Positions 1-64,000 of a stretch of DNA of 64,000 nt are shown in pieces. Source of the stretch: Escherichia coli (GTDB lineage Bacteria; Pseudomonadota; Gammaproteobacteria; Enterobacterales; Enterobacteriaceae). Where the stretch lies: the NCBI RefSeq assembly GCF_029227855.1, contig NZ_CP074356.1; one strand, 5' to 3'. The translations under genes were made by a program, and so were the position numbers. The notes beneath the pieces are model-generated. The model saw nothing but the letters and a program-made list of their open reading frames with translations. It ran no database searches and had not been told where the DNA came from. The number at the start of each line of letters is the position of its first letter. The first letter of the stretch is position 1.

Positions 1-805
1 AGCCGCCACCGGAACCGCTGTTGTCTGAATGATAACTTCTACCAGATGCTTTTTTCTGAAGTACACATAAACAGGTAAAGACCATAATGGTGGTGAAAGT
101 AAAAAAGAAGAAAAATACAGCAATGGAAAAAGTTTTATCGGAGAACAGGAATAAATCTAAAAGATAGATTGCTGAAATACAGACACTGCTTTTACATGCG
201 CGACAAAAATTACTGCCTTGATGAAAAAACCAGAAAGGGAAGAACATCACTGCAAATACCCAAAAAATAGCAAAGTAGTAATGATCGCTGGAATACGCTG
301 ATTCACTTTCTGAAGGATTAGCCGAATATTGGTGTTGTGAAGTGAGTTGGTTATTTAAAGCGATTATAGCTAACTCTAATCCCTTAGCTAATTTTTGTTG
401 TTTAAATGCGGGTATCATGTTGCTACGGATGATATCTCCAGCCAGAGCATCGGTTACCTTTTCTTCCAGCCCATAACCTACCTGGATGCGGACAGTACGA
501 TCCGACAAGGCAACAATGATCAGTATCCCATCATTGCGTTTGGCATCTCCTAAACGCCAATTGTTAAAAACCCTTGTAGCATATTGTTCAATTGTCTCGT
601 CTTTGGTTGTGGGAATAATTAATACAGCAATTTGTACTTGGGTATTATTGAAAATAGATTCTAACTTCCGCGTCAGTTCTTTCTTTTCTTGTGAGTTTAA
701 GCTACTCGTAAGATCCGTAACTTGTTGCTGTAATGATGGGACAATAGTTGGTTGGGCTGCAACAAAGGAACACACGAATGTGAACATTAGTATGAAATAG
801 CGCAT
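1..805 (-). CDS. ygcG: TPM-domain membrane protein (YgcG-like), 5' portion; gene runs off the window start
   Basis: Unbroken minus-strand frame from ATG (complement of 803-805) to position 1; absent from the ORF track only because the edge truncates it. N-terminus [19 protein letters not shown] looks like a signal peptide, followed by a TPM-like core ([14 protein letters not shown]) and a hydrophobic segment. Divergent from queE as in K-12. Recalled similarity, not a search. Confidence 0.6.
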
Positions 806-1098
806 TATAAATTTCTCATTAAATCTGGATAAATAAATTGACGGCGGCATCGGTAATTTGAGATTCGTTATCATTAAAAACGAACACAGAAAAAATAAAT
901 ATAAATTTGGTGAATGTTTTTGACATGATTAAATCCCTTTACTTTATTTATTTCTGACATAATACGTTACTCCCTTTTATTATTAACGATCTGTTTCTCA
1001 TTTTTCTTTAAACCTGCCTGTAACAGAATGTTAATAAGACATGATTGTTGTGGCAGGATCTGCAATAATTAACAATTATCCACTTCACAGAGAATGCT

Positions 1099-1770
1099 AT
1101 GCAGTACCCGATTAACGAGATGTTCCAGACCCTGCAAGGTGAGGGTTACTTTACCGGCGTCCCCGCTATTTTTATTCGTTTACAGGGATGCCCGGTCGGC
1201 TGTGCCTGGTGCGACACCAAACACACATGGGAAAAGCTTGAGGATCGGGAAGTTTCCCTTTTCAGCATTCTGGGTAAAACGAAAGAGAGTGATAAGTGGG
1301 GAGCAGCAAGCAGTGAAGACTTACTCGCAGTCATCGGTCGTCAGGGATACACCGCGCGTCACGTGGTGATTACGGGTGGTGAGCCTTGCATTCATGATTT
1401 GCTACCACTGACTGACCTGCTCGAAAAGAACGGTTTTAGCTGCCAGATCGAAACCAGTGGTACTCATGAAGTACGCTGCACACCGAATACCTGGGTTACC
1501 GTATCGCCAAAGCTGAACATGCGCGGCGGCTATGAAGTGTTGTCACAGGCACTGGAGCGAGCCAACGAAATCAAGCATCCAGTGGGACGCGTGCGTGATA
1601 TTGAAGCACTGGATGAACTACTGGCAACACTGACCGATGATAAACCGCGAGTCATTGCGCTGCAGCCGATTAGCCAAAAGGAAGATGCTACTCGTTTATG
1701 TATCGATACGTGCATTGCGCGCAACTGGCGTTTGTCGATGCAAACACATAAATATTTAAATATTGCCTGA
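1099..1770 (+). CDS. queE: 7-carboxy-7-deazaguanine synthase (radical SAM, queuosine pathway)
   Basis: 223-aa ORF MQYPINEMFQTLQGEGYFTGVPAIFIRLQGCPVGCAWCDT..., matching recalled QueE/YgcF; position between ygcG and the CRISPR leader as in K-12. Confidence 0.9.
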   Translation: MQYPINEMFQTLQGEGYFTGVPAIFIRLQGCPVGCAWCDTKHTWEKLEDREVSLFSILGKTKESDKWGAASSEDLLAVIGRQGYTARHVVITGGEPCIHDLLPLTDLLEKNGFSCQIETSGTHEVRCTPNTWVTVSPKLNMRGGYEVLSQALERANEIKHPVGRVRDIEALDELLATLTDDKPRVIALQPISQKEDATRLCIDTCIARNWRLSMQTHKYLNIA

Positions 1771-1779
1771 TTAAACATT

Positions 1780-2108
1780 TATAAGCGTTATAAATGGGTG
1801 GAACCTGTAAAGACTTCTACTCATTTATATTCTTTGTCGCCTCTAAAAAACCTCCATTTTGCCCATCCTGGACTAATCATTATCATTTTCTACAAATTCT
1901 GTGGCGTTAATTTTTCGTTGGAGTGAAAATTATTACGTCGGAGTTTGGTGGATTTTAGTCGGTATAGAATTACTTTAAATATTTGGCTTTTCAATCAATG
2001 AATTAAGTGCTCTTTAACATAATGGATGTGTTGTTTGTGTGTTTCTGTTAAGTTGGTAGATTGTGACTGACTTAAAAAATCAATAATTAATAATAGGTTA
2101 TGTTTAGT
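1780..2108 (+). promoter_or_regulatory. CRISPR leader of array 1 (AT-rich, contains GTTGGTAGATTGT box also present in the array 2 leader)
   Basis: About 330 bp AT-rich non-coding sequence directly upstream of the first repeat; the box TAAGTTGGTAGATTGTGACTG near 2049-2070 recurs at 28329-28350 upstream of array 2. Confidence 0.5.
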
Positions 2109-2686
2109 GAGTTCCCCGCGCCAGCGGGGATAAACCGATTTTGGTGGCGGGGGTGACTGGGGGAATACTGAGTTCCCCGCGCCAGCGGGGATAAACCGTC
2201 CGAGCGCGTAATAGCGCGCGCCCGGAAACAGAGTTCCCCGCGCCAGCGGGGATAAACCGCGGCACCAGGGCTGAAAGGCGGGGCCGCTAAAGAGTTCCCC
2301 GCGCCAGCGGGGATAAACCGGCCAGCGGCGCTGAGTACGACGACCTGATTAAGAGTTCCCCGCGCCAGCGGGGATAAACCGTCAATACAACAGCAATGCT
2401 GGAGCTGGAAAAAGAGTTCCCCGCGCCAGCGGGGATAAACCGGTACCGTTGAGCAATGGTGGGTAAATGGTGCTGAGTTCCCCGCGCCAGCGGGGATAAA
2501 CCGATTTAGATACGGCACACAGGAATGCGCTGGATGAGTTCCCCGCGCCAGCGGGGATAAACCGCATGGGAGTCCAGATTACAAATTCCAGAATGGGAGT
2601 TCCCCGCGCCAGCGGGGATAAACCGCGTTTAGCTCCGCAATGTTGGATATCACTGATGAGTTCCCCGCACCAGCGGGAATAAACCA
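2109..2686 (+). CRISPR. Type I-E CRISPR array (orphan, queE-ygcE intergenic), 9 spacers
   Basis: Nine 29-bp repeats GAGTTCCCCGCGCCAGCGGGGATAAACCG at a 61-bp period (2109, 2170 ... 2597) plus a degenerate terminal repeat at 2658-2686; nine unique 32-bp spacers; leader on the queE side sets orientation. Confidence 0.95.
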
Positions 2687-3140
2687 CCATATAACCCGTT
2701 ATCTCTTTCTCAAGTTTTTATATTAGCAGTACTCGTATTAAGCAACATATCCACGTAACACCTCATGTTCAAAATAGCTCTCCATATATGAGAAGTTCAC
2801 AATTATCGATACAAAAAATCAAATTTAATCAAAGTGTTATTTGTATAATCCTTAAACCGTTAAGAAATTTTAACATATTATTTTTTTAATATTAATTAAT
2901 GCCTGTTAATTTTTTCTTTAGAATAACAGTGTATTTTTTAAGCTTGTTATTCATTGATTAAGTAATAAATCTGGAAATTTGTCTTTGTTTTGAGGCTAAT
3001 GAGTGATTTTACATAATCGCCTCTATACGCTGTTGATGAATAGTTCTTATGAATAAAGATATCCAGTTCATACTTTAAGTGAAAATTGATAAAGTACGGT
3101 TCGCGTTGTCTTTTATTCTAAGGACATCGAGTGTAGTTAA

Positions 3141-3278
3141 TATTCCTTGTAAAAACAGGGATAAACCGAACTAGTTAAAGTTTTTATTATGTTCCCTGCA
3201 TCAGCGGGGATAAACCGGACTTGTTATCATTTTTTAAGTTGTCGAACTTATGTTCCCCGCGCCAGCGGGGATAACCAT
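3141..3278 (+). CRISPR. Degenerate CRISPR remnant (three decayed repeat copies, one 32-bp spacer)
   Basis: Repeat-like copies at about 3141-3168 (TATTCCTTGTAAAAACAGGGATAAACCG), 3189-3217 (ATGTTCCCTGCATCAGCGGGGATAAACCG) and 3250-3278 (ATGTTCCCCGCGCCAGCGGGGATAACCAT); the last two are separated by exactly 32 bp. Confidence 0.6.
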
Positions 3279-3323
3279 TCAGGTATGTTCAGGCCGGGCA
3301 GTTTCCCGCCCGGCCTTCCTCAC

Positions 3324-4802
3324 TTACGCATTCGACCAGCTCTGGATCGAATCCGCATTCCCCAATTCCCCATGCATCACTTCATACGATTTTTTCAGGA
3401 TTACATCAGTATGTTTGGTTAACTCCTTGAAAATGCCTTTATTCATCGCGTTGTAGCGTTTGGCGTTGCTCTCAACAGGCATAAAGATATCTTTCACGCG
3501 AACCATTTTGTCGACAGCCGTTGCGTAATCCGGGTATAGCCCCAGACCTACCGCCGTATTAATCGCTGCCCCCAGGCTTGCACAACCGTTAATGGCGTTA
3601 CGGCGTGCCGGAAGGTTGAACACGTCGGCAAAAATTTGCATAAACAGATCGCTGTTCGAACCGCCGCCAGTAATGATCACATGCTTTGCAAAGTGATTCA
3701 TTTCATGACACATATTGTCGTAATTGTTCTTCAGCGTCAGCGCCACGCTTTCCAGAATCGAACGATATATCCATGCGTAATCCATGCTGGAATCAAAGCC
3801 GATCATAATCCCGCGTTTGTACGGTTCCCACGGATTGGTCAGCCAGTCCAGCACCGTCATCAGACCATTACAGCCTGGCGGCACACAAGACGCTTTTTTG
3901 TTGAGTAAATCTTCCGGTGAAAGATCCTGCGCCCTGGCATCCTGAATTAACGACTCGCCTAGCATGTCGCGCAGCCAGCTCACCGTCCACATGCCTTTGC
4001 GAATACCGTAACCTTCATACAGCAATGTTTGCGGAATAGAAGACATAATCGGCCAGTACGCTACCGGATCTTTCGGCAGTGCTTTGCCGTTCATCATCAA
4101 CGCGATGTAAGTGCCAAGAGAAATTACCGCAGTTTCATCATCCAGTAACCCGGCTCCCAGTGCTTCTACCGGTTTATCACTGGTGGTACAAACAACCGGC
4201 AGCCCAGCTGGGAAATGTGTCGCCAGCGCGGCTTGAGGAGTGATATGCCCAAGAACAGTGCCCGGCATTTGCACATCAAACAGCATATGACGGGGGATAT
4301 TAAACTTCTCCATGACTGCGGCATCTTCACTCCATGCCCAGGTCTTATAATCCACCGGCCACTGACCAAAATAGTTGGCGATATTGTCTTTAAACTCGCC
4401 GGTTAAGCGATGCGTCAGATAACCTGAAAAAGAGGTGACATATGCCACGTCAGGATTCGTATGTTCGTAAGGGCGTGTAACGCGTGCATCCTGCCAGCTA
4501 ATCAACGGCGCAGCTGGCGTGCCATCGGCTTTCAATAACGCACGGCAGCAACGGATGGATCCCAGACCAATACCGACAATATCTTCTTTATTCCCGGCAA
4601 ACTGACTCATCAAATCGTGACCGGCAAAACATAATGATGCCCATAAATCGTCGTCAGGATGTTCTGCGGTATCGGCATCTGGCGTGTGCATCGGCTGCAA
4701 TAAGCCTTTGCCTTCGCAAACCACATTACCTTCCAGATCATACATCACCACTTTTGTGCTCTGACTTCCACCATCAATCCCTATGATGTATTTTTTCGAC
4801 AT
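3324..4802 (-). CDS. ygcE: FGGY-family carbohydrate kinase
   Basis: 492-aa ORF MSKKYIIGIDGGSQSTKVVMYDL...; glycerol/xylulose-kinase-like N-terminus; K-12 synteny (yqcE-ygcE pair). Confidence 0.85.
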   Translation of the reverse strand: MSKKYIIGIDGGSQSTKVVMYDLEGNVVCEGKGLLQPMHTPDADTAEHPDDDLWASLCFAGHDLMSQFAGNKEDIVGIGLGSIRCCRALLKADGTPAAPLISWQDARVTRPYEHTNPDVAYVTSFSGYLTHRLTGEFKDNIANYFGQWPVDYKTWAWSEDAAVMEKFNIPRHMLFDVQMPGTVLGHITPQAALATHFPAGLPVVCTTSDKPVEALGAGLLDDETAVISLGTYIALMMNGKALPKDPVAYWPIMSSIPQTLLYEGYGIRKGMWTVSWLRDMLGESLIQDARAQDLSPEDLLNKKASCVPPGCNGLMTVLDWLTNPWEPYKRGIMIGFDSSMDYAWIYRSILESVALTLKNNYDNMCHEMNHFAKHVIITGGGSNSDLFMQIFADVFNLPARRNAINGCASLGAAINTAVGLGLYPDYATAVDKMVRVKDIFMPVESNAKRYNAMNKGIFKELTKHTDVILKKSYEVMHGELGNADSIQSWSNA

Positions 4803-4828
4803 GATTTTTCTCCTGTAATTTTCTGGAC

Positions 4829-6106
4829 TTACTTGCTGCTAGCCATAGCAGGGGCGCTATCAGCAGTACGAATTTTTTGGAACAGCAAAAAGGTAAAGAC
4901 GATCACCATGGCAAGCGCCGCCATGCCCATCAGCCACATATTGCGGTAGGCTTCTGCAGCGGGCAGGGTGTCTTGCCAGTAGCCGATAATCGAGTAAACG
5001 AAGACATCCGGCAGGAATCCAATCACCGAACAAATACCTACCGTGGTGCCCATAATGTAAGACGGTGTTCTCGCTTCGCCAGGGCAGGCCCAGTACAGCC
5101 CGCGTGAGGCGTAACAGGTGAATCCCAGCAGTAAAATCAGGCCAATCCCCATCGCGACCGATTGCGGGTTAGAGTTCGTGACGAGCAGGGCAGTTAACGC
5201 CAGCAAGCCGAGTACGGAAAGGATTTGGATCACGCGGGTAGGGGATTTCACTTTGCTGTAGGTGGTGATAATGCCGCCAAGTGGGCCGCACAGCGCGCGG
5301 AAGATTTTGTTGATCACAATCCCCATGTAGCTCGCCGCCACCAGCGACATGCCGTACATTTCGGTCAGATAGTTGGTGGAGTAACTCAGAATGGCGTAGA
5401 TGGTGAAGACGCCAAAAATCACCATGCTGCAATACCAGGTGGTGCTGATGCGCAAAACGGCCAGGATGTCGCTAAGCTGGAATGACTGTTTTTCTTCGTT
5501 ATTGGCACTGCGCAGATTGTTGTTATCGCTAACAAAAAACCAGCACAGAATCCCCAACAAGATGTAAACCACACTATAGATGATGATGACCGTTTTCAGA
5601 CTGGCGCTGTCATCCGGAGCGAAGCGAGAAAAGACCCACATGGTAAACACCGCCAGCGACATTACACCGACGCCGCGCAGCCCTTCCATCCAGCCCATAA
5701 TTTTCCCTTGCTCGCTATGATCGCCCAGCAATGAGGCGGCTTTAATCGACACCGACCACAGCATTAAAATAGTGGTTATCGCAAAGGCGACCTGAATACA
5801 GAGCATTACCCACAGCGGTGGATATGTTGCCATTAACAGACCCAGTAATCCGGTAATGATCATCGCGGAAGTAATCATTTTGCGGTGTGAAAATTTATCG
5901 GCAATAACGCCGCTGGGGGCATAAAGAATAATGGCCGCAATACCAAATGTACTCATTATTAAACCTATCTCGGTATTGCTGAATCCCATAAATTTCGCCA
6001 TGGGAATTTGATAAATATAACGTAAATACGCCAGGTCGAAACTAACGCCGCCGCTAAAACTAATTATCGCGAGGGTTATCCAACGGCGATATGAGTTGTG
6101 TTGCAT
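4829..6106 (-). CDS. yqcE: MFS-family transporter
   Basis: Track ORF 4829-6283; start taken at the internal ATG (MQHNSYRRWITLAIISFSGG..., 425 aa) because the upstream extension runs through the leader terminator; multiple hydrophobic helices. Confidence 0.8.
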   Translation of the reverse strand: MQHNSYRRWITLAIISFSGGVSFDLAYLRYIYQIPMAKFMGFSNTEIGLIMSTFGIAAIILYAPSGVIADKFSHRKMITSAMIITGLLGLLMATYPPLWVMLCIQVAFAITTILMLWSVSIKAASLLGDHSEQGKIMGWMEGLRGVGVMSLAVFTMWVFSRFAPDDSASLKTVIIIYSVVYILLGILCWFFVSDNNNLRSANNEEKQSFQLSDILAVLRISTTWYCSMVIFGVFTIYAILSYSTNYLTEMYGMSLVAASYMGIVINKIFRALCGPLGGIITTYSKVKSPTRVIQILSVLGLLALTALLVTNSNPQSVAMGIGLILLLGFTCYASRGLYWACPGEARTPSYIMGTTVGICSVIGFLPDVFVYSIIGYWQDTLPAAEAYRNMWLMGMAALAMVIVFTFLLFQKIRTADSAPAMASSK

Positions 6107-6130
6107 ATCGTATTCCCATTTGTAATAGAC

Positions 6131-6179
6131 AAAAAAAAAGAGAAAAGTAAGCCGCCCTTTCAGGTGGATTACTTTTCTC
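6131..6179 (-). terminator. Intrinsic terminator in the 5' leader of yqcE (11-bp stem GAGAAAAGTAA/TTACTTTTCTC followed by U9 on the minus-strand RNA)
   Basis: Perfect inverted repeat 6140-6150 / 6169-6179 followed on the minus strand by nine U (complement of A9 at 6131-6139), ending 24 nt before the yqcE ATG. Confidence 0.6.
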
Positions 6180-6354
6180 AGGTCTCTAGTAATTGCAATA
6201 AGAAATAACATGGAAAGCAGTGGTGTTGTGTGAGAGTAATCACGCTTCTGCTTTTTAAAATTATTTGACAATTCGAATATCACACTGTGATTACGATCAC
6301 ATTAGCGATTATGCCCTTATGATAAAAATTATCTCCAGTTACCAGAGATAATGA

Positions 6355-6401
6355 GAAAGGTAACTTCCCTCTCGCGGGGGAAGTTACCTTTCTTTTTTTT
6401 T
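6355..6401 (+). terminator. Intrinsic terminator in the 5' leader of ygcW (15-bp stem GAAAGGTAACTTCCC/GGGAAGTTACCTTTC followed by T9)
   Basis: Perfect 15-bp inverted repeat 6355-6369 / 6378-6392, 8-nt loop, then nine T at 6393-6401; the ygcW ATG at 6426 follows 24 nt later, so transcripts must pass the hairpin. Confidence 0.65.
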
Positions 6402-6425
6402 GCCTTACGGAAATTGGAGCTAACT

Positions 6426-7211
6426 ATGTCAATCGAATCTCTCAATGCGTTCTCAATGGATTTTTTCTCCCTGAAAGGTAAAACCGCTATTGTTACCGGC
6501 GGGAATAGCGGTTTAGGCCAGGCATTTGCCATGGCGCTGGCCAAAGCCGGCGCAAATATCTTTATTCCAAGCTTCGTTAAAGATAACGGCGAAACAAAGG
6601 GAATGATTGAAAAACAGGGTGTTGAAGTTGATTTTATGCAGGTGGATATCACCGCAAAAGGCGCGCCGCAGAAGATAATCGCCGCCTGTTGCGAACGTTT
6701 CGGTACCGTCGATATTCTGATTAACAATGCCGGTATTTGTAAGCTGAATAAGGTGCTGGACTTCGGTCGTGCCGACTGGGACCCGATGATTGATGTGAAC
6801 CTGACCGCCGCATTCGAGTTAAGCTATGAAGCTGCAAAAATTATGATCCCGCAGAAAAGCGGTAAAATCATTAATATCTGTTCATTATTCTCTTACTTAG
6901 GTGGACAATGGTCACCTGCATATTCTGCCACTAAACATGCTCTTGCCGGGTTCACCAAAGCTTATTGTGATGAACTAGGTCAATATAATATTCAGGTGAA
7001 TGGTATTGCTCCGGGATATTACGCTACCGATATCACTCTGGCGACCCGTAGTAATCCAGAAACTAACCAGCGCGTTCTTGATCATATTCCGGCAAACCGT
7101 TGGGGCGATACTCAGGATTTAATGGGCGCAGCCGTATTCCTCGCAAGTCCGGCATCGAATTATGTCAACGGACATTTATTAGTGGTCGATGGCGGTTATT
7201 TAGTGCGCTAA
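6426..7211 (+). CDS. ygcW: Short-chain dehydrogenase/reductase (SDR)
   Basis: Track ORF 6351-7211; start taken at internal ATG (MSIESLNAFSMDFFSLKGKTAIVTGGNSGLGQAF..., 261 aa) with GGAG RBS; TGxxxGxG Rossmann motif. Confidence 0.85.
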   Translation: MSIESLNAFSMDFFSLKGKTAIVTGGNSGLGQAFAMALAKAGANIFIPSFVKDNGETKGMIEKQGVEVDFMQVDITAKGAPQKIIAACCERFGTVDILINNAGICKLNKVLDFGRADWDPMIDVNLTAAFELSYEAAKIMIPQKSGKIINICSLFSYLGGQWSPAYSATKHALAGFTKAYCDELGQYNIQVNGIAPGYYATDITLATRSNPETNQRVLDHIPANRWGDTQDLMGAAVFLASPASNYVNGHLLVVDGGYLVR

Positions 7212-7280
7212 TCCATAACGGTGGTTTCTGTTTTCTCTTATTAATGATTATTCCATTTTTATTATCAGGAAGGAATTACT

Positions 7281-8735
7281 ATGTCTTTATCTCGCGCAGC
7301 GATTGTCGACCAGCTAAAGGAAATTGTTGGTGCAGATCGCGTAATTACCGATGAAACAGTATTAAAGAAAAACAGTATTGACCGTTTTCGCAAATTTCCG
7401 GATATTCATGGCATTTATACTTTGCCGATTCCGGCAGCGGTCGTAAAACTCGGTTCCACAGAACAAGTATCCCGTGTGCTGAATTTTATGAATGCGCACA
7501 AAATTAACGGTGTGCCGCGTACCGGTGCTTCCGCTACCGAAGGTGGGCTGGAAACCGTTGTGGAAAACTCGGTGGTGCTCGACGGCTCCGCCATGAATCA
7601 AATCATTAATATTGATATTGAGAATATGCAGGCCACGGCGCAATGTGGCGTTCCGCTGGAGGTGCTGGAAAACGCGTTGCGTGAAAAAGGTTACACCACG
7701 GGGCATTCTCCGCAGTCAAAGCCGCTGGCGCAGATGGGCGGCCTGGTAGCAACCCGCAGTATCGGGCAGTTCTCCACACTCTACGGCGCAATCGAAGATA
7801 TGGTCGTTGGTCTGGAAGCAGTACTGGCAGATGGCACCGTAACACGCATTAAAAACGTACCACGCCGCGCGGCAGGCCCGGACATTCGTCACATCATCAT
7901 CGGCAACGAAGGTGCATTGTGCTATATCACTGAAGTAACTGTGAAAATCTTTAAGTTCACCCCGGAAAACAACCTCTTCTACGGCTATATCCTGGAAGAC
8001 ATGAAAACCGGCTTCAACATCCTGCGTGAAATCATGGTGGAAGGGTATCGTCCGTCGATCGCTCGTTTGTATGACGCTGAAGATGGCACCCAACACTTCA
8101 CCTATTTTGCCGATGGTAAATGTGTGCTGATCTTTATGGCTGAAGGTAACCCTCGCATTGCGAAGGCGACAGGCGAAGGGATTGCGGAAATCGTGGCACG
8201 TTACCCGCAATGCCAGCGAGTGGACAGCAAGCTGATCGAAACCTGGTTTAATCACCTGAACTGGGGGCCGGATAAAGTGGCCGCTGAACGTGTGCAGATC
8301 CTCAAAACCGGCAACATGGGCTTTACCACCGAAGTGTCCGGCTGCTGGAGCTGCATCCACGAAATCTACGAAAGCGTTATTAACCGTATTCGTACCGAGT
8401 TCCCGCACGCCGACGACATCACCATGCTGGGCGGTCACTCCTCTCACAGCTACCAGAACGGTACCAACATGTACTTCGTTTACGACTACAACGTTGTTGA
8501 CTGTAAGCCGGAAGAGGAAATCGACAAGTACCACAATCCGCTCAACAAAATCATCTGCGAAGAAACCATTCGCCTCGGCGGTTCGATGGTGCACCACCAC
8601 GGTATTGGTAAACATCGCGTTCACTGGAGCAAACTGGAACACGGCAGCGCGTGGACGTTGCTGGAAGGTTTGAAAAAACAGTTCGATCCTAACGGCATTA
8701 TGAATACGGGTACTATCTATCCGATTGAAAAATAA
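7281..8735 (+). CDS. ygcU: FAD-linked oxidase (GlcD / alkyl-DHAP-synthase-like)
   Basis: 484-aa ORF MSLSRAAIVDQLKEIVGADRVITDE...; FAD-binding PCMH-type architecture by recalled similarity. Confidence 0.85.
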   Translation: MSLSRAAIVDQLKEIVGADRVITDETVLKKNSIDRFRKFPDIHGIYTLPIPAAVVKLGSTEQVSRVLNFMNAHKINGVPRTGASATEGGLETVVENSVVLDGSAMNQIINIDIENMQATAQCGVPLEVLENALREKGYTTGHSPQSKPLAQMGGLVATRSIGQFSTLYGAIEDMVVGLEAVLADGTVTRIKNVPRRAAGPDIRHIIIGNEGALCYITEVTVKIFKFTPENNLFYGYILEDMKTGFNILREIMVEGYRPSIARLYDAEDGTQHFTYFADGKCVLIFMAEGNPRIAKATGEGIAEIVARYPQCQRVDSKLIETWFNHLNWGPDKVAAERVQILKTGNMGFTTEVSGCWSCIHEIYESVINRIRTEFPHADDITMLGGHSSHSYQNGTNMYFVYDYNVVDCKPEEEIDKYHNPLNKIICEETIRLGGSMVHHHGIGKHRVHWSKLEHGSAWTLLEGLKKQFDPNGIMNTGTIYPIEK

Positions 8736-8827
8736 TGTGTGAGGCAGCGTTCCGCTATGAGGGGCGTTGCCTTTTCGGCTTCTCAGGCGAGAAGCCGTTC
8801 TTATTACCGGACAATGAAGGGGTAAAG

Positions 8828-10165
8828 ATGAACACTTCACCGGTGCGAATGGATGATTTACCGCTTAACCGTTTTCACTGTCGAATTGCTGCGCTCACTT
8901 TCGGCGCGCACCTGACCGACGGTTATGTTCTCGGCGTCATTGGTTACGCCATTATTCAGCTTACGCCCGCCATGCAACTGACGCCGTTTATGGCGGGAAT
9001 GATTGGCGGCTCGGCGCTACTTGGCCTGTTTATCGGTAGCCTGGTTTTGGGGTGGATCTCCGACTATATTGGTCGGCAAAAAATCTTCACCTTCAGCTTT
9101 TTGCTGATTACGCTCGCTTCGTTCTTGCAATTTTTTGCCACCACTCCAGAGCATCTTATTGGACTACGCATTTTGATCGGCATTGGTCTGGGAGGCGATT
9201 ACTCAGTCGGTCACACCTTGCTGGCTGAATTTTCCCCGCGCCGCCATCGCGGTATTTTGCTTGGCGCATTCAGTGTGGTGTGGACCGTAGGCTATGTGCT
9301 GGCAAGTATTGCCGGACATCACTTTATTAGCGAAAGCCCGGAGGCCTGGCGCTGGCTGCTGGCATCAGCGGCGTTACCAGCCTTGCTGATTACGCTGCTA
9401 CGTTGGGGAACGCCAGAATCGCCACGCTGGCTACTGCGCCAGGGGCGTTTTGCAGAAGCTCACGCTATCGTGCATCGCTATTTTGGTCCCCATGTTTTAC
9501 TGGGCGATGAAGTGGCAACAGCGACCCATAAACACATCAAAACCTTGTTCTCTTCGCGCTACTGGCGGCGCACAGCGTTTAACAGCGTCTTCTTTGTCTG
9601 CCTAGTAATCCCATGGTTTGTGATTTATACCTGGCTGCCAACTATCGCCCAAACTATTGGTCTGGAAGATGCGCTGACCGCTAGCCTGATGCTTAATGCG
9701 TTGTTAATTGTGGGCGCGCTGCTGGGATTAGTTCTGACGCACCTGCTGGCACATCGCAAATTTTTGCTGGGAAGTTTTTTGTTGCTGGCGGCAACGCTGG
9801 TAGTAATGGCCTGTTTGCCTTCCGGCAGTTCATTAACGCTGCTGCTTTTTGTTCTCTTCAGCACCACCATTTCGGCAGTCAGTAATCTGGTGGGCATTTT
9901 GCCTGCGGAAAGTTTTCCTACTGACATTCGCTCGCTGGGCGTCGGTTTTGCCACCGCCATGAGTCGGTTGGGCGCGGCGGTAAGTACTGGCCTGCTGCCG
10001 TGGGTGCTGGCGCAGTGGGGAATGCAAGTCACCTTATTGCTCCTGGCGGCAGTGTTGTTGGTTGGTTTTGTCGTGACCTGGCTATGGGCACCAGAAACCA
10101 AAGCACTCCCGCTGGTGGCGGCGGGAAATGTTGGAGGTGCGAATGAACATTCTGTTAGCGTTTAA
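8828..10165 (+). CDS. ygcS: MFS-family transporter
   Basis: Track ORF 8735-10165; start at internal ATG with GAAGGGG RBS (MNTSPVRMDDLPLNRFHCRIAALTFGAH..., 445 aa); polytopic membrane protein. Confidence 0.8.
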   Translation: MNTSPVRMDDLPLNRFHCRIAALTFGAHLTDGYVLGVIGYAIIQLTPAMQLTPFMAGMIGGSALLGLFIGSLVLGWISDYIGRQKIFTFSFLLITLASFLQFFATTPEHLIGLRILIGIGLGGDYSVGHTLLAEFSPRRHRGILLGAFSVVWTVGYVLASIAGHHFISESPEAWRWLLASAALPALLITLLRWGTPESPRWLLRQGRFAEAHAIVHRYFGPHVLLGDEVATATHKHIKTLFSSRYWRRTAFNSVFFVCLVIPWFVIYTWLPTIAQTIGLEDALTASLMLNALLIVGALLGLVLTHLLAHRKFLLGSFLLLAATLVVMACLPSGSSLTLLLFVLFSTTISAVSNLVGILPAESFPTDIRSLGVGFATAMSRLGAAVSTGLLPWVLAQWGMQVTLLLLAAVLLVGFVVTWLWAPETKALPLVAAGNVGGANEHSVSV

Positions 10166-10922
10166 AGCCGAACCGGATGCCGGAATGCTGGCGGAAAAAG
10201 AGTGGCAGGCGGCGGCTCAGGGTAATAGCGGACCGGATGTTTCGCTTCTGCGAAGTTTGCTCGGTGCTGATGAACAGGCTGCCGCCGCGCTGCTGATGGC
10301 GCAGAGAAAAAACGGTACGTCGATGTCTTTAACCGCGTTGAGCATGGGGGATGAACGGGCGTTGCACTGGCTGCGCTATCTTATGGCTCTTGGGTTTGAG
10401 GAAGCTGTATTGCTGGAGACGGCGGCAGATCTGCGCTTTGCGCCGGAATTTGTCGCTCGCCATATTGCCGAATGGCAGAACCAGAATCCGCTGGAGCTGA
10501 TAATTACTGGCTGCCAAAGCAGCGAAGGGCAGAATGGGCAAACGCCATTTTTGCTGGCGGAAATGCTGGGCTGGCCCTGCTTCACCCAGGTGGAGCGTTT
10601 TACTCTCGACGCGCCGTTTATCACCCTTGAACAGCGTACTGAAAACGGGCTGCGCTGTTGCCGGGTTCGCTTGCCTGCGGTGATTGCCGTGCGTCAGTGC
10701 GGTGAAGTGGCCTTGCCAGTACCGGGAATGCGTCAGCGAATGGCGGCGGGGAAAGCAGCAATTATCCGTAAAACTGTTGCTGCCGAATCGCCAGCGATGC
10801 AGTGTCTGCAACTGGCAAGAGCAGAGCAACAACGCGGAGCGACGCTGATTGATGGGCAAACGGTAGCAGAAAAAGCGCAAAAGCTATGGCAGGACTATTT
10901 ACGCCAAAGGATGCAGCCATGA
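10143..10922 (+). CDS. ygcR: Electron-transfer flavoprotein beta-like subunit (FixA-like)
   Basis: Track ORF 10128-10922; start at ATG after GGAGGT RBS (MNILLAFKAEPDAGML...); ETF-beta family by recalled similarity. Confidence 0.8.
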   Translation: MNILLAFKAEPDAGMLAEKEWQAAAQGNSGPDVSLLRSLLGADEQAAAALLMAQRKNGTSMSLTALSMGDERALHWLRYLMALGFEEAVLLETAADLRFAPEFVARHIAEWQNQNPLELIITGCQSSEGQNGQTPFLLAEMLGWPCFTQVERFTLDAPFITLEQRTENGLRCCRVRLPAVIAVRQCGEVALPVPGMRQRMAAGKAAIIRKTVAAESPAMQCLQLARAEQQRGATLIDGQTVAEKAQKLWQDYLRQRMQP

Positions 10923-11779
10923 ATATCGCAATTGTGACAATAAATCAGGAGAATGCCGCAATAGCGAGCTGGCTGGCAGAACAGGATTTCAGCGGTTGTA
11001 CCCTGGCACACTGGCAGATTGAACCTCAGCCCGTAGTGGCGGAACAGGTGCTGGATGCGCTGGTGGAACAGTGGCAGCGAACGCCTGCGGACGTTGTTCT
11101 CTTTCCGCCGGGAACGTTTGGCGATGAACTGTCGACCCGGCTGGCCTGGCGTTTACATGGAGCAAGCATCTGCCAGGTGACTTCGTTAGATATTCCAACC
11201 GTAAGCGTGCGCAAATCCCACTGGGGAAATGCGCTAACGGCGACGCTGCAAACAGAAAAACGCCCGCTATGCCTTTCCCTGGCGCGTCAGGCGGGAGCAG
11301 CGAAAAACGCCACGTTGCCCTCTGGTATGCAGCAACTGAACATTGTCCCAGGTGCGCTTCCCGACTGGCTGGTTAGCATAGAGAATCTGAAAAATGTTAG
11401 CCGCGACCCATTAGCTGAAGCCAGACGGGTGCTGGTGGTGGGGCAGGGCGGAGAGGCAGATAACCAGGAAATCGCTATGCTGGCAGAAAAGCTGGGAGCC
11501 GAAGTGGGCTACAGTCGGGCGCGAGTGATGAACGGTGGCGTTGATGCTGAAAAAGTGATTGGTATTTCCGGACATCTGCTGGCACCTGAGGTGTGTATTG
11601 TTGTTGGCGCTTCCGGCGCAGCAGCGTTAATGGCGGGCGTACGCAATAGCAAGTTTGTGGTGGCGATTAATCATGACGCCAGCGCAACGGTATTTTCACA
11701 GGCAGATGTTGGCGTGGTTGATGACTGGAAAGTGGTGCTGGAGGCACTGGTGACAAACATTCACGCAGAATGCCAATAA
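10919..11779 (+). CDS. ygcQ: Electron-transfer flavoprotein alpha-like subunit (FixB-like)
   Basis: Track ORF 10886-11779; start at ATG overlapping the ygcR stop (MNIAIVTINQENAA...); ETF-alpha C-terminal FAD-binding region. Confidence 0.8.
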   Translation: MNIAIVTINQENAAIASWLAEQDFSGCTLAHWQIEPQPVVAEQVLDALVEQWQRTPADVVLFPPGTFGDELSTRLAWRLHGASICQVTSLDIPTVSVRKSHWGNALTATLQTEKRPLCLSLARQAGAAKNATLPSGMQQLNIVPGALPDWLVSIENLKNVSRDPLAEARRVLVVGQGGEADNQEIAMLAEKLGAEVGYSRARVMNGGVDAEKVIGISGHLLAPEVCIVVGASGAAALMAGVRNSKFVVAINHDASATVFSQADVGVVDDWKVVLEALVTNIHAECQ

Positions 11780-11789
11780 CGTGCAGCCG

Positions 11790-11870
11790 GATGATCCTGC
11801 CTACGGTTCCGGGCTGGGGACTTGTAAGCCTGATAAGACGCGTCAAGCGTCGCATCAGGCGCTGAATGTC
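11790..11870. repeat. REP (repetitive extragenic palindromic) elements between convergent ygcQ and ygcP
   Basis: GCCTGATAAGACGCGTCAAGCGTCGCATCAGGCGC-type palindromic units typical of E. coli REP sequences. Confidence 0.5.
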
Positions 11871-11925
11871 GGATGTTGCGTGCAGCCTACAAATCACACA
11901 AATTCAACTCGTTACGAGTATCCCG

Positions 11926-12501
11926 TCAAAGCAATTTTTTCGCTAACGTCCAGACCCCGGTATTCGTGGTGGAAAGCGCCACAACACCCGCGTTAATCGC
12001 ATTACGCGCATCTTCTTCATCGCACACCAGCCCGCCGGCAATCAGCGGTTGGCGGATTTTCTCCGTCACCCAGCCCAGCACTTTAGGCATACAGCCTGGC
12101 AGGATCTCAATACAATCCGGATTCGATTGCGCAACTTGCTTATCAATGTTGTGAAACGAAATCGAATCAACAATAAACAGGCGATGAATACAGAAAAAAC
12201 CTTCCGCTCTTGCCGCTTTCAGCATCGATGCTTTCGTGCTGATAATGCCGTCCGCCTCGGTCACCAGTTTCAGAAACTGAATCACCACTTCTTTGTTCGA
12301 TGCGCCTTCCAGCAAATCAACATGAATAAAAGCATATTTCCCGGCGTTCTTAATCTTTTTAACGATATTACTGATGGTGCAGATATTGCCGTACAACACT
12401 GAAATAAACTGGCATTCAGAATCGATTGCCAGTTGCAGGCTGGCATTATCTTTAACGGCAGCAATCACCGGATTCTGGCGGAGCAGGTGTAAGAGGGGCA
12501 T
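11926..12501 (-). CDS. ygcP: GlpP-family (glycerol-3-phosphate-responsive-type) antiterminator homolog
   Basis: 191-aa ORF MPLLHLLRQNPVIAAVKDNASLQLAIDSECQFISVLYGNI...; recalled similarity to the Bacillus GlpP antiterminator family. Confidence 0.8.
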   Translation of the reverse strand: MPLLHLLRQNPVIAAVKDNASLQLAIDSECQFISVLYGNICTISNIVKKIKNAGKYAFIHVDLLEGASNKEVVIQFLKLVTEADGIISTKASMLKAARAEGFFCIHRLFIVDSISFHNIDKQVAQSNPDCIEILPGCMPKVLGWVTEKIRQPLIAGGLVCDEEDARNAINAGVVALSTTNTGVWTLAKKLL

Positions 12502-12517
12502 AAATTATCCTTATTAT

Positions 12518-12778
12518 TTATCCAAAGCGGTAGGTGATGCCGAATCCGGAAGGCGGATAGCGCCACTGTTGTAGTGTTGATTCGTCGCACAGCAAACGGC
12601 AGGTGCCACACTCCAGGCAGCCGCGATAATCAACGCGTAAGTCACCTTCCGGTGTGAGCGAAAAAAGACCAGCTGGACAAGCGTTAATCAACCGTTGTAC
12701 CGTCTGGCGCTCAACGGAGTCAGCCGGAACAATGTGCGGCGCATCGGCAACGCGCCAGAGATTACGGGCTACAGACAT
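12518..12778 (-). CDS. ygcO: Ferredoxin-like protein (FixX-like)
   Basis: Track ORF 12518-12814; start taken at MSVARNLWRV... (86 aa); cysteine-rich motif CLECGTC. Confidence 0.75.
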   Translation of the reverse strand: MSVARNLWRVADAPHIVPADSVERQTVQRLINACPAGLFSLTPEGDLRVDYRGCLECGTCRLLCDESTLQQWRYPPSGFGITYRFG

Positions 12779-14040
12779 CGCAGACTCCTGATAACATCGC
12801 CCGCCAGATGCCACAGGCCGTGACGACGTAAATGACGCCAGAATAACTGGCGCAGCGGTGGAACAGGTTTATCACCCTGATCCCATAAATCACGGGAAAT
12901 ATCCTGCATTAACGCAGGCCACGCACGGTACCATCCAGGGCGTTGCAAAAGCGCCGGAACATGCTGATAACGTTGTAGAACATCCCATAGCAGGCTGCGC
13001 TCTACGTTGTGATGATAAAGCGCAAACAGATTTTGCGGCTCGCGGTGCTGGCAGGCGCTTATCAGCGTTTGTGCCGCCGCCTGCGCGCCAGTCAGCGCCA
13101 TATCCATGCCGCGCACGGAAATTCCGGTATTGACGCAACTGCGCAACGCATCGCCCACCAGCAGCCAGCCGTTACCGGCGTATTGCACCGGCATACTGTG
13201 CAAGCCACCTTCTGGCACCAGATGCGCACCATACTCCAGTGATTCCGTGTTTTTGATAAGCGGGCGCACTGCCGGATGCGTTTTAAAGCGAGCCAGCAGC
13301 TCGCTTGCCGGAACACGACTTTGCGTAAGGGAAGAGAGCGGGCAAACAATCCCTAACGAGAGCGTTTGTTGATTAGTATAAAGAAATGCGCCGCCGGGTA
13401 AGTCATCACAGATCCCGCCGCTGAACAGCAACGCTGCGCCTTCGTTATTCTCCAGATGAAAACGTTCTTCAATAGCGGATGTTTCCAGCGACAGCACTTC
13501 TTTGATCCCCAACGCCATCGCTTCGCCAGCAGGACGAGTCACTAACCCGTGACGTTCAGCCAGGACGCTGTTGGCACCTTCTGCCAGCACCACATAACGG
13601 GCGCGGAGAATATCGTCACCACAAATGACACCACACACCCTGCCGTTTTCTTCATACAGCGCATCCACCGTCGCACCGGGGATGCATTCGACACCTTCTT
13701 TTTCGGCTTCGGCAACCAGCCACGGATCGAACCGTGCACGTAATACACTCCAGGATTCACGGCCGGGCTGTAAGCTGGAAAACGTCGTTGCGCCATCCGG
13801 CGTTAGCAGAGAAAGGCTTTCGTGAGTGATGCGTCGTTCAAGAGGCGCGGTCAGATGAAATTGCGGGAGGAGTTCCGCGAGCGCATGGGTGTATAAACGC
13901 CCGCCGGAAAGATTTTTGCTGCCGGGGATTTCAGCGCGTTCCAGTAACAGAACGGACAAACCTGCCCGCGTGCAGCGTAACGCGCAAGCGGTGCCTGCTA
14001 TACCCGCACCAATAATAATAATGTCGCAGTTGTCTTCCAT
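12769..14040 (-). CDS. ygcN: FAD-dependent oxidoreductase (FixC / ETF-quinone-oxidoreductase-like)
   Basis: Track ORF 12769-14070; start at MEDNCDIIIIGAGIAGTACALR... (423 aa) with dinucleotide-binding GxGxxG motif. Confidence 0.8.
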   Translation of the reverse strand: MEDNCDIIIIGAGIAGTACALRCTRAGLSVLLLERAEIPGSKNLSGGRLYTHALAELLPQFHLTAPLERRITHESLSLLTPDGATTFSSLQPGRESWSVLRARFDPWLVAEAEKEGVECIPGATVDALYEENGRVCGVICGDDILRARYVVLAEGANSVLAERHGLVTRPAGEAMALGIKEVLSLETSAIEERFHLENNEGAALLFSGGICDDLPGGAFLYTNQQTLSLGIVCPLSSLTQSRVPASELLARFKTHPAVRPLIKNTESLEYGAHLVPEGGLHSMPVQYAGNGWLLVGDALRSCVNTGISVRGMDMALTGAQAAAQTLISACQHREPQNLFALYHHNVERSLLWDVLQRYQHVPALLQRPGWYRAWPALMQDISRDLWDQGDKPVPPLRQLFWRHLRRHGLWHLAGDVIRSLRCL

Positions 14041-14117
14041 GTCATGCCCCAGATATCCAGAACACAACACCCTAACATGGCGTTACTTAAGGGAAATTGA
14101 CCGCCGACACACTCTTA

Positions 14118-14483
14118 TCATTCGCCGCGATAGATACAGCCTGCAGTACAGGTTTCTTTTACCATCACCGCACTTAACAGCGGCACAACCGGTTTAACTT
14201 GATCCCAAATCCATTTTGCTAAAACTTCGCTGGTTGGGTTTTCCAGACCTGGAATATCATTGAGATAATGGTGATCGAGACGCTCGTAGGTTGGCTTAAA
14301 CGCCGCTTTCAGTTCAGCGAAATCGATAATCCAGCCCGTATGCGGATCGACTTCCCCGGTGATTTCCAGTCGCACCATAAAGGAATGCCCGTGCAGGCGA
14401 CCACATTTATGCCCTTCCGGGACGTGTGGTAAGCGGTGAGCGGCTTCGAAGGTGAAATCTTTAAATAACGTGGTGGACATCAT
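14118..14483 (-). CDS. queD: 6-carboxy-5,6,7,8-tetrahydropterin synthase
   Basis: Track ORF 14118-14567; start at [35 protein letters not shown]... (121 aa); PTPS family Cys/His motifs. Confidence 0.85.
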
Positions 14484-14798
14484 AATTTCTCTACAGGACG
14501 ATAAAACCGCCGTAGAGTACCGGAAAGCCTGTTTTTTCGCATTACTAAAAACGGGTTTGTTGCGCAAAATGACCGATTTAACTTAATTGTGGCCGATATT
14601 TATCTATTTTTCATAGAGTTAATAAATCTATTTTGTTGTTAAAGACTATTGCTAAAACAGGTTAGTCGATTTGGTTATTAGTTATCGCTATCCCGTCTTT
14701 AATCCATCCCCTTCGCGCCGTTAACCTTACCTTCTCTTCTGTTTTATGGGCGCTGACAGGGCCGATAAACAGCTTTGCTTACTGGAACATAACGACGC

Positions 14799-16598
14799 AT
14801 GACGACACAGGTCCCACCTTCCGCTTTGCTTCCGCTGAACCCGGAGCAACTGGCACGCCTCCAGGCGGCCACAACCGATTTAACGCCCACCCAGCTTGCC
14901 TGGGTTTCTGGCTATTTCTGGGGAGTGCTTAACCAGCAACCTGCTGCGCTTGCAGCGACGCCAGCTCCTGGTGCAGAAATGCCGGGTATAACGATTATCT
15001 CTGCTTCGCAAACCGGCAATGCGCGTCGGGTCGCCGAAGCATTACGCGATGATTTATTAGCGGCAAAACTGAACGTTAAGCTGGTGAACGCGGGCGACTA
15101 TAAATTCAAACAAATCGCCAGTGAAAAACTGCTTATCGTGGTGACGTCAACACAAGGGGAAGGGGAGCCGCCGGAAGAAGCCGTCGCGCTGCATAAGTTC
15201 CTGTTCTCCAAAAAAGCGCCGAAGCTGGAAAACACCTCGTTTGCTGTGTTTAGCCTCGGCGATAGCTCTTATGAATTTTTCTGCCAGTCCGGGAAAGATT
15301 TCGACAGCAAGCTGGCGGAACTTGGCGGTGAACGCCTGCTCGATCGTGTCGATGCCGATGTTGAATACCAGGCTGCCGCCAGCGAATGGCGCGCCCGCGT
15401 GGTTGATGTACTGAAATCGCGCGCGCCTGTCGCAGCACCTTCACAATCCGTCGCCACTGGTGCGGTGAATGAAATCCACACCAGCCCATACAGCAAAGAA
15501 GCGCCGCTGGTGGCGAGTCTCTCTGTTAACCAGAGAATTACTGGACGTAACTCTGAAAAAGACGTTCGCCATATCGAAATTGACTTAGGCGACTCTGGCC
15601 TGCGTTATCAGCCGGGCGATGCGCTGGGTGTCTGGTATCAGAACGATCCGGCACTGGTTAAAGAACTTGTCGAACTGCTGTGGCTGAAAGGCGATGAACC
15701 CGTCACCGTTGATGGCAAAACGCTGACTCTGAGTGAAGCGCTACAGTGGCATTTTGAATTGACGGTTAACACCGCCAACATCGTTGAGAACTACGCCACG
15801 CTTACCCGCAGTGAAACGCTGCTACCACTGGTGGGCGATAAAGCGAAATTGCAGCATTACGCCGCGACCACCCCAATTGTCGACATGGTGCGTTTCTCTC
15901 CGGCGCAACTGGATGCCGAAGCGCTGATTAATCTGCTGCGTCCGCTGACCCCGCGCCTGTATTCCATCGCCTCCTCGCAGGCGGAAGTCGAGAACGAAGT
16001 ACATGTCACCGTTGGTGTGGTGCGTTACGACGTGGAAGGCCGAGCCCGTGCCGGTGGTGCCTCCAGCTTCCTCGCGGATCGCGTGGAAGAAGAGGGTGAA
16101 GTCCGCGTCTTTATCGAACATAACGATAACTTCCGCCTGCCAGCCAATCCGGAAACGCCGGTGATTATGATTGGCCCAGGCACCGGCATCGCGCCGTTCC
16201 GCGCCTTTATGCAGCAACGCGCCGCCGACGAAGCGCCGGGGAAAAACTGGCTGTTCTTTGGCAACCCGCACTTTACGGAAGATTTCCTCTACCAGGTGGA
16301 ATGGCAGCGCTACGTCAAAGAGGGCGTGCTGACGCGTATCGATCTTGCCTGGTCGCGCGATCAAAAAGAAAAAATTTACGTACAAGACAAACTGCGCGAA
16401 CAGGGCGCAGAGCTGTGGCGCTGGATCAATGACGGTGCCCACATTTATGTCTGCGGCGACGCTAATCGCATGGCGAAAGACGTTGAGCAGGCACTTCTGG
16501 AAGTGATTGCCGAATTTGGTGGCATGGACACCGAAGCGGCGGATGAATTTTTAAGTGAGCTGCGCGTAGAGCGCCGTTATCAGCGAGATGTCTACTAA
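14799..16598 (+). CDS. cysJ: Sulfite reductase [NADPH] flavoprotein alpha component
   Basis: 599-aa [33 protein letters not shown]...; flavodoxin plus FAD/NADPH domains; cysJIH order. Confidence 0.95.
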
Positions 16599-18310
16599 TG
16601 AGCGAAAAACATCCAGGGCCTTTAGTGATCGAAGGAAAACTGACAGACGCCGAGCGCATGAAGCTTGAAAGCAACTACCTGCGCGGCACCATTGCGGAAG
16701 ATTTAAACGACGGTCTGACCGGCGGCTTTAAGGGCGATAACTTCCTGCTGATCCGCTTCCACGGCATGTATCAGCAGGATGACCGCGACATCCGCGCCGA
16801 ACGTGCTGAACAGAAGCTGGAGCCACGTCATGCAATGCTGTTGCGCTGCCGTCTGCCGGGTGGCGTGATTACCACCAAACAGTGGCAGGCGATCGATAAA
16901 TTTGCCGGTGAAAACACCATCTATGGCAGCATTCGCCTGACCAACCGCCAGACGTTTCAGTTCCACGGCATTCTGAAAAAGAACGTCAAACCGGTGCACC
17001 AGATGCTGCACTCGGTCGGTCTTGATGCGCTGGCGACTGCTAACGACATGAACCGTAACGTACTCTGCACCTCGAACCCTTACGAGTCGCAGCTACACGC
17101 GGAAGCGTATGAATGGGCGAAGAAAATCTCTGAACATCTGCTGCCGCGTACCCGCGCGTATGCGGAGATCTGGCTCGATCAGGAAAAAGTCGCCACCACC
17201 GATGAAGAACCGATCCTCGGTCAGACTTATTTGCCGCGTAAATTCAAAACTACGGTAGTGATCCCGCCGCAGAACGATATCGATCTGCATGCCAACGACA
17301 TGAACTTCGTGGCAATCGCCGAAAACGGCAAGCTGGTGGGCTTTAACCTGTTGGTGGGCGGTGGGCTTTCTATCGAACACGGCAACAAGAAAACCTACGC
17401 CCGCACGGCGAGTGAGTTTGGCTATCTGCCGCTGGAGCATACGCTGGCGGTGGCAGAAGCCGTCGTGACGACTCAGCGCGACTGGGGTAACCGTACCGAT
17501 CGTAAAAATGCCAAAACCAAATACACGCTGGAGCGCGTGGGGGTTGAGACGTTTAAAGCGGAAGTGGAGCGTCGCGCGGGGATCAAATTTGAACCGATCC
17601 GTCCATATGAGTTCACCGGACGCGGCGATCGTATTGGCTGGGTTAAAGGCATTGATGATAACTGGCACCTGACGCTGTTTATCGAAAATGGTCGCATCCT
17701 TGATTATCCTGGGCGTCCGCTGAAAACCGGCCTGCTGGAGATCGCGAAGATCCACAAAGGCGATTTCCGCATTACGGCGAACCAGAATCTGATCATCGCC
17801 GGTGTGCCGGAAAGCGAGAAAGCGAAGATCGAGAAGATTGCCAAAGAGAGCGGGTTAATGAATGCCGTCACGCCGCAGCGTGAAAACTCAATGGCCTGCG
17901 TGTCATTCCCGACTTGCCCGCTGGCGATGGCCGAAGCCGAGCGTTTCCTGCCGTCTTTTATCGACAACATCGATAATTTAATGGCGAAACATGGTGTCAG
18001 CGATGAGCATATCGTGATGCGTGTAACAGGCTGCCCGAACGGTTGTGGTCGCGCGATGCTGGCGGAAGTGGGCCTGGTGGGTAAAGCGCCGGGTCGCTAC
18101 AACCTGCATCTTGGCGGCAACCGCATTGGGACACGTATCCCACGGATGTATAAAGAAAACATCACCGAACCGGAAATCCTGGCGTCGCTTGATGAACTGA
18201 TAGGGCGCTGGGCGAAAGAGCGCGAAGCGGGTGAAGGCTTCGGCGACTTTACGGTGCGTGCGGGCATCATTCGCCCGGTGCTCGATCCGGCGCGCGATTT
18301 GTGGGATTAA
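16598..18310 (+). CDS. cysI: Sulfite reductase [NADPH] hemoprotein beta component
   Basis: 570-aa [52 protein letters not shown]...; start overlaps cysJ stop. Confidence 0.95.
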
Positions 18311-18330
18311 CCATCAGCCCGGTCTTGTAG

Positions 18331-18362
18331 GCCTGATAAGACGCGTGAGCGTCGCATCAGGC
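18331..18362. repeat. REP-like palindromic element between cysI and cysH
   Basis: GCCTGATAAGACGCGTGAGCGTCGCATCAGGC, an imperfect palindrome of the REP type. Confidence 0.45.
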
Positions 18363-18383
18363 AAGGCAAACAGTGAGGAATCT

Positions 18384-19118
18384 ATGTCCAAACTCGATCT
18401 AAACGCCCTGAACGAACTGCCGAAGGTAGATCGCATTCTGGCGCTGGCAGAAACTAACGCCGAACTGGAAAAACTGGACGCTGAAGGCCGCGTTGCCTGG
18501 GCGCTGGATAATCTGCCCGGTGAATATGTACTTTCTTCCAGTTTCGGCATTCAGGCGGCGGTGAGCCTGCATCTGGTGAATCAGATTCGCCCGGATATTC
18601 CAGTGATCCTCACCGATACGGGTTACTTGTTCCCGGAAACCTACCGCTTTATTGACGAGTTAACGGACAAACTCAAGCTCAACCTGAAAGTGTACCGCGC
18701 TACCGAAAGCGCCGCCTGGCAGGAAGCACGTTACGGAAAACTGTGGGAGCAGGGTGTTGAAGGCATTGAAAAGTACAATGACATCAACAAAGTCGAACCG
18801 ATGAACCGGGCGCTGAAAGAACTGAATGCGCAAACCTGGTTTGCTGGCCTGCGCCGTGAACAATCCGGCAGCCGCACCAATTTACCGGTGCTGGCAATTC
18901 AGCGTGGCGTATTTAAAGTGCTGCCGATTATCGACTGGGATAACCGAACTATTTATCAGTACCTGCAAAAACATGGCCTGAAATATCACCCATTATGGGA
19001 TGAAGGATATTTATCGGTCGGTGATACCCATACAACCCGTAAATGGGAACCCGGCATGGCGGAAGAAGAAACGCGTTTCTTTGGCTTAAAAAGAGAATGT
19101 GGGTTACACGAAGGGTAA
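18384..19118 (+). CDS. cysH: Phosphoadenosine phosphosulfate (PAPS) reductase
   Basis: Track ORF 18231-19118; start at [20 protein letters not shown]... (244 aa); C-terminal ECGLH motif. Confidence 0.9.
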
Positions 19119-19136
19119 ATATTGCCGGATAAATTA

Positions 19137-19174
19137 AACGCCTCTGTCAGAAATGATGGGGGCGTTTTTATTTT
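19137..19174 (+). terminator. Rho-independent terminator after cysH
   Basis: Inverted repeat AACGCC...GGCGTT (19137-19142 / 19161-19166) followed by TTTATTTT. Confidence 0.5.
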
Positions 19175-19279
19175 GCGAGCAGCATTCCTGATTTTAAACG
19201 TGAACGCCGCTGGAAGAATTATCAGGTATAGAATGGCGTTGGGTGCTTGAGGCTGTCTGGCGTTAAGCATTCGCGAGGT

Positions 19280-19343
19280 TCCAGATGGACAAAAGCCCCA
19301 GGCGATATTTCTATCAACCTGAGGCCAGCGTTCGAACCTAAGC
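19280..19343 (-). ncRNA. Candidate Sok-type antisense RNA (sokX-like) opposite the hokX leader
   Basis: Minus-strand promoter-like elements TTGCCT (complement of 19374-19379), 17-bp spacer, TAACAT (complement of 19351-19356) overlapping the hokX SD/ATG, as in hok/sok loci; a weak hairpin plus U-run near 19280. Extent is approximate. Confidence 0.3.
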
Positions 19344-19382
19344 AATTCGAATGTTAGTCTCTTCTTTGCAGGGAGGCAAGAC

Positions 19383-19535
19383 ATGCTGACAAAATATGCC
19401 CTTGTGGCAATCATCGTACTGTGTTGTACAGTACTGGGATTCACGCTGATGGTAGGCGACTCGTTGTGTGAGTTGAGTATCAGAGAACGTGGTATGGAGT
19501 TTAAGGCAGTTCTCGCTTACGAATCGAAGAAGTAG
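19383..19535 (+). CDS. hokX: Hok-family small membrane toxin (type I toxin-antitoxin)
   Basis: 50-codon [53 protein letters not shown] with GGGAGG RBS 6 nt upstream; hydrophobic helix plus conserved Hok/Gef C-terminal pattern; below the ORF-track size cut-off. Confidence 0.75.
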
Positions 19536-19729
19536 CCACCACGCGGGGGTAAAACCCCGCGTATTGAATTGTGATGGTTTGGTCTCCTGCACCCTTTTTT
19601 AATTTATATTGTTTATGTGAATATTATGCCTATGTTTATTATTCATATATATTACGGATGAAAATTATTTGATTATTCATAATGTAAATATTTTATTGAA
19701 CGATATATATCACAGATAATTTTTAATAT

Positions 19730-22360
19730 ATGCGTAAATATCCTTTAAGTTTACTGAAGGATAAAAATATTGTGACTTTTTTTGATTTCTGGGGAAAAAC
19801 CCGACGCGGCGAGAAAGACGGGGGCGACGACTATCACCTTCTTTGCTGGCATTCGCTGGATGTAGCCGCGATGGGCTATTTAATGGTTAAAAGCAATTGC
19901 TTCGGGCTGACTGACTATTTTCGTCAACTAGGTTTCGCTGATACGGAGCAGGCAGCACAATTTTTCGCCTGGCTATTGTGCTGGCACGATACTGGAAAAT
20001 TTGCCCGCTCTTTTCAGCAACTTTACCTGCACCCACAACTCAAGGTTCCGGAAGGCGCAAGAAAGAATTACGAAAAGATCTCTCATTCAACGCTGGGCTA
20101 CTGGCTGTGGCATCATTATTTAAGTGAATACGAAGAATTGCTTCCTTCATCTTCACTCTCTCCGCGCAAACTTAAACGGGTGATGGAGATGTGGATGCCC
20201 ATGACTACCGGGCATCATGGTCGGCCCCCTGACCGTATTGATGAACTGGATAATTTTCTGCCTGAAGACAAAGCTGCCGCACGAGATTTTCTCCTTGAAA
20301 TCAAGGTACTGTTTCCGCTCATCGAGATCCCCGCATTCTGGGATGATGACGAGGGCATTGAACTTTTAAAACAACTTTCCTGGTATATCTCTGCAACCGT
20401 CGTACTCGCAGACTGGACGGGATCGTCAACGCGGTTTTTTCCACGCGTTGCACAGGCAATGGATATTAAAGATTACTGGCAGAAGGCTTTAGTTCAGGCT
20501 CAAAACGCCTTAACCGTCTTTCCTCCAAAAGCACAAACCGCGCCTTTCACCGGAATTAATACGCTGTTTCCTTTTATTGAGCACCCGACACCGTTACAGC
20601 AAAAGGTGCTGGATCTGGATATCAGCCAGCCTGGGCCACAGTTATTTATTCTGGAGGATGTGACTGGCGCAGGTAAAACAGAAGCGGCGCTTATCCTGGC
20701 CCACAGGTTGATGGCTGCGGGGAAAGCACAGGGTTTGTTTTTTGGCCTGCCAACAATGGCAACGGCCAATGCCATGTACGATCGGCTGGTAAAAACCTGG
20801 CTTGCTTTCTATTCGCCAGAATCCCGCCCCAGCCTGGTGCTGGCACACAGTGCCCGCACATTAATGGACCGCTTTAATGAATCACTCTGGTCCGGTGATT
20901 TAGTCGGGTCAGAAGAACCGGATGAACAAGCGTTCAGTCAGGGATGTGCGGCCTGGTTTGCCGACAGTAACAAGAAGGCGTTGCTGGCTGAAATTGGCGT
21001 CGGCACGCTGGATCAGGCGATGATGGCGGTGATGCCGTTTAAACATAATAATCTGCGGCTTCTGGGACTGAGTAACAAAATCCTGCTGGCTGATGAGATC
21101 CATGCCTGTGACGCTTACATGTCGTGCATTCTTGAAGGATTGATTGAGCGGCAGGCGCGTGGAGGAAACAGCGTTATTTTGCTTTCTGCCACGTTATCTC
21201 AACAGCAGCGCGACAAACTCGTTGCTGCCTTTGCGCGTGGTGCAGAGGGCCAGCAAGAAGCTCCGTTCCTGGAAAAGGATGATTACCCCTGGCTGACGCA
21301 CGTTACGAAATCGGATGTGCATTCACACCGGGTAGCAGCGCGCAAAGACGTTGAGCGTAGCGTGAGCGTGGGTTGGCTTCATAGCGAACAAGAGTGTATT
21401 GCGCGTATCGAATCGGCGGTAAGTCAGGGGAAATGCATCGCCTGGATCCGGAATTCTGTCGATGATGCTATTAAAGTTTATCGTCAGTTACTTGCCCGCG
21501 GCGTCATTCCTGCTTCCAGCCTTTCTCTTTTTCATAGCCGCTTTGCTTTTAGCGATCGCCAGCGAATTGAAACGGAAACGCTGGCACGCTTTGGTAAAGA
21601 AGATAGCTCACAGCGTGCCGGAAAAGTCCTCATTTGTACTCAGGTCTTAGAGTCGAGCGTTGATTGCGATATGGACGAAATGATTTCCGACCTTGCCCCC
21701 ATTGATTTGCTGATCCAGCGAGCGGGGCGATTACAGCGACATATCCGCGATATTAATGGTCAGTTAAAGCGTGACGGAAAAGACGAGCGTTCCCCTCCTG
21801 AATTGCTGATTCTGGCCCCCGTCTGGGACGACGCTCCAGGTGACGAATGGTTCGGCAGTGCCATGCGTAACAGTGCATATGTCTATCCCGATCATGGACG
21901 AATCTGGCTGACGCAGCGTGTACTGCGTGAGCAAGGCGCTATTCAAATGCCACACGCAGCCCGCCTTCTTATTGAATCAGTCTACGGTGAGGACGTGGTA
22001 ATGCCGGAAGGATTTGCCCGCAGCGAGCAGGAACAAGTGGGCAAATATTACTGCGATCGCGCAATGGCTAAAAAGTTTGTGCTGAACTTTAGGCCCGGCT
22101 ATGCCGCCAATATCAACGATTACCTCCCGGAAAAACTGTCGACACGTCTGGCTGAGGAGTCTGTTTCCCTGTGGCTGGCTACCTGTATTGCCGGTGTGGT
22201 GAAGCCTTATGCCAACGGTGCTCACGCATGGGAAATGAGCGTTGTCAGAGTGCGTCGAAGCTGGTGGAAAAACATCGGGATGAGTTTTCTTTACTGGAAG
22301 GGGAAGCGTTCAGGCAGTGGTGCATTGAACAGCGGAAAGATCCGGAGATGGCAAACGTGA
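19730..22360 (+). CDS. cas3: Cas3 HD-nuclease/helicase (type I-E); 3' end apparently frameshifted, with the conserved C-terminus continuing in the +1 frame to 22428
   Basis: 876-aa ORF with HD region (LLCWHSLDVAAMGYL...), DExH helicase motifs (GAGKTEAAL, LLADEIHACD). The last ~36 codons are low-complexity and basic, while ORF 22171-22428 in another frame encodes a tail resembling the K-12 Cas3 C-terminus. An in-frame GTG at 19772 is an alternative start. Confidence 0.85.
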   Translation: MRKYPLSLLKDKNIVTFFDFWGKTRRGEKDGGDDYHLLCWHSLDVAAMGYLMVKSNCFGLTDYFRQLGFADTEQAAQFFAWLLCWHDTGKFARSFQQLYLHPQLKVPEGARKNYEKISHSTLGYWLWHHYLSEYEELLPSSSLSPRKLKRVMEMWMPMTTGHHGRPPDRIDELDNFLPEDKAAARDFLLEIKVLFPLIEIPAFWDDDEGIELLKQLSWYISATVVLADWTGSSTRFFPRVAQAMDIKDYWQKALVQAQNALTVFPPKAQTAPFTGINTLFPFIEHPTPLQQKVLDLDISQPGPQLFILEDVTGAGKTEAALILAHRLMAAGKAQGLFFGLPTMATANAMYDRLVKTWLAFYSPESRPSLVLAHSARTLMDRFNESLWSGDLVGSEEPDEQAFSQGCAAWFADSNKKALLAEIGVGTLDQAMMAVMPFKHNNLRLLGLSNKILLADEIHACDAYMSCILEGLIERQARGGNSVILLSATLSQQQRDKLVAAFARGAEGQQEAPFLEKDDYPWLTHVTKSDVHSHRVAARKDVERSVSVGWLHSEQECIARIESAVSQGKCIAWIRNSVDDAIKVYRQLLARGVIPASSLSLFHSRFAFSDRQRIETETLARFGKEDSSQRAGKVLICTQVLESSVDCDMDEMISDLAPIDLLIQRAGRLQRHIRDINGQLKRDGKDERSPPELLILAPVWDDAPGDEWFGSAMRNSAYVYPDHGRIWLTQRVLREQGAIQMPHAARLLIESVYGEDVVMPEGFARSEQEQVGKYYCDRAMAKKFVLNFRPGYAANINDYLPEKLSTRLAEESVSLWLATCIAGVVKPYANGAHAWEMSVVRVRRSWWKNIGMSFLYWKGKRSGSGALNSGKIRRWQT

Positions 22361-22525
22361 TTTTAGTTACCGATGACGAAAGTTGCGGGTATTCGGCTAT
22401 GGAAGGATTGACTGGCAAGGTTGGTTGAGATGCCTGCGACAGGGCTCTCTGAATAGTTGATACACCGAAAAGGATGGAATGATGGACAACCGACCTGGGA
22501 TGGTCTTTTTTACGAGAGGATGCGT

Positions 22526-24088
22526 ATGAACTCGTTTTCACTTCTGACAACCCCGTGGTTGCCCGTTCGTTATAAAGACGGAACGACAGGCAAACTGGCG
22601 CCTGTCGATCTGGCGGATGAAAATGTTGTCGATATTGCTGCGCCACGGGCAGATCTCCAGGGAGCGGCATGGCAGTTTTTGCTGGGGCTACTACAAACCA
22701 GCTTTGCGCCAAAAGATCATCGTCGTTGGGATGATATCTGGGAAGACGGACTGGAATCTGAAAAGCTACGGGAAGCATTGCTGTCCTTAGAACACGCTTT
22801 CCAGTTTGGGCCAGATTCCCCTTCATTTATGCAGGATTTCGAGGCGCTCACAGGAGATAAAGTTCAGGTCGCTTCGCTACTGCCTGAGATTCCCGGCGCT
22901 CAAACAACGAAGTTTAATAAAGACCACTTTATCAAGCGTGGTGTAACGGAATACCTGTGCCCACATTGTTCTGCGTTAGCTCTGTTCTCCCTACAGTTAA
23001 ATGCGCCGTCAGGTGGTAAAGGCTACCGCACCGGTTTACGCGGCGGTGGGCCGATGACCACTCTGATTGAATTACAGGAATATCAGGGCAATCAACAAAC
23101 GCCCTTGTGGCGCAAACTGTGGCTCAATGTGATGCCGCAGGACGAAGCCGACTTACCGCTACCCAAAAAATTTGACGATCTGGTTTTCCCCTGGCTTGGC
23201 CCGACGCGTACCAGCGAACTGGCCGGTGCGGTGGTAACCGATGATCAGGTTAATAAACTCCAGGCGTACTGGGGAATGCCGCGGCGTATTCGTATTGATT
23301 TTAATACCACGACAGTCGGCAACTGCGATATTTGCGGCGAGCAGAACGACGCGCTCCTGAGCCTGATGACGACCAAAAATTACGGCGCGAATTATGCCAT
23401 GTGGCAGCATCCCTTAACGCCTTACCGTGTACCCCTTAAAGAGGGCGGCGAGTTTTACTCGGTCAAACCACAACCAGGCGGTTTAATCTGGCGCGACTGG
23501 TTAGGCCTTATCGAAACGGGTAAATCAGAAAACAATACGGAACTTCCCGCGCTGGTGGTGAAACTCTTTAATGCCAGCAGTCTCAAGCAGGCAAAAGTGG
23601 GCCTATGGGGATTTGGTTATGATTTTGACAACATGAAAGCGCGCTGTTGGTACGAACACCATTTCCCGCTACTGCTCAATAAAAAAGAAGGCCAGATACC
23701 GAAGCTGCGGCTGGCTGCGCAAACGGCTTCACGGATTCTGAGTCTGTTACGGAGTGCATTGAAAGAAGCATGGTTCTCCGATCCAAAAGGTGCAAGGGGT
23801 GATTTCAGTTTTGTGGATATCGACTTCTGGAACAAAACTCAGCATCGCTTCCTGAGGTTAGTGCGCCAAATTGAAGAAGGTCAGGATGCGGATGAATTAC
23901 TCGGCAAATGGCAAAAGGAAATTTGGTTATTCGCGCGTCAGGATTTTGACGAGCGTGTATTCACTAATCCTTATGAGCCCGTTGATTTGAAACGCGTCAT
24001 GACCGCGCGCAAGAAATATTTTACAACATCGGCGGAGAAGCAAAGTGCTAAAGCCGCCAGGGAGAAAAAGCAGGAGGCTGCTGAATGA
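22526..24088 (+). CDS. casA: Cascade large subunit Cse1 (CasA)
   Basis: Track ORF 22457-24088; start placed at the ATG 6 nt after a GAGAGG RBS (MNSFSLLTTPWLPVRYKDG..., 520 aa), matching the N-terminal pattern of K-12 CasA. Confidence 0.85.
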   Translation: MNSFSLLTTPWLPVRYKDGTTGKLAPVDLADENVVDIAAPRADLQGAAWQFLLGLLQTSFAPKDHRRWDDIWEDGLESEKLREALLSLEHAFQFGPDSPSFMQDFEALTGDKVQVASLLPEIPGAQTTKFNKDHFIKRGVTEYLCPHCSALALFSLQLNAPSGGKGYRTGLRGGGPMTTLIELQEYQGNQQTPLWRKLWLNVMPQDEADLPLPKKFDDLVFPWLGPTRTSELAGAVVTDDQVNKLQAYWGMPRRIRIDFNTTTVGNCDICGEQNDALLSLMTTKNYGANYAMWQHPLTPYRVPLKEGGEFYSVKPQPGGLIWRDWLGLIETGKSENNTELPALVVKLFNASSLKQAKVGLWGFGYDFDNMKARCWYEHHFPLLLNKKEGQIPKLRLAAQTASRILSLLRSALKEAWFSDPKGARGDFSFVDIDFWNKTQHRFLRLVRQIEEGQDADELLGKWQKEIWLFARQDFDERVFTNPYEPVDLKRVMTARKKYFTTSAEKQSAKAAREKKQEAAE

Positions 24089-24621
24089 GTATTGTAAAAG
24101 AGGAGCACAAAGCCACGCTGCGTAAATGGCACGAAGAGTTGCAGGAAAAACGCGGCAATCGTGCCAGTCTGCGGCGTAGCACAACGGTTAATGATGTTTG
24201 TCTGTCAGAAGGGTTTCGTTCTCTGCTGATGCAGACCCACACGTTGTGGAAAATTGAATCACAGGAGTGGCGTTTTACCGCACTGGCGCTGGTTGCCGCC
24301 GTTGCCGCCAATGTAAAAGCCATTGATGAACGGCAGCCTTTTGCCGCGCAGTTGGCGGCGGTAATGTCTGAGGGGCGTTTTACTCGCCTGTCGGCAGTCA
24401 AAACGCCGGATGAATTACTGCGCCAGTTACGTCGCGCGGTCAAATTATTAAATGGTTCCGTCAATCTTATCTCTTTGGCAGACGATATTTTCCGCTGGTG
24501 CCAGGAGAGCGACGATCTGCTCAATCATCACCGCCGCCAGCAGCGGCCAACAGAATTTATCCGTATCCGCTGGGCGCTGGAATATTACCAGGCTGGCGAC
24601 GCCGATAACGAACAAAATTAA
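24085..24621 (+). CDS. casB: Cascade small subunit Cse2 (CasB)
   Basis: 178-aa ORF MSIVKEEHKATLRKWHEELQEKRGNRASLRR...; overlaps the casA stop; position in the cascade operon. Confidence 0.85.
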   Translation: MSIVKEEHKATLRKWHEELQEKRGNRASLRRSTTVNDVCLSEGFRSLLMQTHTLWKIESQEWRFTALALVAAVAANVKAIDERQPFAAQLAAVMSEGRFTRLSAVKTPDELLRQLRRAVKLLNGSVNLISLADDIFRWCQESDDLLNHHRRQQRPTEFIRIRWALEYYQAGDADNEQN

Positions 24622-24635
24622 TAAAGGACTATCTC

Positions 24636-25691
24636 ATGACGACATTTATTCAGCTTCATTTGTTAACCGCTTACCCTGCTGCCAACCTTAACCGTGATGA
24701 CACCGGTGCGCCAAAAACTGTGGTACTGGGTGGAGCAACGCGTCTGCGCGTTTCCTCACAAAGTCTGAAACGTGCGTGGCGCACTTCTGCACTTTTTGAA
24801 CAGGCACTGGCGGGCCATATTGGTATTCGCAGTGGGCGTATTGCGCGTGAGGCGGCAACTATCCTGATTGAGAAAGGCATCGAAGAGAAAAAAGCCATCG
24901 AATGGGCGGCAAAAATTGCGGATTATCTTGGGAAAGCTAAAAACGACAAAAAACCAAAAGATCCGCTCACTAACGCCGAAACTGAACAGCTAGTCCATAT
25001 CAGCCCGGCAGAATTTGACGCCGTAAAAGCGCTGGCCCATCAACTGGCCGAAGAAAAGCGCGCGCCAAAAGAGGAAGATCTCGCTTTGTTACGTAAAGAT
25101 CGCATGGCGGTAGATATCGCTATGTTTGGTCGTATGCTGGCGAATAAACCCGAATTTAATGTTGAAGCCGCCTGCCAGGTCGCGCATGCATTTGGTGTCA
25201 GTGAAACGATTGTCGAAGATGATTTTTTCACCGCCGTTGATGATTTGCGCCAGGCTTCTGAAGATGCCGGTGCCGGGCATCTTGGTGAAACCGGATTCGG
25301 TTCTGCGCTGTTCTACACCTATATCTGCATCGATAAAGATCTGCTGGTCGAAAACCTCGGCGGTGACGAAGCGTTAGCTAATCAGACCTTGCGCGCCTTT
25401 ACGGAAGCCGCACTTAAAGTCTCCCCAACCGGCAAACAGAACAGCTTTGCCAGCCGTGCCTACGCCTCCTGGGCGCTGGCAGAAAAAGGCACTGAACAAC
25501 CACGCTCTCTGGCGGCGGCTTTCTATGAACCCATTAATGGCACCCGGCAGTTAGATGTGGCGGTGCAGCGTATTACAACGCTTCGCGAAAATATGAATAC
25601 GGTCTATGAACAGAAGACCGAATGCGCAAGCTTTGACGTGATGAACAAACAGGGAAGCATGAAGGACGTGCTGGACTTTATCTGCGCGTAA
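24636..25691 (+). CDS. casC: Cascade backbone subunit Cas7e (CasC)
   Basis: 351-aa ORF MTTFIQLHLLTAYPAANLNRDDTGAPKTVVLGGATRLRVSSQSLKRAWR... Confidence 0.9.
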   Translation: MTTFIQLHLLTAYPAANLNRDDTGAPKTVVLGGATRLRVSSQSLKRAWRTSALFEQALAGHIGIRSGRIAREAATILIEKGIEEKKAIEWAAKIADYLGKAKNDKKPKDPLTNAETEQLVHISPAEFDAVKALAHQLAEEKRAPKEEDLALLRKDRMAVDIAMFGRMLANKPEFNVEAACQVAHAFGVSETIVEDDFFTAVDDLRQASEDAGAGHLGETGFGSALFYTYICIDKDLLVENLGGDEALANQTLRAFTEAALKVSPTGKQNSFASRAYASWALAEKGTEQPRSLAAAFYEPINGTRQLDVAVQRITTLRENMNTVYEQKTECASFDVMNKQGSMKDVLDFICA

Positions 25692-25701
25692 GGGGCGGCT
25701 A

Positions 25702-26448
25702 ATGAGCCAATATTTGATTTTTCAGCTTCATGGGCCAATGGCATCCTGGGGCGTCGATGCCCCCGGCGAAGTGCGTCATACCCATGAACTGCCTTCGCGC
25801 TCAGCATTGCTGGGGCTGCTGGCTGCCGGGGTAGGGATTCGGCGTGATGATACCGAACGATTAAACGTGTTTAACCGCCACTATTCACTGGTGGTTTGCG
25901 CCAGCCGTAACCCGCGCTGGGCACGGGATTATCACACAATCCAGATGCCAAAAGAGGTGCGTAAAGCGCGTTATTTCAGCCGTCGCGAAGAGTTGAGCGA
26001 CCCTGATCTTCTGAGCGCGATTATCTCCCGGCGCGACTACTACACCGACGCCTGGTGGATGGTGGCGGTGGCAACAACAGCCGATGCGCCTTACAGCCTC
26101 GAACAGTTGCAGGGCGGTTTACGCCATCCAGTTTTTCCTCTTTATCTGGGGCGAAAAAGTCATCCGCTGGCGTTACCACTTGCGCCGTTACTGCTCGAAG
26201 GCAACGCGTCTGATGTCTTACGTAACGCATACCAACAGTATCAGGATAGTTTCCGCGAACTGAAAGTCTCACTCCCGAAACTTCAGGATGAATGCTGGTG
26301 GGAAGGGGAACACGACGGCCTGGTCGCGAGCAAAATATTACGTCGCCGGGATGTTCCTTTAAATCGTCAGCAGTGGCTGTTTGGGGAACGCACCATCAAT
26401 CAGGGGCCGTGGCTCAGCAAGGAGGAACCATGTACCTCTCAAGAATAA
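25702..26448 (+). CDS. casD: Cascade subunit Cas5e (CasD)
   Basis: 248-aa ORF MSQYLIFQLHGPMASWGVDAPGEVRHT...; same N-terminal pattern as K-12 CasD (MRSYLILRLAGPMQAWG). Confidence 0.9.
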   Translation: MSQYLIFQLHGPMASWGVDAPGEVRHTHELPSRSALLGLLAAGVGIRRDDTERLNVFNRHYSLVVCASRNPRWARDYHTIQMPKEVRKARYFSRREELSDPDLLSAIISRRDYYTDAWWMVAVATTADAPYSLEQLQGGLRHPVFPLYLGRKSHPLALPLAPLLLEGNASDVLRNAYQQYQDSFRELKVSLPKLQDECWWEGEHDGLVASKILRRRDVPLNRQQWLFGERTINQGPWLSKEEPCTSQE

Positions 26449-27076
26449 CCTTACATACCGGCCAGCTTTCGCCTGCGCAGTTGCTGCATCTGGTGGATCG
26501 CGGTGAATATGTAATGCATCAGTGGCTGTGGGATCTTTTTCCTGGCGGCAAAGAAAGGCAATTTCTTTATCGTCGGGAAGAACTCCTGGGGGCGTTTCGC
26601 TTTTTTGTCCTGTCGCAGGAACGCCCGGCGGAAAATGATATTTTCACCATCGAATGCCGACCATTTGCGCCAGAGTTGCGTACCGGACAATCCCTTTGTT
26701 TCAACCTGCGGGCGAATCCAACAATTTGTAAAGCGGGCAAACGCCACGACTTGCTGATGGAGGCGAAACGGCAGGTGAGGGGGCAGGTGGAAGGAAGTGA
26801 TGTCTGGTTGCATCAACAACAGGCGGCGCTGGACTGGCTGGCAGCGCAGGGGGAAAGAAGCGGTTTTACACTACTGGATACCTCGGTCGATGCCTACCGA
26901 CAACAGCAACTGCGGCGGGAAAACTCCCGGCAACTGATCCAGTTCAGTAGCGTGGATTATACGGGGATGCTTACGGTCACCGATCCTGGGTTATTTCTGC
27001 AACGTCTGAGCCAGGGGTATGGCAAAAGCCGCGCGTTCGGCTGTGGTCTGATGCTGATCAAACCCGGAGCAGAGGC

Positions 27077-27080
<4 letters not shown>
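26430..27080 (+). CDS. casE: crRNA endoribonuclease Cas6e (CasE)
   Basis: Track ORF 26292-27080; start at ATG after AGGAGG RBS (MYLSRITLHTGQLSPAQLLHLVDRGEYVMHQWLWDLFPG..., 216 aa); C-terminal GCGLM-type motif. Confidence 0.85.
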
Positions 27081-28290
<1,210 letters not shown>

Positions 28291-28386
28291 GTTATCTGTT
28301 CTTTAAAAATAAGGAAATGTTTTAATTTAGTTGGTAGATTGTTGATGCGGAATAAATTTGTTTAAAAACAGTTATGTATGCTTAGT
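28291..28386 (+). promoter_or_regulatory. CRISPR leader of array 2 (AT-rich, GTTGGTAGATTGT box)
   Basis: 96-bp AT-rich spacer between the cas2 stop and the first repeat; box TTTAGTTGGTAGATTGTTGATG shared with the array 1 leader. Confidence 0.5.
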
Positions 28387-29025
28387 GTGTTCCCCGCGCC
28401 AGCGGGGATAAATCGAGATCACCGTGTTAAATAACCGATTGAACGCCGTGTTCCCCGCGCCAGCGGGGATAAATCGGCCAGGCCAATACAGTTGGCGAAG
28501 AAGCGAAGGTGTTCCCCGCGCCAGCGGGGATAAATCGACACCGGGCTGGATAAAAAAACTATCGGGAAAGTGTTCCCCGCGCCAGCGGGGATAAATCGCC
28601 GTTTGATAGCTGTTCACGCTGGCTGATGCCGTGTTCCCCGCGCCAGCGGGGATAAACCGCGCAGTTCGCTACCGAGCGTGGTTTGCTGGTCGTGTTCCCC
28701 GCGCCAGCGGGGATAAACCGGCGCACAGCGACGCGAAATCAACGAAAATTTAGTGTTCCCCGCGCCAGCGGGGATAAACCGATTGCCAGATACTGTGTAT
28801 ATCCACCGACTAAGTGTTCCCCGCGCCAGCGGGGATAAACCGCAGGGAAACCGTTCGTACTTATCGACCTCAACGTGTTCCCCGCGCCAGCGGGGATAAA
28901 CCGAAGGGGACGGCTACGGGACGCCGCCTATTGATGTGTTCCCCGCGTCAGCGGGGATAAACCGGACGCACTGGATGCGATGATGGACATCACTTGGAGT
29001 TCCCCGCCCCTGCGGTAGAACTCCC
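28387..29025 (+). CRISPR. Type I-E CRISPR array (cas-associated), 10 spacers
   Basis: Ten 29-bp repeats at a 61-bp period (28387 ... 28936) plus a degenerate terminal repeat at 28997-29025; ten unique 32-bp spacers. Repeats 1-4 end AAATCG, repeats 5-10 end AAACCG. Confidence 0.95.
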
Positions 29026-29045
29026 AGCTCTCATTTTCAAACCCA

Positions 29046-30083
29046 TCAAGACGCCTTCGCCAGCTCCTTCACCAGCGGTAGCATTATCCGCATAACATCA
29101 CGGCAGCGACGTTCTATTCTTCCAGGAAGTGCCTTATCAATATGTTGTTGATTATCCAGTCTTACGTCATGCCAGCTATTTCCCGCAGGGAATGCAGCTG
29201 TTTTTGCGCGTTGCTGATAACCATCCTTATTCCCAAGATTCCAATTTGTTGCTTCTACCGAAAGTACGGCAATACCGGCTTTGTCGAAAACTTCGGCATC
29301 ATTACAACAGCCAGTACCCTTCGGATAATTTTTATTCAAACCCGGATTGGTCGTTGCGGCAATTCCATGACTACGCGCAATTGCCAGCGCCCTGTCGCGC
29401 GTTAATTTCCTTACTGCTTCAGGGGTTTTTACACCGCTGTTGAAATACAATTTATCGCCAACAATTAAGTTATCGAGATTAATCACCAGCAGCGTATTTT
29501 TCTTTTCGGTGTCACTCATCCGCTTGAGTAAATTCTCAGCGCCTAATTTCCCTTCCTCTTCGCCGCTGGTCGCCACAAATCGAATACCATACTCGGTAGG
29601 CGTATTTTTCAGGCGTTCTGCCAGTTCCAGCATGACACCTAAACCTGCAGCGTTATCATCCATTCCTTGTAACGTCAGTCCGCCGAGATTGGCATCGGCG
29701 TCAGCATCGCTCAGCGGGGCGTAAGTATCCAGATGCGCCATAATGATGATCTGCTGCGGCGCTTTGCCTTCATGAGCGGCAATCACCGTACTTCCCGTCA
29801 CGTTATGCCAGCTCTTGCGATTATCGCGGGCGGTATAAATATACCGACTATTAAATGTCCGAATATCACTGCGATAACCCATTTGCTGAAACTGTTGGCG
29901 AATATAATCGGCAGATAACATTTCTGCAGGAGTTCCGGTCATGCGTCCCGGAAAGAAAGTAGCAATATGTCGTGCCTGAGTATTAGCAAAATCGCCAGGT
30001 TTAGCTGACGAGGCGTGTACGGGGAGAATAAAGCATACGCCGAGCGCCAGGGCAGCGGTACGGTGGCGCAATGCGGAAAACAT
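29046..30083 (-). CDS. iap: Alkaline phosphatase isozyme conversion aminopeptidase
   Basis: 345-aa ORF MFSALRHRTAALALGVCFILPVHASSAKPGDF... with signal peptide; flanks the CRISPR array as in K-12. Confidence 0.9.
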   Translation of the reverse strand: MFSALRHRTAALALGVCFILPVHASSAKPGDFANTQARHIATFFPGRMTGTPAEMLSADYIRQQFQQMGYRSDIRTFNSRYIYTARDNRKSWHNVTGSTVIAAHEGKAPQQIIIMAHLDTYAPLSDADADANLGGLTLQGMDDNAAGLGVMLELAERLKNTPTEYGIRFVATSGEEEGKLGAENLLKRMSDTEKKNTLLVINLDNLIVGDKLYFNSGVKTPEAVRKLTRDRALAIARSHGIAATTNPGLNKNYPKGTGCCNDAEVFDKAGIAVLSVEATNWNLGNKDGYQQRAKTAAFPAGNSWHDVRLDNQQHIDKALPGRIERRCRDVMRIMLPLVKELAKAS

Positions 30084-30334
30084 AGTGAGTCCTTAAATAC
30101 CATGCAAATTTTTTTACCGCCATAGTATGAAACTGCCGATGCGCTAAAACAATTTCAAATCTTCCTAAACGCCCGAAATCCGGTGCCTTAAGCACTTTTT
30201 GATATTAGCTTTGCCAAATCGTTATTCCGTTAAGGAACTACTCATTCTAATTGGTAATTTCATTCGTTCTCTTACGCTCCCTATAGTCGAAACATCTGAT
30301 GGCAAGAAAATAGCGGTATTGCAAAGGAACGGTT

Positions 30335-31243
30335 ATGGATCAAAAACGACTTACTCACCTGCGGCAACTGGAGGCGGAAAGCATCCACATTATTCGCGAG
30401 GTGGCGGCAGAATTCTCAAATCCGGTGATGCTCTACTCTATCGGTAAAGATTCCAGCGTCATGCTGCATCTGGCGCGCAAGGCGTTTTATCCAGGTACGC
30501 TGCCTTTCCCGTTGCTGCATGTCGATACCGGCTGGAAATTCCGCGAGATGTATGAGTTCCGCGATCGTACGGCTAAAGCCTACGGCTGCGAGCTGCTGGT
30601 GCATAAAAACCCGGAAGGCGTGGCGATGGGGATTAATCCATTCGTTCATGGCAGCGCGAAACATACCGATATTATGAAAACTGAAGGCCTGAAACAGGCG
30701 CTGAATAAATACGGTTTTGATGCCGCCTTCGGTGGTGCGCGCCGCGACGAAGAGAAATCCCGCGCTAAAGAGCGAATCTACTCTTTCCGTGACCGCTTCC
30801 ATCGCTGGGATCCGAAAAATCAGCGCCCGGAGCTGTGGCACAACTACAACGGGCAAATTAACAAAGGCGAAAGCATCCGCGTCTTCCCGCTCTCTAACTG
30901 GACCGAGCAGGATATCTGGCAATATATCTGGCTGGAAAATATCGACATTGTGCCGCTGTATCTCGCTGCGGAACGACCGGTTCTGGAACGCGACGGTATG
31001 TTGATGATGATTGATGACAACCGTATCGACCTGCAACCGGGCGAAGTGATTAAAAAACGGATGGTGCGTTTCCGTACGCTGGGCTGCTGGCCGCTGACCG
31101 GCGCGGTGGAGTCAAATGCGCAAACACTGCCGGAAATCATCGAAGAGATGCTGGTTTCCACCACCAGTGAACGTCAGGGCCGCGTGATTGACCGCGACCA
31201 GGCGGGGTCTATGGAGCTGAAAAAACGTCAGGGGTATTTTTAA
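30335..31243 (+). CDS. cysD: Sulfate adenylyltransferase subunit 2
   Basis: 302-aa [50 protein letters not shown]... Confidence 0.95.
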
Positions 31244-31244
31244 G

Positions 31245-32672
31245 ATGAACACCGCACTTGCACAACAAATCGCCAATGAAGGCGGCGTCGAAGCCTGGAT
31301 GATTGCGCAACAACATAAAAGCCTGCTGCGTTTTCTGACCTGTGGTAGCGTCGATGACGGCAAAAGTACCCTGATTGGTCGCCTGCTGCACGATACCCGC
31401 CAAATCTACGAAGATCAGCTCTCATCGCTGCATAACGACAGTAAACGTCACGGCACCCAGGGCGAAAAACTGGATCTGGCACTTCTGGTGGACGGCCTGC
31501 AAGCTGAGCGCGAACAGGGCATCACCATTGACGTGGCTTACCGTTATTTCTCTACCGAGAAGCGTAAATTTATTATCGCCGATACCCCAGGGCACGAGCA
31601 GTACACTCGCAATATGGCGACTGGCGCATCGACATGTGAACTGGCGATCTTACTGATCGATGCCCGTAAAGGCGTGCTCGATCAAACCCGTCGTCACAGT
31701 TTTATCTCCACACTGTTGGGGATCAAACATCTGGTCGTGGCGATCAACAAAATGGATCTGGTGGATTACAGTGAAGAGACGTTCACCCGTATTCGTGAAG
31801 ATTATCTGACCTTTGCCGGGCAGCTGCCGGGTAATCTGGATATCCGCTTTGTGCCGCTCTCCGCACTGGAAGGTGACAACGTGGCTTCGCAAAGTGAAAG
31901 TATGCCGTGGTACAGCGGTCCGACACTGCTCGAAGTGCTGGAAACCGTGGAGATCCAGCGAGTGGTGGATGCCCAGCCAATGCGCTTCCCGGTGCAGTAC
32001 GTTAATCGCCCGAATCTCGATTTTCGTGGCTACGCCGGAACGCTGGCATCCGGTCGAGTGGAAGTCGGGCAACGTGTCAAAGTGCTGCCCTCTGGTGTGG
32101 AATCAAACGTCGCGCGGATCGTGACTTTTGATGGCGATCGCGAAGAAGCCTTTGCCGGAGAAGCGATCACCCTGGTGCTGACGGATGAGATCGACATCAG
32201 CCGTGGCGATCTGCTGCTGGCGGCAGACGAAGCGTTACCGGCTGTGCAGAGCGCGTCGGTGGATGTGGTATGGATGGCGGAACAGCCGCTTTCCGCGGGC
32301 CAGAGTTATGACATCAAAATTGCCGGTAAGAAGACGCGTGCTCGTGTTGATGGTATTCGTTATCAGGTTGATATTAATAACCTTACCCAACGCGAAGTTG
32401 AAAACCTGCCGCTGAACGGCATCGGCCTGGTGGATCTCACTTTTGACGAGCCACTGGTGTTAGATCGTTATCAGCAAAATCCGGTTACCGGTGGGCTGAT
32501 TTTTATCGATCGCCTGAGCAATGTGACCGTGGGTGCCGGTATGGTGCACGAGCCAGTTAGCCAGGCAACTGCTGCGCCATCTGAATTCAGTGCATTTGAA
32601 CTGGAATTGAATGCCCTGGTTCGTCGCCACTTTCCGCACTGGGGCGCACGCGATTTGCTGGGGGATAAATAA
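31245..32672 (+). CDS. cysN: Sulfate adenylyltransferase subunit 1 (GTPase)
   Basis: 475-aa ORF with GTP-binding motifs ([18 protein letters not shown]). Confidence 0.95.
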
Positions 32673-33277
32673 TGGCGCTGCATGACGAAAACGTCGTCTG
32701 GCATAGCCATCCAGTCACTGTACAACAACGCGAGCTACACCACGGTCATCGTGGTGTAGTGCTGTGGTTTACCGGCCTCTCCGGGTCCGGTAAATCAACG
32801 GTCGCCGGGGCGCTGGAGGAGGCATTACATAAACTCGGCGTCAGTACGTATCTGCTGGATGGCGACAATGTTCGCTACGGATTATGCAGCGATCTCGGTT
32901 TTAGCGATGCCGATCGTAAAGAGAATATCCGTCGCGTCGGTGAAGTGGCGAATTTGATGGTTGAAGCCGGACTGGTAGTGCTGACCGCATTTATCTCGCC
33001 ACACCGCGCCGAACGCCAGATGGTTCGCGAACGCGTAGGAGAAGGGCGCTTTATCGAAGTGTTTGTCGATACGCCGCTGGCGATTTGCGAAGCCCGCGAT
33101 CCAAAAGGCTTATATAAGAAAGCGCGTGCCGGTGAACTGCGCAACTTTACGGGAATAGATTCCGTTTACGAAGCGCCTGAATCGGCAGAAATTCATCTCA
33201 ATGGTGAACAATTAGTAACAAATTTGGTACAGCAATTATTAGATCTGTTGAGACAGAACGATATTATCAGATCCTGA
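32672..33277 (+). CDS. cysC: Adenylylsulfate (APS) kinase
   Basis: 201-aa ORF; P-loop GLSGSGKST; start overlaps cysN stop. Confidence 0.95.
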
Positions 33278-33326
33278 GACACCACCGGGTTTCCATGCCC
33301 GGTTCGTCAAAGTAACAGGATCAAAT

Positions 33327-33650
33327 ATGCGTAATAGCCATAACATTACACTAACAAATAACGACAGCCTTACTGAGGATGAAGAAACCACATGGTCACT
33401 GCCTGGTGCCGTGGTCGGTTTTATCTCCTGGTTATTTGCGCTGGCGATGCCGATGTTGATTTATGGCTCTAACACGCTGTTCTTCTTTATCTACACCTGG
33501 CCTTTCTTTCTGGCGCTGATGCCCGTCGCGGTAGTGGTGGGGATTGCGCTGCATTCATTGATGGACGGAAAGCTACGCTACAGTATTGTTTTCACCCTGG
33601 TGACAGTAGGCATTATGTTTGGCGCACTGTTTATGTGGCTACTGGGCTAA
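33327..33650 (+). CDS. ygbE: Small inner-membrane protein (DUF3561-like)
   Basis: 107-aa hydrophobic ORF MRNSHNITLTNNDSLTEDEETTWSLPGAVVGFISWLFALAMPM...; K-12 synteny. Confidence 0.8.
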   Translation: MRNSHNITLTNNDSLTEDEETTWSLPGAVVGFISWLFALAMPMLIYGSNTLFFFIYTWPFFLALMPVAVVVGIALHSLMDGKLRYSIVFTLVTVGIMFGALFMWLLG

Positions 33651-33843
33651 TTTGTACTTTCCCGTCTCCTCTGTTCATAATTCAAACCGTAACTAATAAT
33701 GAGATTATGTTCTGCACGCCCTGGGTATACGTAACAATGGACAAATGTGGTACATTTGCCCGCGTTGTCGCGGTATCCCCAACAGAGGATGTAGAGTCGT
33801 CTTCGGATGCATGGGATGATGATGCCGTTTTTCAGGGGGCAGG

Positions 33844-34155
33844 ATGGGTAAACTAACGCTGCTGTTGCTGGCTATTCTGGTCTGGCTACAGTATTCGCTG
33901 TGGTTCGGTAAGAACGGTATACATGACTATACCCGCGTCAATGATGATGTGGCGGCACAGCAAGCTACAAACGCGAAACTTAAAGCGCGAAACGATCAAC
34001 TTTTTGCCGAAATTGACGATCTCAATGGCGGCCAGGAGGCGCTCGAAGAGCGTGCGCGTAATGAACTCAGCATGACCAGGCCGGGCGAAACTTTTTATCG
34101 TCTGGTGCCTGACGCGTCGAAGCGCGCACAGTCTGCGGGGCAAAACAATCGATAA
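33844..34155 (+). CDS. ftsB: Cell division protein FtsB
   Basis: 103-aa [63 protein letters not shown]...; TM helix plus coiled coil. Confidence 0.9.
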
Positions 34156-34173
34156 ATCAGCCCAGGAATTAAC

Positions 34174-34884
34174 ATGGCAACCACTCATTTGGATGTTTGC
34201 GCCGTGGTTCCGGCGGCCGGATTTGGCCGTCGAATGCAAACGGAATGTCCTAAGCAATATCTCTCAATCGGTAATCAAACCATTCTTGAACACTCGGTGC
34301 ATGCGCTGCTGGCGCATCCCCGGGTGAAACATGTCGTCATTGCCATAAGTCCTGGCGATAGCCGTTTTGCACAACTTCCTCTGGCGAATCATCCGCAAAT
34401 CACCGTTGTAGATGGCGGTGATGAGCGTGCCGATTCCGTGCTGGCAGGTCTGAAAGCCGCTGGCGACGCGCAGTGGGTATTGGTGCATGACGCCGCTCGT
34501 CCTTGTCTGCATCAGGATGACCTCGCGCGATTGTTGACGTTGAGCGAAACCAGCCGCACGGGGGGGATCCTCGCCGCACCAGTGCGCGATACTATGAAAC
34601 GTGCCGAACCGGGCAAAAATGCCATTGCTCATACCGTTGATCGCAACGGCTTATGGCACGCGCTGACGCCGCAATTTTTCCCTCGTGAGCTGTTACATGA
34701 CTGTCTGACGCGCGCTCTAAATGAAGGCGCGACTATTACCGACGAAGCCTCGGCGCTGGAATATTGCGGATTTCATCCGCAGTTGGTCGAAGGCCGCGCG
34801 GATAACATTAAAGTCACGCGCCCGGAAGATTTGGCACTGGCCGAGTTTTACCTCACCCGAACCATCCATCAGGAGAATACATAA
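34174..34884 (+). CDS. ispD: 2-C-methyl-D-erythritol 4-phosphate cytidylyltransferase
   Basis: 236-aa [44 protein letters not shown]... Confidence 0.95.
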
Positions 34885-35363
34885 TGCGAATTGGACACGG
34901 TTTTGACGTACACGCCTTTGGCGGTGAAGGCCCAATTATCATTGGTGGCGTACGCATTCCTTACGAAAAAGGATTGCTGGCGCATTCTGATGGCGACGTG
35001 GCGCTCCATGCGTTGACCGATGCATTGCTTGGCGCGGCGGCGCTGGGGGATATCGGCAAGCTGTTCCCGGATACCGATCCGGCATTTAAAGGTGCCGACA
35101 GCCGCGAGCTGCTACGCGAAGCCTGGCGTCGTATTCAGGCGAAGGGTTATACCCTGGGCAACGTCGATGTCACTATCATCGCTCAGGCACCGAAGATGTT
35201 GCCGCACATTCCACAAATGCGCGTGTTTATTGCCGAAGATCTCGGCTGCCATATGGATGATGTTAACGTGAAAGCCACTACTACGGAAAAACTGGGATTT
35301 ACCGGACGTGGGGAAGGGATTGCCTGTGAAGCGGTGGCGCTACTCATTAAGGCAACAAAATGA
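34884..35363 (+). CDS. ispF: 2-C-methyl-D-erythritol 2,4-cyclodiphosphate synthase
   Basis: 159-aa [47 protein letters not shown]... Confidence 0.95.
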
Positions 35364-36389
35364 TTGAGTTTGATAATCTCACTTACCTCCACGGTAAACC
35401 GCAAGGCACCGGGCTGCTGAAAGCCAATCCGGAAGACTTTGTGGTGGTGGAAGATTTGGGCTTTGAGCCTGATGGTGAAGGTGAGCATATTCTGGTTAGA
35501 ATCCTCAAAAACGGCTGCAATACCCGTTTTGTGGCGGATGCACTGGCGAAATTCCTGAAAATTCATGCCCGTGAAGTCAGCTTCGCTGGGCAAAAAGACA
35601 AACATGCTGTTACGGAACAGTGGTTATGCGCTCGCGTGCCGGGCAAGGAAATGCCCGATCTGAGCGCCTTTCAACTGGAAGGCTGCCAGGTGCTGGAGTA
35701 TGCGCGGCACAAGCGCAAGCTGCGTTTAGGCGCGCTGAAAGGTAACGCCTTTACCCTGGTTCTGCGCGAAGTGAGCAATCGCGATGACGTTGAACAACGT
35801 CTGATCGATATTTGCGTAAAAGGCGTGCCTAACTATTTTGGTGCCCAACGTTTTGGGATTGGCGGTAGCAACTTGCAGGGCGCGCTGCGCTGGGCGCAAA
35901 CCAATACTCCGGTGCGCGATCGCAATAAACGGAGTTTTTGGTTGTCGGCAGCCCGCAGTGCGTTGTTTAATCAGATTGTTGCTGAGCGCCTCAAAAAAGC
36001 AGACGTTAATCAAGTTGTTGACGGCGATGCGCTACAATTAGCCGGACGTGGTAGCTGGTTTGTCGCAACCACCGAAGAACTGGCGGAATTACAGCGTCGC
36101 GTCAACGATAAAGAGCTGATGATAACCGCCGCATTGCCGGGCAGTGGCGAATGGGGAACTCAGCGTGAAGCGTTGGCATTCGAACAAGCAGCTGTCGCCG
36201 CAGAAACTGAATTACAAGCCTTACTGGTGCGCGAAAAAGTTGAAGCCGCGCGCAGAGCGATGCTGCTGTATCCGCAACAATTAAGCTGGAACTGGTGGGA
36301 TGACGTCACCGTAGAAATCCGTTTCTGGCTTCCGGCGGGAAGTTTTGCAACCAGCGTTGTCAGGGAACTTATCAACACAACAGGTGATT

Positions 36390-36409
<20 letters not shown>
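35360..36409 (+). CDS. truD: tRNA pseudouridine(13) synthase
   Basis: 349-aa [51 protein letters not shown]... Confidence 0.9.
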
Positions 36410-37771
<1,362 letters not shown>

Positions 37772-37910
37772 AACGTGAGGAAATACCTGGATTTTTCCTG
37801 GTTATTTTGCCGCAGGTCAGCGTATCGTGAACATCTTTTCCAGTGTTCAGTATGGTGCCTTGCACGGTAATTATGTCACTGGTTATTAACCAATTTTTCC
37901 TGGGGGATAA

Positions 37911-39050
37911 ATGAGCGCGGGAAGCCCAAAATTCACCGTTCGCCGCATTGCGGCTTTGTCACTGGTTTCGCTATGGCTGGCAGGCTGTTCTGACACTTCA
38001 AATCCACCGGCCCCGGTCAGCTCCGTTAATGGCAATGCGCCTGCAAATACCAATTCTGGTATGTTGATTACGCCGCCGCCGAAAATGGGGACGACGTCTA
38101 CAGCTCAGCAACCGCAAATTCAGCCGGTACAGCAGCCACAAATTCAGGCAACTCAACAACCGCAAATCCAGCCGGTGCAGCCAGTAGCTCAGCAGCCGGT
38201 ACAGATGGAAAACGGACGCATCGTCTATAACCGTCAGTATGGGAACATTCCGAAAGGCAGTTATAGCGGCAGTACCTATACCGTGAAAAAAGGCGACACA
38301 CTTTTCTATATCGCCTGGATTACTGGCAACGATTTCCGTGACCTTGCTCAGCGCAACAATATTCAGGCACCATACGCGCTGAACGTTGGTCAGACCTTGC
38401 AGGTGGGTAATGCTTCCGGTACGCCAATCACTGGCGGAAATGCCATTACCCAGGCCGACGCAGCAGAGCAAGGAGTTGTGATCAAGCCTGCACAAAATTC
38501 CACCGTTGCTGTTGCGTCGCAACCGACAATTACGTATTCTGAGTCTTCGGGTGAACAGAGTGCTAACAAAATGTTGCCGAACAACAAGCCAACTGCGACC
38601 ACGGTCACAGCGCCTGTAACGGTACCAACAGCAAGCACAACCGAGCCGACTGTCAGCAGTACATCAACCAGTACGCCTATCTCCACCTGGCGCTGGCCGA
38701 CTGAGGGCAAAGTGATCGAAACCTTTGGCGCTTCTGAGGGGGGCAACAAGGGGATTGATATCGCAGGCAGCAAAGGACAGGCAATTATCGCGACCGCAGA
38801 TGGCCGCGTTGTTTATGCCGGTAACGCGCTGCGCGGCTACGGTAATCTGATTATCATCAAACATAATGATGATTACCTGAGTGCCTACGCCCATAACGAC
38901 ACAATGCTGGTCCGGGAACAACAAGAAGTGAAGGCGGGGCAAAAAATAGCAACCATGGGTAGCACCGGAACCAGTTCAACACGCTTGCATTTTGAAATTC
39001 GTTACAAGGGGAAATCCGTAAACCCGCTGCGTTATTTGCCGCAGCGATAA
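37911..39050 (+). CDS. nlpD: Murein hydrolase activator lipoprotein NlpD (LysM + M23 peptidase-like)
   Basis: 379-aa ORF with lipoprotein signal (LWLAGCSD), Q/P-rich repeats, LysM and M23-like C-terminal domain; its 3' part is expected to hold the main rpoS promoter (established knowledge, not read directly). Confidence 0.9.
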
Positions 39051-39112
39051 ATCGGCGGAACCAGGCTTTTGCTTGAATGTTCCGTCAAGGGATCACGGGT
39101 AGGAGCCACCTT

Positions 39113-40105
39113 ATGAGTCAGAATACGCTGAAAGTTCATGATTTAAATGAAGATGCGGAATTTGATGAGAACGGAGTTGAGGTTTTTGACGAAAAGGCCT
39201 TAGTAGAAGAGGAACCCAGTGATAACGATTTGGCCGAAGAGGAACTGTTATCGCAGGGAGCCACACAGCGTGTGCTGGACGCGACTCAGCTTTACCTTGG
39301 TGAGATTGGTTATTCACCACTGTTAACGGCCGAAGAAGAAGTTTATTTTGCGCGTCGCGCACTGCGTGGAGATGTTGCCTCCCGCCGCCGGATGATCGAG
39401 AGTAACTTGCGTCTGGTGGTAAAAATTGCCCGCCGTTATGGCAATCGTGGTCTGGCGTTGCTGGACCTGATCGAAGAGGGCAACCTGGGGCTGATCCGCG
39501 CGGTAGAGAAGTTTGACCCGGAACGTGGTTTCCGCTTCTCAACATACGCAACCTGGTGGATTCGCCAGACGATCGAACGGGCGATTATGAACCAAACCCG
39601 TACTATTCGTTTGCCTATTCACATCGTAAAGGAGCTGAACGTTTACCTGCGAACCGCACGCGAGTTGTCCCATAAACTGGACCACGAACCAAGTGCGGAA
39701 GAGATCGCAGAGCAACTGGATAAGCCAGTTGATGACGTCAGCCGTATGCTTCGTCTTAACGAGCGCATTACCTCGGTAGACACCCCGCTGGGTGGTGATT
39801 CCGAAAAAGCGTTGCTGGACATCCTGGCCGATGAAAAAGAGAACGGTCCGGAAGATACCACGCAAGATGACGATATGAAGCAGAGCATCGTCAAATGGCT
39901 GTTCGAGCTGAACGCCAAACAGCGTGAAGTACTGGCACGTCGATTCGGTTTGCTGGGGTACGAAGCGGCAACACTGGAAGATGTAGGTCGTGAAATTGGC
40001 CTCACCCGTGAACGTGTTCGCCAGATTCAGGTTGAAGGCCTGCGCCGTTTGCGCGAAATCCTGCAAACGCAGGGGCTGAATATCGAAGCGCTGTTCCGCG
40101 AGTAA
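39113..40105 (+). CDS. rpoS: RNA polymerase sigma factor RpoS (sigma-38), apparently intact
   Basis: Track ORF 39077-40105; start at [40 protein letters not shown]... (330 aa); sigma-70 family regions 2-4; no internal stop. Confidence 0.95.
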
Positions 40106-40120
40106 GTAAGCATCTGTCAG

Positions 40121-40153
40121 AAAGGCCAGTCTCAAGCGAGGCTGGCCTTTTTG
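40121..40153 (+). terminator. Rho-independent terminator of rpoS
   Basis: Stem AGGCCAG...CTGGCCT (40123-40129 / 40142-40148) followed by TTTTTG, 16 bp after the rpoS stop. Confidence 0.6.
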
Positions 40154-40154
40154 T

Positions 40155-40875
40155 TGTGCACAGAAAACCCCCAGCTAGGCTGGGGGTTCCGGAAAGCTTT
40201 CAGCTTTAAGCCAGTTATTAAAACCCCTTTTGATTTGTTAAAACACCTTGCGGTCTGGCAACTGCAAGTGTCAAACAAGAAATCAAAAGGGGGTCCCAAT
40301 GGGGAACGAAAAGAGCTTAGCGCACACCCGATGGAACTGTAAATATCACATAGTTTTTGCGCCAAAATACCGAAGACAGGTGTTCTACAGAGAGAAGCGT
40401 AGAGCAATAGGCAGTATTTTGAGAAAGCTGTGTGAGTGGAAAAGTGTACGGATTCTGGAAGCTGAATGCTGTGCAGATCATATCCATATGCTTGTGGAGA
40501 TCCCGCCCAAAATGAGCGTATCCGGCTTTATGGGATATCTGAAAGGGAAAAGCAGTCTGATGCTTTACGAGCAGTTTGGTGATTTGAAATTCAAATACAG
40601 GAACAGGGAGTTCTGGTGCAGAGGGTACTACGTCGATACGGTGGGTAAGAACACGGCGAAGATACAGGATTACATAAAGCACCAGCTTGAAGAGGATAAA
40701 ATGGGAGAGCAGTTATCGATTCCCTATCCGGGCAGCCCGTTTACGGGCCGTAAGTAACGAAGTTGGATGCAAATGTCAGATCGTGTGCGCCTGTTAGGGC
40801 GCGGCTGGTAAGAGAGCCTTATAGGCGCATTTGAAAAACCTCCGGCTATGCCGGAGGATATTTATTTCTTTTGGT
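40155..40875 (+). mobile_element. IS200-family insertion sequence (IS200/IS605 family); ends approximate
   Basis: About 0.7 kb unit with a left-end hairpin (CCCCCAGCTAGGCTGGGGG, ~40166-40188), a single Y1-transposase gene, and a right-end hairpin CCTCCGGCTATGCCGGAGG (~40838-40856) followed by a T-rich run; IS200 lacks terminal inverted repeats, so ends are estimated. Confidence 0.6.
40299..40757 (+). CDS. tnpA: IS200 transposase TnpA (HuH Y1 transposase)
   Basis: Track ORF 40248-40757; start at MGNEKSLAHTRWNCKYHIVFAPKYRRQVFY... (152 aa); HxH motif (ADHIHMLVEIPP); near-identical to recalled Salmonella IS200 TnpA. Confidence 0.85.
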   Translation: MGNEKSLAHTRWNCKYHIVFAPKYRRQVFYREKRRAIGSILRKLCEWKSVRILEAECCADHIHMLVEIPPKMSVSGFMGYLKGKSSLMLYEQFGDLKFKYRNREFWCRGYYVDTVGKNTAKIQDYIKHQLEEDKMGEQLSIPYPGSPFTGRK

Positions 40876-40939
40876 TGGGGAGCCGGTGTGTTTGTGGGCT
40901 GGATAAGCCGCGATAGCGTCTCATCCGGCAATTTGCACC

Positions 40940-41347
40940 CTATGTGTTCATCATCTTGCGCACTAGCTGCATAAACAGCTCCTGCTCTTCTCCACTCAAA
41001 CGCCCCAAAAATTCCTCATCCACGCTGTCACCTATCGGTATCGCCGCAGCAAGTATCTTTTCGCCTTCGGCAGTCAGCCAGACAAAGCGTCGCCGCTTGT
41101 CAGCGGCGTCATGTTCACGTCTGACTAAGCCACGATTTTCCATTCTTGCCAACATTTCTGCCAGCGTTGCTTTGGTGCTGACGGCTGCTTCTATCAGTGC
41201 CACCTGTTCGATACCAGGCTTATCAGCAATGGCGCGCATCACCGCGTACTGTGGTTTGGTCAGGTCAGGTAACTCGTGCTGCCAGCGGGCCGTGTGTTGC
41301 TGAAAAAGCTGTCGTAACTGATGGAACGCTTTATTTCGTAACGCCAT
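40940..41347 (-). CDS. MarR-family transcriptional regulator
   Basis: 135-aa ORF MALRNKAFHQLRQLFQQHTARWQHELPDLTKPQYAVMRAIADKPGIEQVALIEAAVSTKATLAEMLARMENRGLVRRE...; winged-helix MarR pattern; divergent from the decarboxylase operon. Confidence 0.75.
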   Translation of the reverse strand: MALRNKAFHQLRQLFQQHTARWQHELPDLTKPQYAVMRAIADKPGIEQVALIEAAVSTKATLAEMLARMENRGLVRREHDAADKRRRFVWLTAEGEKILAAAIPIGDSVDEEFLGRLSGEEQELFMQLVRKMMNT

Positions 41348-41462
41348 GTAAACTCCGGGCTAATTCTCTGTCGCTATCATAGCGGTTTTTCAGTGACGAA
41401 GAAGATGTTGTTACTTTTCAATCCTTGCCGCTGTGGAAATGAAGGAGTATGTTAATAATAAC

Positions 41463-41476
41463 GTTCGTATACGAAC
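41463..41476. promoter_or_regulatory. Perfect 14-bp palindrome GTTCGTATACGAAC, candidate operator for the MarR-family regulator
   Basis: Perfect dyad 17 bp upstream of the UbiX-like gene ATG, in the divergent intergenic region. Confidence 0.4.
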
Positions 41477-41493
41477 AATTAAGAGAGTAAGCA

Positions 41494-42087
41494 ATGAAAC
41501 TGATCGTCGGGATGACAGGGGCTACCGGTGCGCCTCTTGGTGTGGCATTACTGCAAGCGCTGCGGGAGATGCCGAATGTCGAGACTCATCTGGTGATGTC
41601 GAAGTGGGCGAAAACCACTATTGAACTGGAAACGCCTTACAGCGCTCGCGATGTTGCCGCCCTCGCAGACTTCAGCCATAACCCGGCGGATCAGGCGGCG
41701 ACCATCTCCTCAGGTTCCTTTCGTACCGACGGCATGATCGTTATTCCGTGCAGTATGAAAACGCTCGCCGGTATCCGTGCCGGTTACGCCGATGGCCTGG
41801 TAGGGCGCGCGGCGGACGTCGTGCTCAAAGAAGGCCGCAAACTAGTGCTGGTGCCGCGTGAAATGCCGCTTAGCACCATCCATCTCGAAAATATGCTCGC
41901 ACTTTCACGCATGGGCGTGGCGATGGTGCCGCCGATGCCTGCCTTTTATAACCATCCCGAAACGGTAGATGACATTGTCCACCACGTGGTAGCCCGCGTG
42001 CTGGATCAATTTGGCCTCGAACATCCCCACGCCAGGCGCTGGCAAGAATTGCCGCAGGTCCGGAATTTTTCTCAGGAGAATGAATAA
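41494..42087 (+). CDS. UbiX-like flavin prenyltransferase (decarboxylase subunit B; Pad1/KpdB/EcdB type)
   Basis: 197-aa ORF MKLIVGMTGATGAPLGVALLQALREMPNVETHLVMSKWAKTTIELE... Confidence 0.85.
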   Translation: MKLIVGMTGATGAPLGVALLQALREMPNVETHLVMSKWAKTTIELETPYSARDVAALADFSHNPADQAATISSGSFRTDGMIVIPCSMKTLAGIRAGYADGLVGRAADVVLKEGRKLVLVPREMPLSTIHLENMLALSRMGVAMVPPMPAFYNHPETVDDIVHHVVARVLDQFGLEHPHARRWQELPQVRNFSQENE

Positions 42088-43514
42088 TGGCATTTGATAA
42101 TTTACGCAGCTTTTTACAGGCGCTTGATGACCACGGCCAGTTACTGAAAATCAGCGAAGAGGTGAACGCGGAACCGGATCTGGCAGCAGCAGCTAACGCC
42201 ACCGGGCGTATCGGCGACGGCGCGCCCGCGCTGTGGTTTGACAATATTCGCGGCTTTACCGATGCCCGTGTGGCGATGAATACCATCGGTTCCTGGCAGA
42301 ACCACGCGATTTCCCTCGGCCTGCCGCCAAACACCCCGGTCAAAAAGCAGATTGATGAGTTTATCCGCCGCTGGGATAACTTCCCCATTGCCCCGGAGCG
42401 CCGCGCCAATCCAGCCTGGGCGCAGAACACCGTCGATGGCGACGAGATCAACCTGTTCGATATCCTGCCGCTGTTTCGTTTAAACGATGGCGATGGCGGT
42501 TTCTATCTCGACAAAGCGTGCGTGGTTTCCCGCGATCCGCTCGACCCGGATAACTTCGGCAAGCAGAACGTCGGTATCTATCGTATGGAAGTGAAGGGCA
42601 AACGTAAGCTCGGCCTGCAACCGGTGCCGATGCACGATATCGCCCTGCATCTGCATAAAGCGGAAGAACGCGGTGAAGATCTGCCGATTGCCATCACCTT
42701 GGGTAACGATCCGATCATCACGCTGATGGGGGCCACGCCGCTGAAATATGATCAGTCCGAGTATGAAATGGCAGGCGCGCTGCGCGAAAGCCCGTACCCG
42801 ATCGCCACCGCCCCGCTGACCGGTTTTGATGTGCCGTGGGGCTCGGAAGTGATCCTCGAAGGGGTCATCGAAAGCCGTAAACGCGAAATCGAAGGGCCGT
42901 TCGGTGAGTTTACCGGGCACTACTCCGGCGGGCGTAACATGACCGTGGTGCGTATCGATAAAGTCTCTTACCGCACCAGGCCGATTTTCGAATCGCTGTA
43001 CCTCGGCATGCCGTGGACAGAAATCGACTACCTGATGGGGCCAGCCACCTGCGTGCCGCTGTATCAGCAACTGAAAGCCGAGTTCCCGGAAGTGCAGGCG
43101 GTGAACGCCATGTACACCCACGGCCTGCTGGCGATTATCTCCACCAAAAAACGCTACGGTGGCTTTGCCCGCGCGGTGGGCCTGCGTGCGATGACCACGC
43201 CACACGGTCTGGGCTACGTGAAGATGGTGATTATGGTCGATGAAGACGTTGATCCGTTCAACCTGCCGCAGGTGATGTGGGCGCTCTCTTCGAAAGTGAA
43301 CCCGGCAGGGGATTTGGTGCAGTTGCCGAATATGTCCGTGCTGGAACTCGACCCTGGCTCAAGCCCGGCCGGTATCACCGACAAGCTGATTATCGACGCC
43401 ACCACGCCTGTCGCCCCGGACAACCGTGGTCACTACAGCCAGCCGGTGGTGGATTTACCGGAAACCAAAGCCTGGGCTGAAAAACTGACCGCTATGCTGG
43501 CCGCACGTAAATAA
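42087..43514 (+). CDS. UbiD-family non-oxidative aromatic acid decarboxylase (subunit C)
   Basis: 475-aa ORF MAFDNLRSFLQALDDHGQLLKISEEVNAEPDLAAAANATGR...; UbiD family by recalled similarity. Confidence 0.85.
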   Translation: MAFDNLRSFLQALDDHGQLLKISEEVNAEPDLAAAANATGRIGDGAPALWFDNIRGFTDARVAMNTIGSWQNHAISLGLPPNTPVKKQIDEFIRRWDNFPIAPERRANPAWAQNTVDGDEINLFDILPLFRLNDGDGGFYLDKACVVSRDPLDPDNFGKQNVGIYRMEVKGKRKLGLQPVPMHDIALHLHKAEERGEDLPIAITLGNDPIITLMGATPLKYDQSEYEMAGALRESPYPIATAPLTGFDVPWGSEVILEGVIESRKREIEGPFGEFTGHYSGGRNMTVVRIDKVSYRTRPIFESLYLGMPWTEIDYLMGPATCVPLYQQLKAEFPEVQAVNAMYTHGLLAIISTKKRYGGFARAVGLRAMTTPHGLGYVKMVIMVDEDVDPFNLPQVMWALSSKVNPAGDLVQLPNMSVLELDPGSSPAGITDKLIIDATTPVAPDNRGHYSQPVVDLPETKAWAEKLTAMLAARK

Positions 43515-43524
43515 GGAGAACAAG

Positions 43525-43761
43525 ATGATTTGTCCACGTTGTGCCGATGAACAGATTGAAGTGATGGCGAAATCGCCGGTAAAAGATGTCTGGACGGTCT
43601 ACCAGTGCCAGCATTGCCTCTATACCTGGCGCGATACCGAACCGCTACGCCGCACCAGCCGCGAACATTACCCGGAAGCGTTTCGTATGACGCAGAAAGA
43701 CATTGATGACGCGCCAATGGTGCCGAGCATTCCGCCGCTGCTGGCGGAAGGTAAGCGCTAA
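43525..43761 (+). CDS. Decarboxylase small subunit D (zinc-ribbon-like, four Cys)
   Basis: 78-aa ORF MICPRCADEQIEVMAKSPVKDVWTVYQCQHCLYTWRD... with CxxC...CxxC; third gene of the B-C-D operon, 10 bp after subunit C. Confidence 0.7.
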   Translation: MICPRCADEQIEVMAKSPVKDVWTVYQCQHCLYTWRDTEPLRRTSREHYPEAFRMTQKDIDDAPMVPSIPPLLAEGKR

Positions 43762-43763
43762 AT

Positions 43764-43795
43764 AAAAGGTCCGATGCCCATCGGACCTTTTTATT
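43764..43795. terminator. Bidirectional hairpin terminator between convergent decarboxylase operon and ygbN
   Basis: AAAAGGTCCGATG...CATCGGACCTTTTT: GC-rich hairpin flanked by A-run and T-run. Confidence 0.5.
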
Positions 43796-43799
43796 AAGG

Positions 43800-45164
43800 T
43801 CAAATTACCGCCCATACGCACCAGGTAATTAAGAATCCGGTAAAACCGAGAATGGTCGTTAACACTGTCCAGGTTTTCAGACCGTCTGCTACCGACAACC
43901 CCAGATATTTGGTCACAATCCAGAACCCTGAGTCATTAATATGTGACGCGCCAAGCCCACCAAAGCAGGCTGCCAGCGTCACCAATACGCACTGAATCGG
44001 ATTCAATCCCATCACCGCTTCTGAGAGTAACCCGCCGGTTGTCAGGATTGCTACGGTTGCTGACCCCTGCGATGCACGCAGCGCCAGTGAAATAATAAAT
44101 GCGGCTGGTAACAGAGGCAGGTCAATCATTTGTAGCATGTTGGCAAGGGCTTTGCCGACGCCCGATTCCACCAGCACTTTGCCAAATACCCCTCCAGCAC
44201 CAGTAACCAAAATCACTACCGCCGCGGTGGGAAGGGCTGAGCCCATAATGTCGCTGGTGTGTTGTAAGCTCCAGCCGCGACGTAAAGCCAATAACCAGAA
44301 TGCCAGCACCAGCGCAATCATTAGAGCTACCATTGGTGAGCCGATCAGCTGTAGCGTACCAAGCAGGGGATGCGAAGGCGGCATCAGTGTTGCGGAAACC
44401 GTACCCGCCATGATAATCGCGATAGGAATAACAATTAGCGAGGTGACCAGCGCGACGCCCGGTGGATTTATTTTATCGCTTAATTTTGTCGCGCCTTCCT
44501 CACTGGCCGGAGCCAGTTGCATCTGTTCCAGTACTTCCACCGACATCGCATATTGGCACTTATTGATTATTTTCGCTGCAAAGTAGCCAACAATCCCTAC
44601 GGGAATAGAAATCGCAATACCGATGATGGTTAGCCAGCCGATGTCTGCGTGGAGTAACCCCGCTGCGGCGACAGGGCCTGGATGCGGCGGTACCGCCACA
44701 TGAACAGTTAGCATGATTCCAGCGACAGGCAGGCCAAATTTGAGTGGCGATATTTTGGCAACCTTGGCAAAACCGTAAATGATTGGCGCAAGAATAATAA
44801 AGCCGACATCAAAGAAGACGGGAATACCGAGGAAGAACGCTGCCAGAGTCAGCGCAGCGATAGTTCGTTTGTCACCTAACTTGCGACTGAAATAATTAGC
44901 CAGTGACTCTGCACCACCAGAGTGTTCGATCATACGCCCCAGCATAGCGCCCAGACCAATAATAATAGTGACGGAACCAAGCACACCGCCCATCCCGGCG
45001 ATCATCACTTTACCCACTTCGCCCGCCGGTATACCCGCCGCAAGTGCGACTAACAGGCTGACGAGGAGCAGAGCAACGAATGGTTGTACCTTTGCCTTGA
45101 TGACCAGCAGCAACAGCATGATTACGCCAGTTAACGCAATGCATAACAATGTAATTGTGGACAT
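43800..45164 (-). CDS. ygbN: GntP-family permease
   Basis: 454-aa polytopic membrane ORF MSTITLLCIALTGVIMLLLLVIKAKVQPFVALLLVSLLVALAAG... Confidence 0.85.
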   Translation of the reverse strand: MSTITLLCIALTGVIMLLLLVIKAKVQPFVALLLVSLLVALAAGIPAGEVGKVMIAGMGGVLGSVTIIIGLGAMLGRMIEHSGGAESLANYFSRKLGDKRTIAALTLAAFFLGIPVFFDVGFIILAPIIYGFAKVAKISPLKFGLPVAGIMLTVHVAVPPHPGPVAAAGLLHADIGWLTIIGIAISIPVGIVGYFAAKIINKCQYAMSVEVLEQMQLAPASEEGATKLSDKINPPGVALVTSLIVIPIAIIMAGTVSATLMPPSHPLLGTLQLIGSPMVALMIALVLAFWLLALRRGWSLQHTSDIMGSALPTAAVVILVTGAGGVFGKVLVESGVGKALANMLQMIDLPLLPAAFIISLALRASQGSATVAILTTGGLLSEAVMGLNPIQCVLVTLAACFGGLGASHINDSGFWIVTKYLGLSVADGLKTWTVLTTILGFTGFLITWCVWAVI

Positions 45165-45252
45165 GGGAAACCCTGTCTGAAAGTTATAGTTAACCTACCC
45201 CATCCGTAGATGGGGGGATGTATGGGTACGTTGTAATTAGGGATTTAACGAA

Positions 45253-46029
45253 TTAGCGCCAGGCGTCAAACCAGCCAAGCCCTTCTTCGGTGAGGCCACG
45301 AGGTTTATATTCACAACCGATCCAGCCCTGATATCCCACCTCATCGAACAGGCGGAACAGCCACGGATAGTTGATTTCTCCATCGTCCGGTTCATGTCGA
45401 TCAGGTAGTCCGGCAATTTGTACGTGCGCATATTTCCCGGCGTAGTCGCGGATTAAATGCGTCAGGTTGCCATCTACTTTTTGCGCATGAAAAGTATCTA
45501 GTTGAATAAACACGTTATCTCGCGCAACTTCTTCAACAATAGCCAGTGCCTGATACTGGCTGGAGAAGAGATAATGAGGCTTAACGCCGGGGCTGAGTGC
45601 TTCAACTAATATTCGCTTGCCGTGTGGCGCAAAGCGGTCGGCAGCGTAGCGGAGATTATCGATAAATACTGCCCTGTACCGTTCAGCATCTTCGCCAGCG
45701 GGCACGACGCCTGCCATCACATGGACTTGTTCACAATTGAGCGCCAATGCATATTCCAGTGCCAGGTCGATGTCTGCGTGTGCTTCGTGCTCACGTCCGG
45801 GAAGGGCGGATAATCCCCATTCCCCCGCATTAATATCTCCGGGAGCGGTATTGAACAGCGCCAGTGTCAGATGGTTTTGCTCCAGTTGCTTTTGGATTTG
45901 CAGGGTGGAGTAGTCATAGGGAAACAGAAATTCCACAGCATCGAACCCGGCTTTTCGCGCTGCGGCGAAGCGTTCAATAAAAGGCACTTCGGTGAACATC
46001 ATGGATAAATTAGCTGCAAAACGAGGCAT
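45253..46029 (-). CDS. ygbM: Hydroxypyruvate-isomerase-like (2-oxo-tetronate isomerase type) TIM-barrel protein
   Basis: 258-aa [43 protein letters not shown]... Confidence 0.85.
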
Positions 46030-46033
46030 TGCA

Positions 46034-46672
46034 TTAACTCCTTAATTCCGCAATTTCACCTGCGGTCAGATAACGGATCGGGCGGTCACCGAGAATAAAA
46101 ATCAGCTTTGCCGTTTCCTCCAGCTCTTCCATATTGTTGGCGGCTTCTTGCAGGCTTTCACCGCAAACCACTGGGCCATGATTTGCCAGTAAAAAAGCCT
46201 GATTGTCTGCTGCCAGTTCCGCCAGATCCTGTGCGATGCGTTTATCGCCCGGTCGGTAATAAGGCACCAGCGGGACATTTCCCATCCGCATCACCACGTA
46301 TGGTGTGAACGGACGAATAACGTTGCTGCTGTCCAGCCCTTGCAGGCAGGAAAGCGCCGTCGACCATGTGCTGTGCAAATGCACCACCGCTTTACAGCGC
46401 GGATTGTTGCGATACAGCGCCAGATGAAAGAGCACCTCTTTCGAGGGTTTGTCACCACTTAACCATTCGCCATCCGCGGCGACTTTGGAAAGCCGCTGCG
46501 GATCGAGATTGCCCAGGCATGAACCTGTCGGTGTCGCCAGTAAATTCCCGTCAGGTAAAAGCAGCGACAAATTGCCAGCCGAACCGGTTGCATAGCCGCG
46601 CTGAAAGAATGAACTGGCAATCCGCGTCATCTCCTCTCGCAAAGACTGCTCTACTTTTGCGAAATCGCTCAT
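46034..46672 (-). CDS. ygbL: Class II aldolase/adducin-family protein (3-oxo-tetronate 4-phosphate decarboxylase type)
   Basis: 212-aa [45 protein letters not shown]... Confidence 0.85.
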
Positions 46673-47931
46673 GATAAAAACTCTCTTTGGGCTCGTGAAA
46701 AAAAGGCTTCATCACCGAAGTTGCCAGATTTAAGGGCGAGTGAGACAGGTTTATCCAGTGCGTTTACCCACGGCACGCCGGGAGAAATGGTTGGGCCAAT
46801 ATGAAACCCTTTTATTCCCAGGCTCTGTGTGACTACGCCGGAGGTCTCACCGCCTGCGACAATAAAGCGTGTCACGCCTTCCGCTGCTAACCGCGCCGCT
46901 AGTTGAGAAAACAGTGTTTCTACTGCCTGACTGGCTTTATGTGCACCGTATTGCTGTTGAATTGCTGCCAATGCGTCAGTGCTGGCAGTGGCAAAAACCA
47001 GTGGAGCAAGTACACTTTCCTGGCCCAGAACCCACTCTGCCAGTTCGTGTGCATAAGCGGCCAGAGTTTCAATTGAGAGGCAGCGTGCCACATCAACTTC
47101 ACGGGCTGGTGCAATTTGACGGTAATGTGCTACCTGGCAGTTGGTCATTTGAGAGCATGAACCGGAGAGCACTACGCCGCGCCCAGCGAGCGGATGCCCT
47201 GCTTTGCGAGCCTGGTTACCGTTTTCTTGCGCCCACTGCCGGGCAAGGCCAATCGCCAGACCAGAACCGCCCGTTACCAGTGGGGTATCGCGCAAGGCTT
47301 CTCCCTGAATTTCCAGATGGTGTTCGGTCAGCGCATCAAGCACCGCGTAGCGGTAGCCCTCTTGCTGTAAGCGAGCCAGCTCTTGACGAACGGCATCCAC
47401 ACCTTGTTCGAAAACATGTGCCGAAACGACGCCGCAGCGCCCTGTGGATTGCGCTTCAACCAGACGGGGAAGATAGCTGTCGGTCATGGGATTTACCGGG
47501 TGATGGCGCATCCCGGATTCGGCCAGCAGTTGATTCATTACGAACAAATACCCCTGATAAACCGTACGTCCGTTGACCGGCAGGGCCGGAGAGAAGACCG
47601 TAAACGGCGTGTCGAGAGCATCCATTAATGCATCGGTAACCGGGCCGATATTACCTTTCGCCGAACTGTCGAAAGTAGAGCAGTATTTGAAATAGATCTG
47701 TTTGCAACCTTGCTGTTGCAACCAGCTCAGTGCCGCCAGCGATTGCTGTGTGGCTTCAACCACCGGACAGGAACGCGTTTTCAGGCTGATCACCAGTGCG
47801 TCGATTGCTTCCGGCATTTTACCTGTTGGAACACCGTTAATTTGTACCGTTGGTAGACCGTTTTCCACCAGAAAACTGGCGATATCCGTCGCGCCGGTAA
47901 AATCATCGGCGATAACGCCAATCTTGATCAT
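46669..47931 (-). CDS. ygbK: DUF1537-family four-carbon acid sugar kinase
   Basis: 420-aa ORF MIKIGVIADDFTGATDIASFLVENGLPTVQINGVP... Confidence 0.85.
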   Translation of the reverse strand: MIKIGVIADDFTGATDIASFLVENGLPTVQINGVPTGKMPEAIDALVISLKTRSCPVVEATQQSLAALSWLQQQGCKQIYFKYCSTFDSSAKGNIGPVTDALMDALDTPFTVFSPALPVNGRTVYQGYLFVMNQLLAESGMRHHPVNPMTDSYLPRLVEAQSTGRCGVVSAHVFEQGVDAVRQELARLQQEGYRYAVLDALTEHHLEIQGEALRDTPLVTGGSGLAIGLARQWAQENGNQARKAGHPLAGRGVVLSGSCSQMTNCQVAHYRQIAPAREVDVARCLSIETLAAYAHELAEWVLGQESVLAPLVFATASTDALAAIQQQYGAHKASQAVETLFSQLAARLAAEGVTRFIVAGGETSGVVTQSLGIKGFHIGPTISPGVPWVNALDKPVSLALKSGNFGDEAFFSRAQREFLS

Positions 47932-48836
47932 GATTTCGCTCCCGGTAGAGTGATGCCAGAGAAAATCTTGATAACTGCGCTATCGTCTTCTTTCCCGTAA
48001 CCCGCGTTACTGGCGCTGGTGAACATATTCAATGCTGTTGAGGCCAATGGCAGCGGGAAGTGCAGGGCTTTGGCTGTATCGGCAACCAGACCAAGATCCT
48101 TAACAAAAATATCGACGGCTGAATGCGGGGTGTAATCGCCATCCACCACATGACGCATCCGGTTTTCGAACATCCAGGAATTTCCGGCGGCATTGGTCAC
48201 GACGTCATACATCACATCCAGCGGGATCCCCGCACGGGCTGCAAGTGCCATCGCTTCGGCTCCGGCAGCAATATGTACGCCCGCTAACAACTGGTGAATA
48301 ATTTTTACGGTCGAACCTAGTCCCGGTTCTGCACCTATGCGATAAACTTTTCCGGCAACGGCTTCCAGCACGGGTGCCAGTCGTTCAAAGGCAATATCGC
48401 TACCGGAGGCCATGACAGTCATTTCACCGTTAGCGGCTTTTACTGCACCACCAGAAACTGGCGCATCCAGCATTTCCAGATCGAATCCAGCCAGAGCGGT
48501 AGCAATTTCTTGCGCATCAGCACTAGCGATAGTGGAAGAAACCATTACTGCCGTACCGGGTTTCAGATGTTGTGCAACGCCTGTTTCACCAAACAGCACC
48601 TGTTTAACCTGGGCCGCATTGACCACCAGCACCAGCAGAGCGTCCAGTTTTTCGGCAAACGTCGCGGCGTTATCAGAAACCCCGCAAGCACCTGCCTCTT
48701 TCAACGTAGCGCAGGCATTGCTGTTCAGGTCTGCGCCCCAGGTAGAAAGACCTGCGCGGACACATGACAGTGCTGCTCCCATTCCCATTGACCCTAAGCC
48801 AACGATACCGACATGAAACTCAGATCCCGTTTTCAT
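47928..48836 (-). CDS. ygbJ: 3-hydroxyisobutyrate-dehydrogenase-like NAD-dependent dehydrogenase (L-threonate dehydrogenase type)
   Basis: 302-aa ORF MKTGSEFHVGIVGLGSMGMGAALSCVRAGL... with Rossmann GxGxxG. Confidence 0.85.
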   Translation of the reverse strand: MKTGSEFHVGIVGLGSMGMGAALSCVRAGLSTWGADLNSNACATLKEAGACGVSDNAATFAEKLDALLVLVVNAAQVKQVLFGETGVAQHLKPGTAVMVSSTIASADAQEIATALAGFDLEMLDAPVSGGAVKAANGEMTVMASGSDIAFERLAPVLEAVAGKVYRIGAEPGLGSTVKIIHQLLAGVHIAAGAEAMALAARAGIPLDVMYDVVTNAAGNSWMFENRMRHVVDGDYTPHSAVDIFVKDLGLVADTAKALHFPLPLASTALNMFTSASNAGYGKEDDSAVIKIFSGITLPGAKS

Positions 48837-49031
48837 CTGCTCTCCTTGTTAATTTAAGTGATATTTTGTTTGATATTGTGAATATAGGCGCTGGAAGATA
48901 ACGATATGGTGAGCTGATTCACAAAAATTAACATTGTGTGTTATTTTATGTGAACTAAGCGTTAGTTGCGCCGCGCACGTTTCGCAGGCAAATAGCGTAG
49001 AATGTCAGCAGGACAAAGGAAGGAGCAAAAG

Positions 49032-49799
49032 TTGATACCCGTAGAGCGTCGCCAAATCATCCTTGAGATGGTAGCTGAAAAAGGCATTGTCAGTATTGCT
49101 GAACTAACGGACAGAATGAATGTGTCACATATGACCATTCGTCGGGATTTACAAAAACTGGAGCAGCAGGGAGCCGTTGTGCTGGTGTCCGGAGGCGTCC
49201 AGTCTCCGGGACGCGTGGCGCATGAACCTTCTCATCAGGTAAAAACTGCGCTGGCAATGACGCAAAAAGCGGCTATTGGCAAGCTGGCGGCAAGTCTTGT
49301 TCAGCCGGGAAGTTGTATCTATCTGGATGCGGGAACGACCACGCTAGCGATAGCACAGCATCTGATTCACATGGAGTCACTGACTGTGGTCACAAACGAT
49401 TTCGTTATTGCGGACTACTTGCTCGACAACAGTAATTGCACAATTATTCACACTGGCGGTGCAGTGTGTCGGGAAAACCGTTCCTGTGTCGGGGAAGCCG
49501 CTGCGACCATGCTGCGCAGCCTGATGATTGATCAGGCTTTTATTTCTGCATCGTCATGGAGTGTGCGGGGGATTTCTACGCCAGCGGAAGATAAAGTCAC
49601 GGTGAAACGGGCGATTGCCAGTGCCAGCCGCCAGCGAGTTTTGGTCTGTGATGCGACGAAATATGGTCAGGTGGCGACATGGCTGGCGTTACCATTAAGC
49701 GAGTTTGATCAGATTATTACAGACGACGGTTTGCCGGAGAGTGCCAGTCGCGCGCTGGCGAAGCAGGATCTCTCTTTGCTGGTAGCGAAAAATGAATAA
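49032..49799 (+). CDS. ygbI: DeoR-family transcriptional regulator
   Basis: Track ORF 49002-49799; start placed at TTG after AGGAGCAAAAG RBS (MIPVERRQIILEMVAEKGIVSIAELTDRMNVSHMTIRRDLQKLEQ..., 255 aa); the ATG at 49002 is an alternative. Confidence 0.8.
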   Translation: MIPVERRQIILEMVAEKGIVSIAELTDRMNVSHMTIRRDLQKLEQQGAVVLVSGGVQSPGRVAHEPSHQVKTALAMTQKAAIGKLAASLVQPGSCIYLDAGTTTLAIAQHLIHMESLTVVTNDFVIADYLLDNSNCTIIHTGGAVCRENRSCVGEAAATMLRSLMIDQAFISASSWSVRGISTPAEDKVTVKRAIASASRQRVLVCDATKYGQVATWLALPLSEFDQIITDDGLPESASRALAKQDLSLLVAKNE

Positions 49800-49849
49800 T
49801 GGCCTGCAATAACACCGGGTTACTCATGCTTCACAGAAGAAGCATGAGA

Positions 49850-50506
49850 CTACTTTATTTTATAAAATGACAGCCGCCCGCTTTTCGGCGATCCGGTATC
49901 AATATAAATCTGGTTTGCGAATGTCTGAATGTTATCAAACATCATATGTCCAAATATAAAATAATCAGCGCCGTTTATTTGTTGTAACTCGCCATTAAGC
50001 GATTTCTGCACACGATCAACAGGCCAGAGTAGTTCTCTCTCCGCTATTTCTTTGCCAAAGAGATATTCATTCCCCGGATAATCTGCATGTGCGATGACAT
50101 ATTTTATTATGTCGTTAGTGATTTCAATAATATGTGGAAGGCGATGAAATTTCAGCAACAGATTTATTGCTTCTTGTTGTTCCGTCTCATTTAATTCAAA
50201 GAACCAGTCGCCGCCGCTGGCAAGCCACATATTTCCATCGCCAGTTTCGAATGCATCAAGCGCCATCGCTTCATGGTTGCCTTTAACCGATGTAAACCAG
50301 GGCTGGTTTAACAGGCGTAGTACGTTAAGACTCTCCGGCCCACGATCAATATTATCGCCGACAGAAATAAGTAAGTCGGTTTCAGGGAAAAAAGAGAGTT
50401 GATGTAAGCGGGATTGTAATAATTGATAGTCACCATGAATATCACCAACGGCCCATATATAACGATAGTGATGGGCATTAATTTTTTGATAGCGTGTAGA
50501 TGGCAT
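49850..50506 (-). CDS. pphB: Serine/threonine protein phosphatase 2
   Basis: 218-aa ORF MPSTRYQKINAHHYRYIWAVGDIHGDYQLLQSRLHQLSF...; calcineurin-like metallophosphatase motifs (GDIHG, GDNIDRG). Confidence 0.85.
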   Translation of the reverse strand: MPSTRYQKINAHHYRYIWAVGDIHGDYQLLQSRLHQLSFFPETDLLISVGDNIDRGPESLNVLRLLNQPWFTSVKGNHEAMALDAFETGDGNMWLASGGDWFFELNETEQQEAINLLLKFHRLPHIIEITNDIIKYVIAHADYPGNEYLFGKEIAERELLWPVDRVQKSLNGELQQINGADYFIFGHMMFDNIQTFANQIYIDTGSPKSGRLSFYKIK

Positions 50507-50611
50507 GGTTTTACCCTGTAAAATAAGATTTCCTATTATACAGGGTGTTTTTATTTGATTCGTCAGTTGTCGTTAATATTCCCGATAGCAAAAGACTATC
50601 GGGAATTGTTA

Positions 50612-53173
50612 TTACACCAGACTCTTCAAGCGATAAATCCACTCCAGCGCCTGACGCGGAGTCAGTGAATCCGGGTCGAGGTTTTCCAGTGCCTCGACCG
50701 CAGGCGAAGTTTCTTCTGGTACGGACAGCAAAGACATCTGCGTGCCATCTACCTGCGTCGCGGCGGCATTCGGCGAAATGCTCTCCAGCTCACGCAGTTT
50801 CTGCCGCGCGCGTTTGATCACCTCTTTTGGCACGCCCGCAAGGGCTGCAACCGCCAGGCCGTAGCTTTTGCTCGCCGCGCCATCCTGCACGCTGTGCATA
50901 AAGGCAATGGTGTCGCCGTGCTCCAGTGCATCGAGATGCACGTTGGCGACGCCTTCCATTTTCTCCGGTAACTGGGTCAGCTCGAAATAGTGGGTGGCAA
51001 ACAACGTCAACGCTTTAATCTTATTCGCCAGATTTTCCGCGCACGCCCACGCCAGCGACAGACCATCGTAAGTGGACGTCCCGCGCCCAATCTCATCCAT
51101 CAGTACCAGACTGTACTCGGTGGCGTTATGTAAAATATTGGCGGTTTCGGTCATTTCCACCATAAAGGTTGAACGCCCGGATGCCAGATCATCCGCTGCC
51201 CCTACGCGGGTAAAGATGCGATCGATAGGTCCAATCTCGACTTTTTGTGCCGGTACATAGCTGCCGATGTAGGCCATCAGCGCAATCAGTGCGGTCTGGC
51301 GCATATAGGTACTTTTACCGCCCATATTCGGACCGGTAATGATCAACATGCGACGCTGCGGCGACAGGTTCAGCGGGTTGGCGATAAACGGCTCATTCAG
51401 CACCTGTTCAACCACCGGATGGCGGCCTTCGGTGATGCGAATACCCGGTTTATCAATAAAGGTCGGGCAGGTGTAGTTCAGGGTATAGGCCCGTTCCGCC
51501 AGGTTCACCAGCACGTCGAGTTCCGCCAGTGCGCTCGCGCTCTGTTGCAACGCTTCCAGATGCGGCAACAGCAGGTCGAACAGCTCTTCATAAAGCTGTT
51601 TTTCCAGTGCCAGTGCTTTGCCTTTTGAAGTGAGAACTTTGTCTTCGTACTCTTTTAGCTCTGGAATAATGTAGCGCTCGGCGTTTTTCAGCGTCTGGCG
51701 ACGCATGTAATTGATGGGTGCCAGATGGCTTTGTCCACGGCTGATCTGAATGTAATAACCATGAACCGCGTTAAAGCCGACTTTCAGGGTGTCCAGGCCA
51801 GTACGTTCACGCTCGCGGACTTCCAGACGCTCCAGATAATCGGTCGCGCCGTCAGCCAGCGCGCGCCACTCATCCAGCTCTTCGTTATAGCCCGGTGCGA
51901 TAACACCACCGTCGCGTACCAGCACCGGCGGTGTGTCGATGATTGCTCGCTCCAGCAGATCGCGCAGCTCGGCAAACTCGCCCATTTTTTCACGCAGCGC
52001 CTGTACCGGAGCGCTATCGACATTTTCTAACTGCGCGCGCAGCTCCGGCAGTTGCTGGAAAGCGTGACGCATACGGGCCAGATCGCGTGGGCGAGCAGTT
52101 CGTAAAGCCAGACGCGCCAGAATACGTTCCAGGTCGCCGACCTGACGCAGTACCGGCTGCAGCTCGGCGGTGAAATCCTGCAATGCGCCAATAGTTTGCT
52201 GGCGCTCAAGCAAGACGCGGGTATCGCGCACTGGCATATGCAGCCAGCGTTTCAGCATACGGCTGCCCATCGGCGTGACGGTGCAGTCGAGCACAGAAGC
52301 CAGCGTATTTTCCGCACCACCCGCCAGGTTCTGGGTGATTTCCAGATTACGACGCGTCGCGGCATCCATAATGATGCTGTCCTGCTCACGTTCCATGGTG
52401 ATGGAACGAATATGCGGCAGAGTCGTACGTTGGGTATCTTTCGCATACTGCAACAGACAACCGGCAGCACAAAGTCCGCGCGGCGCGTTCTCGACGCCAA
52501 AACCGACCAGATCGCGGGTGCCAAATTGCAGATTCAACTGCTGGCGCGCGGTGTCGATTTCAAACTCCCACAGCGGGCGACGGCGCAGGCCGCGACGGCC
52601 TTCAATTAACGACATTTCAGCAAAATCTTCTGCATACAGCAGTTCCGCAGGATTAGTGCGTTGCAGTTCTGCCGCCATCGTTTCCCGGTCAGCCGGTTCG
52701 CTCAGGCGAAAACGACCGGAGCTGATATCCAGCGTCGCGTAGCCGAAACCTTTGCTGTCCTGCCAGATAGCCGCCAGCAGGTTGTCCTGACGCTCCTGCA
52801 ACAGGGCTTCATCGCTGATGGTGCCTGGCGTAACGATACGCACAACTTTGCGCTCAACCGGACCTTTGCTGGTCGCCGGATCGCCAATTTGTTCGCAGAT
52901 GGCAACGGACTCGCCCTGATTCACCAGTTTGGCGAGGTAGTTTTCCACCGCATGGTAGGGAATCCCCGCCATCGGGATCGGCTCTCCCGCCGAAGCACCG
53001 CGTTTGGTCAGTGAAATATCCAGCAGTTGCGATGCGCGTTTTGCGTCGTCATAAAACAGTTCATAAAAATCACCCATCCGGTAAAACAGCAGGATCTCGG
53101 GATGCTGGGCTTTCAGCTTGAGATATTGCTGCATCATGGGCGTATGGGCATCGAAATTTTCTATTGCACTCAT
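50612..53173 (-). CDS. mutS: DNA mismatch repair protein MutS
   Basis: 853-aa [47 protein letters not shown]...; Walker [10 protein letters not shown]. Confidence 0.95.
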
Positions 53174-53459
53174 GGGGTTATGTCCGGTTCCCTGATATTA
53201 AATGGGGTGTGATGGTTTTTATTTTCGTTGTAATCACATAAGGCGCACATGATACCGGAGTTAATCATTTCAGGGGAAGAAGCGAACGGCGAGTTCTTGA
53301 GGGTGATTCCGGGAAAGATGCTGTTTTGCAGCTTTTGCGTGATGATTATGAAGCAAGTACGCAAAATTGCGTCGGTTGAATAAACCTCCTCCTTCAGAGC
53401 CATAGTCCCCTTTCAAATTAAGTTGTAATATAAATACACCTTAAGAGTATGGAGGCAGC

Positions 53460-53804
53460 ATGTCCGGCAAGCGTATCTCTCGTGAAAAACTGACGATTAA
53501 AAAAATGATCGATCTTTATCAAGCGAAATGCCCGCAGGCGTCAGCGGAGCCGGAGCATTACGACGCGCTGTTTGCCTACGCGCAAAAGCGGCTGGATAAA
53601 TGTGTGTTCGGCGAAGAGAAACCAGCCTGTAAGCAGTGTCCGGTGCACTGTTACCAGCCTGCAAAGCGTGAAGAGATGAAACAGATTATGCGTTGGGCCG
53701 GGCCGCGAATGCTGTGGCGTCATCCGATCTTAACCGTGCGTCATCTCATCGATGACAAGCGTCCGGTGCCGGAGTTGCCAGAAAAATATCGTCCAAAGAA
53801 ATAA
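53460..53804 (+). CDS. ygbA: Nitrous-oxide-stimulated-promoter family protein
   Basis: 114-aa ORF MSGKRISREKLTIKKMIDLYQAKCPQASAEPEHYDALFAYAQKRLDKCVFGEEKPACKQCPVHCY...; K-12 synteny next to mutS. Confidence 0.8.
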   Translation: MSGKRISREKLTIKKMIDLYQAKCPQASAEPEHYDALFAYAQKRLDKCVFGEEKPACKQCPVHCYQPAKREEMKQIMRWAGPRMLWRHPILTVRHLIDDKRPVPELPEKYRPKK

Positions 53805-53842
53805 ATCTGCCGGAGAGCCATACTCTCCGGCAAATAAGGCGT

Positions 53843-54271
53843 TTACGCTTTGGTGGCAATCAGGATGGCTGATGCTTTGATCAATGCAATAACGCGCGAG
53901 CCAGTGGTGAGTTTCATTTCATCCTGACTTTCATTTGTTACCACTGCCACAATTTCAAAACCCGCATCCGTTTTGATATGGACAGTGGCGTTCACTGCGC
54001 CTTCGGTGATTGTCGACACGCTGCCAGCAAACTGGTTGCGAGCAGAGAATTTCAGTCCACAGTCTTCCGTTGCCAGCGTTACCCACGGGGCTTTAATCAG
54101 GGCAATCGCTTCTTTCCCTTTCGCCAGACCCAGAGCCTGCTGGCTGCTGTGAGTCACAATTGCCACCAGCTTTGCACCACCTGCCAGCGTCAGTTCTACT
54201 TCGTCATTCACCGCGCCCATTGCTACTGCGCTAACTGTTCCGGTTAATTGATTTCTTGCTGAAACTGCCAT
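53843..54271 (-). CDS. Tandem TOBE/Mop-domain protein (molbindin-like)
   Basis: Track ORF 53843-54310; start placed at the ATG following an AAGGAGG RBS (MAVSARNQLTGTVSAVAMGAVNDEVELTLAGG..., 142 aa); two repeats of the SARNQ...G.V Mop signature; 45 bp downstream of the fhlA stop, same strand. Confidence 0.7.
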   Translation of the reverse strand: MAVSARNQLTGTVSAVAMGAVNDEVELTLAGGAKLVAIVTHSSQQALGLAKGKEAIALIKAPWVTLATEDCGLKFSARNQFAGSVSTITEGAVNATVHIKTDAGFEIVAVVTNESQDEMKLTTGSRVIALIKASAILIATKA

Positions 54272-54315
54272 ACTGCCTCCTTTCATTGAATGTTGATCGA
54301 GTATAACCACATCTG

Positions 54316-56394
54316 TTAAATCAATGCCGATTTATCAATTCCCAGTCGCTTCATCCGTGACAGCAGAGTCGTGCGTTTCAGCCCCAGACGTTGCGCAGCG
54401 CCTTTAGGCCCGGCAACCACGCCGTTTGTTTCTTTCAGCACGCGAACAATCAACTGATATTCATCTTCGCCCTCCTGGGCGACAACCGTTGCGGCAGGCG
54501 GCGTTTCTGGTTCCGGTAAAACAATATCTGGCAGTGACAGCTGCAGCACGTTGCCGCGTGTTAGCAATACCGCGCGCTCGATGACGTTTTCCAGTTCGCG
54601 CACGTTACCCGGCCACTCCATGTTGCTCAAGGTGCGCAACGTCTCGGCAGGAATGCTGTCGATATTGCGCCCCAGACGACGGGCAATTTTGAAGGTAAAG
54701 GCTTTCGCCAGCAGCGGAATATCTTCCGGACGCTCGCGCAGGGGCGGCAGGTGGATCGGGAATACGTTCAGGCGGTAATAGAGATCGCTACGGAACTCTC
54801 GGTCGGCGACCATTTTTTTCAGATCGCGGTTAGTCGCGGCAATTAAACGTACGTCCGTCTGAATGATTTTGTTGCTGCCGAGGCGTTCAAACTCCTGTTC
54901 CTGTAATACACGCAGCAACTTCGGCTGTAACTCCAGTGGCATATCGCCCACTTCGTCGAGGAACAGGGAGCTTTTATCCGCCAGTTCAAAACGACCAATG
55001 CGCTGGGCGCTGGCACCGGTAAAAGCCCCACGCTCATGACCAAACAGATCGCTCTCCAGCAATCCGGCAGGCATCGCCGCGCAGTTCATTTTTACCATGC
55101 GGCGATTATTACGCCCACTGAGATTATGGATAGCACGGGCAATCAGCTCTTTACCTGTACCAGTTTCACCGAGAATCAGCACGGTACTGTCGCTTTGCGC
55201 CACCATTTCAACTTGTTTAAGTACGCTGTACATGGCTTCGCTGCGGCCAATAATCTCGCCAAATTCACTATCAACATTGTTGAGCTGCTCGGTCAGGGCG
55301 AGGTTTTCATCAACCAGCCGTTCTTTCAGACGATGGATTTCCTGATAGGCGAGGGCGTTATCGACAGCGATTGCCACACGTTCGGCAATCTGGCGCAGTA
55401 AATTCAGATTGGTAGTGGTAAACACTTTCTCTTCGCATTGCGCCAGTTTCAGCACGCCCAGCATGGTGTCGCCAGACATCAGCGGTAACAGGCACAAGGT
55501 TTGAATCTGGTTGCCCCAGGTGTCGAACAACATGCGTTCATAGGGGGCTAAATCGTCCCGCTCGTGGAGATTAATCAGCAGCATCTCTTTGCTTTTGAAC
55601 ACGCGTTCGGTGAGGGTTCCGGCTTCATCGACTTCGCTCTGTTCGTGGGCGGGATGCTGTTTATCAAGATAGTGAGTGGAGTAGATGTTGAGTTTGTTTT
55701 TACGGTGGCTGCGTAAGACGATGCTGATATCGTCAATGTCGAAGTAGTAATGGATTTCTTTGGCGACTTCGCTGACCAGTTCGTCCATATCCAGGCGGGA
55801 AAGCACCGCGTTGGTGATGGCGACCAGGATACGGAAGTTATCGCGCTCCCGGCATAACAACTCATAGTCGACATTATTGACGACGCGGCTCTGGATTTGT
55901 TCGGTGACGACAGAAACGATCTGCGTAAATGTTTGCAGACGATTGAACTCTTTTTCGCTCCAGGGGCGATCGTCATAACGAATAAATTCACAGCCACCAA
56001 AAATATGCCCTTCCGCCGCCAGTGGCATCAGGCAATAGTGACCAAATTTGGGGTATAGCCCACCTGCGGCCAGCTGCGGCCAGGTTTCACAAAATTCTTC
56101 GTAACTGCAATGCAGCGTATCAGGGCGCGACAAAATGCTGCGTACCGGACCGTGTGCCAGAACAGTTTCGTCTTCATATTTAATGGGGGTGTCTTTTTCA
56201 CGCGATGCGTAATAAGACGCACGTTGAGTCTGCGCTTGCCACAACACAATAGCCGCGTTGTCGGCGAGCGCAGAACGCTTTACCAGTTGCGAAAGAGCCT
56301 CACACAGCGAGGCCAGATCGGGCTGCTGCAATAGTGTCCGAGTGATGTCGAACAACCCTTGTTGTCCGAGATCACTCATCGGTGTATATGACAT
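54316..56394 (-). CDS. fhlA: Formate hydrogenlyase transcriptional activator (sigma-54 enhancer-binding protein)
   Basis: Track ORF 54316-56430; start at MSYTPMSDLGQQGLFDITRTLLQQPDLASL... (692 aa); GAF domains, AAA+ sigma-54 activation domain (GETGTGKE, GAFTGA), C-terminal HTH. Confidence 0.9.
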   Translation of the reverse strand: MSYTPMSDLGQQGLFDITRTLLQQPDLASLCEALSQLVKRSALADNAAIVLWQAQTQRASYYASREKDTPIKYEDETVLAHGPVRSILSRPDTLHCSYEEFCETWPQLAAGGLYPKFGHYCLMPLAAEGHIFGGCEFIRYDDRPWSEKEFNRLQTFTQIVSVVTEQIQSRVVNNVDYELLCRERDNFRILVAITNAVLSRLDMDELVSEVAKEIHYYFDIDDISIVLRSHRKNKLNIYSTHYLDKQHPAHEQSEVDEAGTLTERVFKSKEMLLINLHERDDLAPYERMLFDTWGNQIQTLCLLPLMSGDTMLGVLKLAQCEEKVFTTTNLNLLRQIAERVAIAVDNALAYQEIHRLKERLVDENLALTEQLNNVDSEFGEIIGRSEAMYSVLKQVEMVAQSDSTVLILGETGTGKELIARAIHNLSGRNNRRMVKMNCAAMPAGLLESDLFGHERGAFTGASAQRIGRFELADKSSLFLDEVGDMPLELQPKLLRVLQEQEFERLGSNKIIQTDVRLIAATNRDLKKMVADREFRSDLYYRLNVFPIHLPPLRERPEDIPLLAKAFTFKIARRLGRNIDSIPAETLRTLSNMEWPGNVRELENVIERAVLLTRGNVLQLSLPDIVLPEPETPPAATVVAQEGEDEYQLIVRVLKETNGVVAGPKGAAQRLGLKRTTLLSRMKRLGIDKSALI

Positions 56395-56467
56395 TTTGTT
56401 CTTCCAGGAAAGCACCGCAAAGCGGTGCAAAAGGTCATTGACTAACTATAGGAGATTTAGAATTTTA

Positions 56468-57478
56468 TTAGCATATACGCGGAAGCGGTTCGGCGTGTGG
56501 TAAATCGAGGGTTCGTTTCACGCCATACAGACCGGCAAGACGAACACCTTTACGTTCCACCACTTCACCAATCAGCGCCGCGTCTTTCCCCAGTGGATGG
56601 GAATGTAACGCTGCCAAAACTTGCTCTGCCGCGTTGCGTTCAACGGCGATCACCAGTTTGCCTTCGTTGGCAAAGTTAAGGGCGTCCAGTCCCAGCAGTT
56701 CGCAAACGCCGCGCACAGCAGGTTTAACCGGCAGTGCCGCTTCTGAAATTTCAATACCGCAACCGCAGGCTGCCGCGAACTCATGAACTACCGCGTTTAC
56801 ACCACCACGGGTGGCATCACGCAGCGCTTTCACGCCGGGAATGTCACGCAGCGTCTGAATAAGCGGCGTTAGTACCGCGCAGTCGCTGACCAGTTCGCCG
56901 TCCAGCCCCAGTTGCTCACGCAGGTTAAGGATAGTCGCCCCGTGGTCGCCGAGCGTGCCGCTAACCAGTAATACATCGCCTGCGGTTAGCGTCTGTGCGC
57001 CCCAGTGAATATTCGCCGGAATTGCGCCCATGCCAGCGGTGTTGATAAACAGTTTATCTGCCGCGCCGCGCTGCACCACTTTAGTATCGCCAGTGACGAT
57101 GGCAATGCCTGCCGCGCGGGCGGTTTCTGCCATGCTGGTCACTACGGCTTTCAGTGTCTCCATCGGCAATCCTTCTTCGAGGATAAAGCCACAGGAGAGA
57201 TAGCGCGGAATAGCGCCACTGACCGCTACGTCATTCGCGGTGCCGCAAATCGCCAGCTTGCCGATATTACCGCCAGGAAAGAACAGCGGGTCAATGACGT
57301 AACTGTCGGTGGAGAACGCCAGACGGTCGCCTTCCGCTACCAGCTGCGCCAGATCAAGACGGGCCTGATCTTCCTGCTCTGCCAGCCACGGGTTGGCAAA
57401 GGCTTCCATAAACAGGCTGTTGATTAATTGCTGCATCGCCTGGCCGCCGCTACCGTGGGCGAGTTGGATATTATTCAC
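56468..57478 (-). CDS. hypE: Hydrogenase maturation protein HypE
   Basis: 336-aa ORF MNNIQLAHGSGGQAMQQLINSLFMEAFANPWLAEQEDQARLD...; C-terminal PRIC. Confidence 0.9.
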   Translation of the reverse strand: MNNIQLAHGSGGQAMQQLINSLFMEAFANPWLAEQEDQARLDLAQLVAEGDRLAFSTDSYVIDPLFFPGGNIGKLAICGTANDVAVSGAIPRYLSCGFILEEGLPMETLKAVVTSMAETARAAGIAIVTGDTKVVQRGAADKLFINTAGMGAIPANIHWGAQTLTAGDVLLVSGTLGDHGATILNLREQLGLDGELVSDCAVLTPLIQTLRDIPGVKALRDATRGGVNAVVHEFAAACGCGIEISEAALPVKPAVRGVCELLGLDALNFANEGKLVIAVERNAAEQVLAALHSHPLGKDAALIGEVVERKGVRLAGLYGVKRTLDLPHAEPLPRIC

Positions 57479-58596
57479 GCTTCACTCTCCTGCTGACGAT
57501 ACTGATACCACGCGGCGCACGCTCCTTCGGAGGAAACCATCAGCGCACCAAACGCGGTTTGAGGATTACAGGTGTTACCAAACAGCGGGCATTGATGCGG
57601 CTTACATTTGCCCGTTAATACTTCGCCACAACGTGCGCGCGGGTCATCGCAGACCTGCTGCGGTGCCGGGCGGAAATGCGCTTCGGCATCGAATCGTTGA
57701 TAATCCGGCGTCAGGTGTACACCAGAAGATTCAATCACGCCTAAGCCGCGCCATTCGCTGTCGCCGTTGACACAGAACACATCGGCAATCGCCTGTTGCG
57801 CCAGCAGGTTACCGGCATCCGGCACCACCCGACGATACTGATTCTCTACCTTGCTGTGGGCCGCTATTTTCTGCTCCACCAGCATGACCACGCCTTGCAG
57901 TAGATCAAGGGGTTCGAAACCAGCGACCACCAGCGGACGATGAAAATCGCTGGCGATAAAATTATAGGCATCAGTGCCGATAACCATACTAACGTGACCG
58001 GGCGCAAGAAACGCGTCGATACCGTTATCCGGCTCTTCCAGCAAACTGCGCAGCGTCGGGATAAGCGTAATATGCTGGCAGAAGAAGTAAAAATTCTGCA
58101 CATCACGCGCTTTCGCCTGTTGCAGAGTGATGGCCGTCGTCGGCATGGTGGTTTCAAAACCTAAGCCGAAGAACACCACTTTGCGGGTTGGATTCTCCTG
58201 CGCCAGTTTCAACGCATCCATCGGCGAGTAAACGATGCGCACATCGGCACCGCGTGCTTTTGCCTGCAACAGCGATCCCTGTTTCCCCGGCACGCGCATG
58301 GCGTCGCCAAAGGTACAGAAGATGACTTCCGGATGGCTGGCAATCTCCACGCAGGTGTCGATTCTACCCATCGGCAGTACACACACCGGGCAACCGGGAC
58401 CGTGGATAAACTCAACGTTTTCCGGCAGCAACTGGTCGAGGCCGAATTTAAAAATGGCGTGGGTATGACCACCGCACACTTCCATAATCCGCAGAGGGCG
58501 TTCGGCGGTGTAAGAGAGATGTGAAGCACGTTCGCGCAGATGCTCAATTAACTGCATCACCTGTTCCGGCGAGCGATATTCATCAACAAAACGCAT
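57475..58596 (-). CDS. hypD: Hydrogenase maturation protein HypD
   Basis: 373-aa [52 protein letters not shown]... with CGGHTH and GPGCPVC motifs. Confidence 0.9.
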   Translation of the reverse strand: MRFVDEYRSPEQVMQLIEHLRERASHLSYTAERPLRIMEVCGGHTHAIFKFGLDQLLPENVEFIHGPGCPVCVLPMGRIDTCVEIASHPEVIFCTFGDAMRVPGKQGSLLQAKARGADVRIVYSPMDALKLAQENPTRKVVFFGLGFETTMPTTAITLQQAKARDVQNFYFFCQHITLIPTLRSLLEEPDNGIDAFLAPGHVSMVIGTDAYNFIASDFHRPLVVAGFEPLDLLQGVVMLVEQKIAAHSKVENQYRRVVPDAGNLLAQQAIADVFCVNGDSEWRGLGVIESSGVHLTPDYQRFDAEAHFRPAPQQVCDDPRARCGEVLTGKCKPHQCPLFGNTCNPQTAFGALMVSSEGACAAWYQYRQQESEA

Positions 58597-58868
58597 TATT
58601 TTTCCTCGCCATACAACAGCGCACCGACATCCGGCTCAACGTCAAACATGTTTTGTAAGGCGTCGAGAGTGTCGCGCGCTTCGGCTTCATTAATTACGCT
58701 CATGGCAAAGCCAACGTGAACCAGTACCCACTGGCCCACGCGCGGCTGACCGTTTTCATCGCAGCTGCCGACTAACGTTAAATCGACATCGCGCTGAATG
58801 CCGCAGACGTCGACTTTCGCCTGGTTGCCGTCAATGGTGCGGATCTGGCCGGGAACGCCTATGCACAT
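58596..58868 (-). CDS. hypC: Hydrogenase maturation chaperone HypC
   Basis: Track ORF 58596-58895; start at [30 protein letters not shown]... (90 aa), the conserved MC(L/I)G(V/I)P N-terminus. Confidence 0.9.
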
Positions 58869-59731
58869 CGCTGTGTCTCCAGCCAGTTCAGCCACTGGTC
58901 CATCCCTTCGCCGCTGGTGGCGGAAATAAGGATGATTTCAATTTCTGGATTGACTTCGCGGGCGCAGGCGATGCACTTCTCAACGTCAAAGTTGAGATAC
59001 GGCAGCAAGTCAACTTTGTTGAGCAGCATCAGCGAAGCTGCGGCAAACATATGCGGATATTTCAGCGGTTTGTCTTCACCTTCGGTAACGGAAAGCACCG
59101 CCACTTTGTGTTTTTCACCGAGATCGAAGCTGGCCGGGCACACGAGGTTGCCGACGTTTTCGATAAACAGAATACCGTTATCGTCCAGTGGCAGGCGCGG
59201 TGCGGCGTCGGCAATCATCTGTGCGTCAAGATGGCAGCCTTTACCGGTATTCACCTGAATCGCTGGTGTGCCGGTAGCGCGAATGCGTGCGGCATCGTTC
59301 ACGGTTTGCTGATCGCCTTCAATAACCGCGCACGGAACGCTGTCTTTCAGGCGCATTAAGGTTTCCGTCAGCAGGGTGGTTTTACCGGAACCAGGGCTGG
59401 AAACCAGGTTGAGCACCAGTTGCTTGCGGGCAGCAAAGCGCGCGCGGTTGCGTTCAGCCAGACGGTTATTTTTGTCCAGCACGTCAATTTCGACTTCCAG
59501 CATCCGACGCTGGCTCATGCCCGGCGCGTGAGTGCCCGCTTCGCCATGACCGTAATGCAGGTCGCCTTCTTCAGTCTGGCTGGGGGTAAATTCAGGCGTT
59601 TTAATGCCGGTGATTTTCATCTTCGGGCGTGCCGCCGGGGCAAATGGCGCGCTACGAAACGCGGAATGAGGGTTATGTTCATCACCCTCGATATACAGGT
59701 TGCCTTCACCGCAACCGCATGTTGTACACAT
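58859..59731 (-). CDS. hypB: Hydrogenase nickel-incorporation GTPase HypB
   Basis: 290-aa [28 protein letters not shown]...; metal-binding N-terminus, P-loop GSGKTTLL. Confidence 0.9.
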
Positions 59732-59734
59732 CGC

Positions 59735-60085
59735 TCACTCCTGGTCTATTTCTATCCGCCGAATCTGTAAACCGTCGTCTGCCACAATCTGTAGCATGTC
59801 ACCATGACACTGTGGACAGCGGCGGACGCGCTGGGTCAGTAGCGTCACATACTGTTGGCATGTTTCACACCAGCATTCGGCCTCTTGTTCTTCGAGGTGC
59901 AGTTTACAACCTTCCGCCACGCTGCCGCGGCAAACCAGATCAAAACAAAAGGCAAGAGAGCTGGTTTCGACACAAGAAAATGCGCCAATTTTGAGCCAGA
60001 CCCCAGTTACGCGTTTTGCGCCGTGTTTTGCGGCCTGCTGTTCGATCAATTCCAGTGCCCGTTGGCAGAGGGTTATTTCGTGCAT
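59735..60085 (-). CDS. hypA: Hydrogenase nickel-insertion protein HypA
   Basis: Track ORF 59735-60097; start at MHEITLCQRALELIEQQAAKHGAKRVTGVWLKIGAF... (116 aa) with GGGAGG RBS; zinc motif CxxC...CxxC. Confidence 0.9.
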   Translation of the reverse strand: MHEITLCQRALELIEQQAAKHGAKRVTGVWLKIGAFSCVETSSLAFCFDLVCRGSVAEGCKLHLEEQEAECWCETCQQYVTLLTQRVRRCPQCHGDMLQIVADDGLQIRRIEIDQE

Positions 60086-60116
60086 ATCGCCTCCCATTAA
60101 CTATTGCCAGCTACAA

Positions 60117-60131
60117 GCAATAATTGTGCCA
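60117..60131 (-). promoter_or_regulatory. Sigma-54 (-24/-12) promoter for the hyp operon
   Basis: Minus strand reads TGGCACAATTATTGC (GG-N10-GC spacing), about 30 bp upstream of the hypA start. Confidence 0.5.
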
Positions 60132-60244
60132 GTGTTGATTATCCCTGCGGTGAATAATGTCGATGATGTCGAAATGACACGTCGACACGGCGACGAAATT
60201 CATCTTTAGCTTAAAAATCGCTTTAATAACAATAAATTAAAAGT

Positions 60245-60260
60245 TGGCACAAAAAATGCT
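60245..60260 (+). promoter_or_regulatory. Sigma-54 (-24/-12) promoter for the hyc operon
   Basis: TGGCACAAAAAATGCT with canonical GG/GC spacing, 36 bp upstream of the hycA ATG; FhlA is encoded nearby. Confidence 0.55.
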
Positions 60261-60296
60261 TAAAGCTGGCATCTCTGTTAAACGGGTAACCTGACA

Positions 60297-60758
60297 ATGA
60301 CTATTTGGGAAATAAGCGAGAAAGCCGATTACATCGCACAGCGGCATCGTCGCCTACAGGACCAGTGGCACATCTACTGCAATTCGCTGGTTCAGGGGAT
60401 CACGTTATCGAAAGCGCGCCTGCATCACGCCATGAGCTGCGCGCCGGACAAAGAACTCTGTTTCGTCCTTTTTGAACATTTTCGCATTTACGTCACCCTG
60501 GCGGATGGCTTTAACAGCCACACCATCGAGTATTACGTCGAAACAAAAGATGGTGAAGACAAACAGCGGATTGCGCAGGCGCAACTGAGCATTGACGGCA
60601 TGATTGATGGCAAGGTCAACATCCGCGATCGCGAACAGGTTCTGGAACACTATCTCGAAAAAATCGCTGGCGTTTACGACAGCTTATACACCGCCATTGA
60701 AAACAATGTGCCGGTGAATTTAAGCCAACTGGTAAAGGGACAAAGCCCGGCAGCATGA
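60297..60758 (+). CDS. hycA: Formate hydrogenlyase regulatory protein HycA
   Basis: 153-aa ORF MTIWEISEKADYIAQRHRRLQDQWHIYCNSLVQGITLSKARLHHAMSCAPDKELCFVLFEHF... Confidence 0.9.
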   Translation: MTIWEISEKADYIAQRHRRLQDQWHIYCNSLVQGITLSKARLHHAMSCAPDKELCFVLFEHFRIYVTLADGFNSHTIEYYVETKDGEDKQRIAQAQLSIDGMIDGKVNIRDREQVLEHYLEKIAGVYDSLYTAIENNVPVNLSQLVKGQSPAA

Positions 60759-60882
60759 GCTGAGGCTTTGCCCGTTTTGCAGGCGTTACGCCTGTTTGGG
60801 GATGGGCGTGTCGATGAGTGTCGAAAATGACATTTCATCGGCATGTTTTCGTCAAAAATGACAATCACCTGAGGAATGCCTG

Positions 60883-61494
60883 GTGAATCGTTTTGTAATT
60901 GCTGACTCCACGCTCTGTATCGGCTGCCACACCTGTGAGGCCGCCTGTTCAGAGACGCATCGCCAGCACGGCCTGCAATCAATGCCGCGCCTGCGAGTGA
61001 TGCTCAATGAAAAAGAATCTGCGCCGCAGCTCTGTCACCACTGTGAAGATGCGCCCTGTGCGGTGGTCTGCCCGGTTAACGCCATCACCCGCGTTGATGG
61101 GGCCGTGCAGTTGAATGAAAGCCTGTGCGTAAGCTGCAAACTGTGCGGCATCGCCTGCCCGTTTGGCGCAATTGAATTTTCCGGCAGCCGTCCGCTGGAT
61201 ATTCCGGCAAACGCCAATACCCCGAAAGCGCCACCGGCACCGCCTGCTCCGGCGCGTGTCAGCACATTGCTTGACTGGGTGCCAGGTATTCGCGCGATCG
61301 CCGTCAAATGTGACCTTTGTAGCTTTGATGAACAAGGTCCGGCCTGCGTGCGGATGTGCCCGACTAAAGCCCTGCATCTGGTGGATAACACCGATATCGC
61401 CCGCGTCAGCAAACGTAAGCGTGAGCTGACCTTTAACACGGACTTTGGCGATCTCACCTTGTTTCAGCAGGCTCAAAGTGGAGAGGCTAAATGA
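60883..61494 (+). CDS. hycB: Formate hydrogenlyase iron-sulfur subunit HycB
   Basis: 203-aa ORF with four CxxCxxCxxxCP ferredoxin motifs (CIGCHTCEAAC, CHHCEDAPCAVVCP, CVSCKLCGIACP, CDLCSF...CVRMCP). Confidence 0.9.
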   Translation: MNRFVIADSTLCIGCHTCEAACSETHRQHGLQSMPRLRVMLNEKESAPQLCHHCEDAPCAVVCPVNAITRVDGAVQLNESLCVSCKLCGIACPFGAIEFSGSRPLDIPANANTPKAPPAPPAPARVSTLLDWVPGIRAIAVKCDLCSFDEQGPACVRMCPTKALHLVDNTDIARVSKRKRELTFNTDFGDLTLFQQAQSGEAK

Positions 61495-63317
61495 GCGCAA
61501 TTTCCCTGATCAATAGCGGCGTGGCGTGGTTTGTCGCCGCCGCTGTTCTGGCATTTCTCTTTTCTTTTCAAAAGGCGCTAAGCGGCTGGATAGCCGGAAT
61601 TGGCGGCGCGGTGGGTAGTCTGTATACGGCAGCCGCGGGCTTCACTGTACTGACTGGCGCGGTTGGCGTGAGCGGTGCGCTGTCGCTGGTAAGCTACGAT
61701 GTGCAAATCTCTCCGCTTAACGCGATTTGGCTGATTACGCTCGGCCTGTGCGGTCTGTTTGTCAGCCTCTACAACATTGACTGGCATCGCCACGCGCAGG
61801 TGAAGTGCAACGGCTTGCAGATCAATATGTTGATGGCTGCTGCCGTCTGTGCCGTCATCGCCAGCAACCTCGGTATGTTCGTGGTAATGGCAGAAATCAT
61901 GGCCTTGTGCGCGGTGTTCCTCACCAACAACAGCAAAGAGGGCAAACTGTGGTTTGCACTGGGGCGTCTTGGCACTCTGCTGCTGGCGATTGCTTGCTGG
62001 CTGCTGTGGCAGCGTTACGGCACGCTGGATCTGCGCCTGCTGGATATGCGTATGCAACAGCTGCCGCTCGGTTCCGATATCTGGCTGCTCGGTGTGATTG
62101 GCTTTGGCCTGCTGGCCGGGATTATTCCGCTGCACGGCTGGGTGCCGCAGGCACATGCTAACGCCTCTGCGCCAGCTGCCGCGTTGTTTTCCACGGTAGT
62201 CATGAAAATTGGCCTGCTGGGCATTTTAACCCTGTCACTGCTGGGCGGTAATGCACCGCTGTGGTGGGGAATCGCGCTGCTGGTGCTCGGCATGATCACC
62301 GCGTTCGTCGGTGGTCTGTATGCGTTGATGGAACACAACATCCAGCGCCTGCTGGCTTACCACACCCTGGAAAATATCGGCATTATCCTGCTGGGGCTGG
62401 GCGCTGGCGTAACGGGTATCGCGCTCGAACAACCGGCGCTGATTGCTCTTGGCCTGGTCGGTGGTCTGTACCATCTGCTTAACCATAGCCTGTTCAAAAG
62501 CGTACTTTTCCTCGGGGCGGGGAGCGTCTGGTTCCGTACCGGTCATCGCGATATCGAAAAACTCGGTGGTATTGGCAAGAAAATGCCGGTTATCTCCATC
62601 GCCATGTTAGTTGGGCTGATGGCAATGGCTGCGTTGCCGCCGCTGAACGGGTTTGCCGGGGAATGGGTTATCTATCAATCCTTCTTCAAACTGAGCAATA
62701 GTGGCGCGTTTGTTGCCCGTCTGCTGGGGCCGCTGCTCGCAGTGGGTCTGGCAATTACCGGTGCGCTAGCGGTGATGTGTATGGCGAAAGTCTATGGCGT
62801 CACGTTCCTCGGCGCGCCGCGTACCAAAGAAGCCGAAAACGCCACCTGTGCGCCGCTCCTGATGAGCGTAAGCGTAGTGGCACTGGCGATTTGCTGCGTA
62901 ATTGGCGGTGTTGCTGCGCCGTGGCTGCTGCCGATGCTCTCTGCTGCTGTACCTCTGCCGCTGGAGCCTGCTAACACCACCGTTTCTCAACCCATGATCA
63001 CGTTGCTGCTGATTGCCTGCCCGCTGCTGCCATTCATCATTATGGCGATTTGCAAAGGCGACCGTTTGCCGTCGCGTTCCCGCGGCGCGGCCTGGGTGTG
63101 CGGCTACGACCACGAAAAATCAATGGTGATTACCGCTCACGGTTTTGCCATGCCGGTGAAACAGGCGTTTGCGCCAGTGCTGAAACTGCGCAAATGGCTG
63201 AATCCGGTGTCGCTGGTGCCGGGCTGGCAGTGCGAAGGCAGTGCGTTGCTGTTCCGCCGGATGGCGCTGGTTGAACTGGCGGTGCTGGTGGTGATTATTG
63301 TTTCACGAGGAGCCTGA
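61491..63317 (+). CDS. hycC: Formate hydrogenlyase membrane subunit HycC (NuoL/antiporter-like)
   Basis: 608-aa polytopic membrane ORF MSAISLINSGVAWFVAAAVLAFLFSFQKALSGW...; start overlaps hycB stop. Confidence 0.9.
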   Translation: MSAISLINSGVAWFVAAAVLAFLFSFQKALSGWIAGIGGAVGSLYTAAAGFTVLTGAVGVSGALSLVSYDVQISPLNAIWLITLGLCGLFVSLYNIDWHRHAQVKCNGLQINMLMAAAVCAVIASNLGMFVVMAEIMALCAVFLTNNSKEGKLWFALGRLGTLLLAIACWLLWQRYGTLDLRLLDMRMQQLPLGSDIWLLGVIGFGLLAGIIPLHGWVPQAHANASAPAAALFSTVVMKIGLLGILTLSLLGGNAPLWWGIALLVLGMITAFVGGLYALMEHNIQRLLAYHTLENIGIILLGLGAGVTGIALEQPALIALGLVGGLYHLLNHSLFKSVLFLGAGSVWFRTGHRDIEKLGGIGKKMPVISIAMLVGLMAMAALPPLNGFAGEWVIYQSFFKLSNSGAFVARLLGPLLAVGLAITGALAVMCMAKVYGVTFLGAPRTKEAENATCAPLLMSVSVVALAICCVIGGVAAPWLLPMLSAAVPLPLEPANTTVSQPMITLLLIACPLLPFIIMAICKGDRLPSRSRGAAWVCGYDHEKSMVITAHGFAMPVKQAFAPVLKLRKWLNPVSLVPGWQCEGSALLFRRMALVELAVLVVIIVSRGA

Positions 63318-63319
63318 GA

Positions 63320-64000
63320 ATGAGTGTTTTATATCCGTTAATTCAGGCGCTGGTGTTATTTGCCGTTGCGCCGCTGCTCTCCGGTATAACCCGCGTGGCG
63401 CGCGCCCGCTTGCATAACCGTCGCGGGCCGGGCGTGTTGCAGGAGTATCGCGACATTATCAAACTGCTGGGTCGCCAGAGCGTTGGCCCGGATGCCTCCG
63501 GCTGGGTGTTCCGCCTGACGCCGTATGTGATGGTGGGCGTCATGCTGACTATCGCTACTGCGCTGCCGGTGGTGACCGTTGGTTCTCCGCTGCCGCAGCT
63601 GGGCGATTTGATCACTTTACTGTATCTCTTTGCCATCGCGCGTTTCTTCTTTGCCATTTCTGGTCTGGATACCGGTAGCCCGTTTACCGCTATCGGCGCG
63701 AGCCGTGAAGCGATGCTTGGCGTGCTGGTTGAACCGATGCTGCTGCTTGGTCTGTGGGTCGCCGCACAGGTTGCCGGTTCCACCAACATCAGCAACATCA
63801 CCGACACCGTTTATCACTGGCCGCTGAGCCAGAGCATTCCGCTGGTGCTGGCGCTTTGTGCCTGTGCATTCGCCACCTTTATCGAAATGGGCAAACTGCC
63901 GTTCGACCTGGCGGAAGCCGAGCAGGAGTTGCAGGAAGGTCCGCTCTCTGAGTATAGCGGCAGCGGCTTTGGCGTCATGAAATGGGGTATCAGCCTGAAA
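63320..64000 (+). CDS. hycD: Formate hydrogenlyase membrane subunit HycD (NuoH-like), 5' part; runs off window end
   Basis: Open frame from ATG at 63320 (MSVLYPLIQALVLFAVAPLLSGITRVARARLHNRRGPGVLQEYRDIIKLLGRQ...) to the window edge; not in the ORF track because it is truncated. Confidence 0.85.
   Translation, partial: MSVLYPLIQALVLFAVAPLLSGITRVARARLHNRRGPGVLQEYRDIIKLLGRQSVGPDASGWVFRLTPYVMVGVMLTIATALPVVTVGSPLPQLGDLITLLYLFAIARFFFAISGLDTGSPFTAIGASREAMLGVLVEPMLLLGLWVAAQVAGSTNISNITDTVYHWPLSQSIPLVLALCACAFATFIEMGKLPFDLAEAEQELQEGPLSEYSGSGFGVMKWGISLK

Follow-up and report, generated by a model that had tools for sequence, protein, structure and literature searches.

The C-terminal domain (CTD) of Cas3 is seated above the two RecA domains, where it closes the ssDNA channel and makes contact with Cascade, and Cas3 from T. 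fusca binds Cascade more weakly when this domain is absent (reviewed in PMC5965380). The role of the domain is defined by the structures of T. fusca Cas3 (PDB 4QQW-4QQZ and 6C66 chain G) and Thermobaculum terrenum Cas3 (4Q2C). Two cas gene sets occur in E. coli, and the protein from the K-12 set (YgcB, NP_417241.1, 888 aa) has the architecture of an HD nuclease, an SF2 helicase and a CTD. Frameshifted cas3 genes have been reported in natural E. coli, namely in the O26:H11-related strains DEC9A, DEC9E and DEC10D, where a premature stop interrupts cas3 within an otherwise complete type I-E locus and where the choice between mutation and error also arises (PMC5592225). The cas3 gene described here resembles these examples in these respects, and differs from them in that it occurs in another strain and is apparently interrupted at another position.

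The window (the whole 64,000-nucleotide stretch of DNA that was analysed) is part of an E. coli chromosome and has the gene order cysJIH, a hok-like gene, cas3, casABCDE, cas1, cas2, a CRISPR array and iap. A type I-E Cascade operon (cse1, cse2, cas7e, cas5e, cas6e), cas1e, cas2e and an array with 29-nt repeats adjoin cas3. A megablast search with positions 21900-22560 found this cas3 variant, which is a type I-E gene distinct from that of K-12, in 2,451 of 5,426 complete E. coli genomes. The nearest genome is that of JNEC-KY178, a clinical isolate from Japan, from whose annotation the coordinates of the other cas genes were carried over. All of these genes are on the plus strand, as is cas3: casA (cse1) occupies 22526-24088, casB 24085-24621, cas7e 24636-25691, cas5e 25702-26448, cas6e 26430-27080, cas1e 27077-28000 and cas2e 27997-28290. 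Each is intact, and there are no differences from JNEC-KY178 over 22268-28386. An earlier note on this DNA, which was made from the sequence alone, had supposed that the adaptation genes were undamaged, and cas1, cas2 and every Cascade gene are indeed base-for-base identical to those of this intact relative. Cse1 is the Cascade subunit on which Cas3 docks. Repeat parsing delimited the cas-adjacent array at 28387-28964, with its leader at the cas2 side, and a second type I-E array at 2109-2686; both lie on the plus strand and comprise 10 repeats and 9 spacers. A scan of 19200-22700 for promoters and terminators returned hits that were no more numerous than in shuffled sequence.

The called cas3 open reading frame (ORF) extends from 19730 to 22360 and encodes 876 amino acids, the last of which read SWWKNIGMSFLYWKGKRSGSGALNSGKIRRWQT. 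A second ORF (22171-22428) overlaps its 3′ end in another frame and terminates with KLVEKHRDEFSLLEGEAFRQWCIEQRKDPEMANVILVTDDESCGYSAMEGLTGKVG (also given as KHRDEFSLLEGEAFRQWCIEQRKDPEMANVILVTDDESCGYSAMEGLTGKVG). Both ORFs had been described in the earlier note and were reproduced by ORF listing and translation. Alignment of the DNA with two intact orthologues, from JNEC-KY178 and from strain 7/2, contains a sole gap: the window has five A residues at 22268-22272, whereas both orthologues have six. Likewise, in every one of the matches listed for the megablast of 21900-22560, the record contains 662 bases and the query 661. The cas3 gene in the window therefore carries a single-nucleotide deletion in an A6 tract, which shifts the reading frame. 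The earlier note had placed the switch between frames around 22245-22265, next to an A5 run, and had proposed as its cause either a real mutation or an indel from sequencing or assembly. The alignment confirms both the frameshift in this neighbourhood and a one-base indel as its origin, but the indel lies within the run itself, such that the proposed switch position was 5-20 bases too far upstream.

The consequences for the encoded protein can be read directly from the two frames. Codons 1-847 (19730-22270), which span the HD nuclease, both RecA domains (RecA1 and RecA2), the linker and the start of the CTD, are common to the product of the window and intact Cas3. The A6 tract encodes Lys847-Lys848 in the orthologues. 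With one A missing, 29 out-of-frame residues (NIGMSFLYWKGKRSGSGALNSGKIRRWQT) take the place of the last 52, and this tail together with its TGA codon (22358-22360) spans 22271-22360 as defined by translation and prefix comparison. The authentic 3′ end of the gene is displaced into the second frame at 22273-22428, where codons 849-899 (HRDEFSLLEGEAFRQWCIEQRKDPEMANVILVTDDESCGYSAMEGLTGKVG; 22273-22425) are followed by a TGA codon at 22426-22428, and it is identical to that of the orthologues. On the 3′ side of the A-run, this second frame coincides with the intact 899-aa cas3 genes at the DNA level and uses the same stop codon. Because of this DNA identity and the orthologous stop, the likeness of the second frame to cas3 is not due to chance.

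An intact cas3 gene of 899 codons is annotated in both JNEC-KY178 and 7/2. The JNEC-KY178 protein (WP_471724390.1, 899 aa) is identical to the window product over residues 1-847 except for D721E, and the 7/2 protein (WP_001521158.1), which is also 899 aa in length, belongs to the same non-K-12 type I-E variant. Both genes share with that of the window the location between cysH/hok and casA, the start codon, the downstream DNA and the stop codon. They differ from it by one additional A in the A6 tract and by the last 52 residues, which are replaced by 29 out-of-frame residues in the window.

The frameshift had originally been suspected from a likeness between the second frame and the C-terminus of K-12 Cas3. 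The earlier note had given the K-12 tail correctly, and at the level of the motif the likeness is borne out: its Y-x4-G-M motif (ITYTGDEGM) lands on Y888-x4-G893-L894 once the K-12 protein is added to the family alignment. However, the likeness does not extend to a pairwise BLASTP alignment, in which the last ~100 residues remain unaligned, and as evidence it was weaker than the earlier note had suggested. K-12 Cas3 matches the protein described here in chromosomal position and in domain architecture, but it is only 29% identical overall and belongs to the other of the two E. coli cas gene sets. What decides in favour of the frameshift is the comparison with nearly identical orthologues of this cas3 variant, and not the likeness to K-12.

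Several types of sequence collection were used to determine how widespread the A5 allele is. An exact match to the 91 bases centred on the A-run occurs in none of the 2,441 genomes found by megablast among the 5,426 complete E. coli genomes, and the best matches to this query reach 98.9%, which corresponds to the one gap. AAAAAA is present in all 14 of the metagenome contigs that match GTGCGTCGAAGCTGGTGG-N{5,6}-CATCGGGATGAGTTTTC. Exact-sequence look-up in a collection of 15 billion proteins returned no record of the truncated 876-aa protein, and also no record of the repaired 899-aa protein with D721. Given that no genome matches exactly, that all 14 contigs have A6 and that no record of the protein was retrieved, the deletion is private to this sequence. 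Intact Cas3 orthologues ending in the same basic tail would have spoken against a frameshift, as the earlier note had recognized; both the 876-aa product and the DNA allele are absent from the collections searched by exact sequence.

A private deletion could have arisen in the strain or in its assembly, and the comparison with JNEC-KY178 bears on this choice. The two sequences were compared position by position over the whole window, with structural differences accounted for. Over ~62 kb they are distinguished by four single-nucleotide polymorphisms (SNPs; at 21892, 29778, 31484 and 49922), one IS1 element, two spacer units and one indel. The IS1 element is located between nlpD and rpoS in JNEC-KY178 and is absent from the window, and each of the two CRISPR arrays in the window is one repeat-spacer unit shorter than its counterpart. 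A search of phage and plasmid collections with the extra JNEC-KY178 spacer yielded no protospacer. The A-run deletion is the sole indel in the ~62 kb outside the CRISPR arrays, even though the window contains 53 homopolymers of six bases, eight of seven bases and two of nine bases, and all of the others agree with JNEC-KY178. Because of this, the window does not carry a general signature of homopolymer error. Furthermore, the SNPs, the IS1 element and the two spacer units mark the window and JNEC-KY178 as distinct lineages, and a single genuine indel between such lineages would be no surprise. Of the five small differences, two lie in cas3, namely D721E in JNEC-KY178 and the deletion of A in the window, a distribution that fits relaxed constraint on the gene. 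Expression of cas3 in E. coli is silenced by H-NS and the gene is weakly selected, and therefore inactivating mutations are tolerated.

We favour the interpretation that cas3 has undergone a genuine, strain-private loss-of-function frameshift, to which we assign a probability of roughly 0.6. We infer, accordingly, that the deletion would be present in the cell and not merely in the assembly. The strongest competitor, tentative but serious, is that the A6 tract and an intact cas3 of 899 codons are truly present in the strain, and that one A was dropped from the consensus sequence. One-base homopolymer deletions are the commonest class of residual error, and the reading of A6 as A5 is typical of long-read and older pyrosequencing platforms. 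A one-off error would likewise be expected to yield an allele such as this one, which none of the 2,441 complete genomes or 14 metagenome contigs shares, in a cas3 gene that otherwise matches an intact relative save for one codon. Errors were also a possibility that the authors who described comparable cas3 frameshifts in draft genomes of E. coli were unable to discount (PMC5592225). Against an error stands the observation that this is the only indel in ~62 kb, and that the longer, more error-prone runs (eight of 7 nt and two of 9 nt) agree with the relative. The assembly is thus locally accurate, and an isolated miscall in a six-base run would be rare. In addition, real inactivating mutations are tolerated in cas3.

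Whether a real deletion would inactivate the protein depends on the domains that are retained and on the segment that is lost. The HD nuclease is present (Pfam Cas3_HD PF18019, residues 21-237, E 5e-32), and both the intact protein and the truncated one reach 88.8 bits with the NCBIfam model TIGR01596 (cas3_HD), for which the cut-off is 43.45. The SF2 helicase core is also present, with a score of 218 bits against a cut-off of 102 for TIGR01587 (cas3_core) and a Pfam Cas3-like_C_2 match at residues 566-672. Walker A residues G313, G315, K316 and T317, as well as D455, E456 and H458 of the DExH motif, are invariant in 129 homologues. What the called ORF does not encode is a complete C-terminal accessory domain, because residues 848-899 are lost and would be recovered only if one A were put back at 22268-22272.

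Residues 790-899 were not covered by sequence searches of PDB and Pfam, and the lost segment was assessed instead from a family alignment and an AlphaFold model built on it. The model of the repaired or orthologous protein has a pLDDT of 91.9 and a pTM of 0.93, with pLDDT values of 80-94 over residues 840-899. Its overall fold is that of solved type I-E Cas3 proteins, as evaluated by Foldseek against 4QQZ (TM 0.77, E 5e-48), and the crystal structures of T. fusca Cas3 are matched at TM 0.76-0.77. The T. fusca and T. terrenum structures as a group share this full-length fold (TM 0.74-0.77, E about 1e-45 to 1e-48), and T. fusca Cas3 in 6C66 chain G gives a TMq of 0.68 (E 1.7e-40). At the sequence level, the T. 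fusca and T. terrenum proteins are recognized with E-values of 1e-64 to 1e-79, but they are only 25-27% identical and the alignment stops at ~residue 788. The modelled CTD spans ~810 to 899, and the truncation would remove the end of a helix (843-852), a second helix (858-868), a strand (876-879) and the terminal strands, in which Y888 and G893 are located. The lost segment thus corresponds in the model to about half of the secondary-structure elements of this compact domain.

A truncated Cas3 that still functions, because its extreme C-terminus is dispensable, is an unlikely outcome of a real deletion, although some observations are in its favour. The deletion leaves the HD and helicase cores unaltered, and both pass the NCBIfam cut-offs described above. 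In addition, a phmmer search of 1.84 billion representative proteins returned thousands of homologues, most of whose local alignments end near residue 845, and therefore most of the tail is variable in sequence. However, this variability does not extend to the whole segment. Conservation was scored on 129 full-length homologues with 34-69% identity, in which Y888 is found in 128, G893 in all 129 and L894 in 96, and the first two residues, which are essentially invariant, align with K-12 Cas3 as well. The loss of half of the CTD elements in the model, and the weaker Cascade binding of T. fusca Cas3 from which the CTD has been removed (PMC5965380), also argue against a dispensable tail. Moreover, the 29-residue basic nonsense tail is likely to destabilize what is left of the domain.

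A mechanism for the loss-of-function frameshift can be proposed from these observations. Replication slippage in the A6 tract at Lys847-Lys848 would have dropped one A, such that translation departs from the frame past Lys847 and appends 29 unrelated, basic residues before it ends 68 nt short of the normal stop. The predicted product retains the HD nuclease and both RecA domains but not the last 52 residues of the CTD, which in type I-E Cas3 caps the ssDNA channel and helps to dock the protein on Cse1 of Cascade. Truncated Cas3 would then be expected to be misfolded, unstable or not recruited to the R-loop, and interference and primed adaptation would be abolished. It is thus probable that the truncation disables Cas3 and, through it, both interference and priming. 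crRNA production and processing, Cascade assembly and naive adaptation by Cas1-Cas2 should persist, since casA through cas2 are identical to those of the intact relative. The premature TGA (22358-22360) sits 68 nt 5′ of the normal stop, which itself (22426-22428) ends 98 nt before the start of casA at 22526. No polar effect on the downstream genes is expected.

Two further proposals would turn the A-run into a regulatory device, and we consider both to be very improbable. In the first, A6 would be a low-frequency contingency switch whose A5 state turns off Cas3, and hence interference and priming, while spacer storage is kept. Such a switch could, for example, allow a self- or plasmid-targeting spacer to be tolerated, and truncated Cas3 might keep some Cascade-independent activity. 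That the indel lies in a homopolymer is the sole observation in its support; neither A5 nor any other length variant was found in other genomes, which speaks against a contingency locus. The second and least credible proposal, that full-length Cas3 is made through a programmed or phase-variable recoding event, was rejected: although a -1 ribosomal slip on G_AAA_AAC, or one A added by RNA polymerase, restores the orthologous frame, all orthologues examined are single-frame genes with A6 and share no conserved recoding site, G_AAA_AAC is not a canonical X_XXY_YYZ heptamer, five A residues are well below the roughly eight to nine or more that efficient transcriptional slippage needs, and the fold of the downstream 88 nt is unremarkable (z = -1.06; 34 of 200 shuffled sequences fold equally well).

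The lesion, the deletion of one base from a homopolymer in a defence gene that is dispensable, is commonplace: whether it is a pseudogenising mutation private to the strain or an error in the consensus, it is of a known kind and brings no new biology. The type I-E system of this strain should either be annotated with a cas3 pseudogene or have this base verified and corrected. With a real deletion, the strain would probably lack CRISPR interference and primed adaptation even when silencing by H-NS is lifted. This matters only for work on native CRISPR function with this isolate, or where immunity is inferred from its spacers. The gene would then offer one more example of the known picture in which E. 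coli type I-E systems are weakly selected and decay by small mutations.

Across approximately 62 kb, the window and JNEC-KY178, the closest complete E. coli genome, differ by only four single-nucleotide polymorphisms (SNPs) and one indel. Two of these small differences fall within the 2.7-kb cas3 gene, at window positions 21892 and 22268-22272. The former is a non-synonymous SNP (D721E) for which JNEC-KY178 carries the derived state, and the latter is the frameshift in the window. The clustering of two differences in cas3 suggests relaxed constraint on this gene, or it is a coincidence.

Two other open reading frames (ORFs) are located near cas3. Between cysH and cas3, the window carries a plus-strand ORF for a 50-aa Hok/Gef-family toxin (19383-19535), whereas the sokX small RNA is the sole annotation at this position in K-12. 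A 193-aa ORF on the minus strand (22245-22826) runs antisense to the 3ʹ end of cas3, the cas3-casA intergenic region and the 5ʹ end of casA, and is probably a chance ORF.

Elsewhere, JNEC-KY178 (whose coordinates are given on the sequences designated L003 and L004) carries an IS1A insertion just upstream of the rpoS start codon, at the nlpD-rpoS junction (L004 3905-4602). With its 9-bp target duplication counted in, the insertion measures 777 bp. It is absent from the corresponding junction in the window (about 39113-39121), and therefore the nlpD-rpoS arrangement is uninterrupted there. A short hypothetical gene adjoining ygcG on the minus strand (window about 819-960; L003 3465-3606) is annotated as frameshifted in JNEC-KY178, and the window sequence is identical at this location, so the pseudogene is common to both strains.

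Both CRISPR arrays differ in spacer content. The second array (window 2109-2686; L003 4755-5393) lacks in the window an internal, leader-distal repeat-spacer unit containing spacer CGCCAGTCTGAGGTTTTCCGGTCATACATCGT, which was likely deleted by recombination between repeats. In the cas-adjacent array (window 28387-28964; L003 31095-31733), array comparison revealed that JNEC-KY178 carries an extra leader-proximal spacer, TCCGTATGGGTCGCCCGGGTGAAATGTTTATC, that is absent from the window. This spacer was not found in any other complete E. coli genome among 5,426 searched, and no match was identified in phage and plasmid collections. Its carrier has an intact cas3 gene and is otherwise nearly identical to the window. 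The JNEC-KY178 sister lineage seems to have acquired TCCGTATGGGTCGCCCGGGTGAAATGTTTATC naturally and very recently, an event that is uncommon for E. coli.

Follow-up and report, generated by a model that had tools for sequence, protein, structure and literature searches.

The short cas3-cse1 junction of the cas-E1 CRISPR-Cas locus of Escherichia coli and its probable place in a cas3-to-cas2 operon

Type I-E loci described in Escherichia and Salmonella

The regulation of CRISPR-Cas in E. coli is known almost wholly from K-12, in terms of Pcas, silencing by H-NS and activation by LeuO, LrhA, CRP and SlyA. The stoichiometry of type I-E systems is such that Cascade subunits are required in excess over Cas3. 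In K-12, the region between cas3 and casA contains Pcas and anti-Pcas, is silenced by H-NS and is activated by LeuO, as the work of Pul et al. (2010) and Westra et al. (2010) is cited in later papers (PMC3903273, PMC7074321, PMC7019758). In S. Typhi, H-NS silences cas3 and the cse1 operon (Medina-Aparicio et al., 2011; Medina-Aparicio et al., 2017; both as cited in PMC8039139), and the same source assigns five transcription units, including antisense RNAs, to its cas-STY locus. According to Kushwaha et al. (2020; PMC7712790), the genes of the other Salmonella type, cas-STM, are contiguous, and cas-STY has an inverted cas3 and a gap of 357 nt. With regard to transcription of cas-STM, dRNA-seq of S. 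Typhimurium SL1344 placed a primary transcription start site (TSS) 24 nt before the GTG of STM2944 (ygcB = cas3) and listed no further TSS between iap and cas3; SL1344_2923-2916 were called one operon of eight genes from cas3 to cas2, by manual inspection at low coverage, the cas3 TSS resting on about 10 reads (Ramachandran et al., 2012; PMC3293720). Within E. coli, cas-E1 is the more prevalent variant (Almendros et al., 2014; PMC3903273). Here we describe the junction between cas3 and cse1 of this variant in a stretch of 64,000 nucleotides from E. coli (contig NZ_CP074356.1), which is called the window below and whose positions are used throughout.

The cas-E1 locus and the 3' end of its cas3 gene

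On the plus strand of the window, cysI-cysH are followed by hok/sok, cas3-cse1-cse2-cas7-cas5-cas6e-cas1-cas2 and a CRISPR array, with iap, cysD and cysN downstream as in EDL933 (Table 1). The site between cysH and iap, the gene order and the leader with CRISPR2.1 are those of E1, and a near-identical locus annotated in RefSeq agrees with the map of open reading frames. Primer cas3E1-R, which is specific for E1 (TCGTCGCCCCCGTCTTTCTC; sequence from Almendros et al., 2014; PMC3903273), has its target at 19811-19830, where its reverse complement GAGAAAGACGGGGGCGACGA is read. Identity to the K-12 (E2) proteins by tblastn is 29% for Cas3 and 21% for Cse1, and Cas3, Cse1 and Cse2 score above the cut-off with generic NCBIfam models, with the K-12 equivalogs PRK09694 and PRK09693 below it. 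From the primer target, the low identity to K-12 and these model scores, therefore, the locus belongs to the cas-E1 variant of type I-E in E. coli.

The locus is shared by many strains. At least 80% of a 4.9-kb query (19300-24200) was covered in 2416 of the 5426 complete E. coli genomes, and in K-12-type genomes the match was limited to the first 86 nt of the query. Comparison with E. coli JNEC-KY178 gave one substitution and a 1-bp deletion as the only differences over the 4.9 kb. Downstream of cse1, the genes from cse2 to cas2 overlap or are tightly packed and make up the remainder of the presumed operon. By composition, the CRISPR2.1 leader is the sole AT-rich tract of the locus other than that upstream of cas3.

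Some neighbouring features were also recorded. A hok/sok type I toxin-antitoxin module lies between cysH and cas3 at 19241-19565, with a sok match to Rfam of 111.7 bits at 19241-19398 and the Hok reading frame at 19383-19535. A second CRISPR array, in a CRISPR2.2-3 type position, is found about 16 kb upstream at 2109-3217 and consists of at least 10 repeats ending in GGGGATAAACCG and one degenerate copy. In the collection searched, a 7-kb contig assigned to a 'Collinsella sp.' MAG (JAIJJM010000114.1) encodes proteins 95-98% identical to those of E. coli E1 cas3-cse1; it is almost certainly an E. coli contig mis-binned as Collinsella.

The initial annotation of the window gave two ends for cas3, one at 22360 and the other, in an alternative frame, at 22428. 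The former is due to a 1-bp deletion in a run of A at 22268-22272, which shifts the frame after residue 846, so that a stop codon comes early, at 22358-22360, and 30 out-of-frame residues stand in place of the final 53 of Cas3. All other genomes examined have six A, and their frame continues to TGA at 22426-22428 to encode a Cas3 of 899 aa. The A5 allele was seen in 0 of 2410 complete E. coli genomes; in this search a 1-bp gap was expected at 95-99% identity, where 2400 of the 2410 genomes including the best matches fell, and none matched at 99% or more. Since it is absent from all 2410 genomes, A5 is either an inactivating mutation private to this genome or an error in sequencing the homopolymer.

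Table 1. Positions of cas-E1 features in the window
Feature	Position	Strand	Description and basis
AT-rich regulatory tract upstream of cas3	19590..19771	+	16-24% GC; composition profile
cas3 (type I-E, E1)	19730..22428	+	RefSeq homologue annotation; NCBIfam cas3_core 217.6 bits and cas3_HD 88.8 bits, both above cut-off
EDL933-equivalent cas3 TSS	19749	+	Published position, mapped on NZ_CP008957.1; local sequence identical to the window
A5 homopolymer (A6 in other genomes)	22268..22272	+	Alignment with two E. coli genomes
cas3-cse1 junction	22429..22525	+	97 bp, 49% GC; without terminator and without AT-rich tract
Candidate internal sigma-70 promoter	22457..22483	+	Our own approximate matrix, score 9.0
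uORF, 16 codons, MMDNRPGMVFFTRGCV	22479..22529	+	Read from sequence
Hairpin GACC-TGGGAT-GGTC, 4 bp, followed by T6	22492..22511	+	Sequence
cse1/casA	22526..24088	+	520 aa; RefSeq casA; NCBIfam TIGR02547, 612.8 bits against a cut-off of 70
cse2-cas7-cas5-cas6e-cas1-cas2	24085..28290	+	List of open reading frames and annotation of homologous loci; Cse2 matches NCBIfam model
AT-rich leader and CRISPR2.1	28291..28964	+	Leader about 31% GC; array 28387-28964, 10 repeats

Transcription from upstream of cas3 and its probable passage across the junction

The start of cse1, which is also the RefSeq casA start in the near-identical locus, lies 5 nt past a Shine-Dalgarno sequence (SD) GAGAGGA at 22514-22520. 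The gap before it had been put at about 100-165 bp, and this range stands with both of its limits accounted for: the 97 bp of Table 1 are the real junction, and the 165 bp counted from the premature stop at 22360 arise from the private 1-bp deletion in cas3. It had also been described as free of any AT-rich tract, in agreement with its GC content and with a minimum of 45% GC in any 80-nt window. A 161-bp query spanning the junction retained its length in about 2423 of the 5426 complete E. coli genomes, with identity as low as 94%, and these include O157:H7 EDL933 and O104:H4. Thus the short junction is no accident of this strain. Its 3' 45 nt hardly vary within Escherichia and can still be recognised in Intestinirhabdus. 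The possibility that the junction is a dispersed repeat or a mobile remnant was rejected, as it occurs once per genome.

It is evident from composition that AT-rich control DNA stands instead upstream of cas3. The tract at 19590-19771 occurs as two haplotypes among E1 E. coli, has many sigma-70-like sites and is presumably, by analogy, a candidate H-NS-type silenced region. For EDL933, which is an E1 strain, Table S5 of a Cappable-seq study lists a cas3 TSS at 3694696 on the minus strand (EDL933_RS19295), seen in four stationary-phase conditions, namely LB, M9, acid and salt (Zehentner et al., 2023; PMC10469882). The corresponding G in the window is 19 nt downstream of the annotated ATG of cas3 and 23 nt upstream of a GTG at 19772; it is the listed EDL933 result carried over by sequence, the measurement having been made in that other strain. 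The initial annotation had expected the promoter in a tract at 19590-19729. The listed TSS does lie at the 3' edge of the AT-rich tract, but just downstream of the expected interval and inside the annotated cas3 frame. The GTG at 19772 is preceded by an SD, GAAGGA at 19756-19761, and the Salmonella cas3 starts at the equivalent GTG. Because the Cas3 alignments of most close relatives begin at residue 15 and the mapped TSS falls inside the annotated frame, the true start of cas3 is probably this GTG and the annotated ATG at 19730 is probably wrong.

These observations suggest how the locus may be transcribed. Transcription would start at the 3' edge of the AT-rich tract, at about 19749 and 23 nt before the probable GTG start, pass through cas3, cross the 97-bp junction, which has no terminator and is too C-poor for Rho, and go on via cse1 to cas2, with cse1 translated from its own strong SD. 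The AT-rich tract would be under H-NS-type silencing, by analogy, and with a single promoter region Cas3 and Cascade would therefore be governed together. We consider it probable that 22429-22525 is a read-through spacer of such a cas3-to-cas2 operon, whose promoter would lie at the edge of the AT-rich tract; we infer read-through in E. coli E1, as well as H-NS control, the latter by analogy. The view of the initial annotation, that the Cascade genes are mainly co-transcribed with cas3 from the AT-rich region, is thereby supported in part. A literature search for operon mapping or a junction-spanning transcript in E1 E. coli found none, and the paper on H-NS in K. pneumoniae is without promoter mapping.

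The junction was searched for elements that might interrupt or modify such a transcript. No intrinsic terminator was called in it by a terminator scan, and the RNA of 22415-22535 folds no better than shuffled sequences (z = -0.34); a terminator or structured RNA in the junction was rejected on these grounds. The junction consists of 16-19% C and 31-32% G and has no 78-nt window with more C than G. Rho-dependent polarity past the premature cas3 stop is also unlikely (16% C and 32% G), since in so C-poor and G-rich a sequence Rho loading is unlikely even in the frameshifted strain. A CRISPR-repeat-like element, that is a crRNA-like regulatory one, was rejected for the junction, where the best match was at chance level (99 of 500 shuffles), and for the region upstream of cas3, where the hok 3' hairpin at about 19545-19565 was marginal (7 of 500 shuffles). 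Among known RNA families, sok alone was found in 19000-23000. The H-NS motif TCGATAAATT, with two or fewer mismatches allowed, had no match inside 22361-22525 and one weak match in the AT-rich tract, which is uninformative.

A sigma-70-like site in the junction bears on a different wiring. It has a -35 of TTGATA (22457-22462), a 15-nt spacer with TG at 22475-22476 and a -10 of AATGAT (22478-22483), and its predicted TSS is near 22490. If this site supplied most of the cse1-cas2 mRNA, cas3 and Cascade would be controlled separately as in K-12 and S. Typhi, where promoters of cse1 itself are documented (PMC8039139, PMC7019758), but from a compact promoter of normal GC content that is not silenced by H-NS. 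The site is in the top 0.01% of window positions, and only 0.04-0.085 such sites are expected by chance per 165 nt, so that its presence counts against the operon reading; the minus strand of the junction has no promoter candidate scoring above 3.2. Of the five E1 E. coli sequences compared, all keep the -35 and four keep the -10. Moreover, a cas3-first operon alone does not account for the excess of Cascade over Cas3, which an internal promoter could provide. The Escherichia junction is also about 86 bp longer than the 11-bp junction of Salmonella and Citrobacter, and this gain, with its last 45 nt conserved across genera, is a further point against a plain operon and, in its length, for an internal promoter.

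On the other side, the 15-nt spacer is suboptimal, the -10 matches the consensus at four of six positions, and a stricter consensus scan reports no site in the junction. In O104:H4 the -10 is weakened to AAGGAT; E. albertii and Escherichia sp. MOD1 have lost it through a deletion of 8 bp but keep the remaining junction, and E. albertii retains the same architecture without it. The EDL933 listings consulted, which break off before casA, contain no TSS at 3691900-3692099, the stretch of NZ_CP008957.1 around the equivalent of the junction (3691919-3692015, minus strand), a negative that for this reason has no weight. Moreover, our matrix is approximate and its scores here are no guide to actual promoters; it gives the one mapped at cas3 only 3.8 (top 0.4%), and because of this its negatives elsewhere carry little weight. 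The matrix evidence is thus not strong, whether for the positive site in the junction or for the negatives elsewhere. On balance, we regard an internal promoter as the main source of cse1-cas2 mRNA as unlikely. A related idea, which we hold to be about as doubtful and put forward as speculation, is that the gain of about 86 bp in Escherichia made a promoter of normal GC content at 22457-22483, free of H-NS silencing, that would give basal Cascade and Cas1-Cas2 independently of Cas3. If it were true, a common wild-type system would be wired unlike both the K-12 and the Salmonella paradigms.

The same conserved 3' part of the junction may be read as a post-transcriptional element that sets the Cas3:Cascade ratio, with the hairpin and T6 acting as a leaky attenuator, the uORF gating cse1, or both. 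The near-invariance of the last 45 nt would fit this, as would the hairpin stem, in which one pair is kept through a wobble change in strain elppa6 and a two-sided change from A-T to T-A in Intestinirhabdus. The TGA stop of the uORF overlaps the cse1 ATG as ATGA and AAGGA lies 7 nt upstream of the second ATG, which are typical features of coupling, and the in-frame uORF ATG survives the 8-bp deletion in E. albertii; from sequence, the uORF may permit translational coupling of cse1. However, the stem of 4 bp is too weak for an efficient intrinsic terminator, as the negative scan and fold given above also argue, the uORF variants among E. coli are mostly non-synonymous so that the peptide is not conserved, and cse1 has its own strong SD 5 nt from its ATG. 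Conservation beside a start codon is expected for any ribosome-binding region, and an attenuator would act in the wrong direction, by reducing Cascade relative to Cas3. A tuning role of this kind therefore seems very improbable to us. The junction, in short, is an ordinary intercistronic junction of the E1 locus, and read-through from the promoter upstream of cas3 is its most likely reading.

Junctions of relatives and comparison with known systems

Relatives of Cse1 were gathered from species-representative genomes and public assemblies, and their junctions with cas3 vary widely. In Methanosarcinales, Methanoperedenaceae and a Lambdaproteobacteria relative, the two genes overlap or are separated by about 20 bp or less. 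The junction is 11 bp in S. enterica (STM type), Citrobacter youngae and Phytobacter, 28 bp in Enterobacter kobei, 89 bp in E. albertii, 97 bp in E. coli E1, 151 bp in Klebsiella indica and 176 bp in Intestinirhabdus. Longer ones are found in K-12 (E2; 414 bp), Cronobacter (429 bp), K. aerogenes, C. rodentium, K. spallanzanii and Atlantibacter (484-500 bp), Chimaeribacter (862 bp) and Pectobacterium (2127 bp, with an inserted HigBA pair); in the S. Typhi type, 357 bp separate cse1 from an inverted and divergent cas3. In every locus whose junction is 97 bp or less, a tract of 12-25% GC stands upstream of cas3 and the junction has none; where the junction is 414-862 bp, it contains a tract of 14-31% GC. 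The position of the AT-rich tract in relation to junction length fits two wirings, with the regulatory region either before cas3 or separately before cse1.

Two further observations came from this collection. The cas3-cse1 junction is a rearrangement hot spot in type I-E loci of Enterobacterales, and in Pectobacterium carotovorum the HigB/HigA toxin-antitoxin pair is inserted in it (positions 1863-2702 of the extracted locus, L051). The Cse1 proteins of Methanosarcinales and Methanoperedenaceae are 36-40% identical to E. coli E1 Cse1 and have cas3 adjacent; these loci are cross-domain relatives of this I-E lineage.

Of the relatives with mapped transcription, S. Typhimurium SL1344 is the closest to E1. 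Like E1, cas-STM stands beside cysH; gene order and strand are shared, and Cse1 identity is about 75%. It has an AT-rich tract upstream of cas3, a cas3 TSS 23-24 nt before the GTG, and cas3 and cse1 on the same strand. The differences are that its junction is 11 bp, as against 97 bp in E1 with its possible weak promoter and small uORF, and that sopD precedes the locus where E. coli has hok/sok.

S. Typhi cas-STY is likewise an enterobacterial type I-E locus, and the H-NS silencing reported for it, in the summary cited above, is a precedent for AT-rich regulatory DNA beside cas3. Its cas3, however, is on the opposite strand and divergent from cse1 across a 357-bp gap, a size that was reproduced here, and its Cse1 is about 40% identical. 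Because of the divergent cas3 and a Cse1 only about 40% identical, S. Typhi was rejected as a direct model of E1.

The K-12 locus (cas-E2) shares with E1 the cysH-iap site, the I-E gene order and a spacer between cas3 and the first Cascade gene. The contrast with K-12 that the initial annotation had drawn is borne out: in MG1655 the spacer is 414 bp with 29% GC, a core of 19-24% and lowest 60- and 80-nt windows of 12-14%, and is thus not similar in size to the E1 junction of 97 bp and 49% GC. The several-hundred-bp spacer and the strongly AT-rich core that go with a K-12-type Pcas are absent from the window. Promoter-like sites with high scores are also numerous on both strands of the K-12 spacer, which contains a degenerate CRISPR repeat as well; the E1 junction does not have these features.

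That repeat, TTCCCTACTTAAGTAGGGATAAACCG, lies in the cas3-casA region at NC_000913.3 2884484-2884509 (10485-10510 on the plus strand of the extracted locus, L003), 44-69 nt past the cas3 stop and oriented as the anti-Pcas transcript. It agrees with the CRISPR repeat at 19 of 26 positions, a score that none of 500 shuffles equalled; its palindromic stem is perfect and its 3' handle, ATAAACCG, is intact. A crRNA-like regulatory role is possible.

The junction described here is no new kind of biology. Its arrangement is already known, since the variant has been described and thousands of genomes carry its annotation, and it matches the mapped Salmonella operon. Its interest lies in the comparison with K-12, whose cas-E2 is the minority form, with E1 in about 2420 of 5426 complete genomes (about 45%). 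E1 has no equivalent of the K-12 Pcas region, regulatory models from K-12 do not hold for it, and caution is called for when such models or de-repression tricks are carried over to pathogenic or wild isolates such as O157:H7 and O104:H4. In K-12, cas3 and casA-cas2 are separate units; in E1 they are probably a single unit, and with the AT-rich control DNA placed upstream of cas3, joint regulation of Cas3 and Cascade is probable.

What the first reader, a model, noticed from the sequence alone, without database searches (positions are those of the whole stretch)
28387..28598. Leader-proximal repeats of the cas-linked array carry a variant (AAATCG end), recording recent spacer acquisition
Repeats 1-4 end ...GGGGATAAATCG, repeats 5-10 end ...GGGGATAAACCG, and repeat 10 has a separate C-to-T change in the stem (GCGTCAGCGGGG). 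New repeats are copied from the leader-proximal repeat during adaptation, so a mutation there propagates into later units. The pattern implies the first three spacers were added after the T variant arose.
Basis: partly seen in the sequence, partly recalled or inferred. Interest (0 to 1): 0.45.

Follow-up and report, generated by a model that had tools for sequence, protein, structure and literature searches.

The report
Repeat variant marks newest CRISPR spacers
This is the ordinary E. coli type I-E CRISPR array next to its cas genes, in which a one-base change in the repeat nearest the leader was copied into each later repeat, as lab experiments predict; the change is shared with about 150 other E. 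coli genomes.

Summary
Repeats 1-4 (28387-28598) end AAATCG, repeats 5-10 end AAACCG, and repeat 10 has a C-to-T at position 13. That change lies in the hairpin loop, not the stem.

The locus is the E. coli CRISPR1 array between cas2e and iap.

Comparisons support it here:
- A near-identical strain, JNEC-KY178, has one more leader-end spacer, and its repeat also carries the variant.
- About 150 of 5,426 complete E. coli genomes carry the variant in the first repeat. In all 12 related arrays inspected, the variant repeats form one run starting at the leader.
- Spacers S8-S10 are shared widely. S1-S7 occur only in this strain and JNEC-KY178.

The variant is therefore a lineage marker, not a private change. 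"Recent" is relative and not dated.

Spacers S1, S2, S4 and S5 match one lambdoid prophage, all on the same strand.

The variant changes position -3 of the crRNA 5' handle. Westra 2013 reports that a C is needed there for interference, so the newer spacers may work poorly. This was not tested.

Ordinary, well-explained biology; low to moderate interest.

The parts
19730..22428 (+). cas3. Relative to JNEC-KY178 the window has a 1-bp deletion in an A6 run at 22268. The reading frame therefore ends at 22360 (876 aa instead of 899).
   Evidence: ORFs; PGAP annotation of the near-identical JNEC-KY178 locus; base differences
22526..27080 (+). Cascade genes: casA/cse1 (22526-24088), casB/cse2 (24085-24621), cas7e (24636-25691), cas5e (25702-26448), cas6e (26430-27080).
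   Evidence: ORFs. The sequence is identical to the PGAP-annotated JNEC-KY178 genes; cas3 holds the only two differences in the operon.
27077..28290 (+). Adaptation genes cas1e (27077-28000) and cas2e (27997-28290), both intact.
   Evidence: There are 0 differences from JNEC-KY178 in the 1600 nt upstream of R1.
28291..28386 (+). AT-rich leader between the cas2e stop and repeat 1.
   Evidence: The last 30 nt plus R1 match at 95% identity or more in about 2,600 E. coli genomes.
28387..28598 (+). Repeats R1-R4 with T at repeat position 27 (…ATAAATCG), and spacers S1-S3 between them. This is the finding itself.
28599..28630 (+). Spacer S4, the first spacer whose crRNA 5' handle comes from a T27 repeat. 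It matches the STEC384 prophage replication protein P gene at 31/32, with PAM ATG.
28631..28935 (+). Canonical repeats R5-R9 with spacers S5-S9. S5 matches the STEC384 prophage baseplate hub gene (31/32, PAM ATG). S6 matches an integrase pseudogene next to yejO (31/32). S8 and S9 are shared with many genomes.
28936..28964 (+). Repeat R10 with T at position 13 (loop GCCA to GTCA). This is an old polymorphism that accompanies spacer S10 in every array inspected that carries S10 itself.
28965..29025 (+). Oldest spacer S10 (28965-28996) and the degenerate terminal repeat (28997-29025).
   Evidence: S10 is present in more than 500 genomes.
29046..30083 (-). iap, the gene that flanks the trailer end of E. 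coli CRISPR1.
2109..2686 (+). Second (cas-distal) array with GAG-type repeats, none carrying T27. Two degenerate repeats lie further on at 3189-3278.

Best explanation
This is the cas-adjacent CRISPR array (CRISPR1, between cas2e and iap) of an E. coli type I-E system.

Proposed history:
- A C-to-T transition at repeat position 27 arose in the repeat that was then next to the leader. That repeat is today's R4. The change happened during or after integration of spacer S4.
- Cas1-Cas2 integrate each new spacer at the leader-repeat junction and copy the first repeat. Every later unit (S3, S2, S1, and S0 in strain JNEC-KY178) therefore inherited the T.
- Older repeats kept C. The variant run thus marks the part of the array added after the mutation.

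Why the variant could spread: position 27 lies outside the two inverted-repeat motifs that Cas1-Cas2 need, so adaptation was not blocked.

Origin of the variant (inferred):
- It is not private to this strain. It most likely arose once, in the common ancestor of this lineage and a sister clade of ~150 genomes.
- The sister-clade arrays read leader-[T27]X1..X7-[C]S8-S9-S10.
- That clade would later have lost S4-S7 by a repeat-to-repeat deletion.

What is shown and what is inferred:
- Shown: the pattern, its leader polarity, its propagation in a near-identical strain, and its population distribution.
- Inferred: a single origin, the timing, and any effect on function.

The confidence given (0.85) is for the core claim that a mutation in the leader-adjacent repeat was propagated by adaptation. 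For the single-origin sub-claim it is about 0.6.
For: Identity of the locus:
- 29-nt repeats with 32-nt spacers matching the published consensus GWGTTCCCCGCGCCAGCGGGGATAAACCG (consensus from PMC3338789).
- A complete cas3-casABCDE-cas1-cas2 operon directly upstream and iap downstream.

Mechanism:
- The first repeat is the template for the new repeat (PMC3384332).
- Only the last base of the repeat comes from the PAM, so position 27 lies within the copied part (PMC3338789).
- Only the inverted repeats are essential for adaptation. [quoted passage not shown]

Propagation seen in nature:
- JNEC-KY178 has the same array plus one leader-end spacer with a T27 repeat.
- Its flanks differ from the window at 4 positions in ~49 kb.

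Polarity:
- S8-S10 are shared by ~150 genomes, S9+S10 by ~130 more, and S10 alone by ~190 more. S1-S7 occur only in JNEC-KY178.

Population distribution:
- 152 of 5,426 genomes carry T27.
- About 150-163 carry it in the leader-adjacent repeat.
- All 12 related arrays read have an unbroken T27 run from the leader: L001-L004, L009, L016-L021, L028.

Sister relationship:
- The window differs from the 7/2 clade by 1 SNP in the 1600 nt upstream of R1 and 1 SNP in the 1200 nt downstream.
- Other lineages differ by 2-85 upstream and 13-35 downstream.

Deletion model:
- Deletion derivatives in the sister clade ([T27]X1-[C]S8; [T27]X1-[T27]X3-[C]S8) show that the fused repeat takes the 3' end of the downstream repeat. 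The single-origin scenario requires exactly this.
- The window itself lacks one internal CRISPR2 spacer that JNEC-KY178 has, so deletions do occur on this timescale.
- Kupczok 2015 found that E. coli array evolution is explained by vertical descent plus deletion (PMC4524480).
Against: - Single origin is not proven. No genome or metagenome contig retains S4-S7 together with X-type spacers.
- The same C27-to-T change has arisen independently elsewhere: E. coli AH01 (last repeat only), an Erwinia MAG (repeat 33 of 38), Pluralibacter gergoviae (oldest repeat), and two other metagenome arrays. A second, independent hit in this lineage therefore cannot be excluded.
- S5 (canonical repeat) and S4, S2, S1 (T27 repeats) all match one prophage. 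This suggests a short acquisition burst, which makes a lineage split in the middle of it somewhat awkward.
- The window-versus-JNEC difference at the leader end could be a deletion in the window rather than a gain in JNEC.
- No acquisition event was observed directly.
Confidence: 0.85

Rival explanations
1. The T27 change arose twice, independently: once in the leader-adjacent repeat of this lineage (after S5-S7 were acquired) and once in the 7/2 clade (straight after S8). In both cases it was then propagated by adaptation. The mechanism is the same as in the best explanation; only the history differs.
For: In the window, three canonical-repeat units (S5-S7) separate the T27 run from S8. In the 7/2 clade the T27 run abuts the S8 repeat. 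No intermediate array was found. The same transition occurs independently in at least five other arrays.
Against: T27 is rare. Apart from this lineage and its sister clade, it was seen in only one other E. coli array (AH01), and it occurs in 2 of 100,044 species representatives. Two hits, both in the leader-adjacent repeat and both in sister lineages whose array flanks differ by 1 SNP per ~1.5 kb, are less likely than one hit plus one deletion of a kind seen repeatedly in this clade.
Confidence: 0.3
2. The T27 block (leader-R1..R4 with S1-S4) was imported as a unit by homologous recombination from another strain's array, rather than built up in this lineage.
For: The ~50 kb around the locus is a mosaic relative to strain 7/2, with 0 to 67 differences per kb outside the arrays. 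Exchange of CRISPR-Cas modules among E. coli strains has been proposed (Almendros 2014, as cited in PMC4524480).
Against: No donor exists: S1-S7 are found only in JNEC-KY178 among 5,426 genomes. Kupczok 2015 found no need for recombination to explain E. coli arrays. Even if this were true, the run would have been built in the donor by the same templating mechanism.
Confidence: 0.07
3. The T spread among neighbouring repeats by intra-array gene conversion (concerted evolution), with no new spacers being added.
For: Repeats are identical 29-mers 61 nt apart, so they are a possible substrate. The same loop variant (T13) appears at both ends of the array of strain 746 with canonical repeats in between, which simple templating does not explain.
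Against: The run starts exactly at the leader in all 12 related arrays and has a sharp boundary. The spacers inside it are lineage-specific, whereas those outside are shared. The JNEC-KY178 extra unit sits at the leader end. Laboratory data show templating from repeat 1.
Confidence: 0.03

Closest known systems
E. coli type I-E CRISPR1 array (CRISPR 2.1 / iap-cas array) with its leader
   Same: Same repeat consensus, 61-nt unit, hairpin, position between cas2e and iap, degenerate terminal repeat and AWG-type PAMs. Hundreds of public genomes share the trailer spacers.
   Different: Nothing categorical. The cas/leader set is the non-K-12 variant: the last 30 nt of leader plus R1 match K-12 strains at only about 82%.
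First-repeat templating shown with GAG/GTG labelled repeats (Yosef, Goren and Qimron 2012, PMC3384332)
   Same: A single-base label in the leader-adjacent repeat is inherited by every new repeat and is not taken from repeat 2 or from the other array. The window's second array stays C27 and GAG.
   Different: That work was an engineered two-repeat array in the laboratory. Here the label is a natural mutation at position 27 rather than position 2, and it was followed over 3-7 successive natural acquisitions.
Repeat 5'-handle mutants at positions -1 to -3 (Westra et al. 2013, PMC3764190)
   Same: T27 is a -3 substitution in the 8-nt handle (AUAAACCG to AUAAAUCG). That study reports that phage resistance requires C at -3, while crRNA processing and complex formation are unaffected.
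   Different: Only C-3G is described explicitly in the text that could be read. Whether C-3U was among the 21 mutants could not be verified. The study used K-12 Cascade, not this cas variant.
Trailer-end repeat degeneration
   Same: R10 (T13) and the degenerate terminal repeat fit the usual picture of older repeats accumulating changes (general knowledge, not checked in a paper here).
   Different: The T27 run is at the leader end, the opposite pole. Orientation tools that assume mutations cluster at the trailer end could be misled.

Membership tests
E. coli type I-E CRISPR array (CRISPR1, iap-cas) | 29-nt repeat matching GWGTTCCCCGCGCCAGCGGGGATAAACCG, with 32-nt spacers (61-nt period) | tested here: met
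   consensus taken from PMC3338789
E. coli type I-E CRISPR array (CRISPR1, iap-cas) | Adjacent complete type I-E cas operon ending in cas1e-cas2e | tested here: met
   ORFs. The operon is identical to the PGAP-annotated JNEC-KY178 operon except for 1 SNP and 1 indel in cas3. The cas3 indel may truncate Cas3.
E. coli type I-E CRISPR array (CRISPR1, iap-cas) | AT-rich leader on the cas2 side, degenerate terminal repeat and iap on the other side | tested here: met
E. coli type I-E CRISPR array (CRISPR1, iap-cas) | Repeat transcript forms the Cas6e hairpin, leaving an 8-nt 5' handle | tested here: met
   Predicted 7-bp stem plus tetraloop at -15.1 kcal/mol for the canonical, T27 and T13 repeats. 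Handle definition from PMC4288178. Actual processing was not tested.
E. coli type I-E CRISPR array (CRISPR1, iap-cas) | Protospacers flanked by an AWG PAM | tested here: inconclusive
   AAG or ATG for S2, S4, S5 and CRISPR2 spacer 2. CCG for S1 and ATA for S6, in the imperfect (31/32) matches available.
Variant propagated by first-repeat templating | Variant repeats form one contiguous run that starts at the leader | tested here: met
   The window plus 12 related arrays. The collection-wide count with T27 in repeat 1 is about equal to the count with T27 anywhere.
Variant propagated by first-repeat templating | Spacers inside the run are younger (lineage-specific) than those outside it | tested here: met
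   S8-S10 are widely shared; S1-S7 occur only in JNEC-KY178.
Variant propagated by first-repeat templating | A closely related strain with an additional leader-end unit carries the variant in the new repeat | tested here: met
   JNEC-KY178. The direction of change (gain there or loss here) is not resolved.
Variant propagated by first-repeat templating | The variant lies in the copied 28 nt, not in the PAM-derived last base, and outside the motifs needed by Cas1-Cas2 | tested here: met
   Position 27 of 29. PMC3338789 and PMC5039180.
Variant propagated by first-repeat templating | Direct observation of a new spacer being added with the variant repeat | not testable with these tools
   Requires an adaptation assay.

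The most novel reading that the evidence does not exclude
The T27 change puts U at position -3 of the crRNA 5' handle. This base is contacted specifically by Cas5/Cas7 and is reported to have to be C for interference. The change lies in a part of the repeat that Cas1-Cas2 do not need. The template repeat may therefore carry a self-propagating handicap: adaptation continues, but every spacer added afterwards (S1-S4 here, X1-X7 in ~150 genomes of the sister clade) makes a weak or inert crRNA. The mutation could even have been selected as an escape from self-targeting by S4, which matches a temperate phage, and then been fixed into all later memory.
Probability: 0.2. Interest if true: 0.55.

Novelty: already known. 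Interest (0 to 1): 0.27.

Why it matters
This is a clean natural example of a mechanism shown in the laboratory.

- **Lineage marker.** The repeat SNP marks where in the array it arose and separates ~150 genomes and this strain from other E. coli.
- **Caution for orientation tools.** Tools that orient arrays by assuming repeat mutations sit at the trailer end could be misled by a leader-end run (general knowledge, not tested here).
- **Possible functional effect.** If the -3U handle really impairs interference, roughly 3% of complete E. coli genomes would be storing their newest spacers in a non-functional form. That would bear on the long-standing question of why E. coli type I-E immunity looks inactive in nature.

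Tried and rejected
- **Phage collection.** Spacers S0-S10 gave no match at E<=1 against 50,697 phage records.
- **Plasmid collection.** The hits were only array copies in mislabelled chromosomes, plus a weak 29/33 match of S8 to a T4SS coupling-protein gene.
- **Metagenome contigs.** An exact search for S4 gave 0 hits, so no intermediate array was found.
- **Species representatives.** The T27 repeat was searched in 100,044 species representatives to see whether it is the normal repeat of another species that could have donated it. There were only two single occurrences, so that idea was rejected.
- **Rfam.** No hit on the array at gathering threshold.
- **Promoter scan.** No consensus sigma-70 promoter in the leader. 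This is uninformative, because the scan is crude.
- **Literature.** A search for the exact variant sequence on either strand gave 0 papers.
- **Westra 2013.** Neither the text nor the supplements reveal whether C-3U itself was among the tested handle mutants.
- **Assembly artefact.** Considered and rejected, because the variant is present in independent assemblies.
- **Four independent identical mutations.** Considered and rejected as implausible.

Full report
**What is at the coordinates**

The region 28387-29025 is a CRISPR array of ten 29-nt repeats at a 61-nt period, followed by an 11th degenerate repeat.
- Repeats R1-R4 read GTGTTCCCCGCGCCAGCGGGGATAAATCG.
- R5-R9 end ATAAACCG.
- R10 reads GCGTCAGC where the others read GCGCCAGC.

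- The R10 change is not in the stem. Folding gives a 7-bp stem (positions 5-11 with 16-22) and a GCCA tetraloop, and position 13 is the second loop base. The predicted energy is unchanged for both variants.

The repeat core occurs 22 times in the window against 0 expected. A second array lies at 2109-2686. Its repeats start GAG, whereas all ten cas-linked repeats start GTG.

**Identity of the locus**

- Upstream are cas3, casA-E, cas1e and cas2e (19730-28290). A 96-nt AT-rich leader follows. Downstream on the minus strand is iap.
- The best match in 5,426 complete E. coli genomes is strain JNEC-KY178.
- Outside the arrays, the window differs from JNEC-KY178 over ~49 kb by three SNPs, one 1-bp indel and one IS1 insertion.

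This is therefore the standard E. coli type I-E CRISPR1 (iap-cas) array.

**Testing the interpretation**

- Yosef et al. 2012 labelled repeats with the natural GAG/GTG polymorphism. [quoted passage not shown]
- Swarts et al. 2012 showed that only the last base of the repeat comes from the PAM (PMC3338789). Position 27 therefore lies inside the copied part.
- Goren et al. 2016 showed that only the two inverted repeats are essential for adaptation. [quoted passage not shown] Both natural variants seen here (T27 and T13) fall in those dispensable segments.

1. *A near-identical strain.* JNEC-KY178 has exactly the same array plus one extra spacer at the leader end (TCCGTATGGG...). The extra repeat also carries T27, giving five variant repeats.
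2. *Spacer sharing.* A query of concatenated spacers gave these results:
   - S1-S7 occur only in JNEC-KY178.
   - S8+S9+S10 occur in about 150 genomes.
   - S9+S10, with three other spacers between them, occur in about 130 more.
   - S10 alone occurs in about 190 more.
   - The iap end is therefore old and the cas end is young.
3. *Distribution of the variant.* The variant repeat was searched across the whole collection.
   - 152 genomes carry it.
   - A query of the last 30 nt of leader plus R1 is 100% identical in about 150-163 genomes.
   - The variant is therefore almost always in the first repeat.
4. *Related arrays read in full.* Twelve were inspected: L001-L004, L009, L016-L021 and metagenome contig L028.
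   - All show one unbroken T27 run starting at the leader.
   - The sister clade (strains 7/2, DA33137, YDC107 and others) reads leader-[T27]X1...X7-[C]S8-[C]S9-[T13]S10.
   - Its deletion derivatives keep X1 first.

**History of the variant**

T27 is not private to this strain.
- The array flanks of the window differ from the 7/2 clade by 1 SNP in 1600 nt upstream and 1 SNP in 1200 nt downstream.
- Other lineages differ by 2-85 upstream and 13-35 downstream. The two are therefore sister lineages at this locus.

In the window, three canonical units (S5-S7) sit between the T27 run and S8. In the sister clade the run abuts the S8 repeat. Two histories fit.
- **(A) One origin.** The mutation arose in the repeat upstream of S4. 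The sister lineage then added X7 and lost S4-S7 by a repeat-to-repeat deletion.
- **(B) Two independent hits.**

History A needs the fused repeat to take its 3' end from the downstream repeat.
- That is what is seen in the natural deletion derivatives [T27]X1-[C]S8 and [T27]X1-[T27]X3-[C]S8.
- Deletions are frequent: 5 of 12 clade arrays have one, and the window itself lacks an internal CRISPR2 spacer that JNEC-KY178 has.
- Kupczok et al. 2015 found that vertical descent plus deletion is sufficient to explain E. coli arrays.

History B is supported by recurrence of the same transition elsewhere, as isolated hits:
- E. coli AH01, last repeat only, on a divergent cas background.
- An Erwinia MAG, repeat 33 of 38.
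- Pluralibacter gergoviae, the oldest repeat of a 44-repeat metagenomic array. In the type strain this is the only remaining repeat and sits next to the leader.
- Two further metagenome arrays.

T27 is nevertheless rare: it occurs in 2 of 100,044 species representatives. I favour A at about 2:1. No intermediate array was found.

"Recent" is relative.
- The mutation probably predates the split from a globally sampled clade.
- The single-unit difference from JNEC-KY178 could be a gain there or a loss here.

**Origin of the spacers**

- No spacer matches the phage collection. The plasmid collection gives only a weak S8 hit.
- Among E. coli chromosomes, one lambdoid prophage in strain STEC384 (NZ_CP091029, about 2.638-2.682 Mb) carries protospacers for four CRISPR1 spacers:
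  - S1: 31/32, ydaT-family gene, flank CCG.
  - S2: 26/32, PAM AAG.
  - S4: 31/32, replication protein P gene, PAM ATG.
  - S5: 31/32, baseplate hub gene, PAM ATG.
- All four lie on the same strand.
- CRISPR2 spacer 2 also matches this prophage (32/32, PAM ATG), on the other strand.
- 200 shuffled spacers gave no hit with 6 or fewer mismatches.
- Same-strand targeting of one element is the signature of primed adaptation. With four spacers it is only suggestive (p = 0.125).
- The T27 mutation falls between S5 and S4, that is, within a series of acquisitions against one phage family.
- S6 matches an integrase pseudogene next to yejO (31/32, flank ATA).

**Possible functional consequence (inference)**

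- The last 8 nt of the repeat become the crRNA 5' handle, AUAAACCG (PMC4288178). T27 makes it AUAAAUCG, a change at position -3.
- That paper cites base-specific contacts of Cas5 and Cas7.6 with handle positions -7, -5, -3 and -2.
- Westra et al. [quoted passage not shown] C-3G is documented explicitly (PMC3764190).
- I could not verify that C-3U was tested. The Cascade used there was the K-12 variant.

The spacers downstream of T27 repeats may therefore be poor at interference while adaptation continues. This is untested.

**Verdict**

The biology is already known. The added value is a population-level natural demonstration, the protospacer source, and a testable hypothesis about the -3U handle.

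Noticed in passing
window 22268 (cas3, 19730-22428): The window has A5 where JNEC-KY178 has A6. The cas3 frame therefore shifts at about codon 847 and ends at 22360 (876 aa instead of 899). Strain 7/2's cas3 is also annotated at full length (2700 nt). This could be a real inactivating mutation of the Cas3 C-terminal domain or a homopolymer sequencing error.
   Followed up: partly
window 2109-2686 (second array) compared with L014 2055-2693: JNEC-KY178 has an extra internal spacer (CGCCAGTCTGAGG...) between spacers 8 and 9 of the cas-distal array. The window lineage has therefore lost one old unit by deletion on the same short timescale as the leader-end difference in CRISPR1.
   Followed up: yes
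L022 (E. coli STEC384, NZ_CP091029, 2638000-2681900): One lambdoid prophage is matched by spacers from at least six different E. coli array lineages: the window (5 spacers), 7/2 (2), M00057/ST69 (2), 746 (2, both perfect) and AH01 (3). Most have ATG rather than AAG as the flanking PAM (10 of 14 distinct protospacers). This prophage family looks like a recurrent natural target of E. coli type I-E.
   Followed up: partly
L010 (plasmid pR11-698-2, NZ_CP107157, locus 3002-3152): A 96-kb plasmid carries three T27 repeats with spacers X5 and X6 of the 7/2-clade chromosomal array. They lie immediately downstream of ISEcp1-blaCTX-M-15-wbuC. It looks as if an ISEcp1 transposition unit picked up a piece of the chromosomal CRISPR array and moved it to a plasmid.
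   Followed up: no
L007 (E. coli strain 746, repeats at 1862-2500): The loop variant T13 occupies repeats 1-7 at the leader end and also the oldest repeat before S10. Three canonical repeats lie in between. Simple templating from one origin does not explain this; it needs a second hit, gene conversion or recombination.
   Followed up: no
L023 and L025 (Pluralibacter gergoviae type strain and a related metagenome contig): In a 44-repeat array, T27 is present only in the oldest repeat. In the type strain the array has collapsed to that single repeat, which is now next to the leader. This shows a second route by which an old-repeat variant can become the template for future repeats.
   Followed up: partly
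window 3189-3278: Two degenerate repeats (ATGTTCCCTGCATCAGCGGGGATAAACCG and ATGTTCCCCGCGCCAGCGGGGATAACCAT) with one spacer lie about 500 nt beyond the second array. They are conserved in JNEC-KY178 and in strain 7/2, and look like a relic mini-array.
   Followed up: partly
window 39113-39121 compared with L014 39206-39903: JNEC-KY178 has an IS1A insertion between nlpD and rpoS that the window lacks. Otherwise the sequences from 28378 to 49055 differ by only two SNPs.
   Followed up: yes
window 28253: A G (T in every other lineage examined) near the 3' end of cas2e is the only difference from the 7/2 clade in the 1600 nt upstream of the array. It is shared with JNEC-KY178 and accounts for their distinct Cas2e protein accession.
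   Followed up: partly

Follow-up and report, generated by a model that had tools for sequence, protein, structure and literature searches.

An IS200C element in the tail of the rpoS terminator of Escherichia coli and the terminator sites occupied by its sister copies

IS200 of Salmonella enterica is a compact element with a terminator hairpin at nt 12–34 and a stem at nt 69–138 in which the Shine-Dalgarno sequence is sequestered (PMC4513863). The left-end hairpin terminates transcription in both directions, keeps read-through out of tnpA (PMC4513863, PMC5435999) and halts about 85% of incoming transcripts (PMC5435999). The catalytic set of the family consists of a HUH motif, a nucleophilic tyrosine and, about 4 residues further on, a polar residue that binds the metal (PMC6006769), and IS608 and ISDra2 transpose at the replication fork by way of a circular intermediate that is single-stranded (PMC5027513, PMC2806898). 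On the IS608 model, the targets of the family are short tetra- or pentanucleotides recognised through base pairing (PMC5934647, PMC3201880). A strong excess of terminator-like sequences has been reported immediately upstream of IS200/IS605 elements and was read as a means of limiting transposase expression (bioRxiv 10.1101/2025.07.22.666184), and a copy of IS1541 is found between pheL and pheA, that is, after an attenuator terminator (PMC3082878). An explicit description of terminator tails as the target of IS200 was not found in the accessible literature, where the subject appears in general terms only.

In the window, by which we mean the whole 64-kb stretch of E. coli DNA that was analysed, positions 40156–40867 very probably hold, judging from the sequence, a complete and apparently transposition-competent copy of IS200C (IS200 group, IS200/IS605 family), lodged in the tail of the rpoS terminator. 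It is the single IS200C copy of the window. The preliminary description had recognised a unit of IS200 type with one TnpA gene, structured ends and no terminal inverted repeats, immediately downstream of the rpoS terminator, and all of this was confirmed, the IS beginning right after the terminator T-run. The span that it gave, 40106–40939, does contain the unit, but is too wide: to the left it extends over the rpoS terminator, and to the right over a REP-like unit of the chromosome. The element runs from 40156 (from 40153 if three extra bases, GTT, are counted) to 40867. The locus is laid out as follows.

39077–40105, + strand: rpoS coding sequence, given as the longest frame in the ORF list; the annotated 330-aa protein begins further in (colinear JNEC-KY178 locus, 99.99% identical).
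40118–40153, + strand: rpoS intrinsic terminator, with core stem 40124–40133 / 40138–40147 (10 bp) and T-run 40148–40152.
40153–40155, + strand: the extra bases GTT, which separate the canonical left end from the T-run of the terminator.
40156–40867, + strand: canonical IS200C element, 712 bp, GTGCACAG...GGATATTTATTT, with ends common to copies at 15 other sites.
40166–40188, + strand: left-end hairpin AACCCCCAGC-TAG-GCTGGGGGTT, an inverted repeat of 100% complementarity (DNA fold −11.7 kcal/mol, 0/200 shuffles as good).
40166–40289, + strand: structured 5' region of tnpA, locus of the art200 antisense RNA (Rfam STnc490), a full-length match to RF01405.
40224–40292, + strand: 5'UTR stem, Shine-Dalgarno-sequestering in published IS200; inverted repeat with 16-nt arms, 94% complementary.
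40299–40757, + strand: tnpA, encoding a Y1 HUH transposase of 152 aa, the sole ORF of family type in the 712 bp.
40786–40829, + strand: interior stem-loop in the gap from tnpA to the right-end hairpin; inverted repeat with 13-nt arms, 85% complementary, present in the fold of 40760–40867.
40834–40867, + strand: right end, made up of GAAAAA, the hairpin CCTCCGGC-TAT-GCCGGAGG (40839–40857) and the T-rich tail ATATTTATTT (40858–40867).
40898–40929, − strand: chromosomal REP-like palindrome GCCGGATG...CTTATCC, outside the IS and 30 nt past its right end.
40940–41347, − strand: gene for a MarR-family regulator, the first of the variable segment, convergent to rpoS.
41494 onward: genes for hydroxyarylic acid decarboxylase subunits B, C and D, beyond the MarR gene.

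The boundaries follow from two kinds of comparison. Because empty sites, present in many other E. coli genomes (CFSAN018748 and E2348/69 among others), read GGCTGGCCTTTTT/CTTTTGGTTGGGG, where the slash marks the junction here and below, the inserted DNA was set at 40153–40867 (715 bp), with an alignment ambiguity of 3 T's. This comparison with empty sites had been proposed in the preliminary description; besides fixing the inserted DNA it reveals no target-site duplication, as two sister insertions (L106 and L107) correspond exactly to the empty site with the element added. An inverted-repeat search of the element likewise found no terminal inverted repeats from end to end. The second comparison was made with copies at 15 other places, located 3' of atpC, fadR, clpA, guaA, bamD, the ygbN/decarboxylase-D hairpin and others. 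All other IS200C copies have GTGCACAG...GGATATTTATT(T) in common and measure 711 bp where there is one T fewer, the terminal 1–3 T's at both ends being assignable by sequence to element or target alike. By the published numbering of IS200, nt 1 would fall at about 40155.

The body of the window copy shows 0 differences from those at atpC, fadR, clpA and the K-12-type ygbN site of other E. coli strains. A fragment or a unit foreign to the IS200 group, either of which the preliminary description had named as speaking against its reading, was looked for; since the copy has its full length, with a body that matches other genomic copies letter for letter, it is neither a fragment nor a decayed relic. 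The same insertion is present in one RefSeq genome, JNEC-KY178, with 100% identity over 851 bp and 99.98–99.99% over 24 kb, and the identical protein encoded there (WP_000526135.1) bears the RefSeq/PGAP label 'IS200/IS605-like element IS200C family transposase'. The name IS200C as used here is based on this NCBI naming together with the copy-to-copy and empty-site comparisons. The element is already known, catalogued and labelled by automatic pipelines, and its location is typical.

The transposase, of the Y1 HUH type that acts on single-stranded DNA, matches the NCBIfam model NF033573 (transpos_IS200) with 147.7 bits against a cut-off of 55, carries the Pfam domain PF01797 (Y1_Tnp) and aligns to the solved IS200-family transposases 2ec2, 2f4f, 2a6m (IS608) and 2xm3 (ISDra2) with E values from 4e-23 to 2e-16. 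Its catalytic residues are intact, with H61-I-H63, Tyr125 and Gln129 matching the DHIH and YI..Q motifs of the solved relatives. Neither tnpB nor iscB is present, tnpA being the only gene in the 712 bp. The protein had been described as almost identical to Salmonella IS200 TnpA, which is roughly right: in a comparison made with named proteins, those labelled as Salmonella IS200 TnpA are 94–96% identical to that of the window.

Both structures published for Salmonella IS200 recur in the window copy, at 40166–40188 and 40224–40292. The left-end hairpin is also the first helix of the STnc490 match, which reaches 146.1 bits (gathering score 56; E 4.7e-31) on 40166–40289, and the fold of 40156–40303 has a free energy of −36.3 kcal/mol and a z-score of −6.06. 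The STnc490 model matches the tnpA-sense strand, and the published art200 RNA is antisense (PMC4513863). At the other end of the element, the design is GAAAAA, an 8-bp hairpin, ATA and TTTATT/. The right-end hairpin folds as DNA at −10.0 kcal/mol (0/200 shuffles as good) and is terminator-like on both strands in a consensus terminator scan. In Vibrio and Sutterella relatives the stem reads CCACCGGC...GCCGGTGG, a compensatory change by which the stem is kept. The left-end terminator hairpin, the 5'UTR stem that keeps the ribosome-binding site hidden and the locus of the art200 antisense RNA are the known self-silencing parts of the element.

The site that received the element is the tail of an intrinsic terminator. 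The rpoS terminator consists of the 10-bp core stem followed by TTTTT and lies 13–47 nt 3' of the stop codon; it folds as DNA at −13.8 kcal/mol (z −5.45, 0/200 shuffles as good), and the 41 nt 5' of the insertion point fold as RNA at −23.6 kcal/mol. It was not listed by the consensus terminator scan, probably since the maximal stem absorbs the T-run, and folding was used instead. The hairpin is unbroken in the empty sites. IS200C stands directly 3' of the T-run in the orientation of rpoS, its left end toward rpoS. With the rpoS terminator ahead of it and terminator-like hairpins of its own on both sides, the IS would be expected to leave rpoS and the convergent MarR gene unaffected, and the insertion is predicted to be neutral.

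The REP-like palindrome beyond the right end, to which the preliminary description had drawn attention as a possible context of insertion, is real and lies at 40898–40929, but it is a bystander; the structure that counts for placement is the terminator hairpin with its T-tail. The arms of the palindrome fit what we take to be the REP consensus, GCCGGATG...CTTATCCGGC, an imperfect palindrome of about 35 nt. The match to Rfam naRNA4, a REP-derived family, reaches 27 bits and is below the gathering score of 59.5, and the fold is unremarkable (z −1.44). The palindrome is unchanged in the empty sites and is therefore older than the insertion. A REP as the insertion target was ruled out by its distance of 30 nt from the right end, by its presence in the empty sites and by the other sites, which have no REP requirement.

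The three bases GTT at 40153–40155 set this insertion apart. They are carried only by the window and JNEC-KY178, are missing from the empty sites and from the other insertions at the rpoS terminator, and are not a repeat of flanking sequence. An element start at TTGTGCACAG or GTTGTG was considered and ruled out by the 15 sites and by the sister insertions at rpoS. Most likely the bases would derive either from capture out of a donor reading ...TTTT/GTT/GTGCACAG, with left-end cleavage 3 nt upstream, or from a 3-nt slippage duplication within TTGTG. The fadR site has exactly the flank TTTT/GTT/GTGCACAG together with an identical IS body, and elements of the family can take in flanking bases through an alternative choice of boundary (PMC10055086).

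Comparison of the copies discloses a regular target, TTTNTT/. T is found at −1, −2 and −5 in 17/17 junctions and at −4 in 16/17, position −3 is free, and the junction is always at the left end of the element (17/17). These 17 junctions represent 15 distinct terminators, and at all 15 of the distinct sites that were folded the end of a strong hairpin (RNA fold −13 to −24 kcal/mol) lies 4–9 nt 5' of the junction. Even under a lenient hairpin criterion of dG ≤ −8 kcal/mol, a hairpin accompanies only 23% of the T-rich tails of the window; the observed sites, at −13 to −24 kcal/mol, are much stronger. The joint test for a hairpin plus T-tail is passed by 14 of the 15 sites, as against 50 of 4,000 random window positions. 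The upstream gene is directed at the IS in 13 of the 14 E. coli sites with gene calls, and the hairpins at those sites are the intrinsic terminators of the upstream genes. The same placement, directly after a terminator hairpin and T-tail, is seen in relatives from Vibrio, Edwardsiella, Budvicia, Erwinia and Sutterella. The placement of IS200C after a hairpin and TTTNTT/ is not coincidental. As for the direction of replication, the GC skew of the + strand is positive (+0.026), and on the K-12 map replication runs in the same direction as the rpoS, atpC, fadR and clpA sites; at bamD it is presumably head-on.

How such sites are found may be pictured from IS608 and ISDra2. Integration of IS200C 3' of the rpoS T-run without duplication would proceed by 'peel and paste' of a single-stranded circle. 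By analogy with IS608, about 4 bases 5' of each end hairpin would serve as a 'guide' pairing with the cleavage or target site (PMC3201880, PMC5934647), and T-rich sites would find their match in the A-rich GAAAA that stands 5' of each end hairpin. A terminator exposed on single-stranded DNA would, moreover, resemble the element's own right end, which the motif TTTNTT/ also closes in the form TTTATT/.

A simpler account holds that terminator tails are not recognised as such; a short T-rich motif (TTTNTT or TNTT) would be enough, and copies would persist only at harmless spots past terminators between convergent or tandem genes. All sites observed are natural, long-selected insertions, and an association with terminators alone could reflect purifying selection against insertions elsewhere. 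The T-rich motif by itself is common, with 1,967 positions in 128 kb (both strands), the A-rich GAAAA 5' of the end hairpins would suit T-rich sites, and short base-paired targets are what the IS608 analogy leads one to expect (PMC5934647, PMC3201880). Against this stand the strong hairpin 4–9 nt before the junction at 15 of 15 distinct sites, with 0 in other harmless AT-rich intergenic DNA, the same hairpin and TTTATT/ architecture at the right end of the element, and the fact that one and the same rpoS terminator was struck at least four times. We regard this account as possible, though doubtful, and prefer the reading in which the hairpin and its T-tail are part of what the element lands on.

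The recurrence at rpoS can be followed in complete genomes. Of 5,426 complete genomes screened with a junction-specific search, 16 have an IS200 left end fused to the rpoS terminator, and 2 more have an insertion at the K-12-type site. Four combinations of junction and element body point to at least four independent insertions in the tail of the rpoS terminator.

Event 1: junction CCTTTTT + GTT; body equal to the window copy; window and JNEC-KY178.
Event 2: junction CCTTTTT(T)/; 4–5 differences from the window copy; BEC1-S17-ESBL-09, EFF60 and XJ5.2, probably with 2 more.
Event 3: junction CCTTTTT/; 27 differences and a different TnpA (WP_000502112.1); 9 genomes.
Event 4: junction CCTTTTTCTT/, 3 nt further right; another set of 5–6 differences; MB53 and JNE120442.

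An IS200-family element between ygbN (o454) and rpoS had also been detected by PCR typing in one ST405 strain (PMC4209514), and in one genome an inversion between bamD and rpoS runs between two IS200 copies.

The insertion may have taken place outside the strain's own lineage and been acquired when homologous recombination brought in the entire rpoS-mutS segment of a donor already carrying it. The region is a known recombination mosaic (PMC4209514), and JNEC-KY178, with its identical 851 bp and its 24 kb at 99.98–99.99%, yet differs by an IS1 between nlpD and rpoS. Such a transfer is conceivable, if not the likelier course of events, and it leaves the identity of the feature unchanged, as the original event would still be the transposition of IS200C into a terminator tail. 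That the window copy is a dead relic, retained merely as harmless, is most improbable: IS200 is nearly dormant, with a very low transposition frequency and repression of its expression at several levels (PMC4513863, PMC5435999), but this copy is full length, with an open ORF and intact catalytic residues, the very same sequence occurs at four other loci of other strains, and several recent independent insertions have occurred at the same rpoS site.

The IS was said to mark the start of the variable rpoS-mutS region. This is literally true, the breakpoint being 1–3 nt away, but the element itself is found in few genomes. The window has the 'MarR-type' rpoS-mutS region, which about 2,400 of 5,409 genomes match at the junction; after the decarboxylase genes come ygbN to mutS, the same as in JNEC-KY178. 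K-12 is without the MarR-decarboxylase segment and diverges from the MarR type after GGCTGGCCTTTT, 1–3 nt from the insertion point. The IS200C insertion is a rare and recent addition, and the common rpoS-mutS polymorphism in this strain is not caused by the IS.

At the K-12 junction a terminator tail is followed exactly by GTGCACAG, the 8 nt with which the IS200C left end opens. We suggest, tentatively, that the transposases of the IS200 group select terminators (A-tract, hairpin, TTTNTT) which mimic their own right end (GAAAAA, hairpin, ATA-TTTATT/), giving rise to recurrent hotspots such as rpoS, and that this possible remnant in K-12 might record an IS200 insertion after which the 2.9-kb MarR-decarboxylase segment was lost through a microhomology-mediated deletion. 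A search for the intermediate that such a deletion predicts, in which an IS200 would follow the ygbN hairpin in the orientation of ygbN, yielded only insertions in the opposite (decarboxylase-D) orientation.

The finding is of modest use, for annotation and for the typing of strains. Typing of the rpoS-mutS region gains the precise ends and a record of the 3-nt oddity, and an IS200 at the rpoS site adds about 0.7 kb to PCR-based o454-nlpD patterns, of which one earlier instance exists (PMC4209514). The tail of the rpoS terminator is a repeatedly used landing site, and IS200 copies at such sites can drive rearrangements, as the bamD/rpoS inversion exemplifies. Only the regularity of the target and the possible IS200 left-end remnant at the K-12 junction go beyond the routine; a regular target of hairpin and TTTNTT/ that equals the element's own right end offers a concrete, testable hypothesis on target choice in the IS200 group.

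Among described systems, Salmonella enterica IS200 shares with this copy a size of about 710 bp, the single tnpA with a product 94–96% identical, the art200/STnc490 locus, the left-end hairpin at nt ~12–34, the Shine-Dalgarno-sequestering stem at nt ~69–138, and the want of inverted repeats and target duplication. The E. coli subtype IS200C differs from it by about 5% protein divergence, and the window copy by its GTT. IS1541 of Yersinia pestis and Y. pseudotuberculosis, which aligns colinearly to positions 1–712 of the element with 87.5% DNA identity, has the same organisation, but belongs to other species, attains a much higher copy number and is about 12% divergent in sequence. More distant are IS608 of H. 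pylori and ISDra2 of D. radiodurans, whose homologous Y1 HUH TnpA proteins match at E 4e-19 and 2e-16 to the structures, and which have subterminal hairpins and insert without duplication 3' of a short motif that their left end adjoins. These two carry tnpB as well and use the targets TTAC and TTGAT, for which a hairpin nearby is not known to be required, whereas the target of IS200C is TTTNTT/ beside a terminator hairpin, the same as its own right-end cleavage motif; pairing of guide and target in IS200C is proposed by analogy alone. Bacterial group IIC introns, retroelements that move by an RNA/reverse-transcriptase mechanism and lack homology to IS200, home to positions directly behind intrinsic terminator hairpins, at which they do no harm; the analogy with IS200C is a functional one only.

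At the rpoS-ygbN region of K-12, which is without the MarR gene and decarboxylase genes found in the window, the junction retains what may be a trace of the 712-bp element IS200C. Three loci outside the window bear on the history of this region:

E. coli K-12 MG1655 (NC_000913.3), locus L013, about 2006-2017: K-12-type junction, with two breakpoints as its counterparts in the window, about 40152 and about 43757.
Strain 200164, locus L111, 1005-1753, D orientation: IS200C at the bidirectional hairpin that separates ygbN from the gene for decarboxylase subunit D.
E. coli E200086 (NZ_CM128605.1), locus L108, 648-2700: bamD, then IS200, then the MarR gene.

On the ygbN strand, the K-12 junction runs GGACCTTTTATT, GTGCACAG and AAAAGGCCAGCC in that order, and GTGCACAG (at minimum the palindrome GTGCAC) comprises the only junction bases that are absent from the MarR-type arrangement. 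They correspond exactly to nt 1-8 of the IS200C left end; the match extends to 12/12 once the following AAAA is counted. Since GTGCACAG is moreover positioned exactly 3' of a TTTNTT-type terminator tail, the sequence suggests that the K-12-type junction originated by IS200 insertion followed by deletion over an AGAAAA microhomology; the probability of such a coincidence by chance is roughly 1e-4 to 1e-3. Such a deletion would have taken out both IS200 and the 2.9-kb MarR-decarboxylase segment, leaving the K-12-type junction behind. The intermediate predicted by this model, with IS200 in ygbN orientation after the ygbN hairpin, was searched for and not found.

The D-ygbN hairpin is a further landing site of IS200C, occupied in D orientation in at least nine complete genomes and empty of the element in the window (about 43757-43800). 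The variable 2.9-kb segment can thus have IS200C targets on either side.

A different rearrangement is seen in E200086, where the MarR gene, usually placed after rpoS, directly follows IS200 behind bamD, and where about 137 kb separate this locus from the rpoS-IS left junction of the same genome. This layout looks like an inversion through recombination of two inverted IS200 copies, one each at the bamD and rpoS terminators.

In a plasmid collection, many plasmids from E. coli, and some from Salmonella, also contain unannotated IS200C fragments. These are truncated at fixed points (nt 1-337, nt 13-498 and nt 571-711), and full copies are much rarer, being present in 172 of the 1,223 matching plasmids.

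Among other features, JNEC-KY178 (L001) carries an IS1A between nlpD and rpoS (10261-10958) that the otherwise near-identical window lacks (about 39050-39077). The rpoS of E2348/69 (L003 1-556) is annotated as a frameshifted pseudogene, unrelated to the IS. A hairpin scan surfaced copies of CGGTTTATCCCCGCTGGCGCGGGGAAC, the repeat of the type I-E CRISPR system of E. coli, at about 28400-28960 and about 2390-2410 (- strand) of the window; at the corresponding place in JNEC-KY178 the RefSeq annotation has a CRISPR array adjoining iap.

Within IS200C, the Rfam STnc490 model matches window positions 40166-40289 on the tnpA-sense strand. The art200/STnc490 RNA as published is antisense to the tnpA 5'UTR (PMC4513863); the match marks the locus and not which strand is transcribed.

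Follow-up and report, generated by a model that had tools for sequence, protein, structure and literature searches.

The stretch of Escherichia coli DNA analysed here (64 kb in length, referred to as the window) carries an island of 2.9 kb (40868-43762) in the rpoS-mutS region. The open reading frame list of the window places the end of rpoS at 40105 and that of the convergent gene ygbN at 43800. The island contains a regulatory gene, hosA (40940-41347, minus strand, 135 aa), and, divergent from it on the plus strand and in this order, vdcB (41494-42087, 197 aa), vdcC (42087-43514, 475 aa) and vdcD (43525-43761, 78 aa). The vdcB and vdcC genes overlap by 1 nt, the vdcC ATG lying within TAATG, and vdcC and vdcD are separated by a gap of 10 nt. 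A preliminary description of this DNA had proposed a MarR-family gene divergent from a UbiX/UbiD/zinc-ribbon trio, located in the rpoS-mutS variable region. All of these genes are present in the open reading frame list where it had placed them, and the location is borne out by the neighbouring rpoS and ygbN genes and by the junction alignments described below.

The regulator, annotated in RefSeq as a member of the MarR family, matched the protein of PDB 8AGA ('Transcriptional regulator HosA') with 133 of 135 residues identical (E=2.4e-84). By this match it is HosA, a MarR-family winged-helix repressor responding to 4-hydroxybenzoate. The two substitutions relative to the crystallised E2348/69 protein are I98 for V and G119 for A, and F15 and D110, residues named in section titles of a HosA preprint, are unchanged.

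The products of the three divergent genes all passed the corresponding NCBIfam cut-offs: VdcB with 310.8 bits (cut-off 290), VdcC with 788.9 bits (650) and VdcD with 121.2 bits (30). VdcB, a UbiX-type flavin prenyltransferase making prFMN, is identical at 194 of 197 positions to Pad1 of O157:H7 (PDB 1SBZ). VdcC, the UbiD-family catalytic subunit, aligned over residues 3-471 with ShVdcC (PDB 7AE4_A; E=9e-160, 535.7 bits). It keeps the residues of the catalytic E(D)RE motif described for UbiD (PMC8379154), with R166 in NVGIYR and E269 and E274 in EGPFGEFTGHY, and its motifs align with those of ShVdcC and E. coli UbiD. VdcD, a zinc-ribbon activator subunit, matched ShdD (PDB 7AE4_a; E=3.4e-11), and its zinc-ribbon cysteines, Cys 3, 6, 28 and 31, form two CxxC knuckles and fall at the residue numbers given for the ShVdcD zinc ligands (PMC8379154). 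Judged by these matches, the enzyme trio is vdcB/C/D, also named ecdBCD, kpdBCD or pad1-yclC-yclD (vdcB being ecdB or pad1, vdcC ecdC or yclC, and vdcD ecdD or yclD). The family cut-offs and the solved structures together bear out the earlier reading of these genes as a UbiX/UbiD/small zinc-ribbon aromatic-acid decarboxylase operon.

The limits of the island were taken from junction alignments with ET12567, a K-12 derivative, and with O157:H7. The spacing between rpoS and ygbN in ET12567 is only 93 bp, and 11 bp (CTGTGCACAAT) stand where the island would be; the preliminary description was therefore right that K-12 lacks it. The comparison with the rpoS-mutS region of O157:H7 that it suggested revealed an orthologous cluster adjoining rpoS there as in the window, with 95.5% nucleotide identity across 2.9 kb. 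O157:H7 lacks the ygbI-ygbN genes and has its island next to pphB-mutS; the island of the window adjoins ygbN. The E2348/69-type 'pattern IV' and the '2.9-kb insertion' of PMC4209514 represent the arrangement that matches the island of the window. The converging genes vdcD and ygbN share a bidirectional hairpin terminator (43764-43795; RNA fold -18 kcal/mol, z = -4.3). Its sequence is also present in K-12, as the terminator of ygbN. An automated terminator scan did not flag the vdcD/ygbN hairpin, though folding confirms that it is a clear one.

A copy of IS200C (40153-40867, plus strand, 715 bp), which does not belong to the operon, separates the rpoS terminator from the island; it went unmentioned in the preliminary description. 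It contains tnpA (40299-40757; NCBIfam transpos_IS200, 147.7 bits against a cut-off of 55) and STnc490, the RNA of the IS200C 5' UTR (40166-40289; Rfam RF01405, 146 bits). The element is missing from O157 and K-12 in the alignments, and an IS200-hosA junction was found in just 16 of 5426 genomes.

Of 5426 complete E. coli genomes, 2417 (~44%) have the island itself and the remaining 3009 do not. Across enterobacteria the cluster adjoins rpoS in approximately 68 of 80 species, in most of those between rpoS and mutS, and hosA is divergent from vdcBCD at 72 of the 80 species loci. A recent foreign insertion was considered as the origin of the island; because the cluster adjoins rpoS in so many of these species, loss from K-12-type lineages is at least as likely.

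The hosA-vdcB intergenic region contains a perfect 14-bp palindrome, GTTCGTATACGAAC (41463-41476), which has a single exact match in the window and is followed by 17 nt before the vdcB ATG at 41494. It had been put forward as the operator of the MarR regulator, and it equals the published binding site of HosA, O1: oligonucleotides used for EMSA, BLI and d-PAGE in PMC6261655 carry the palindrome with the flanks found in the window. In that work HosA of E. coli UMN026 bound synthetic DNA with the 14-bp palindromic site, and 4-hydroxybenzoate released HosA. In the PMC6261655 supplement, the site appears in some oligonucleotides as GTTTCGTATACGAAC, one T longer; the text gives 14 bp, and another oligonucleotide contains the exact 14-mer. 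Statistical rarity was dropped as an argument, since the window holds three perfect 14-bp palindromes against a mean of 3.7 in shuffles, and such palindromes are not rare in 64 kb. The palindrome is significant because of its position, its cross-species conservation and the published binding assays. Among 72 other species, 68 have the pattern GTTCG-YRYR-CGAAC exactly and three, all Rahnella, have it with a single mismatch; it lies mostly 15-21 bp from the vdcB ATG. The arms GTTCG/CGAAC are conserved, and the four central base pairs vary only within the limits of YRYR.

A promoter for vdcBCD is predicted immediately upstream of O1. The putative -35 element, TTGCCG (41425-41430, plus strand), has a TTG that is conserved in 95% or more of 73 intergenic regions and that does not vary in a 7-genus alignment; the putative -10 element, TATGTT (41448-41453, plus strand), lies 17 nt from it and shows a TAnnnT conserved in the 73 regions. 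Transcription would then start near 41460, and we infer that O1 occupies about +4 to +17 of this TTGCCG-17-TATGTT promoter. The implied start agrees with the position of the HosA site, downstream of the transcription start, given in summaries of Roy & Ranjan 2016 (Biochemistry 55:1120). A strict sigma-70 consensus scan of 40100-43900 found no promoter, so that the exact hexamers and the start site are predictions from conservation. For hosA, the conservation profile of the 73 regions suggests a proximal -10 element, TATGAT (41376-41381, minus strand), within a conserved 13-bp palindrome, CGCTATCATAGCG (41372-41384). Repression by HosA of its own gene and of the non-oxidative hydroxyarylic acid decarboxylase (HAD) operon, with induction by 4-hydroxybenzoate, is reported in the same summaries of Roy & Ranjan 2016. 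As the single operator lies ~80-100 bp upstream of the predicted hosA -10 element, the predicted promoter leaves the reported autorepression unexplained. With the proximal element hosA would start near 41369; a possible distal hosA promoter on either side of O1 (TTAATT at 41482-41477 and TATTAT at 41460-41455, minus strand) could account for the autorepression instead.

Other genera carry a second operator-like site. At 56-57 bp upstream of O1, and immediately ahead of the -35 element, 37 of 73 enterobacterial intergenic regions have the sequence GATCG-YRYR-CGAAC (O2, GATCGYRYRCGAAC); they include those of Klebsiella, Enterobacter, Kluyvera, Leclercia, Lelliottia, Pseudocitrobacter and others. 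Only O1 was found in Escherichia, in most Citrobacter and Salmonella, and in the window, where a repeat search of 41340-41500 returned just the surroundings of O1 but not another such site. Should O2 be a genuine HosA site, the switch of the Escherichia lineage would be a simplified one with a single operator, and the tightness of repression and the mode of hosA autoregulation could change. We suggest, tentatively and with the balance somewhat against it, that regulatory architecture may differ among genera and, separately, that IS200C by the hosA 3' end could alter hosA/rpoS 3'-end processing.

The whole locus is very probably the known E. coli hosA-vdcBCD, a HosA-regulated HAD locus, for which ecdBCD and slyA-pad1-yclC-yclD are other names; no evidence contradicting this explanation was found. 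In the mechanism proposed, a HosA dimer bound to GTTCGTATACGAAC, just downstream of the vdcB transcription start, would block RNA polymerase. Binding of 4-hydroxybenzoate would take HosA off the DNA, and vdcBCD would then be transcribed as one translationally coupled unit. VdcB would prenylate reduced FMN to give prFMN, with which VdcC, using its conserved Arg/Glu/Glu triad, would decarboxylate 4-hydroxybenzoate, giving phenol, and probably also vanillate, giving guaiacol. VdcD, the zinc-ribbon subunit, would bind VdcC and be needed for its activity. Of these elements, the gene identities and motifs, the exact match of the operator with the published one, the conservation of operator and promoter, the absence from K-12 and the distribution come from the present analysis. 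DNA binding, the response to 4-hydroxybenzoate, repression, enzyme activity and the role of VdcD come from the literature, and were determined with alleles from which those of the window differ in the hosA-vdcB intergenic region (87.7% identical to that of O157) and by the two HosA substitutions.

The substrate had been described as not evident, which is correct for the sequence alone but not for the literature: for EcdCD from E. coli O157:H7, the substrate table of a review (PMC6644310, citing Lupa et al. 2005) gives 4-hydroxybenzoate as the best substrate and lists a second compound, which is taken to be vanillate. HosA, too, has 4-hydroxybenzoate as its specific effector, and close analogues gave no HosA release. 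Others have in essence already carried out, on near-identical alleles, the checks proposed in the preliminary description, namely comparison with O157, EMSA with and without phenolic acids, and decarboxylase assays.

The substrate evidence bears directly on a different physiological role, in which the enzyme acts mainly on vanillate, protocatechuate or gallate, or carboxylates phenol. The family is described as reversible, the substrate range differs among its members, and the E. coli enzyme is itself listed with a second substrate. However, 4-hydroxybenzoate is both the marked best substrate of the O157:H7 enzyme and the specific effector of HosA, and the solved AroY protocatechuate decarboxylases (5O3M, 5NY5) gave only 90-99 bits with VdcC, compared with 535.7 for ShVdcC. 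We therefore regard a role other than 4-hydroxybenzoate decarboxylation as unlikely. Still less credible is the view that vdcBC serve as spare ubiX and ubiD genes for the ubiquinone pathway, acting on 3-polyprenyl-4-hydroxybenzoate. The superfamilies are in common, VdcB passes the generic UbiX models (TIGR00421, 246 bits, cut-off 108.9; NF004685, 256.6 bits, cut-off 188) and VdcC matches E. coli UbiD with E=4e-46. On the other hand, VdcC scored 171.5 bits with the UbiD equivalog model NF008175, for which the cut-off is 788, and the cluster includes the zinc-ribbon D subunit that is specifically needed by Vdc-type enzymes (PMC8379154). It is also dispensable, being missing from the 3009 genomes without the island. 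On these grounds we give this explanation almost no weight.

The operator, too, could be interpreted otherwise, if the main role of the palindrome were to form a hairpin in RNA or DNA, for instance a stem-loop in the 5' UTR or a leftward terminator, and not to serve as a protein operator. The terminator scan does flag it on the minus strand, as a 6-bp stem followed by TTATTATT, and variation among species is confined to the four central positions that would form the loop. Against this, binding of HosA to the palindrome sequence and its release by 4-hydroxybenzoate have been reported. The stem has only 5-6 pairs, and its arms are invariant without compensatory changes, and therefore lend no positive support to pairing. 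In the second site of other genera, the right half-site is retained and the palindromic pairing is not. A hairpin as the main function of O1 thus appears very improbable, and HosA binding is the preferred reading of the palindrome.

Every element of the locus is already known and published, which makes the finding, though correct, an ordinary one. The mosaic rpoS-mutS region has a textbook example in this locus, its finding here adds little past confirmation, and the comparative results raise no new question. This analysis adds to the literature the conservation of the operator arms across genera, the placement of the promoter, the second site elsewhere and the rare IS200C. The operon is carried by ~44% of complete E. 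coli genomes, and the strains that have it could potentially make phenol from 4-hydroxybenzoate in the gut. HosA and its operator already serve as a biosensor for 4-hydroxybenzoate, a breakdown product of parabens, and the invariant half-sites, the YRYR core and the second site elsewhere could aid the engineering of HosA sensors or the annotation of its regulon.

Several known systems resemble the locus to different degrees. The top NCBIfam matches for HosA and VdcB were the BagL and BagM models (BagL/BagM/BagN: NF041230, NF041218 and NF041219), which suggests that the pairing of MarR and UbiX proteins may be old. The scores with the Bag models were far under the family cut-offs (88 against 230, 338 against 420 and 113 against 1000 bits), and the window proteins are therefore not members of BagL, BagM or BagN. 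The nearest other solved MarR protein to HosA is PcaV of Streptomyces (PDB 4FHT; E=8e-16). UbiX and UbiD of ubiquinone biosynthesis share the folds and chemistry of a prFMN synthase and a prFMN-dependent decarboxylase; VdcC differs from that UbiD in taking a soluble phenolic-acid substrate, in needing a D subunit and in being the product of an accessory rather than a core gene. AroY (PDB 5O3M, 5NY5) is, like VdcC, an enterobacterial UbiD-family aromatic acid decarboxylase depending on a UbiX-type partner, but its substrate, protocatechuate, is different and its similarity to VdcC is not close. Apart from unrelated acronyms, the literature found under the names ecdB and ecdC was mostly on EcdB/EcdD of Enterobacter cloacae, employed together with AroY. 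ShVdcCD and BsdBCD, from Sedimentibacter hydroxybenzoicus and Bacillus subtilis (PDB 7AE4; PMC8379154), are alike in their B-C-D family, catalytic motif and four zinc cysteines. They are distant orthologues of the enzyme in the window. The regulator of B. subtilis BsdBCD belongs to another family than the MarR-type HosA. EcdBCD (Pad1-YclC-YclD) of E. coli O157:H7 is orthologous to the genes of the window and also lies beside rpoS. The HosA/HAD operon of UMN026 (HosA structures PDB 8AGA and others) has the same regulator, the same divergent layout, the same 14-bp operator with its flanks and the same place of the operator before the first gene. The window differs from the UMN026 system in having IS200C just past the hosA 3' end, a divergent intergenic allele and two HosA residue changes.

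All four open reading frames of the preliminary description, a divergent MarR-family regulator gene and a three-gene operon, were found where it had placed them. hosA, encoding the regulator, is on the minus strand (40940–41347, 135 amino acids). The UbiX-like vdcB (41494–42087, 197 amino acids), the UbiD-like vdcC (42087–43514, 475 amino acids) and the small gene vdcD (43525–43761, 78 amino acids) are on the plus strand. The vdcB stop codon and vdcC ATG overlap (TAATG), and 10 nt separate vdcC from vdcD, which has the ribosome-binding site AAGGAG. Downstream of vdcD is a hairpin (−18 kcal/mol, z = −4.3) that in K-12 terminates ygbN.

The three operon products scored above the curated cut-offs of the NCBIfam models VdcB (310.8 against 290 bits), VdcC (788.9 against 650) and VdcD (121.2 against 30), which represent ‘non-oxidative hydroxyarylic acid decarboxylase’ subunits B, C and D; RefSeq carries the same annotation in every E. 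coli genome sampled. The regulator is identical at 133 of 135 positions to PDB 8AGA, ‘Transcriptional regulator HosA’, and VdcB at 194 of 197 to PDB 1SBZ, which we take to be Pad1 of E. coli O157:H7. ShVdcC from the solved VdcCD complex 7AE4 aligned to VdcC residues 3–471 (E=9e-160), with R166, E269 and E274 retained within the motifs NVGIYR and EGPFGEFTGHY. VdcD was matched by the ShdD chain of 7AE4 and contains Cys 3, 6, 28 and 31, the four zinc ligands of ShVdcD (PMC8379154). The MarR regulator and UbiX/UbiD/small-subunit aromatic-acid decarboxylase recognized from the sequence are thus HosA and VdcBCD.

An exact match search located the palindrome GTTCGTATACGAAC once in the window, at 41463–41476, and confirmed its reported distance of 17 nt from the vdcB ATG (41494). 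A perfect 14-bp palindrome is unremarkable in 64 kb (the window has three, shuffled versions 3.7 on average), so the case for function must rest on other evidence. Cao et al. (PMC6261655) reported HosA binding to the site by EMSA and BLI, and its release by 4-hydroxybenzoate. Their oligonucleotides contain GTTCGTATACGAAC flanked by AATAATAAC and AATTAAGAGA, some being printed with an extra T (GTTTCG...), and the same flanks surround the palindrome in the window. Judged by the shared 14-mer and flanks, the palindrome is the published HosA operator (O1), as the preliminary description had proposed in calling it an operator candidate. Close analogues of 4-hydroxybenzoate fail to release HosA (PMC6694116). 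Both sensor papers cite Roy & Ranjan 2016, which, as summarized in a preprint, described HosA as repressing both itself and the hydroxyarylic acid decarboxylase operon, with strong induction of that operon by 4-hydroxybenzoate, and placed a palindromic site downstream of where transcription starts.

The motif GTTCG-YRYR-CGAAC was compared across 72 comparable intergenic regions of other species: 68 have it exactly, and three Rahnella species have it with one mismatch. Except in five species, its distance to the vdcB ATG is 15–21 bp. The five-base arms are invariant; the four central bases vary by transitions only, keeping the pyrimidine–purine alternation. Outside the operator the intergenic region is poorly conserved, O157 being just 87.7% identical to the window, with the exception of TTG (41425–41427) and TAnnnT (41448–41453), 17 nt apart. 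TTGCCG and TATGTT would be the −35 and −10 of a predicted vdcB promoter, whose start near 41460 would leave the operator covering roughly +4 to +17, in line with the roadblock model already published. The minus strand has another conserved block, TATnAT (41381–41376), inside a 13-bp palindrome, CGCTATCATAGCG (41372–41384), that has a core conserved across species and lies 25–37 nt upstream of the hosA ATG. The block is plausibly the hosA −10. Autorepression would not be explained by this promoter, because it is 80–100 bp away from the operator; a distal minus-strand promoter bracketing the operator, TTAATT-16-TATTAT, is possible.

A second operator-like site was present in 37 of 73 enterobacterial intergenic regions (L010, L012, L019, L022–L026, L030, L033, L034, L036–L038, L040 and others), 56–57 bp upstream of O1, directly upstream of the −35 and about 72–77 bp from the vdcB ATG. 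Its consensus is GATCG-YRYR-CGAAC, with an invariant right arm. Among the 73 regions it was absent from Escherichia, including the window, and from most Citrobacter and Salmonella.

Alignment with a K-12 derivative and O157:H7 delimited an island of 2,895 bp (40868–43762). Its left end directly follows the rpoS terminator T-run and its right end the vdcD stop codon. In K-12 the island is replaced by 11 bp, CTGTGCACAAT, in keeping with the claim that K-12 lacks the operon. Among 5426 complete E. coli genomes, 2417 carry the island, and every copy is chromosomal. All four genes have the same divergent arrangement in 72 of 80 other enterobacterial species encoding a HosA relative; rpoS is on the hosA side in about 68 of the 80, and mutS on the opposite side in most of these. 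This shared arrangement and these flanks indicate that the cluster is an old resident of the rpoS site, which K-12-type strains may have lost.

Across genera (L004–L082, two partial-match loci set aside), protein identity is 89–100% for VdcC and falls to 78–90% for VdcB and 59–81% for HosA; constraint is much stronger on the catalytic subunit than on the regulator. In five species (L054, L066, L069, L074, L081) hosA adjoins vdcC–vdcD and vdcB was not detected; these presumably rely on housekeeping UbiX for prFMN. The island allele of the window is rare, with at least 99% identity in only 2 of the 2417 genomes and mostly 95–98%. Against O157, the neighbouring rpoS and nlpD show about 99% identity and the hosA–vdcB spacer only 87.7%, a contrast that fits the known mosaic, recombinant rpoS–mutS region. 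Only E. coli JNEC-KY178 (L001) is 100% identical over 39901–44100; it has IS1A between nlpD and rpoS (L001 4261–4958), where the window has none.

An IS200C copy (40153–40867; tnpA 40299–40757, Rfam STnc490 match 40166–40289) is inserted right after the rpoS terminator T-run, convergent with hosA. Its junction with hosA is common to only 16 of the 5426 genomes. In another strain, an inserted element of the IS200 family is reported between ygbN and rpoS (PMC4209514), so this position may be targeted repeatedly. The 72-bp spacer between hosA and IS200C holds a REP-like imperfect palindrome, GCTGGATAAGCCGCGATAGCGTCTCATCCGGC (40890–40925), directly past the hosA 3′ end.

Elsewhere, the window carries a type I-E CRISPR-Cas locus (19730–28964; Cas3, Cse1, Cas1e), with GTGTTCCCCGCGCCAGCGGGGATAAACCG repeated 10 times at 61-bp spacing in an array (28387–28964) adjoining iap. 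Cas3 (423 against 569 bits) and Cse1 (104 against 576 bits) score under the K-12 equivalog cut-offs, which identifies the locus as the divergent cas variant. At 19241–19398, a short way upstream of cas3, is a match to the sok antitoxin RNA (Rfam RF01794, 111.7 bits).

In the proposed mechanism, HosA would occupy O1 without inducer and block vdcBCD transcription, and 4-hydroxybenzoate would release it. VdcB would then make prFMN, and a VdcC hexamer activated by the zinc-ribbon subunit VdcD would decarboxylate 4-hydroxybenzoate to phenol. Gene identities, motifs and operator identity were shown directly and promoter positions were inferred, while the evidence for binding, induction and catalysis is published work on alleles that are nearly identical. 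Sensitivity to oxygen is reported for the enzyme (PMC8379154).

A table in a review (PMC6644310) gives 4-hydroxybenzoate as the best substrate of recombinant E. coli O157:H7 EcdCD, along with a second compound, taken to be vanillate. A different main substrate or reaction direction is possible but disfavoured, as HosA effector and best enzyme substrate coincide. The genes cannot be a redundant UbiX/UbiD pair of the ubiquinone pathway: VdcC falls below the ubiquinone UbiD equivalog cut-off (171.5 against 788 bits), a D subunit is present, and the cluster is dispensable, as its distribution in E. coli demonstrates. A purely RNA or DNA hairpin role for the palindrome found no positive support.

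The hosA–vdcBCD observation is confirmed and its interpretation as a MarR-regulated aromatic-acid decarboxylase operon supported; the system itself was known before. The solved AroY enzymes are distant from VdcC (90–99 bits). The gene order in the window, rpoS–hosA–vdcBCD–ygbN...ygbI–pphB–mutS, corresponds to ‘pattern IV’, the E2348/69 type, in Ewers et al. (PMC4209514), who also recount the original ‘2.9-kb insertion’ of O157:H7. In the comparison with O157:H7 suggested by the preliminary description the island aligned, but the ygb genes present in the window are missing from the O157:H7 locus.
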